In this document: positions 1-26,116 of the stretch, piece after piece
How positions within the stretch are numbered: the stretch's first letter is position 1
Layout: each line of letters opens with the position of its first letter
Origin: a virus
Taxonomy: Duplodnaviria > Caudoviricetes
DNA length: 26,116 nt
IMG/VR virus record: IMGVR_UViG_3300044840_000036
Coordinates: 1-26,116 of that record
Reading direction: 5' to 3' (one strand)
The notes under the pieces: model-generated
What the model was told of the DNA's origin: nothing
Database searches by the model: none
The model's input: only the letters and a program-made list of their open reading frames with translations
Made by a program: the position numbers and the translations under genes

Positions 1-1138
1 CGACCTGGATCGAGCCGGGAGCGGATGCGGCGGGCTGTTGCGTGCCGGGCTGTTCCGGCGGCCCGTCCGGATGGCCGAACGACGCCTGCAACGCCCTGGG
101 CCCGCCCTGGCTGAACTTGGAATAATAGTCGCTGAGGCGGGTGCCGTTGGCGTCCGCCGGATCATACAGGCCGCCCGAGCTGACGAAGCGCTGCATCCCG
201 GCCACGCCGCCGAGATGCGCCACCGCGCGTAACCCGTTGGGATTGAGCCTGTCGGCGCCCGGCATCTGCGCGATCGCGGCATCGATGTCAGCGACGTGGG
301 TCGCGAACACCGCCTTTTGCGCGTCCGGGCTGGCGAGAAACTGCGCGTGCGTCTTCACGTCCGGAAAGCCGGGGATAGCGAAGCTGCCCTGCCACGGCCT
401 GGCGTTGTCCGCCGCCGCCAAACTCTCACCCGGCGCTGGCACGTAAACCCCGACACCGGGATCCGCGAGCCGCCCCTTGCCGAACTGAAATTGCCCGGAG
501 TAACCCCCCGCGTTGACGGCTCCGGGACCGGGCGCCTCAGCGGCACCCATCTGACCGGCGAAGCCAGCCGTCGGCGCCGCTGCCCCTCCCTGCCCCTGGA
601 CGGCACCACCAGGTCCAACGCGGGGGCCAGGAGGCGCCGACAGCGGTGTGCGATAGGGATCGGCGGTCGGTTGGGTGCCAAGTGCTGTAATCTGATCCTG
701 CGTGCTGAGTGCGGCGTTGCGATGCGCCGCAACGGCATCGTCGCCCGGGTAGTCAACCGGGGTGTCCTTGGCGCCGGCCTGGACCATCAGCGGCTGCAGC
801 TGTTTCCACAAAGCCGCGCGTTGCTCTGCCGGCACCTGAAGGACGGCGCCGGAAATCTGCCCGGTGACCGACAACGTCTGGCCCAGCGCGGCCCGCTGGT
901 CGGCATGCATAGAGGATAGGCCGGATGCCGCGGCATCGCCGCCAACCCCCGGAAGGGTGAGCGCGGTCGCGGTGGCGTTCGGATCGTTCGCCGCCAGGCC
1001 AGGGGCGAGTCCGCGCAAGGTGGCTCGATCGGCTAGGGTTTGCTGCGCCGCGGCGTTCGCGTTGGAGGCTTTTTGCGAATCATAGAACGCGGCCAGCCCG
1101 TTGATCGGCGTGGGGGTGTCGAATTCGAATGACGGCAT
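1..1138 (-). CDS. DNA-ejection/internal virion protein with lysozyme-like (lytic transglycosylase-type) domain, 3' partial
   Basis: Not in the ORF track because it runs off the left edge. ATG at 1138 after GGAGG. My translation MPSFEFDTPTPINGLAAFYDSQ... contains AAEAPGPGAVNAGGYSGQFQFGKGRL, FLASPDAQKAVF and AVAHLGGVAGMQRF...DANGTRLSDY. Follows the gp7-like gene. Confidence 0.75.
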   Translation of the reverse strand, partial: MPSFEFDTPTPINGLAAFYDSQKASNANAAAQQTLADRATLRGLAPGLAANDPNATATALTLPGVGGDAAASGLSSMHADQRAALGQTLSVTGQISGAVLQVPAEQRAALWKQLQPLMVQAGAKDTPVDYPGDDAVAAHRNAALSTQDQITALGTQPTADPYRTPLSAPPGPRVGPGGAVQGQGGAAAPTAGFAGQMGAAEAPGPGAVNAGGYSGQFQFGKGRLADPGVGVYVPAPGESLAAADNARPWQGSFAIPGFPDVKTHAQFLASPDAQKAVFATHVADIDAAIAQMPGADRLNPNGLRAVAHLGGVAGMQRFVSSGGLYDPADANGTRLSDYYSKFSQGGPRALQASFGHPDGPPEQPGTQQPAASAPGSIQV

Positions 1139-1164
1139 GGGCTACAAACCTCCCCGGCAAGCCA

Positions 1165-1743
1165 TTAGAAGCTGCCCTGGTCGATGTTGCCGGAACTACC
1201 GGAACTAAACAGCGACGACATGGAGTTGCTACCAAAGGCACCGCTGATCGCGTCGGTGATGCCCTTGCCCTCGGCGCCGGTGATCTTGGCTTGCGCACCG
1301 GCCGCACTGGTGTCGGTGCTGGCCTGACCGGACGCCGCGTTCGCGCCCACTGTCGACAGGGTGTTCAGCCGGGTCATGTAGTTGCCAAAGTCCTGGTTGG
1401 CGAGGTTCGATCCCAGCGTCTGCTCCGCCCTCAGGGTCGAGCCCGACACCAATGTCCCGCGCGAAGCGGCGCCGGCATCGACCGCTCGCAGACCTTCGGA
1501 GACCTGATAGCCGTAGCCAGGGGAAGCCTGAAACGACTTCACAGCCGTATCGGCCGCGGGTTGGCCGTTCAGCCCGAGCAGGTCGGCCTGTTGGGTGTTC
1601 GCGCCCGTCCCCGTCGTGACCCAAGGCTGGACTCTGGCGTTGGCCTGCTGCTGACCTTTCGAGATCGCATCGCTCTGGCTGTTCGCGGTGATCGCCGACC
1701 CGGCGACGCTGACCGCGGCGGCGGCGGCAACTGCCCACGGCAT
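1165..1743 (-). CDS. DNA transfer/ejection protein (P22 gp7-like)
   Basis: Ala/Gly/Ser-rich N-terminus MPWAVAAAAAVSVAGSAI, plus motifs LLGLNG, FQASPGY, RGTLVSGSTL and QDFGNYMTRL typical of podophage ejection proteins. Position after the tail genes fits. Confidence 0.8.
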   Translation of the reverse strand: MPWAVAAAAAVSVAGSAITANSQSDAISKGQQQANARVQPWVTTGTGANTQQADLLGLNGQPAADTAVKSFQASPGYGYQVSEGLRAVDAGAASRGTLVSGSTLRAEQTLGSNLANQDFGNYMTRLNTLSTVGANAASGQASTDTSAAGAQAKITGAEGKGITDAISGAFGSNSMSSLFSSGSSGNIDQGSF

Positions 1744-2088
1744 CTATGCATCCTCCAGATCGATATGGTGCGCTTCGTGAATCCTCGGCTCGCCGGTCTC
1801 ATCCACGCGATGCACACACAGAATGGCCGTCAGCGGCTCCAGCGCCAGGAACATATGCTTCGTTCGCGCCTTGATGACGATGCCGGCCGGCGCGCGATAT
1901 TCGCCGAGCAGCTCGCCGTCGGCCCAGGCCCGAACCGCCCCGGAGGCAACCACACTGAGGTGGGCGGTTTCGTGACTATGCTGTGGTATATACGTGCCGG
2001 CAGCGAAGATCGCATGCTTCACGAACAGTCCTTCGCATAGGTGAATATTGGTCTCGACCGGCTGCTCATCGAGTTGGCGGTACTTCAT
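1744..2088 (-). CDS. Cupin-domain protein
   Basis: AGTYIPQHSHETAHLSVVASGAV...KHMF cupin metal-binding pattern. Start set to ATG 2088 (ATGA overlap with the upstream stop); the track starts at 2097. Confidence 0.8.
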   Translation of the reverse strand: MKYRQLDEQPVETNIHLCEGLFVKHAIFAAGTYIPQHSHETAHLSVVASGAVRAWADGELLGEYRAPAGIVIKARTKHMFLALEPLTAILCVHRVDETGEPRIHEAHHIDLEDA

Positions 2089-2636
2089 GGTTCGCACCTC
2101 ATGCTGATAATGCAGACGATCCGGTCACGGTCGCCATTGTTCAGGACACTATGCGGGCGCAAGTTGTCGAAAGTGAAAATGTCACCTTGCACCATGGTAA
2201 CAACCTCCCCGTCGCAAGTGCTTTCCGAAGAACCGGCCAGCGTCACATGCACCTTCGTGTTGTAGAATTCAGGCGCCCAGCTGCCCTTGTCCGAATGCAG
2301 CCGCACCTCGCCACCCAGCGGAATTCGAGTGATCAGGATCGACCCGAGTTCGACGGCGGACACCCTGGTCATCAGACCGAACACCAGCGGCCGAAGCGAC
2401 GGCAGTTCGCGCCACGCCGGCCAGAACACGTTGCGGTGCTGCTCGGCGAACGAACGCAGGTCCTTGATTTCAGCAGCTGGACGGTAGCGCACCCAAACCG
2501 AGTTGGTGTCCGCGTGCGGGGTGCCGGGATAGCTCTGCCGATGGGTGTTTTCATCCCAGAGGCCGGGCGAGCGGTGCAGCTCCAGCATGATGGGGGTCAC
2601 ATCGAAACCTGATGCCAGCTTCAGGAAATTGCGCAT
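2085..2636 (-). CDS. Aspartyl/asparaginyl beta-hydroxylase-family 2OG-Fe(II) oxygenase
   Basis: ITRIPLGGEVRLHSD (HxD), KVHVTL, FTFDNLRPHSVLNNGDRDRIV (distal His and 2OG-binding Arg). Confidence 0.85.
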   Translation of the reverse strand: MRNFLKLASGFDVTPIMLELHRSPGLWDENTHRQSYPGTPHADTNSVWVRYRPAAEIKDLRSFAEQHRNVFWPAWRELPSLRPLVFGLMTRVSAVELGSILITRIPLGGEVRLHSDKGSWAPEFYNTKVHVTLAGSSESTCDGEVVTMVQGDIFTFDNLRPHSVLNNGDRDRIVCIISMRCEP

Positions 2637-2887
2637 CAGACGAGGCGCGCCCGAATTATCGTGCCGTCGAAGTACAACCCCCCAAGCACCACACCCCCGG
2701 CCGCCGCCGCCGCGTCATTGGCGTAAATCACCTTCGGCCCCGACGTGGCCCAGGACGGCACCAAACGCTGCAACTGATCCGCGGCATCCTGGAACCACCG
2801 CGCCCAGGCCCCGGAGACCACGCGCGTGTCGCCCAGCAGCATCGGCTGTCCCGTCGGCACCTGGTGGCTGCGGTTGATGATCGCCAT
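2636..2887 (-). CDS. Small tail protein in the P22 gp26 (needle) position
   Basis: Likely true start ATG 2887 (TGATG overlap with the gp10-like stop), giving 83 aa MAIINRSHQ...WARWFQ...YANDAAAAAGGVVLGGLY. The track's 3307 start overlaps gp10. Function inferred from position. Confidence 0.6.
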   Translation of the reverse strand: MAIINRSHQVPTGQPMLLGDTRVVSGAWARWFQDAADQLQRLVPSWATSGPKVIYANDAAAAAGGVVLGGLYFDGTIIRARLV

Positions 2888-4383
2888 CAGGCGGCCCTGG
2901 GGGGAATGTCGCAGTCGACGCCGTATATCGTCGGATTGCCGGCCGCCGTCTGCAGTCTCAGGTTCCGGGTGTAGAACGAGCCCAGCCGCGTCGTCGCAAC
3001 CCGTGTCCTGGTCGCCCCCGGCGCTCCAGTGCTCAGCACCCTTGCCGGCGTGCGGTAGGTTTCCCCACCATCGTCGGACCAGTCGACGCTGATCGAGCCC
3101 CCATCGACGCCGACGCTCATCTCGATCTCCAGCCGGTTCATGAACGTGCGCGGGCCGTGCCCGACCAGCGCCGGAAGTGCTGCCCGTCTTGCCATCGCGA
3201 CGCCGTTCTCCAGCGGATTGGATGAGTCCATGTGGTATAAATTGCCATTGGTCCGGTCGCCACATATCACCCTGGCGTCGAGGTGCGTCGCGGTATTGAC
3301 CAGCCAAACCCCGCCGTCGGTCGAGCGCTGGTGCCAGAGCTTGGTGTCGCAGTCGTAAACAAAGCTGACCCCGGCCACCGGCAGGGAAAGACTGTAGAAT
3401 TTATGCCCCTCGTAAGAAAACCCGCAGGCCTTAATCGCCCGCAGATAGCCGCCGTTGTAGCGCGACAGCTGCTCTTCCAAAGCGGGCGAGCTGATCTTGA
3501 CCGCGCCGCCGCCCCTGATTTGATACACGCAGCCATCGTTGCTCAGAAAGATCATCGAGTTGTCGACTTCAACGATCGACCGCGGCGAGCCTAGCCCATA
3601 AGGCACCTGGGTGCCGGGCATCGGGGCGAACGGGAAGGTCGGATCGCCGGTGTCGTACCAGGGTTGCGCGGCGTTCTGGCCGAACATCCAAAGCTGGCTG
3701 TTGTGAACAAAGAGGAAGTCCACATAGTCGGCATAAGCTGAGATTTGCGCGAACGCCAGCGCGGTAAAGTGCGTGGGGTCCAGCAGGTTGGAGACAAAAA
3801 CCTGCTCGCCAGTGAACGAACAGAACACGTAGTAACCATCCATGTAGGCCACAGACGAAGCGCCGATCGCCGGATAGTTGTTCACACCCGGAATAAGTTG
3901 GGTCATGCCAAGTGAGATTTTGTCGAGCACAAAGACTTCCGGCGGCACGCAGAACAGTACATGGCCCAGGCCGACCGCGATCGAGACGCCATTGTAATCG
4001 GCCGGCTTGATCCCGGCAGCGGGGGTGCCGATAAAACCCAGATCGAACGCCCCGCCGAGATCCTCGCGGCGGTTGTAGGCGTGGTTGCCCGAGATCGCCC
4101 AGTACTGCCCGGTGCGCTGATGTGATCCGGCGACCGGCGAGGTCAGCGCCTCAAGCGCCAAAATCGGCCCGGTGCCGAGCGTATCGAACAGAGTAAGGCC
4201 TGGTGTGGGTTTGAGGATGAACGGCGAGCGGCCGCCGGGGGGGAGTTTTTCGGCGAAGAAGTTGAGCAGTTGTTCGCTTGAGCCGGTGCTGATGAGTTCG
4301 TACGACTCCGACGCCAGCGAGACCGGGTGCAATCCGGTCTTCGGCGCGAGCGCGGTCTGCAGCGCGGAGAGGGTCTCGGACAT
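2887..4383 (-). CDS. Packaged-DNA stabilization/tail hub protein (P22 gp10-like)
   Basis: 498 aa, beta-rich, with LKPTPGL, AYMDGYYVF, YEGHKFYSL, FVYDCDTKLWHQRS and WSDDGGETY...TRLGSF motifs of the gp10 family. Confidence 0.88.
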   Translation of the reverse strand: MSETLSALQTALAPKTGLHPVSLASESYELISTGSSEQLLNFFAEKLPPGGRSPFILKPTPGLTLFDTLGTGPILALEALTSPVAGSHQRTGQYWAISGNHAYNRREDLGGAFDLGFIGTPAAGIKPADYNGVSIAVGLGHVLFCVPPEVFVLDKISLGMTQLIPGVNNYPAIGASSVAYMDGYYVFCSFTGEQVFVSNLLDPTHFTALAFAQISAYADYVDFLFVHNSQLWMFGQNAAQPWYDTGDPTFPFAPMPGTQVPYGLGSPRSIVEVDNSMIFLSNDGCVYQIRGGGAVKISSPALEEQLSRYNGGYLRAIKACGFSYEGHKFYSLSLPVAGVSFVYDCDTKLWHQRSTDGGVWLVNTATHLDARVICGDRTNGNLYHMDSSNPLENGVAMARRAALPALVGHGPRTFMNRLEIEMSVGVDGGSISVDWSDDGGETYRTPARVLSTGAPGATRTRVATTRLGSFYTRNLRLQTAAGNPTIYGVDCDIPPRAA

Positions 4384-4631
4384 TACGGTGTTGCGGGCTT
4401 GTCAGCGCCGGGTTGCGGTGGGGATGGTTTCGCCGCTTCCGCCGCGCGAAGTTTAGTTTCAGCAGTAATCAGTTGCGCGCGCAGCGATGCTTCCCGCTGG
4501 GCGGCTTCGATTACCATCTGCCCAAGCGCGGCTTGCTCCGGGGAGGATTGTTGCTGTGGTTGCTGCGGTGTGGGCTGCGCCAGGGCGGCGACGGGGGCGA
4601 GCAGGGCGGCTGCGATGAGGATGCGGATCAT
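4383..4631 (-). CDS. Small coiled-coil protein with predicted signal peptide
   Basis: MIRILIAAALLAPVAALA|QPT then a helical segment. Start and stop overlap the neighbouring genes (ATGA, TAATG). Confidence 0.7.
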   Translation of the reverse strand: MIRILIAAALLAPVAALAQPTPQQPQQQSSPEQAALGQMVIEAAQREASLRAQLITAETKLRAAEAAKPSPPQPGADKPATP

Positions 4632-6328
4632 GGCGCTATCAGTCCGAGTGAGGTGAGGGCGGCGTGAATGCCGGCCGCGGTGACGGCAACGCCGGTGGGT
4701 TTGACGATCGGCGTGCTCCCGTTGAAGCCGAGCTTGCCGGCGGCGGTGGGCTGGACCGCCAGCGCGTTCGGCTGCGTCCAGGTCAGGTTGATCTGCACGG
4801 TTCCGACGGTATTCCCGGCGTTGGCCAGAGCGTCGGTCAATGAGATCGGATTGGCTGGCGGCGTAGCCGAGTTGAAGGCCGGCTGGCGCAGCACAGTCAA
4901 CTGCGTGACAACCCCCGCCGCCGCCCCGGTAATGCTGTATATGCCGCCATTCGGGCCATACATTACCGTATTCGTGACCCGTCCGGAGGTGCCGCCGCTG
5001 ACCAACGCCGCGCCGCTGATGGTGGCGCCCTCGGCCGGGCCGAGGCTCCCCGTCGTGTCCAGGCTGGCGCCGCCCGCTGTAGCGGCCAGGTAGCCGTTGC
5101 CCACGTGGATGGTGCCGGCGCCATCGATCCCCATGCCGCGCGACCTGAACGCGTTGCCGGTAAAGAGTGGTTCCAGGTTGATGCCGTTCGCCATCGTGTT
5201 GAGCGTCGCGTAGTCCTGCGGCATCGGCGCATTGAACAGCGTGCCATCCGTGGCATAGGGAAAGTTGGCGTTCGGCTGGATCGCCAGGAAGCCATTATGC
5301 CAGCCGTTGGTTGCCGAGGTGCCGCCGTTTTCAATAACGAAAGCGCCGTCCAGCACGCCCTGAGCTACGTCGGTCGGGAGTTGCGTTACTTTGGCGCCGA
5401 ATTTCTTGTAGGACGCGGCTGCGGTGTTGAGATCGAACTCCCAGTTCGTCACCTCATGGAAATTGGTCGCGGTGGACAGGGTGCGGATGATCGAGCCGCC
5501 GGCATACATCTGACCGTAGGAACCCGCCTGCCCGGTGGATGTGCCGCCTTCCGTGGCGTTGGCCTGGAAGGCGATGTTGGCCGATTGATAGAACGGGCCG
5601 CCGGGCACCACGCCGGACGCAAGGTTGCCGGACTGTGCGGTCTGTGTGGCCTTGACGTTCAACAGGTTCCGGTTGCCTGTCATGGCAGCGCCGCCGAAGT
5701 TGTAGCGGTAGTCGAGGAAGTTGACGAAGTTGGCGGCCGGACTGGCGATGGCGAGGGTATCGCCGCCTGAATTGTTTATCGAGAATATTGCCGGGCTGAG
5801 TGTGGTTGTGCTGCCGGATAAATTAACGGTCCAGGTGGATAATGGACCTAACGCCGCCGCGGCCGGGGCGAGCCCTTTCGATATGTTGACACCATTGTTT
5901 GACACCAGCGGGCCGCCGCCGACGACGTTGGTTCCGGTCGCGCCGCCGTTGAGTTGCAGGCCGGCGCCGTTGGTCGAGATGACGGCCGCCGCCGCGGTGC
6001 TCGCACCGGGGGTTAGCACTACCTGAGCATTGGCCCCGGACCCGACCGTCGCCGCCCCGGTCACCCCGAGCGTTCCGCCGATCGTCCCGTTGCCCGTCAC
6101 CCCAAGGGAGGACAGTCCGGATATCGATCCCCCGGTAATGGCGACCGCTGCCGGACCCTGGGTTGCCATCGAACCCAGCCCGAGGTTGGCCCGTGCGGTT
6201 GCCTGGGTGCCGTTACTGGCGATCTCCCCCAGCGCGTTCTGGATGCCGAGCGGGCCGGCCCGTTGCGGGGTTTGCGCCAGCGCTGGGATGGGGAGGAGGA
6301 GTCCCGCGATGAGCGCGAGGCGGATCAC
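4628..6328 (-). CDS. Tail fibre/spike-like protein with predicted signal peptide
   Basis: Likely start GTG 6328 (GTGA overlap), 566 aa: MIRLALIAGLLLPIPALA|QTP, fibre motif NALGEIA...ARANLGLGSMATQ, Gly/Thr/Ala/Asn-rich body, C-terminal KLGFNGSTP...ALTSLGLI. Confidence 0.75.
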   Translation of the reverse strand: MIRLALIAGLLLPIPALAQTPQRAGPLGIQNALGEIASNGTQATARANLGLGSMATQGPAAVAITGGSISGLSSLGVTGNGTIGGTLGVTGAATVGSGANAQVVLTPGASTAAAAVISTNGAGLQLNGGATGTNVVGGGPLVSNNGVNISKGLAPAAAALGPLSTWTVNLSGSTTTLSPAIFSINNSGGDTLAIASPAANFVNFLDYRYNFGGAAMTGNRNLLNVKATQTAQSGNLASGVVPGGPFYQSANIAFQANATEGGTSTGQAGSYGQMYAGGSIIRTLSTATNFHEVTNWEFDLNTAAASYKKFGAKVTQLPTDVAQGVLDGAFVIENGGTSATNGWHNGFLAIQPNANFPYATDGTLFNAPMPQDYATLNTMANGINLEPLFTGNAFRSRGMGIDGAGTIHVGNGYLAATAGGASLDTTGSLGPAEGATISGAALVSGGTSGRVTNTVMYGPNGGIYSITGAAAGVVTQLTVLRQPAFNSATPPANPISLTDALANAGNTVGTVQINLTWTQPNALAVQPTAAGKLGFNGSTPIVKPTGVAVTAAGIHAALTSLGLIAP

Positions 6329-7431
6329 GGTGTCACGGATCCGGTGAGGGTGCCGGCGGCGCGTATGTTGCCCGAGGCATCGACCGACCATTTGTTCACG
6401 CCGGCGACGGCATAGAACAGTTTCCCGCTGCCGCTGTCGAAAGTGAGAGTATTGCGCGGCGCGGCGGTGATCGTGGGGGGGCCGTTAAAATCGACCACGT
6501 GCCCCGCCGTCATGGTCACGGCGGAGACAGGGTTGGCGCTGCCGGCCGGGGTGATCGCGCCCCTGGTGTCGAGCGCGTTGCGGATCTGGGTGTTGGTGGT
6601 AAAACCGATCGCGCTTTGATAGTTGGTGAAGGCATCGGTCGGAAAGCCGGCGGTCAGGTTACCGGTCGAGAACCAAATCCCGTTGCTGATCTCGGTCTGC
6701 GTCGTATTGGCGTTGTTCCAGCGGAACGCCACCATATGAATGCCCTTGCGCACGCCGACGCCGCCGAATGTGTTGGCGTTGGTCGCATCGTCCGGCCCGT
6801 TGGCTTCAAGGTCGATCTCGGCGCTGGCCTGATTGGCGACGACGGCGGCCGACGTGCCGAGCCCGGTCTTGTCGATCGTGTCGCTGATCAGACCCCAGAT
6901 ATTGTCGGTCGCACCGGCGTTGCGGACCATCTGGAACTGCCCGGCGATGCCCTGCCCGCCAGCCGTGCCGCTGGTCGCCCCGGTCGCCGCGATCAAGGTG
7001 TTGGATGTTTTATCGCCGGCGCCATAGGTGCCGAGCAGACGGATGATGCTGTTGGTGTTGGCGAGTGATCCGCCGCTAAAGGCAGTCGTCCGGTTCATTT
7101 GCAGCGTGGCGAAATCGGTTGCTGTGGGCACCTGGTCTTCGATGATCAGGCGCGAGGTGGGATGCAGCCCAGGGAACCCGGACCCGTTGTGATTGATCCA
7201 TATCGGCGCCTGGCCGATCGCGGTGCCAAAGCCAGTGATCGGCCCGGTGCCGCCAAGCGTCAGCGAGCCCGTGATAACCGGGTTCGCCGCGTCCGCCTTA
7301 ACACCGAACGCTGCATTCAGCGCCGCCGAACCCAGCGGCGAGTTGGGCGCAAAGGTTGCCGGCGTCTGCCCCCACGCCACGAAGGGGAGCAGCCCAAGGC
7401 ACAGCGCCAGGAGCGCTTGTTTCAGGCGCAT
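6325..7431 (-). CDS. Tail fibre/spike-like protein with predicted signal peptide
   Basis: MRLKQALLALCLGLLPFVAWG|QTP, then FAPNSPLGSAALNAAFGVKAD (resembles fibre N-terminal attachment segments), beta-rich Thr/Gly/Asn body, C-terminal WSVDASGNIRAAG. GAGGA upstream. Confidence 0.7.
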   Translation of the reverse strand: MRLKQALLALCLGLLPFVAWGQTPATFAPNSPLGSAALNAAFGVKADAANPVITGSLTLGGTGPITGFGTAIGQAPIWINHNGSGFPGLHPTSRLIIEDQVPTATDFATLQMNRTTAFSGGSLANTNSIIRLLGTYGAGDKTSNTLIAATGATSGTAGGQGIAGQFQMVRNAGATDNIWGLISDTIDKTGLGTSAAVVANQASAEIDLEANGPDDATNANTFGGVGVRKGIHMVAFRWNNANTTQTEISNGIWFSTGNLTAGFPTDAFTNYQSAIGFTTNTQIRNALDTRGAITPAGSANPVSAVTMTAGHVVDFNGPPTITAAPRNTLTFDSGSGKLFYAVAGVNKWSVDASGNIRAAGTLTGSVTP

Positions 7432-7473
7432 CGTTGGGGGATCCTCGATCGAGGGGAAAGTCTCAGCCGCAGG

Positions 7474-8379
7474 CTAGGACGCGAACCAGTGAACCCCGTC
7501 CGCCGTGTCGAATGCCAGCCGCTGCCCAGGCGACAGGATCACCGCGACATTGACTGCCGCGGAGCCGATGAACCCGCCAGATGGCGGATATACGAACTTA
7601 TCCAATAGTGTGGCGTTCACGGCCTTAATCGTCCCGGCGAGCACGGTTGCTGGCAGGCACCCGCCGGCACCCGCTGCACCGCCGCCGAAAACATTGGTCA
7701 ACGCCCCGAACACCAAGGCGGAACCCTGGTCGACGCCGATCGCCACCAGCCCGGTATCGACCAGCCGGAACACCGTTCCAGGCGGCGTGACGATCGCCAC
7801 CCCGGTGGACGGCTGCCAGGGGAAACCGTCGGCGTCGACCGCAACCCCGGCATCATTCAGCAATCCCGCCAGCACGTCAGGGCCGTCCAGCAGCGACTGA
7901 TCCAGCGTGAACACCGCCGGCTGGGAGTGTCCGAGGGTGTTGGTGATCCCGCCGCGCATTTGCAGGATGCCCTCGACCTGGGTTGAGGTGCCATCCTGGA
8001 GGTCAAGTTCGAGCAGCAGCTTGTAGCGCCCGCGCAAGGTCTGCGTGGTCAACGGCGGCAGGTAGAAGTTCGTCTGCCCCGGCCACAGCGTTCCGGCAGA
8101 GTAGCCTGCCACGGTTTGGGCGGGGGTGCGGGGGATGGTGAACCAACCCCAGCCGTAGTCACAGCAGTAGCCATCTCCCCAGCCGGGACCGCCCCTTTCG
8201 TCGTAATACAGCGCCAGTTGCGACCTTGCGTTGTTGAGATCGACCAGGGTGCCGAGGTCGTCAGTGTAGCAGGTCAACGCCAGCTTGAGGTCGTCACCGG
8301 CCCGTAGCGAGCCGTTCCATTGCTGGACCCGCACCGGATTGCGTTGCTGGCGTGAGGTGGCGAGGTGAAAGGTGGACAT
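7474..8379 (-). CDS. Putative virion structural protein (beta-sandwich-like N-terminal domain plus small C-terminal beta domain)
   Basis: 301 aa. GDDLKLALTC...VDL...TTQTLRGRYKLLLEL resembles BppU/Ig-like adaptor domains. Start overlaps the upstream stop (TGATG). Confidence 0.55.
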   Translation of the reverse strand: MSTFHLATSRQQRNPVRVQQWNGSLRAGDDLKLALTCYTDDLGTLVDLNNARSQLALYYDERGGPGWGDGYCCDYGWGWFTIPRTPAQTVAGYSAGTLWPGQTNFYLPPLTTQTLRGRYKLLLELDLQDGTSTQVEGILQMRGGITNTLGHSQPAVFTLDQSLLDGPDVLAGLLNDAGVAVDADGFPWQPSTGVAIVTPPGTVFRLVDTGLVAIGVDQGSALVFGALTNVFGGGAAGAGGCLPATVLAGTIKAVNATLLDKFVYPPSGGFIGSAAVNVAVILSPGQRLAFDTADGVHWFAS

Positions 8380-8636
8380 CAGATGACCGGTGGATCGCCC
8401 GGTAACGTGGCCCGCGCCGGTTTGAACACGGCGCGATTGACGGCCATAAAACCGGTCTCGATGTGCGTGCGCCCGATCGCCAGCCAGCGCTTGTCGATTT
8501 CCAGGACGGTCGCCATCGCATCGAGCGCCCGGAGCACACCCTCCTCAATCGCCTTGTTGGCGTTCACCAGGTCCACTGCGGCCGCTGATTGCGGGCGGTA
8601 GCCTTGGACGGGCAGTCCCGTATGTTCATCCGGCAT
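8379..8636 (-). CDS. acb2: Acb2/Tad1-family cyclic-nucleotide sponge (anti-CBASS)
   Basis: 85 aa with GYRPQS...VNANK...DKRWLAIGRTHIETGFMAVNRAVFKP, matching the Acb2 pattern GYR..S...N..K...D.RW..I..T..Q.G.M...RAV..P. GGAGGA RBS upstream. Confidence 0.8.
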   Translation of the reverse strand: MPDEHTGLPVQGYRPQSAAAVDLVNANKAIEEGVLRALDAMATVLEIDKRWLAIGRTHIETGFMAVNRAVFKPARATLPGDPPVI

Positions 8637-8650
8637 CGAATCCTCCGTTG

Positions 8651-9937
8651 TCAGAAGTACGTCGCCCGCACTGGCTCACGCTCGCTTGGCAACGAGACGA
8701 TCCGCATCAGGTCCATCTCCGCCGCCGCATACCAGTTCGGATCAGCCTTGACCCCGCATTCCGGCGCCAGCAGGGTAGCCGCCATCAGCACTAGGTCTTC
8801 TTCAGCCCAGCTTGGGATATCAAAAATTCCCCATCGCGCCCGGCCACGTGCTTCGAGGGAATACTGCACCGCGCGGACCTTCTGCTCCGCCAGGGCCTGC
8901 CCCGCCGGCCCGCCCATCGATACCTTTCGCACCCGGTCCTCAGCCAGCGCGAACGCCTTCGGGTCGGTTTCCCTGCCAAATTCGTTGCCGAGTTGAAGGC
9001 CCGCCAATGCGGCCATCGCTTCACCGAGTGACGCCGGAATATGATCGGAGTCCCAGGACACCAGGCCGAGCGCATTGATTTCCGCCTGCACCGCCTGCAC
9101 TTGCCCGGTTGCCCGCGACAACGCCCCGCGAATGACCGCCGCGCGCCGGACCGTGGCAATCGCGCTATCCCACGCGGTCTTATCGGCGGCTCGGCCTTGA
9201 GCATCCTGTTGATAGCCATAGATCGGCGCCAGCAGAACGGCGGTCATCTCGACGTAGGGCTGCGCCAGCGCCAGCGGAATATTACCCACGTCCCATGCCA
9301 CGAGCGCGGCAGCATTGAGCACTTCGTGAACTTCGGCGACCTTTAAGACCGCCAACGCCTGACCCGGCGCACCGGATAGGACCTGTACTCGGACCATCGC
9401 TTGCGCCGCAGAAAACGCCTCCGCGCTGGCCGGCTTGCCGAACTGCGGCCCCAGAAGGTTCGCCGCCATGATGATGTAGAATTCAGCGACCGCGGCAGGC
9501 ACCGTCGCCGCGGTCCAGGTGACGTAATCCGCCCCGGCGAGGATATCATGCACGTCGTTCACCCGGGCCAGGGCTTCGGCCTGGTCAGTGGCGGATGGGG
9601 TTTCGTCCGAGGCGATGACGGTGAGTTTGAGCAAGGCGGCGGTAGCGAGTGCGGCGGCGGCGAACGTAGTCCCGGTCGCGGTGCCCAAACCGATCGGGGC
9701 AGGGTTGATGCCGACCGCGCGGAGAGCACGGGATGCGATTTCAGCCTGGGCGATAATACCGGCAGGGGGAGGACGGTCGGTTTCGGCGACTGGAAGGCCG
9801 AGATCGAGCAGCACCCTGGCCGCGACATCAGCGGCGGTCATCACGGCACCGGAAGCCGGACGCGATGCGTCAGCGACGATAGCGATGCCGAGTTTTCGAA
9901 GTGCGCGGGCGCCGAGCTGGGCTACGGTCGCGGTCAA
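8651..9937 (-). CDS. Head-tail adaptor (P22 gp4-like) with four-fold internal repetition
   Basis: TTG start after AGAGGAGG. RALxxLG helix four times, V..V...L......W....[IV]P...A..L...[FYC]G unit four times, IASDETPSATD loop, C-terminal RATYF. Lies between capsid and gp10. Confidence 0.75.
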   Translation of the reverse strand: MTATVAQLGARALRKLGIAIVADASRPASGAVMTAADVAARVLLDLGLPVAETDRPPPAGIIAQAEIASRALRAVGINPAPIGLGTATGTTFAAAALATAALLKLTVIASDETPSATDQAEALARVNDVHDILAGADYVTWTAATVPAAVAEFYIIMAANLLGPQFGKPASAEAFSAAQAMVRVQVLSGAPGQALAVLKVAEVHEVLNAAALVAWDVGNIPLALAQPYVEMTAVLLAPIYGYQQDAQGRAADKTAWDSAIATVRRAAVIRGALSRATGQVQAVQAEINALGLVSWDSDHIPASLGEAMAALAGLQLGNEFGRETDPKAFALAEDRVRKVSMGGPAGQALAEQKVRAVQYSLEARGRARWGIFDIPSWAEEDLVLMAATLLAPECGVKADPNWYAAAEMDLMRIVSLPSEREPVRATYF

Positions 9938-10188
9938 GCTCCCTCCTCTTCATGCCATGGCGCCTTGTCTTCTTCGACTTTGAACGGCGCTGCGTTGGTG
10001 TCCCTGACCCAGGCGTTCCAGGTGCAGAGCGTCACCCAGCGTTCACCTTCGGCGCCCTGCCCGTCCCTGACGTAGAGCACGCCGCCGTTATGGCCAGGCG
10101 CATGCGCAAGTGGGGTGCGAAAGCGCGACGGCCGGCTTTCCCCTTCCGCCGCCCAGGGTTTGCCGAGTTCAGGATGTGGCTCGGTCAT
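9934..10188 (-). CDS. Hypothetical protein
   Basis: 84 aa ORF with TAAGGA RBS; its stop overlaps the next start (TTGA). Confidence 0.6.
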   Translation of the reverse strand: MTEPHPELGKPWAAEGESRPSRFRTPLAHAPGHNGGVLYVRDGQGAEGERWVTLCTWNAWVRDTNAAPFKVEEDKAPWHEEEGA

Positions 10189-10199
10189 GATCGTTGTCC

Positions 10200-10718
10200 T
10201 TACCTCGTCGGCTGTGGCGGCAGAATGAGCTGATGGTTCGGCTCGGTCTGTTGGAAGTATTGCTGCAGGTCGCCGGGGCCGTGAAACTGCAAGTTCGTCG
10301 CCCCCGGGGTAAACGTCCCGGACTGTCCATCCCCGGTCCAGGTGCCGCCTTGGTTGCCATCCACCCCGTGCAGGTTCGAGAAGGTCGAGAACGTCGGGTG
10401 GTTGGGCTTTTTGAACTCATCGCCGCCGTGACCGTTGGGTGCGAACTGCGCCCCTGACTTCCAGAACCCCCGCATATCGTAGTCATAGACATCCGCCGCC
10501 GGGTTGCGCCCGCCTTGGGCCTCCTGTTGCTGGCCCCAGGCTTGGAACGCGGCCTCATCGGCCGGGGATAGCGGCGTGTTATAGCGCGCCGTCATGTCGT
10601 ACGGGTCCGCCTGGACCGGCTGCGGTGTTGGCGCTGGCTGCATCGGCTGCGCAGCCAGCAGGGCATTCGGCGGGAGCGGGGTGCCGTCACCAAGATCAGC
10701 CAGGGCATTCAGCGGCAC
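10200..10718 (-). CDS. Phage hypothetical protein (YNT.L / DYD.RG / KKPNHPTFS domain)
   Basis: GTG start after TAAGGA. Pro/Gln-rich N-terminus then a globular aromatic/His-rich domain. Confidence 0.7.
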   Translation of the reverse strand: MPLNALADLGDGTPLPPNALLAAQPMQPAPTPQPVQADPYDMTARYNTPLSPADEAAFQAWGQQQEAQGGRNPAADVYDYDMRGFWKSGAQFAPNGHGGDEFKKPNHPTFSTFSNLHGVDGNQGGTWTGDGQSGTFTPGATNLQFHGPGDLQQYFQQTEPNHQLILPPQPTR

Positions 10719-10834
10719 TTCGCGTTGTCCTTATTGCGTCCGTCCGGGCGCGCCCGCCCCGGAAGGGCCGCCGGCGCGATAGGTCCCCGGACGGATAGCG
10801 GGGCCACATTGGATCGGCCCGCTACGGGGTAGAA

Positions 10835-11272
10835 TTACGCCGGCTTTTTCGCCGCTCGGGCGATCCTGGCCGCCTGAGCGTCCGCATGCGCCTTGGCAAC
10901 GGCCGCGGCCTCCGCTTCGTCGATCTCATCGGTGCCGGCGATCGTGGTGGCATCGGCCGCCGCGACCGCGGTGGTGCCCTCGACGACGTGACCCGCCGCG
11001 ATTGCCTGATCCCGCGCCTGGGTGTTGAGGCCGATATCGCCGTGAATCCCACCCCGTGCCGCGGCTTGCGCATCGCCGGTCAGGATCACTTGCGCGCCTT
11101 GTCCCGGGGGAGACAGCCCGGGCGGTAGCTGCGCTTCCGCACCCGCCGGCGCGGCCGGTTCCATCAGTTTGCCGGGTTCATCCGGTGCCGTCGGTCCAGC
11201 AGCCGCCGGAGTGGGTTGTGACTGGGCGCGGGCCTGCTCGGACTCGTCCGGGCGGTCGGATTTGCTAGGCAT
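10835..11272 (-). CDS. Ala/Pro-rich hypothetical protein
   Basis: Likely start ATG 11272 after GAGGAG (145 aa, MPSKSDRPDES...). The track's 11398 start overlaps the upstream gene. Confidence 0.65.
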   Translation of the reverse strand: MPSKSDRPDESEQARAQSQPTPAAAGPTAPDEPGKLMEPAAPAGAEAQLPPGLSPPGQGAQVILTGDAQAAARGGIHGDIGLNTQARDQAIAAGHVVEGTTAVAAADATTIAGTDEIDEAEAAAVAKAHADAQAARIARAAKKPA

Positions 11273-11573
11273 GGGCTTTTCTCCTCGTATCGGCGCGAGC
11301 GGCCGGGGTTGGTGTGGGTGGCTCGACGTGCGTCTGTTCAGTGAACCAGGTTTCGAACATGGCGTTGCGCTGGACCGAGAAACTCCCGTCCGGGCCATGC
11401 ACGATCCAGTCCTCGTGCTTGCATTGCCGCACCCCGTCGCCAGTCATCACCTCGATGATGCCACCCGCCCGATGGCCCCGCACAGCGAGGCGGAACGCCT
11501 CCGGCATGAGGTGAAGATGGCCATCGTACTGGAACGCGGTGACGATCACGGGCTTGGCGACGAAGCGCGGCAT
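11265..11573 (-). CDS. Phage protein of the K.PV.(I/V).A.Q...DWI..G..G family (possible Acb4-like nucleotide sponge)
   Basis: MPRFVAKPVIVTAFQYDG...IEVMTGDG...EDWIVHGPDGSFSVQRNAMFETWF matches a widespread small phage family. The sponge function is from recollection and unverified. Confidence 0.6.
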   Translation of the reverse strand: MPRFVAKPVIVTAFQYDGHLHLMPEAFRLAVRGHRAGGIIEVMTGDGVRQCKHEDWIVHGPDGSFSVQRNAMFETWFTEQTHVEPPTPTPAARADTRRKAHA

Positions 11574-11593
11574 GTATTACCCTTATTCGTTAC

Positions 11594-12718
11594 TTATACG
11601 TCGGCGACCGAGCTTGTGTACATGGTGAAGACTCCTTGATCCACCAGTGTAGTCGTGTCAACGGCGGGATCTCTTCCGAAACAGAGTTTTCCGATCCCGC
11701 GCAGCTCCTGGACGCCCACGCCGTGAAAGTAGCCATAGTCGCGGACGTTGGTTGTTGTATGACTCCGTTGCGCCCAGCCGGCACCGATAGCTTGAGCCCC
11801 GCACAGGTAAGAAGCGGCGGCGTCGATACCCGCGGTCCCTACACCCGTCAGCACTGGCAACTCCGGGATCTCCCGACATATAATCCCATCCCACACCAGA
11901 TCGCCACCGGAGAACATCGGATTTGCCATCCAGTCGCCTTCACGCGGCCGGCCGTTGGCGTTGGCGCTCAGTACAGCCGGATCGTTCCTGAAGTCGCGGA
12001 ACACCAGGCTTGGCATGAACGCGACGAACCATTCCTGGTCGTTGGTGTCGTTGGTCATGATCGGGCGGATATGCGGCGATGCGGTCTGCGCCTGACGCTT
12101 GCACAGCGAGAGGAACGCGCCGCTCATCTTGTCGTTGGTGTTGTCGAGCGTGGCCAGCGCGGTCGCCATCACCCCGGCGGAGAAGTTCGCCGCCGCCGCG
12201 CCGAACCTGACCCGGTCGGAATTACTCGCCAGCCACAGATTGCGCTGCGCCGCGGTCGCCGCGGTGTACGGGACGAACACGCCGGACGAGATGTTCACCG
12301 CCGACAGCGCGATGATGATATCGCCGCGCAACTTCTCCATCGACCAGTTCTGCAGCGAGGTTTTCGCCGCGTCACGCAGGTCGATGGTGGACTTCTGCTC
12401 GTCCCATTCCGACACCGAGACGGCGTGGCGGATCGGCGCGACAACCAGCTTCATCGAGCGCTGGTCGAGGATTTCTTCGTTACCTTCGAGCACGGTGTTG
12501 CCGGTGACCCCGGCCCCGACCAGACGGCGGACGGCGGCGAAGGTGATTGAGTCACCGTTCTTCGTGGTCAGGCTGTCCTTGACCTGGATCATCGAGGACT
12601 CGGTGGTGCCCATGTACTTCTTGAAGCGGTTCTTCCTGATATACTCTGCGAAGAACTGCTTGTCCCATAGTTGCGGCGTCAGACCGGCTCTGGCCGGCGT
12701 GATGTTCATGTCTGCCAT
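11594..12718 (-). CDS. Major capsid protein (DUF4043/N4-gp56-like)
   Basis: 374 aa, WDKQFFAEYIRKNRFKKYMG, GDSITF...LVGAGVTGNTVLEGNEE, NPMFSGGDLVWDGIICREIPE. Directly downstream of the scaffold gene. Confidence 0.92.
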   Translation of the reverse strand: MADMNITPARAGLTPQLWDKQFFAEYIRKNRFKKYMGTTESSMIQVKDSLTTKNGDSITFAAVRRLVGAGVTGNTVLEGNEEILDQRSMKLVVAPIRHAVSVSEWDEQKSTIDLRDAAKTSLQNWSMEKLRGDIIIALSAVNISSGVFVPYTAATAAQRNLWLASNSDRVRFGAAAANFSAGVMATALATLDNTNDKMSGAFLSLCKRQAQTASPHIRPIMTNDTNDQEWFVAFMPSLVFRDFRNDPAVLSANANGRPREGDWMANPMFSGGDLVWDGIICREIPELPVLTGVGTAGIDAAASYLCGAQAIGAGWAQRSHTTTNVRDYGYFHGVGVQELRGIGKLCFGRDPAVDTTTLVDQGVFTMYTSSVADV

Positions 12719-12759
12719 GTTGGCGTCCTATACTAGATCAATTGGGGAGTTTACTTGGA

Positions 12760-12852
12760 CGCCCGATCTAGGAGCTCGGCGGCAGCGCGTCAGACCCGAC
12801 CTGACCTACGGGGTATCGAGAACGCCCGTTGCCTTGCGGCACCCCGGCGGCG
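12760..12852 (-). promoter_or_regulatory. Capsid leader with two copies of the YGCCGCCGRG-Nx-CGGGCG hairpin motif
   Basis: Copies at 12823-12852 (inner TGCC-GCAA-GGCA tetraloop hairpin) and 12760-12784. Confidence 0.6.
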
Positions 12853-12873
12853 GGGTTGTATTGCGGTAAAATC

Positions 12874-13707
12874 CTACTTCCGCACCGAGAGAATGTCGTC
12901 GAAGCTCTCAGCGATATTGATCACCGGCGTTGACCTTGGCCCGGCCGATCGCGCGGTGCCGAGGCTTTGCGGCAGTTGGATCCGGGTTGCGGCAGCCGGT
13001 TGCTGGGTCCCGGCGAACTCGGCTTCAAGCTTCGCGCGTTCTTCGGCCGCAACCTTCGCGCGGAACGCTTTAACGTCACCAATCTCAGCCCGCTCCGCTT
13101 CCTCCGTGACGTAGTCATAGGCGAATTTATACGGGTGGCGGTCCTTCTTGAGTTTTTCCGCCAACGCAGGGTCGGCCGCGGCGAGCTCCTTGAACCGGGC
13201 TATCTTGGCGGTAACGTCGGCGTCGTCGCCGATCTGCGCACGTAACCGGTCCTCAGAGTTATCCAACCGGTCTGAGAAGCGTTTGATCTCGAATTGCCGC
13301 ACCAGGTAGTCGTGATAACCCTGCGGATCCTCGATCATGTTCGGGATCGCGACCGGCTGGGTTTGCGGTTGAACCACGGGTGCTACGGGAACAGCGGGCG
13401 GAGCTTTGCGGGCGGCTTCCAGTTCGGCCCGGATCGCCGCCATCTCGCCTTCCAACCGGTCGGCGCGGCCTTTGTGGTCGTTGCGCTTGGCCCGTTCGGC
13501 CTGGATCGCCGAACGCAAACCGGCGACGTCGTCCGGCACCGGGTGGTCGGTATCGGTTTCCTTTGGCTCGACCGGGGGCGCCGGTTGAGTCGACTCCCCC
13601 GGCTCCGCGGCCGGCGATCCCTCTTGGGTCGGTTCCGCGGCGGACGGCGGATCAGCCTCCGCCTGCCCGGTGTCTTCCCCGAGGAAATCGTCGAGTTCTT
13701 TGGCCAT
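12874..13707 (-). CDS. Capsid scaffolding protein
   Basis: 277 aa, acidic/Pro-rich N-terminus (LDDFLG), coiled coil AIQAERAKR, PNMIEDPQGY, C-terminal SFDDIL. Between portal and capsid. Confidence 0.85.
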   Translation of the reverse strand: MAKELDDFLGEDTGQAEADPPSAAEPTQEGSPAAEPGESTQPAPPVEPKETDTDHPVPDDVAGLRSAIQAERAKRNDHKGRADRLEGEMAAIRAELEAARKAPPAVPVAPVVQPQTQPVAIPNMIEDPQGYHDYLVRQFEIKRFSDRLDNSEDRLRAQIGDDADVTAKIARFKELAAADPALAEKLKKDRHPYKFAYDYVTEEAERAEIGDVKAFRAKVAAEERAKLEAEFAGTQQPAAATRIQLPQSLGTARSAGPRSTPVINIAESFDDILSVRK

Positions 13708-14027
13708 CAGTGAATACTCCCCGTAACCACGGGTTGGATGTCACCTTTGGCTTCAGCGGCCTTGACGTGGTCGTAAGCGAATTTCCACGGATGCCGGTGC
13801 TTGTTGAGGCGCTCGACCAACTGCGTATCGACATAGGCCATGCCCTTAAATGCCGATATTGCTGCGTCCACAGCAGCGTCATTGGCGAGCTCCCGGCGAA
13901 GCCTATCCTCTGATCGGTTCAATTTGTCATTGAACTTTCCGCGGGCGACTTCTTCCTCCGCGCTCAGAGGCGAGACTGCTGAGCGCAGCTTTTCCGGTGC
14001 AGCCTTGGTGTCCGCTTGTTTGGCCAT
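13707..14027 (-). CDS. Stand-alone paralog of the scaffold core domain
   Basis: 31/57 ungapped identities (counted by eye) to the central scaffold segment F.D.L..SEDRLR...RHP.KFAYD.V. AGGA RBS; stop overlaps the scaffold ATG. Confidence 0.8.
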   Translation of the reverse strand: MAKQADTKAAPEKLRSAVSPLSAEEEVARGKFNDKLNRSEDRLRRELANDAAVDAAISAFKGMAYVDTQLVERLNKHRHPWKFAYDHVKAAEAKGDIQPVVTGSIH

Positions 14028-14044
14028 TGAAGGTATCCTGGAAA

Positions 14045-14128
14045 CGCCCGAGAGAGCCCGGCGGCGGCTGTGCTGTGCGCGACGTCAGCTAACGCGCGGA
14101 AGCGCCCGGATAGTGTTCCCCGGCGGCG
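14045..14128 (-). promoter_or_regulatory. Scaffold-pair leader with two copies of the CGCCGCCGGG-Nx-CGGGCG hairpin motif
   Basis: Copies at 14103-14128 and 14045-14066, ending 17 nt before ATG 14027. Confidence 0.6.
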
Positions 14129-14197
14129 GGAAGCAGCGTTGGCCCGGTAGCGTTGGCCCCGTGCTGCGCGGTATGGGTGGCATAATGGAGGTAGAAA

Positions 14198-14491
14198 ATG
14201 AATCCCGTGGAAGTCGATTGGGTGAGAACTTTAGAGGTCGCGCTAAACAACAACTTCCTGATGGACTCGCCGAAAGGCAAAACCGCGTACGCTTTCGGAA
14301 TTGTGTATGCGTTACGCAGGCTGCAGGGGAAGTGTGACGACTCGGAGTGGGAGCAACTACGCGAAGAGGCTGCGGAATTCAGCCAATCCTATATGGCCGA
14401 GTCCGTGCGCCGTCAAAAGGCTACCCGCGAGATGATCGCCGAAATGGAGGCTTCTGCAGCCAAGTCGTCGCCGAGACGGGACGGGATCTAA
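14198..14491 (+). CDS. Hypothetical helical protein, antisense to the late operon
   Basis: 97 aa with a strong GGAGG RBS before the ATG; fills the intergenic gap without overlapping minus-strand genes. Confidence 0.65.
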   Translation: MNPVEVDWVRTLEVALNNNFLMDSPKGKTAYAFGIVYALRRLQGKCDDSEWEQLREEAAEFSQSYMAESVRRQKATREMIAEMEASAAKSSPRRDGI

Positions 14492-14496
14492 CGTCG

Positions 14497-14985
14497 TTAC
14501 TGTAACCAGCGCGTCGCGGTGATCGGGCGGAACGTCACGTCGGTATTGGTCAGCATGGTGAACGCAGCATTTGCCGCGCCATCGGTGCCCAGCGCGGTTT
14601 CAACCGTGGCGCCGATCGAGGGGAAGATCAGGCACGACCCGCCGGAGCGGTTCATGATGGTGATTGGCTCGTAGCGCTGCACGCTCGGCAGGGTTGGCCC
14701 CGTCGTCCCCGAGCAGGTGGTGATCACCGTGGCCTTGGTGGTGATCACCGTGCCGCTGGTGACCTGGCCGTTGGTCCAGGCCGCCTGCGCGGTTGATGTC
14801 GCGGGGACGACAAGAGCCGGGGTCAGCGAGTCGGTGTTGAAGCCTTGCGCGTCGGTGTTGGCGGCGAAATAGCCCGGGTTGATCGCGCCCCCTGCTGACA
14901 TCCCGGGCGGGGCGTTGGTGGTCTGCGCGAAGGCGCCCGGGACGAGGGCGAGCGCGGCGACGGCAGCGAGAAGCAGGCGTTTCAT
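14497..14985 (-). CDS. Thr-rich protein with predicted signal peptide (putative virion accessory protein)
   Basis: MKRLLLAAVAALALVPGAFA|QTT. C-terminal G.TLP...IMN...LIFP..G...W domain resembles that of 7474..8379. Confidence 0.75.
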   Translation of the reverse strand: MKRLLLAAVAALALVPGAFAQTTNAPPGMSAGGAINPGYFAANTDAQGFNTDSLTPALVVPATSTAQAAWTNGQVTSGTVITTKATVITTCSGTTGPTLPSVQRYEPITIMNRSGGSCLIFPSIGATVETALGTDGAANAAFTMLTNTDVTFRPITATRWLQ

Positions 14986-15308
14986 GGTGGGGTTCCTTTG
15001 TCAGCGTGTTCAGCGATAAGCCGGGCTTTGATGGCCTCCATGCCGCCCAGCAGCATGTAGACGTCGCCGCCATCTTCGTCGGACAGCACATCGGCCGCCT
15101 CGACCCAGGCCATGTTGCCGTCGTCACGTTCGATGCGAACAACCATCGCGAAGCTGCGCACGTCACCCTTGCGGGCTTTGTCCAGCATGTGGATCAGCGT
15201 GCGGATGAACCGGTTGTCCTTCAGTTCGGTTTTCAGAATGCTGATATCAGCGCCGGCCTTGGTGCGGACTCTGCTGACGCGACAACCGGGGTGGTTGGCC
15301 TCGGTCAT
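14982..15308 (-). CDS. Hypothetical protein
   Basis: Likely start ATG 15308 (ATGA overlap), 108 aa MTEANHPGCRV...; stop overlaps the next ATG. Confidence 0.6.
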   Translation of the reverse strand: MTEANHPGCRVSRVRTKAGADISILKTELKDNRFIRTLIHMLDKARKGDVRSFAMVVRIERDDGNMAWVEAADVLSDEDGGDVYMLLGGMEAIKARLIAEHADKGTPP

Positions 15309-15508
15309 TGCCCAGGTATGGGCGGTGGCTGGTTGGCCTGCTGCTCTGCCAGCCCATGTTCGAGCCGGTGCCATTCCTGTCGCCATCTGGCGATCATCCG
15401 CCGCATCGGATCGACCTTTTCATCGGCGATTGGCTGCGATAACGTAATCACTGTCGCCGAACCGGTTGTGAAGGTAACCGTCAAACCGAGAGCATCCGCA
15501 TCGCTCAC
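15305..15508 (-). CDS. Hypothetical protein ending in a copy of the portal C-terminal peptide
   Basis: GTGA overlap with the portal stop. C-terminus HGLAEQQANQPP versus portal HGLAVQQANEPP. Confidence 0.5.
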   Translation of the reverse strand: MSDADALGLTVTFTTGSATVITLSQPIADEKVDPMRRMIARWRQEWHRLEHGLAEQQANQPPPIPGQ

Positions 15509-17658
15509 GGCTGCGGACTTTGAACCGGCGGCTCGTTGGCTTGCTGTACCGCCAGCCCGTGCTGGGCCAAGGCCAGACCTTGCGCATGCGCCTGTTGCTG
15601 CGCCGCCAGAGCCAGCCTGGCGCGTTCGATGGCCTGGTCGTGGGCTTGTCCCTGCACCGCCAGCGGGTCGGGTTGCGCCGGCTCCGCCAATCCGTTGACC
15701 GGCGGCTCCTGTGACGCGGCGTGGTCCATCGCCATGCCGTGCAGCGTTCCCAGTGCCTGCGCCCGCGTACTGGCAGCGTCCGCCGCCTGTTGCGCCTGTT
15801 GCGCCGGCTGTCCGGCGTGATCGACGGCGATGTTGTGCAGCCGTTCCATCGCCTGCGCGTTGCGGTCCTTGGCATCGGCCTGGACTTTGGCGATTTGGGC
15901 ACCTTGCATCGCCTGCGCGCCCTGCTGGCTCTGCGCCTGCTGCTTTTGGTGCTCCTCCAGCATCTTCACCAGGTCGTCCTTGTTGCGCAGCGAGCTTGCC
16001 TTGATGAAGAACTCGGGCGGGAAGTTTTGTAACACCATCGGCGGCAGCGCCATGATCTGGCCGAATTGTTCGGCCTGCATCGTCGGGCTGTCCGGCCCCT
16101 CTTCGACGGTGATATCGACGTCGAGATCATCCAGCGCGTGTTCGATCCGCACCGTCTGGCCCAGTCTTGGATCACCCGGCTGCAAGCCCATCTGGCGGGC
16201 GATCTGCTGCGCCTGTTGCGGTGCCATCGCCTGCAGTTCTTCCAGCAGCGTGACCTTGCGGTTGAGGGTGACGAACTGGACGTCCTTGTTGTCGTCGGTG
16301 ACCCGGATGCTCTTCTCCTCGCCCCAGAACTGCCGGGCGCGCATCCACATCGCCTCGTAGATCTTGTGGCTCCACTGCCGGAGGCTGTCCGCCGCCGGCT
16401 CGTGCTCCACCTGGCCACCGGCCTGCTGCGCGAGGATTGCCCGGCCGGACTGTTCCCTGGGGTCCTTTCCGGCCATCGCGGCGTTCGGCCCGGTCACGTT
16501 CATCTGCTCGACGGCGTATTGGAGCATCTTGAAATGCCCCTCGACCTCGGCCTGGTCCTTGCGGATTTCGAACTCGAGGCCGTGGTTCCTGACGATCACA
16601 CCGTCGGGTTTGGCGGCCTCGTTACGGGCCTTGTCCTCATCATCGACCGCACCTTGCTCCATGATGATCTGGTTGACGTTGAGCAGATGCAGCAGCTTGC
16701 TTTCCCGCTTGTTGACCGAGTCCTGCGGGGAAATCATGTCCTTGACCACGCCGTATCTTTGCAGGTCCCGGTCGATGAAGATCGAGCGCATGATCAGCGA
16801 GCACATGGCGTGGCCGTGGCGGTCGAGATAGGGCGACTTCATCGCCGCTTCGAGAAAGCCGCCCTTGGTCAAGGTCGCGGTCCACCAGTCCTGTTTGCGC
16901 TTCCAATGGATCTGCACGGTGCGCACCCTTCGCCGGGCTTTGTCCGACCAGACGGTTTGCGGCTTGTCGTCGAAGGTATCGCTCCGGCTGGAGGCGAACG
17001 TGCTGTCGAGGATCTCCTCGCAGCCCGGGTACATGTCCACGGCATCGGCCCGGTCCATCCAGATCACACAGCCCAGATAGGACGCATCGGAAAACCCAGG
17101 GTGGGCAGAGTGCGGATCCCAGAACAGCCGGTTCCACGGGATGTGATTGACGACGACATTATAGCCGCCATCGACCTCGTTCGGTTCGACGATGACCTCC
17201 GCGCCGCCCGTCCCTTCGACCATCATGTTGTCGAACGCCGACGACCGGACCACGTCGAAGCGCTGGTCGTCGGAGATATAACGCAGCACCTGGGTGGCGA
17301 CGTCGGCCCTCGTTTCCTCGTTCGGGGTGCGCGGGAAGGCTTTCGGATCCGACCGGCCGCGCCGCTCCATGCCAAGGTAGAGCTGCACTTTGCGCTTGAC
17401 GTAGTTGTTGACCGAGGGCGGCTGGTGACGCCGGCGTAGGGTCCGCGCCTCTTCCGGGGTGTATTGCCTCCCGTCGAAGTAGTCCCGGCACTTCTCGGAC
17501 ATCTCGCGGGAGTCCGTCGAGGCCATCTCGGCTTCTTCGAAATACTGGATCAGTCTCTCCAGCAGCTCGTTTTCGTCCCCCGGCCAGTCCTGCTGGCCGT
17601 CGATGGTTGGCGGACCCTGTGGACTCTGAGGGCGCGGGGCGGACAGCGATACAGACAA
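15505..17658 (-). CDS. Portal protein (P22 gp1-like)
   Basis: 717 aa, TTG start after AGGGGGA. DYFDGRQYT...RRHQPPSVNNYVKRKV, YGVVKDMISPQDSVNKRESK, SGRAILAQQAGG, DVDITVEEGPDSPT, long Gln/Ala-rich C-terminus. Confidence 0.92.
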   Translation of the reverse strand: MSVSLSAPRPQSPQGPPTIDGQQDWPGDENELLERLIQYFEEAEMASTDSREMSEKCRDYFDGRQYTPEEARTLRRRHQPPSVNNYVKRKVQLYLGMERRGRSDPKAFPRTPNEETRADVATQVLRYISDDQRFDVVRSSAFDNMMVEGTGGAEVIVEPNEVDGGYNVVVNHIPWNRLFWDPHSAHPGFSDASYLGCVIWMDRADAVDMYPGCEEILDSTFASSRSDTFDDKPQTVWSDKARRRVRTVQIHWKRKQDWWTATLTKGGFLEAAMKSPYLDRHGHAMCSLIMRSIFIDRDLQRYGVVKDMISPQDSVNKRESKLLHLLNVNQIIMEQGAVDDEDKARNEAAKPDGVIVRNHGLEFEIRKDQAEVEGHFKMLQYAVEQMNVTGPNAAMAGKDPREQSGRAILAQQAGGQVEHEPAADSLRQWSHKIYEAMWMRARQFWGEEKSIRVTDDNKDVQFVTLNRKVTLLEELQAMAPQQAQQIARQMGLQPGDPRLGQTVRIEHALDDLDVDITVEEGPDSPTMQAEQFGQIMALPPMVLQNFPPEFFIKASSLRNKDDLVKMLEEHQKQQAQSQQGAQAMQGAQIAKVQADAKDRNAQAMERLHNIAVDHAGQPAQQAQQAADAASTRAQALGTLHGMAMDHAASQEPPVNGLAEPAQPDPLAVQGQAHDQAIERARLALAAQQQAHAQGLALAQHGLAVQQANEPPVQSPQP

Positions 17659-17693
17659 ACTATCCCCCTTTTTTTGAAACCAAGTCGTGATAA

Positions 17694-17734
17694 CCGCGTA
17701 TTGACTTGCGTGGAATACGCGGATTGCGTATATT
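17694..17734 (+). promoter_or_regulatory. Sigma70-like promoter overlapped by operator-like inverted repeats
   Basis: TTGCGT (17706-11), 17 bp, TATATT (17729-34). Inverted repeats CCGCGTATT/AATACGCGG (17694-702/17714-722) and ATACGC/GCGTAT (17715-20/17726-31). Confidence 0.6.
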
Positions 17735-17778
17735 TATCTCACCGAGGCGATGAGGCCCGGAAACGAGGATCAGCCCCG

Positions 17779-18000
17779 ATGACCGCCATGATTTCAGAGG
17801 TATATCAGGCTTTTAAGGAGGCTAATGTCAGTGATGACAGCGCCCGGAAGGCCGCCGAAGCTATCGCTGCATACGAGACCCGGTTTGCCGCCATCGACGT
17901 AAAGCTGGAGCGCCTGGATGGCCGGGTAACGCTTGTCCTCTGGCAACTCGCCATTCTCATCGCCGGGGTGGCAACCCTGGTCATCAAGGCGTTCGCGTGA
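17779..18000 (+). CDS. Small coiled-coil protein with C-terminal transmembrane helix (DUF1640/CCDC90-like architecture)
   Basis: ATG 17779 after GAGGA, 73 aa MTAMISEVYQAFKEANVSDDSARKAAEAI...LVLWQLAILIAGVATLVIKAFA. The track's 17464 start overlaps the portal. Confidence 0.75.
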   Translation: MTAMISEVYQAFKEANVSDDSARKAAEAIAAYETRFAAIDVKLERLDGRVTLVLWQLAILIAGVATLVIKAFA

Positions 18001-18212
18001 TGGACGAGGAATTACGCGCCTATCTCGAAGCGATGGAGGGCCGACTCTCGACCCGTTTGAACGATCAGCATGAGCGGGTGTTAAACCGACTGACGGCCAT
18101 CGAACGGGACTTTTCGAACACCAAGTCGTTCCTTATCGGCGACGCTCTCGTGTTGGGTGGCCGTTGGTCCGACCTCGAAGCTCGGGTCACTAAGCTGGAA
18201 GACGGCAAATGA
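17997..18212 (+). CDS. Small coiled-coil hypothetical protein
   Basis: MDEELRAYLEAMEGRL...LEARVTKLE; start and stop overlap both neighbours. Confidence 0.7.
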   Translation: MMDEELRAYLEAMEGRLSTRLNDQHERVLNRLTAIERDFSNTKSFLIGDALVLGGRWSDLEARVTKLEDGK

Positions 18213-18412
18213 GCCCGACCCGCTTCCGTGAGTGCCTCGACAGCCTCGAATGGTCCCAGAGGGGCGTTGCCCGAGTCCTTGACCGGCACGAAGGCACCGT
18301 CCGGCAATGGGCACGCGGCGCCGTGCAGATCCCCGCGGACGTTGCCGCATGGCTCGAAACGCTGGCGCAGCACCATGAGCGTCATCCCCCGCCGGAGCGG
18401 AAGGCGGCTTAG
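18209..18412 (+). CDS. Cro/XRE-type helix-turn-helix regulator
   Basis: FRECLDSLEWSQRGVARVLDRHEGTVRQWARG...IP HTH pattern; stop overlaps the terL stop. Confidence 0.8.
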   Translation: MSPTRFRECLDSLEWSQRGVARVLDRHEGTVRQWARGAVQIPADVAAWLETLAQHHERHPPPERKAA

Positions 18413-20958
18413 GCAACCTTCCAGCCACTGTCGTCATCATCACGGTTGCGGTTGAACGCCCGATCCCAGGAGTCGGTTGGCGGGGCGGGCGGCTTCGGCC
18501 CGGGCGGCGGCAGCATCTTATCCAGCAGCATGCCGATCAGCCCCAAAGCATCGACCTGGTCGTCGTGCTTGCCCGCAGGAAAGCTCAGCAACTCCGGTTC
18601 GAAATCCGCCCGCCATGGCGCGTCCGCCGGAATGTAGAGGCCGTTGAGCGCCATCCGCCCTCGGATACTCTGGGCCCGGATGCTCTTATCGCCGCCGCGC
18701 GTGGGAAACGTCTGCCGCGCCACGTAGGTCCGGCGTTCGCGCGATCGCTTGTCCAGCAGCGGCCCCATTGCCGCCCTGATCTGCCCCGCCTCTTCGGCCC
18801 AGCCCATTGGCTTGTACTGCTGAACCAGATCCAGGAACCGCTCGACCCAGACATCCGAAGCGGTCTGGCCGCGCCAAAGATCGAGAACGTAAAGCCGGTC
18901 GTCGCTGTCGACGCCGACCACGATGTGCACGGTGAAGTCCCCGCCGTCGTCAGTCACCGCGTAGTCTGAAGCGCCGAACACTCGCAGGCTTGAGCGCGGC
19001 GGAATGGTTGGCACCGAGCGCAGCCAATCCCGCAGGAAATACGATCCCGAGTCCGGGACGGGCCGTTGCTGATACTGCGCGGTCCACTCCCGCGAGGCGG
19101 CACGCTCCGAGAGCGACTGCTTGATCTGCGCCAGGCCTTGACCGAAACCATAGGTATCGTCCGACCAGAGCCATTCGCCCGGCGCCCGGCCAAGCGGGTC
19201 ATTATCCTCCGCCTCAGCCGGGAGCTTGAGCACCCGCCAGCGATGCGGCTCGGTTGCCAGCAGTCTGCCGGCCAGGTCGTCCTCGTGCCAGCGAGTCATC
19301 ATCAGAACGACGGACGATTTCGGCGTCAGGCGGCGTTCCAGGTCGCCGTTGTACCAGTCCCATACCTGCTTGCGATCAGGCCCGGAGTCCGCGGCGGCCC
19401 TGCCCTTCACCGGGTCATCAATGATCGCGCAGTTGTGGACTAGGATGCCTTCAGCAAAGAAGCACTCGGTTCGTTCAACTTGGATGTCGAATACCTCGGC
19501 TGGCTGGCATATTCGCTCAACCACGGCCACAGTATCCGCTTCGGTTTCGACCGCTCTCCGCCGTGCAGTTGTTCGTGACAGTCTGCGCAGAGCGTTACTA
19601 GGTTCGACCAGCGATTGTCCGCTGAGTTCATGTCGATATGGTGGACCTGCAACCTCACCGCTGCCGAGCACACCACACATTTGAAGCCATCCCGTTCCAG
19701 GATGTCCGGCTTCGTCTTGCGAAAGGCCCGCGCCGAATGCGGCTGTTGGCGGAGTGGGTTCGCTCCATTGCGCCAGCCCGGATTGGCCTTTCCGACCATC
19801 TGAAAGGCGTGCCCACGATCCTTGCACACCCGCCTGCAATATAACCCCGGTGCGTCCCGCGTCTTCGGTACAAACACGAGGTTGCAAAATCCGCATGGAC
19901 GCGGAAGAGGCGCAGGAAGGCGCCGGCGTTCCATACCCTTCCTTTTCACGTGGGCAATCCGACAAGGTGTCGAACAAAACCGACTGAACAGGCCCGACGC
20001 CCGTCTCGAGGGAATAGCCTTGCCGCACTCGATGCATTTCCTCTGTTCGGGCAACCCCCGCAAAACGTTGTTCGCCCGAGTGGAGCAAGCCTTGCTGCAA
20101 TGCGGGCCCGTCGCATACCGGCCCAGAAGCTTTCGCATTTCCGCCGCCGTTTGCCGTTTCGTGGCGCCGCACCGAGCACAGGAAAACGTCACCCACAGAA
20201 AGGGTCGCCGCTTGCTTCCAACCCCCATCAGTCCAGAAGCGATGGTTTCCCGTTGCTTCAACCACTCGCCCAGCGGCAGTTCGAATTCGCCAGAGGGCGT
20301 CAGTACTGCGCCGAGCGACAGCAAGAACGCGACAGAAGACGGGTCTTTTGTTCCTTTCGTCATAGGAAAGAACATAGCCGGTTTCCGTGCCGACTTTCAC
20401 GTCTTTAATGCGTCTTAACCCACTGATGGTGTTAACTTTTGTATCACCAGAAAGGCAATCCGCCCTGAAGCCTGGGATACCGGCCCGGACGCCCGCCGCG
20501 AGATAGGCGCCGCCGTTGGTGGTGTACCAGCGTCCCTGCGCCCTTGTGGCCAGGTTGTAACCGAGCGTCGCCGGGTTCTCAGTGATAAAGCCCTGGATCT
20601 TGCCGCTGAAATCATCGGCGAGTTCGGACGTATGGCTGGCGCCGATCAGCTTCATGTTGGGCCGGCGCGCCAGCAGCCAGGCGGAGAACAGCACCGTCGC
20701 GTAACGGGACTTCGCCGACCCCGGCGGCATGAAGATCATCAGCCGATCGACCAGGCCGTCCGCCACCGCCTGCAGCTCCGCGATCAGCAACCGGTGGTGC
20801 GCCGCAGGAGTCTGCCCGAACGGGGCCAGAGCTTCGATACACCAGGCGAGGAACGAACGTCTGCATTCGCGCCGACGCTGGATCTCCGCGAGCAGCCTCG
20901 CTTCGGCGACGTCGGGATGATCCCCCGGCCTTATGATGCGGGTGCCGCCGTCCGGCAT
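18409..20958 (-). CDS. terL: Terminase large subunit precursor containing an intein
   Basis: Walker A MPPGSAKS; Walker B restored on splicing as GFRAD|CAIIDDPVK; MTRWHEDDLAG, YQQRP, nuclease motifs SDYA and HDDQVDA. 849 aa precursor, 507 aa after removing 342 aa. Confidence 0.95.
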   Translation of the reverse strand: MPDGGTRIIRPGDHPDVAEARLLAEIQRRRECRRSFLAWCIEALAPFGQTPAAHHRLLIAELQAVADGLVDRLMIFMPPGSAKSRYATVLFSAWLLARRPNMKLIGASHTSELADDFSGKIQGFITENPATLGYNLATRAQGRWYTTNGGAYLAAGVRAGIPGFRADCLSGDTKVNTISGLRRIKDVKVGTETGYVLSYDERNKRPVFCRVLAVARRSTDALWRIRTAAGRVVEATGNHRFWTDGGWKQAATLSVGDVFLCSVRRHETANGGGNAKASGPVCDGPALQQGLLHSGEQRFAGVARTEEMHRVRQGYSLETGVGPVQSVLFDTLSDCPREKEGYGTPAPSCASSASMRILQPRVCTEDAGRTGVILQAGVQGSWARLSDGRKGQSGLAQWSEPTPPTAAFGAGLSQDEAGHPGTGWLQMCGVLGSGEVAGPPYRHELSGQSLVEPSNALRRLSRTTARRRAVETEADTVAVVERICQPAEVFDIQVERTECFFAEGILVHNCAIIDDPVKGRAAADSGPDRKQVWDWYNGDLERRLTPKSSVVLMMTRWHEDDLAGRLLATEPHRWRVLKLPAEAEDNDPLGRAPGEWLWSDDTYGFGQGLAQIKQSLSERAASREWTAQYQQRPVPDSGSYFLRDWLRSVPTIPPRSSLRVFGASDYAVTDDGGDFTVHIVVGVDSDDRLYVLDLWRGQTASDVWVERFLDLVQQYKPMGWAEEAGQIRAAMGPLLDKRSRERRTYVARQTFPTRGGDKSIRAQSIRGRMALNGLYIPADAPWRADFEPELLSFPAGKHDDQVDALGLIGMLLDKMLPPPGPKPPAPPTDSWDRAFNRNRDDDDSGWKVA
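19432..20457 (-). mobile_element. Intein in TerL (aa 168-509, 342 aa)
   Basis: Block A CLSGDTKV, block B EATGNHRFWT (TxxH), block F VFDIQVERTECFFAEG, block G ILVHN followed by Cys+1. Inserted just before Walker B. Confidence 0.93.
19440..20375 (-). CDS. HNH endonuclease with three C4 zinc-finger-like repeats, overprinted in the +1 frame inside the intein
   Basis: ILERDGFKCVVC...LQVHHID...DNRWSNLVTLCADCHEQLH (HNH); CARC..CSKAC, CIEC..FCSTPC, CGFC..YCRRVC; GKANPGWRNG. The true start may be ATG 20228. Confidence 0.85.
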   Translation of the reverse strand: MFFPMTKGTKDPSSVAFLLSLGAVLTPSGEFELPLGEWLKQRETIASGLMGVGSKRRPFLWVTFSCARCGATKRQTAAEMRKLLGRYATGPHCSKACSTRANNVLRGLPEQRKCIECGKAIPSRRASGLFSRFCSTPCRIAHVKRKGMERRRLPAPLPRPCGFCNLVFVPKTRDAPGLYCRRVCKDRGHAFQMVGKANPGWRNGANPLRQQPHSARAFRKTKPDILERDGFKCVVCSAAVRLQVHHIDMNSADNRWSNLVTLCADCHEQLHGGERSKPKRILWPWLSEYASQPRYSTSKLNEPSASLLKAS

Positions 20959-20961
20959 GCG

Positions 20962-21150
20962 TTAGCCCCGGTTGACCTGGATGGACTGCTTCGCCAACGC
21001 GGCTAACCGGTCCTGCATTTCCGCGCCGCTTGGCCTATCCGTTCCCAGGGCGATGAGTTCGTTGAACAGCACCGACTCAACGGCCGAGACCCGCTTTTCC
21101 AGGAAGTCGAGCCGCGCCATGACGGCGGCGATGGTGCCGGGCTGGTCCAT
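20962..21150 (-). CDS. Small hypothetical protein
   Basis: 62 aa, AGGA upstream, short coiled coil RLDFLEKRVSAVE; ends 3 nt before terL. Confidence 0.55.
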   Translation of the reverse strand: MDQPGTIAAVMARLDFLEKRVSAVESVLFNELIALGTDRPSGAEMQDRLAALAKQSIQVNRG

Positions 21151-21176
21151 GACGGGAGTTCCTGTAGGCTGTTCGG

Positions 21177-21443
21177 ATGAGCGAATGGCACCCGATCGAA
21201 ACCGCGCCGAAGGACGGCACCAGGATCGACCTGTGGTTCAAATGGTGGCGTGCCGATACCGACGAATTCCTCGGGCGGCGGGTGACCGACTGCTACTGGA
21301 CCAATGTCAGCGGGCATGAGCGCTGGGCGTGCGAATGGGGTTCGATCCCCAGCAACAGCCGGCCGACGCACTGGATGGCACGGCCGGACGGCCCCGGGTC
21401 AGCCGGTCAGGAGAGCGGTGACGCTATGGGCGCCGGCGAATGA
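21177..21443 (+). CDS. DUF551-like phage protein
   Basis: MSEWHPIETAPKDGT...PTHWM signature. Confidence 0.8.
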   Translation: MSEWHPIETAPKDGTRIDLWFKWWRADTDEFLGRRVTDCYWTNVSGHERWACEWGSIPSNSRPTHWMARPDGPGSAGQESGDAMGAGE

Positions 21444-21899
21444 CTTCGTGTGCCGCTTGACCAATCGCTTCAACAGCCGCGTCTCGACCCCGGCAGCTTT
21501 GAGATCAGCCACCAAGCCCAGGACGTTCACCCGGTCAGCCTGCGCGGTGACCTTGACCCCGATCGTCAGCAGATCGCTGATATAGGCCGTCGCCGACGTG
21601 CCGACTTCCAACGGGTGCGCGCTGTAATCGGGGATCACGCCGCCTTTCACCGCGGCAAGCTTGGCCACGTCCCGCCGCTTTTCCGCGAGCGAGGACAGTT
21701 CTGACGCAGCAAAGTATTCCCAGGCCAGCTTGTCGTCCGCTTTCTTTGAGAGCGGCATCATCGTCCCGTTGACCCGGCCGATCTCCTGGAAAGCGGAAGC
21801 AATCGCGGCGGTCTTCTCGGTCGCACGCTGCGCACGGCTGGGAGCGGCGGGCTTGGCAGATCGCGCCGGCTTGGGTTTGATCGCAGCGTCGAGCGGCAT
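21399..21899 (-). CDS. Hypothetical protein
   Basis: Likely start ATG 21899 after GGAG (166 aa MPLDAAIKPK...); the track's 22016 start is probably too long. Confidence 0.65.
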   Translation of the reverse strand: MPLDAAIKPKPARSAKPAAPSRAQRATEKTAAIASAFQEIGRVNGTMMPLSKKADDKLAWEYFAASELSSLAEKRRDVAKLAAVKGGVIPDYSAHPLEVGTSATAYISDLLTIGVKVTAQADRVNVLGLVADLKAAGVETRLLKRLVKRHTKSFAGAHSVTALLTG

Positions 21900-21919
21900 C
21901 GTTAGGCTCCGGGGGGTAG

Positions 21920-22120
21920 ATGGGCGAAGACGAGGTTCCGGGCTGGAATTCGTTTGTGCGATCCGACGGCATGGCGGTTTCGCGTGGTGTCGAGGGCACC
22001 TGGCTGGTGTTGCCACACGATCACCGGCCGCCGGTTACGCTGTGCCCGTGCTGTAAGCGGCCAATGAAGTCGGCGTTTGCCGCCGAGAAGGTTGCTGATG
22101 AGGTGTATCCGCCTCAGTGA
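21920..22120 (+). CDS. Small hypothetical protein with a CPCC motif
   Basis: 66 aa filling the gap between two minus-strand genes; G-rich stretch before the ATG. Confidence 0.4.
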   Translation: MGEDEVPGWNSFVRSDGMAVSRGVEGTWLVLPHDHRPPVTLCPCCKRPMKSAFAAEKVADEVYPPQ

Positions 22121-22647
22121 ACCGTCGTCGCCTTCGCGGCCCGTAGCACAGCGGGGGAGCGCTTCAGCTTGGCCAGACGGTCGGCGATCTCGGTATCCGA
22201 CAGGGCGGAGGGGTCAACCTCGGTGCCGCCGTCAATGACGGTAACGCGGGCACTCGCACCAGCCTTGAACTCCAGCCACGCGATCGTCGCTTTCACGTTC
22301 GGCGCGATCGCGGGAGAGCCTGCAATGCCCTTCGCCTTGTCCGGCTTGCGGGCCGGCGATCCGAGGCCTTGGTTGAACAGCGATCGCCACATCATGTCTT
22401 GCGCCCGGAGGAACGCCGTCCCGAGCTCCTGCGAAAAATGCTTGCGCAGCGTGGTGGGCGAGATGCCGACAACCCTTGCGATCTCATCAGGGCCTTGATT
22501 CCACCTGGACATGGACTCGACGGTGCGCCGGTCCTGATCGGATGGCACGTAGGTCACGCCGTTGCGCTTGACTGGCGGCGTTGGTGCGGGTTCGGGACTG
22601 CGTTTGCGTTTCGTCGGGGGTGCGGGTTTCGGCTTTCGAGCTGGCAT
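22114..22647 (-). CDS. terS: Terminase small subunit-like HTH protein
   Basis: YVPSDQDRRTVE...DEIARVVGISPTTLRKHFSQEL...SLF...NVKATIAWL and C-terminal LSDTEI, upstream of terL. Confidence 0.75.
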   Translation of the reverse strand: MPARKPKPAPPTKRKRSPEPAPTPPVKRNGVTYVPSDQDRRTVESMSRWNQGPDEIARVVGISPTTLRKHFSQELGTAFLRAQDMMWRSLFNQGLGSPARKPDKAKGIAGSPAIAPNVKATIAWLEFKAGASARVTVIDGGTEVDPSALSDTEIADRLAKLKRSPAVLRAAKATTVH

Positions 22648-23327
22648 CAGGGCGCGAACTCATGTTGGCAGGCCGGACAGACCACCGACTTCGTGGTGTG
22701 CCGTTCCGGCGGGGGTGGTGGCGGCTCAGGCTCATCGAACAGCACGCTGATTTCGTCGGCATCGAAGCCGGTCATGTCCAGGTCGAAGCCGTCAGACCGC
22801 AAATCGTCTAGCTCGATCCGCAGCAGATCATCGTCCCACGAAGCCCATTCCGCCGACTTGTTCGCCAGCAGCCGGAACGCCCGGATTTGCGAGTCGGTCA
22901 GATCGTCCGCCAGCGCCACCGGGACAGTCGGGAGCTTCAACCGGCGCGCTGCCTTGAACCGCAGATGGCCGTCAACGATCGTGCCGTCCGACTTCGCGAC
23001 GATGGGGATACGGAAGCCGAATTCTTTGATCGCGTCCGCCATCCGGCCAACCTGGGCATCGTTCTTGCGCGGGTTGCGGTCGTACTCGACAAGCCGCGCG
23101 ATCGGCCACGTCTCGACCGTCAGCGCGAGACTCGCCAGCGCGGGTCGTTTCGGCTTGCCTCGCGTGCGTGCGCGCGCCCGTGAGGCGTCAAGGTTGCCGC
23201 CGGCGGGGGGCGCGGCCGGCGGGGGCGCCGCTACAGGTGTAGTTATAGGTGTGGTGGCAGATGTAGGGTCCTTCGGTTTATTGAAGGACACGCCTTTGAC
23301 TCGGCCACCGGTCTTTTTTCCACGCAT
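22647..23327 (-). CDS. ParB N-terminal (ParB/Srx) domain protein with C-terminal CPxC motif
   Basis: YDRNPRKN...IKEFGFRIPI...IVDGHLRFKAARRL...AFRLLANK...WDDDLLRIEL...TGF; ends VVCPACQHEF. Confidence 0.88.
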   Translation of the reverse strand: MRGKKTGGRVKGVSFNKPKDPTSATTPITTPVAAPPPAAPPAGGNLDASRARARTRGKPKRPALASLALTVETWPIARLVEYDRNPRKNDAQVGRMADAIKEFGFRIPIVAKSDGTIVDGHLRFKAARRLKLPTVPVALADDLTDSQIRAFRLLANKSAEWASWDDDLLRIELDDLRSDGFDLDMTGFDADEISVLFDEPEPPPPPPERHTTKSVVCPACQHEFAP

Positions 23328-24196
23328 TACGCTACCAGATACCTTGCACTACTGTCGCCAGGGCGGGCGTGGGAGTAACGAGTTGTCGTGGTCAGAGAGG
23401 CGTGACCGAGCGTGCTTTGAACGACGTGCACCGGGGCTGACCGATCGAGCGCGTGGCTAGCGTGGGCATGTCGCAGCCAGTGCGCCGATACGCCGGGTGG
23501 TAGTTTGGCGCGTTTCGCCGCCGCTTTGACGATCCGATGCACGCCGGAGCGATCCAGCGGGGTCTTTTGGCGTGACCGGAACACCGGATCATCCGGGCCA
23601 GCGTCCCCCCGCAGGGACATGTTCCTGAGCCAGATCGGCGTCGGCAACAGAATCGGACGCGTCTTGCCGCCCTTGCCCAGCACGGTGATCTGGCCGCCCT
23701 CGGCGCGGGCGATGCAGTCGCGCCAGCGTAGGCCACACAGTTCGGAAACCCGGATGCCCGAGATATACAAGGTGCGCAGGATCGCCGCGTTACGCGGATG
23801 CCGCTCCATCTCCAGCATGCGCTGCACTTGCCACTCAGTCAGGATACGTTCAGCCAGGCGGTCCTGGATCGCCGGGAGTTGGACGGGTGCGGCGACATCA
23901 AAGGCCAGATAACCCAACCGGTGCGCGAAACCGACCAGCGACTTAACCGATGACAGCCGCCTGGCGACGCTGGCCGGCGCCATCTGTTCGATACTCGCGG
24001 CGAACGCCTGCACATCCCCGAGCGTGACCTCACGCAACGGCTTGCCCACGAAGCGAAGGAACAGTCGAACATCCCGCCCGTAGGCATAGCGGGTATTGGC
24101 CGAGCGGTAGTTGCCAACCCATAGATCGATCAGACCGGTATCGCTGGTCGCTTGGACGATCCGGAGGGGCGCCGGGGGTGATAGCGACTGCATCAT
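23327..24196 (-). CDS. Tyrosine recombinase (XerC/XerD-like)
   Basis: N-terminal SANTRYAYGRD domain; catalytic R (SGIRVSEL), K (GKGGKTR), HxLRH (SAHWLRHAHASH), LGH and Y (TTTRY) all present. Confidence 0.93.
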   Translation of the reverse strand: MMQSLSPPAPLRIVQATSDTGLIDLWVGNYRSANTRYAYGRDVRLFLRFVGKPLREVTLGDVQAFAASIEQMAPASVARRLSSVKSLVGFAHRLGYLAFDVAAPVQLPAIQDRLAERILTEWQVQRMLEMERHPRNAAILRTLYISGIRVSELCGLRWRDCIARAEGGQITVLGKGGKTRPILLPTPIWLRNMSLRGDAGPDDPVFRSRQKTPLDRSGVHRIVKAAAKRAKLPPGVSAHWLRHAHASHALDRSAPVHVVQSTLGHASLTTTTRYSHARPGDSSARYLVA

Positions 24197-24215
24197 AATG
24201 TCACTTACGTGCTGC
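24188..24215. other. dif-like 28 bp candidate recombination/operator site overlapping the recombinase start codons
   Basis: CTGCATCATAA-TGTCAC-TTACGTGCTGC, an 11-6-11 layout whose inner arms CATAA/TTACG resemble E. coli dif (GGTGCGCATAA-TGTATA-TTATGTTAAAT). Confidence 0.45.
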
Positions 24216-24229
24216 TCAAAAGGGGTGGT

Positions 24230-24673
24230 TTAGACGGGACGGAACGCCTCTAAGTAAGCCGCCATCAAGCGCAGGCGATGCGGCGAATCCTTCGCACAAC
24301 CAATTGCTACGTTGCATCCGTGACAAAGAAGACCTCGAACCTGCCCAGTCGCGTGGTCATGATCGACGTGCATCTGGCCTCGGCCTGCCCCCAAGGGATC
24401 GTCACAAGCCCTGCATCGTCCAACTTGCTCACACAGGAACGCGTCGAACTGTGCCGCCGTCAGCCCATAATTCTGTCGCCGGGCCTGATGGGCCGCCAGC
24501 CTGCGATCGGTAGCGCTCTCTGCATAGCGTTCGCGCCGCCCGCTACAAAAGCAGACCCTGCACTGATAGCGCAGACCCGACACGGTCGACACGTCATGAT
24601 GAAACTCCGTGAACGGCTTCGCTTGCCGGCACTTGGTGCACCGCCTGTGCCCCGCTAGCGTCGTGTCAGCCAT
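24230..24673 (-). CDS. Endonuclease VII-family (His-Me finger) free-standing endonuclease
   Basis: YGLT...QVGRCRAC...HVDHDHATGQVRGLLCHGCNVAIG...D...AAYL, plus N-terminal CTKC...CRVC zinc ribbon. Confidence 0.9.
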   Translation of the reverse strand: MADTTLAGHRRCTKCRQAKPFTEFHHDVSTVSGLRYQCRVCFCSGRRERYAESATDRRLAAHQARRQNYGLTAAQFDAFLCEQVGRCRACDDPLGAGRGQMHVDHDHATGQVRGLLCHGCNVAIGCAKDSPHRLRLMAAYLEAFRPV

Positions 24674-24735
24674 GTGAGGTTAGCTCTCATCGGGTCAGAG
24701 GTGGTGTCGGTGTTGAAGCACCTTCACTGCCTCGC

Positions 24736-24765
24736 ACTATACCTCATAATGGTGCGTAATATCAA
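24736..24765 (-). promoter_or_regulatory. Sigma70-like promoter upstream of the EndoVII gene
   Basis: TTGATA (24765-60), 18 bp, TATAGT (24741-36). Confidence 0.55.
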
Positions 24766-24812
24766 CGAACCACACTCGTTCTTGCACTCACAATGGCGGT
24801 TTTCCGTCGCGA

Positions 24813-25430
24813 TTAGACCAGCTCGACCGCCGTTTGATCGACCGTGATCGGGCACTCGCGGCCGAACAACTGGATGGGAACGCGGACCTGTTGGCCGTCG
24901 CTCCAGTCGCAGACGGCCTCGAACCCCGTAAACGGCCCCTCAAGCAGCCGCATCAGAGCCCCAACCAGGGAGTTCGGCACATCACCGTCCTCATGGTAGC
25001 AGCCGCCGGCGTCGCACATGCCCCTGATCAGATCCATGGCGCGATCCGGCATTGGCGTCGGCGCATCGGCCAGGCCGAGAATGGCCTCCACGCTCGGCAA
25101 ATGCTGTCGCGACCGCCAGTAGTCGATCAGCCGGAACCGCGAGAAGATGTAGGTTTTGAACAGCGGCGCAGTGCGGGCAGGACGGGCGGGGATGATCGCG
25201 CCCACGGCGTTGCGGCGCGCCCGTGTGGCCGGTTTTGAGATGGTCGGGGCGAACACGTCAAAGCCCTGGGACCCGATCTCTTCCGCCGCCGCCTGTTCGC
25301 TGTCGTAGCGGGTGCGGGCGCAATACCAGCGGGCGAGATCGGGCCGCACAGCAGGCGGCGCTTTCGGCTGCGGGCCGAATCCAGGACGCGGACCGCCCCA
25401 GCGCGACGTTGCGTACTTGAGCATGATCAT
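24813..25430 (-). CDS. NusG/RfaH-family transcription antiterminator (phage paralog)
   Basis: NGN domain WYCART...E...GFDVFAP...PLFKTYIF...PSVEAILG...PTPMP; KOW domain RLLEGPFTGFEA...QLFGR. Confidence 0.88.
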   Translation of the reverse strand: MIMLKYATSRWGGPRPGFGPQPKAPPAVRPDLARWYCARTRYDSEQAAAEEIGSQGFDVFAPTISKPATRARRNAVGAIIPARPARTAPLFKTYIFSRFRLIDYWRSRQHLPSVEAILGLADAPTPMPDRAMDLIRGMCDAGGCYHEDGDVPNSLVGALMRLLEGPFTGFEAVCDWSDGQQVRVPIQLFGRECPITVDQTAVELV

Positions 25431-25874
25431 TTTCCGGAATTGCTACCGCACGGCGTACAGGTTCCAAAGTTAGACGGAACCGGCGCCGTTGACTTGGTAT
25501 TCGATGCGATGTCAGCGCTGATTTAGACGATCTGTCAACGATTCATGCGACCGGAACACAGAGGCGCACGCTCGCGAGAGCGCTTCCGGGCACGCTGCAT
25601 TCGACCATCAGACCCGGCCGCGAAGATAGATCCGGCGACACTGCGGACGGGTTTTCGCGCTCCCCACGCATGGGGTTTCCGCAAGGGATTTAGATAAAAG
25701 AATTCTGATTTAATATTCGCGTCGGTGAAGTTTTAATATGCGATTTAGTTTGTTTTCTGTTGCACGACAGCGATGCATCGCATCACTGATTTAGCATGCG
25801 CGTCACCTGCGTTTTGGTCGCACAAAAACCCCGCGCGACGTTGACCGCCGACCTGGTTGCGGCAGAATCGGGGC

Positions 25875-26116
25875 ATGCAGAATCACCCCGACACGACAGA
25901 CGACGCGCCGGTTGAATCGCGGTTCTCGGTGAATTGGGTGGATGGTCACAGGGTCACCACAGAGGCGCCCGATCCGGCATATCCCGGTGGCACCCCGATC
26001 GAGGTCGCGCTCGATGCGCAGCGGGCCTGTCGCCTGCAGCTCGTATGCCCGGCAGAGCGCTGCGGGCATTGGGTGATTATCTGCCGGCTGTGCGGCTACG
26101 CCATCGCGCTGAAGAC
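25875..26116 (+). CDS. Cys-rich hypothetical protein, 3' partial
   Basis: Not in the track (no stop in window). My translation: MQNHPDTTDDAPVESRFSVNWVDGHRVTTEAPDPAYPGGTPIEVALDAQRACRLQLVCPAERCGHWVIICRLCGYAIALK... Confidence 0.6.
   Translation, partial: MQNHPDTTDDAPVESRFSVNWVDGHRVTTEAPDPAYPGGTPIEVALDAQRACRLQLVCPAERCGHWVIICRLCGYAIALK

Follow-up and report, generated by a model that had tools for sequence, protein, structure and literature searches.

The terminase gene terL in a 26,116-nt stretch of phage DNA (the window, meaning the whole stretch analysed) is interrupted by an intein whose middle encodes, on the same strand and in the +1 frame, an HNH nuclease preceded by three zinc fingers. 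We give a probability of about 0.7 to the reading in which this nuclease is a gene with its own promoter inside the intein, translated as a separate 307-aa protein that acts as a homing endonuclease. Reading frames, homologous inteins, selection and start signals bear on this reading, and four competing explanations are weighed against it below.

The terL intein and the HNH reading frame of the window

Judged from its sequence, the insert in terL is a class 1 intein, and self-splicing is predicted (Table 1). It matches the Pfam family Intein_splicing (E 2.6e-11) in the TerL frame and has every residue characteristic of the class (C1, T69/H72, D324, H341-N342 and C+1), confirming the original prediction of a 342-aa intein with canonical splicing blocks. 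AlphaFold2 (75 sequences) predicts a Hint fold, with pLDDT 91-99 over intein residues 1-100 and 301-343, hence above 90 at both ends, and the top Foldseek matches of the model are mini-inteins. Residues 101-300 are modelled at pLDDT 41-58, with no secondary structure except one 4-residue helix; the ESM Atlas gave no usable match for this middle part, a result that carries no weight as evidence. The insertion is precise and in frame: the exteins join with zero gap in 117 of 119 TerL relatives, the remaining two having an intein at another site, and the nearest intein-free relatives are 493-513 aa long, compared with 507 aa for the predicted spliced product. The hhhhDD motif beside the insertion point we take to be Walker B-like. 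An RNA intron was considered and rejected, as the window has no Rfam match and the protein-splicing motifs are intact.

Table 1. Positions of the terL intein, the +1-frame HNH gene and their signals in the window.
Feature	Position	Strand	Details
terL	18409..20958	-	single 849-aa ORF, precursor protein
terL precursor parts			N-extein 167 aa, intein 342 aa, C-extein 340 aa; predicted spliced TerL 507 aa
Class 1 intein	19432..20457	-	C168-N509 of precursor, 342 aa
Intein insertion point			GFRAD/CAIIDDP, immediately upstream of hhhhDD motif
Candidate -35 hexamer	20395..20400	-	GTGAAA, weak in window
Candidate -10 hexamer	20371..20376	-	TATGTT, 18 nt from -35, 7 nt before ATG 20363
+1 frame, stop to stop	19440..20396	-	318 codons
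Probable HNH gene	19440..20363	-	ATG 20363 to TAG, 307 aa, predicted start
Alternative HNH start	20375	-	ATG
Intein block B	20242..20253	-	T-G-N-H (T69-G-N-H72), overlapped by +1 gene
+1 zinc finger 1	20085..20180	-	C62, C65, C89, C93
+1 zinc finger 2	19962..20036	-	C110, C113, C130, C134
+1 zinc finger 3	19824..19895	-	C157, C160, C176, C180
+1 GKANPGWRNG motif	19764..19793	-	between fingers and nuclease core
+1 HNH core	19563..19679	-	C229xxC232, H241-H242, N254, C259xxC262, H263, H267
Intein block F	19477..19494	-	V-F-D-I-Q-V (from V322), overlapped by tail of +1 gene
Intein end	19429..19437	-	H341-N342 and C+1

No endonuclease family was found in the TerL frame, neither in the window's intein (Pfam, E ≤ 1) nor in any of 75 family inteins (Pfam, E ≤ 0.01), in line with the earlier claim that the middle lacks an in-frame nuclease. 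The +1 frame, as likewise predicted, is open from 20396 to the TAG at 19440, 8 nt ahead of the intein end, and encodes three CxxC..CxxxC fingers, the GKANPGWRNG motif and the HNH core; 957 nt are open in both frames. The +1 protein scores 27.6 bits against Pfam HNH (PF01844), above the curated cut-off of 21.4, and matches PHROG 1271 HNH (E 1.1e-22), while its alignment profile matches solved HNH domains, including phage HNH 5h0m (E 4e-6). Its His/Asn/His residues and zinc cysteines are intact, and C229, C232, H241, H242, N254, C259, H263 and H267 are invariant in 84 of 84 +1 sequences. The HMM search of both frames, proposed with the original prediction, accordingly returned a Hint/intein domain in the TerL frame and HNH in +1. 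Openness as stand-alone evidence was discarded: when the TerL-frame protein was synonymously recoded, an equally long +1 frame was open in 468 of 20,000 cases (2.3%). Chance is excluded because the +1 frame has HNH content and family conservation, and not because of openness alone. The window agrees gap-free with contigs from its probable source run, a soil metagenome, which are not independent of it; other soil runs, contributing small shares, were left out of the evidence.

A phage contig of 26 kb, the window encodes portal, major head, head-closure and DNA-ejection proteins together with an integrase and a ParB-like protein. Its named TerL relatives, few in number and about 60% identical, come from Roseomonas, Muricoccus and Falsiroseomonas, and the host is therefore likely an alphaproteobacterium.

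Homologous inteins and selection by reading frame

The terL intein with a +1 HNH forms a large, widespread family. Homologues were sought with a DNA pattern coding only for the TerL-frame intein end and the following extein residues; the pattern derives from the C-terminus of the window's own intein family and takes no account of inteins that occupy this site but end differently. It matched 97 viral, 8 genome and 107 metagenome sequences (212 in total), and 142 of these gave a complete intein, 110 of them unique (111 with the window). By size the 111 fall into 82 of at least 299 aa, one of 260 aa (L182, with no HNH match), four of 160-199 aa and 24 mini-inteins. An HNH core lies in the +1 frame of all 82 full-length inteins, window included, and in frame 0 or +2 of none, making this the only nuclease layout among full-length inteins with the family's C-terminal signature. 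In 80 of the 82 no +1 stop interrupts the stretch between codon 53 and the end of the core (L202 counted under code 25); the exceptions, L114 and L118, have one stop each. Homologues keep +1 open rather than the TerL frame alone, and the same offset in 82 of 82 excludes compensating indel errors; both concerns had been raised with the original prediction.

Seventy matches were left unparsed, 12 being too short. Among the 58 inspected, 48 have the HNH core in +1 and none has it in frame 0 by motif; in L245, where the terL frame is broken, an HMM search places part of it in frame 0. Broken frames are found in the partial loci L084, L137/L158, L207, L220 and L245. Named carriers comprise 41 Brucella phage records, Gordonia phage Clown and Synechococcus phage S-EIVl, with further carriers among Streptomyces and Micropruina contigs. 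The +1 HNH is present in the Clown intein, and the gene is annotated in neither the Clown nor the S-EIVl record. The mini-intein L072 (153 aa) and the full-length L065 (333 aa) have near-identical ends, and mini-inteins arise through deletion of the intein middle.

Frame conservation, stops and start signals were computed on 76 representatives, and dN/dS on 11 non-overlapping pairs of 67-99% identity (10 pairs for the C-extein). Amino-acid identity over codons 326-342 is 0.72 in the TerL frame against 0.36 in +1; over codons 251-290 it is 0.47 in +1 against 0.22 in the TerL frame, and in the intein middle the most variable nucleotide shifts to TerL codon position 1, which is the +1 wobble position. 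The per-frame comparison suggested with the original prediction gave a dN/dS over codons 96-300 of 0.18 in +1 against 1.6 in the TerL frame, and the C-extein control mirrors these values (1.84 in +1, 0.12 in the TerL frame). Codons 1-30 are constrained as TerL only (0.22 in the TerL frame, 1.21 in +1), and both frames are constrained around block B (codons 45-92; 0.80/0.56) and block F (codons 310-330; 0.65/0.54). The proposal that the TerL frame only has to stay stop-free thus stands for about codons 96-300 and fails at blocks B and F.

In the 76 representatives, +1 stops number 209 in codons 1-50 (180 expected) and vanish in codons 51-92 (0 observed against 84 expected), which suggests that the +1 protein starts before codon 51 and crosses block B. 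The position of the last +1 stop varies between codons 6 and 49. The TerL frame has no stop in the middle, where 10.8 per sequence are expected (8.9 in the window), an openness that is partly a condition of parsing. A start at the conserved GTG ahead of finger 1 (20192 region) was dropped, since no +1 stop occurs from codon 51 onwards and constraint there acts on both frames. Because frame-specific conservation, dN/dS, stop depletion and the start-signal enrichment described below all concur, the +1 HNH is supported as a separate gene under selection with predicted translation of its own, much as originally proposed.

Candidate start signals of the nuclease gene

Sigma70-like promoters, +1 starts and Shine-Dalgarno (SD) motifs are enriched family-wide in intein codons 15-55. 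With an approximate E. coli sigma70 matrix, the highest-scoring site between intein nt 40 and 160 averages 8.61 over the family, compared with 6.34 ± 0.25 after synonymous recoding; none of 150 null sets reaches the family mean. Fifteen mini-inteins whose +1 frame is closed show no such excess, nor do 70 C-exteins, the antisense strand or codons 51-110; the nine mini-inteins with +1 still open retain it. The excess is positive in 40/50, 21/27 and 13/16 sequence clusters; only 18 of the 76 sites are significant individually. The -10 boxes concentrate at intein nt 79-82 and 109-110, and L206 has a near-perfect promoter (TTGACA-17-TAAAAT). Codons 27-56 contain 93 +1 ATGs (68.9 ± 7.0 expected) and reach an SD score of 4.37 (2.55 ± 0.29 expected), enrichments that are absent from the +2 frame and from the C-extein.

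Two kinds of start can be seen among the 57 sequences with a promoter score of at least 6. An ATG follows the -10 box by 6-9 nt, with little SD, in 16 of them, and 30 have starts at 20 nt or more with a stronger SD; a further four have ATGs at 11-14 nt, and seven are without ATG or GTG downstream of the promoter. The SD score is 1.19 for near and 4.47 for distant starts, a difference that is partly built in, as the SD window overlaps the AT-rich box. The window's own promoter site scores 6.8 against 6.1 (p 0.42) and occupies the same position as stronger sites in relatives, and the intein position of its ATG 20363 is occupied by an ATG in 14 of 76 representatives. A consensus promoter scanner returned no site in the window, and the one terminator-like hairpin, at 20395-20376, is within chance (1 against 2.0 ± 1.3). 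Given the family-wide enrichment, the window's nuclease is likely a separately transcribed gene, which probably starts at ATG 20363 to give 307 aa, and its message is likely leaderless.

The enrichment of SD motifs and ATGs would fit equally well if the same homing element lacked an internal promoter and its nuclease came from ribosomes initiating internally on full-length terL mRNA, and the window's weak promoter and the GGA upstream of ATG 20375 agree with such a scheme. We nevertheless consider it unlikely, as the promoter excess is specific to strand and position and disappears in closed mini-inteins, and the 16 near starts have little SD.

Mobility and competing roles of the nuclease

The absence of the intein from the closest TerL relatives, together with conflict between nuclease and host trees, is consistent with homing. 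None of the 13 TerL relatives that score best (72-86% over the C-extein) contains an intein, and among the 120 TerL matches listed only P0019 has the window's intein. Across 60 loci, 12 of 21 supported HNH splits (FastTree, support ≥ 0.9) conflict with the extein tree, compared with 4 of 21 that conflict with the splicing-domain tree; L118 and L131 are 69% identical in HNH and 44% in extein. The distribution is therefore patchy and the nuclease's history discordant with that of its host gene. Only 6 of 117 intein-free relatives have Cys at extein position +1, so most empty sites would be invadable only with co-conversion of the flank, or invasion would be confined to a minority of alleles.

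HK97 gp74 is the type of an HNH protein serving as a terminase cofactor. Such a role was raised for the brucellaphage HNH protein in the available text of PMC4422536, and domestication as a cofactor, in place of homing, would suit a gene that lies inside terL, is under purifying selection and matches phage HNH 5h0m by alignment profile. We regard this as improbable: in 80 related terL loci, with flanks up to 4 kb, no free-standing family member sits beside the terminase and the sole full member lies inside the same intein, in L294; moreover, 24 mini-inteins have lost the HNH, the closest TerL relatives are without it in the gene, and three tandem fingers suggest recognition of a long DNA site.

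A programmed +1 frameshift at intein codons 30-50, fusing the nuclease to the TerL N-terminus, would explain why the offset is always +1 and why the +1 frame opens upstream of finger 1, and the window has CTT-TCC in this region. It seems very unlikely, since inspection by eye of the 76-row alignment revealed no common slippery sequence and the shifting last +1 stop is followed by start codons with SD. Lastly, the nuclease might be what is left of a free-standing gene now in decay, or sequencing errors might have displaced an in-frame nuclease. Such a reading could account for internal stops in 2 of 82 members and for the five broken partial loci (with L245 partly in frame 0), and is largely refuted by the low +1 dN/dS with catalytic residues invariant in that frame, by a TerL frame open despite the stops expected and by the constant offset.

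We return to the preferred reading, a terL intein containing an own-promoter zinc-finger HNH gene. The terL mRNA would yield the 849-aa precursor, whose Hint halves would fold round an unstructured loop of ~200 aa, and splicing would remove the intein to leave the 507-aa TerL. A sigma70-type promoter in intein codons about 19-37, suggested by the family statistics, would start a second transcript; in the window's lineage an ATG 7 nt past the -10 box would make this message leaderless, and other lineages would use an SD-led start at codons 38-52. The three fingers may bind the intein-free terL junction and the HNH core nick or cut it, after which the element would be copied across by repair templated on the intein allele. 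The TerL-frame loop would be a by-product of the nuclease gene, merely stop-free, with blocks B and F dual-coded, and deletion of the middle would yield mini-inteins. Splicing, translation of the +1 protein and homing are steps that we infer from sequence comparisons.

With less assurance, we incline to a broader view of these inteins as a large, old cross-phylum family, with the window's element as type example, in which a complete nuclease gene within a gene, with its own sigma70 promoter and a leaderless or SD start, would be timed independently of the late terminase transcript, the catalytic splicing blocks being dual-coded and the arrangement stable rather than a transitional step before in-frame fusion. 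On stability, none of the 82 full-length members has its nuclease converted to in-frame.

Precedents and significance

The window's element, which looks functional in all the sequence tests, is an intact member of a kind already in print. A terL intein with an out-of-frame HNH has been described in brucellaphages (Tb, Pr and relatives; GenBank JN939331, ORF07/ORF08; Tevdoradze et al. 2015, PMC4422536). The window shares with them the terL site (GNRAD/CVIIDDP in brucellaphages), the same-strand +1 offset of the HNH and homology in both frames, its +1 protein being 39% identical over 88% in 41 Brucella phage records and its intein 31% identical across the whole length. In its available text, PMC4422536 offers an annotation remark that tests neither the frames nor selection, start or spread. 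As annotated, ORF08 begins after a TGA at the first finger Cys, whereas the window copy is intact with three fingers. Phage Tb has this TGA, and L114 and L118 carry +1 stops; some members of the family may be inactive or initiate further downstream. The original prediction allowed that the arrangement might be rare rather than unprecedented: precedent does exist, but the homologous brucellaphage element, and the fact that full-length inteins with this C-terminal signature show no other nuclease layout, make it less rare than was supposed.

Some actinobacteriophage inteins encode an endonuclease VII-like nuclease in frame 3 (Gosselin, Arsenault and Gogarten, bioRxiv 10.1101/2025.01.02.630785). 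As described in the available text, they resemble the window's intein in their open intein frame, their disordered middle and a nuclease read from a different frame on that strand. The window's nuclease is not of that type, matching Pfam HNH and not Endonuclease_7 and lying in frame +1, and it overlaps blocks B and F, whereas the second ORFs of those inteins are typically located beyond the splicing domain. The word 'promoter' is absent from the available text of that preprint, which names the Clown intein only as the longest. A cyanobacterial dnaX intein with an out-of-frame LAGLIDADG (Phillips, DeSimone and Gogarten, bioRxiv 10.64898/2026.09.14.751524) follows the same logic, with a frame-dependent dN/dS pattern, mini-intein and empty alleles and a putative SD; its nuclease, however, occupies a '+2 ORF' of a cellular gene, and HNH, terminase and promoter do not appear in the text available. 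The ShiLan domain, a hidden HNH of phage methylases (Arsenault et al. 2025, PMC11855218), is similarly described in the accessible part of that paper as a zinc-finger HNH in an alternative frame with the host frame open, leaderless initiation being proposed. It differs in being a 195-aa product of frame 3 in a non-essential host gene with no splicing domain, whereas the window has a complete Hint domain. Our search, which covered mainly openly accessible papers and the main texts of preprints, found no paper surveying the terL +1 HNH intein family or reporting an intein-internal promoter.

Published accounts regard out-of-frame intein nucleases as rare and as possible intermediates on the way to fusion in frame. 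Here, dual coding over ~950 nt, catalytic splicing motifs included, is kept in phages of Alphaproteobacteria, Actinobacteria and Cyanobacteria. The family yields predictions at the nucleotide level (promoter boxes, start codon) that can be checked, for example, in the cultured Gordonia phage Clown. Standard annotation misses such genes, as the Clown and S-EIVl records illustrate, and an intein may be active even where the in-frame translation has led to its nuclease being classed as 'decayed'.

Loss and possible disruption of the overlapping nuclease

In Brucella phage Tb (L060:2323-3318) and locus L114, the first cysteine of finger 1, the initial CxxC..CxxxC unit of the zinc-finger HNH nuclease encoded in the +1 frame across the terL intein, is replaced by TGA, and GenBank ORF08 of phage Tb begins downstream of this codon in the +1 frame. 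The intein itself is present in 41/41 matched records of the brucellaphage lineage, whose copies of the enzyme may be shortened or no longer functional. Another family member, L202, appears to come from a genome in which TGA is read as glycine (table 25), and under this code no stop interrupts either its TerL frame or its +1 frame up to and across the HNH core.

Seven mini- or intermediate inteins (L066, L071, L072, L090, L175, L196 and L222) retain pieces of the +1 gene in fused form, indicating that the nuclease was lost through internal deletions preserving both frames. The intein of L182, 260 aa long and at the same terL site, differs in its middle, and no HNH match was found in the frames examined.

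Other genes in the window

Between portal and terL, the plus-strand ORF at 18209-18412 matches a transcriptional regulator PHROG. The free-standing endonuclease VII gene is flanked by the NusG-like and integrase genes, and the cupin-like gene sits amid virion genes.

Additional features of the window
Feature	Position	Strand	Match
Small ORFs opposite the packaging genes	17464-18412, 21177-21443, 21920-22120	+	
Recombination endonuclease VII, free-standing	24230-24673	-	PF02945, E 7e-21
NusG-like gene	24813-25430		
Integrase	23327-24196		
Cupin / Asp-Asn beta-hydroxylase-like gene	2085-2636	-	

Insertion sites in terL

The same terL family carries another intein site, immediately before T-R/P-W-H-E (L015, L036, P0083, P0161, P0026), with both inteins together in some genes. 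Across the intein-free relatives closest to the window (P0070-P0087, L275, L276, L300), the first extein residue after the window's insertion site is C, H, A, Y, T, G or V, an unusual variety set between conserved flanks, which could reflect either tolerance at this position or escape from invasion.
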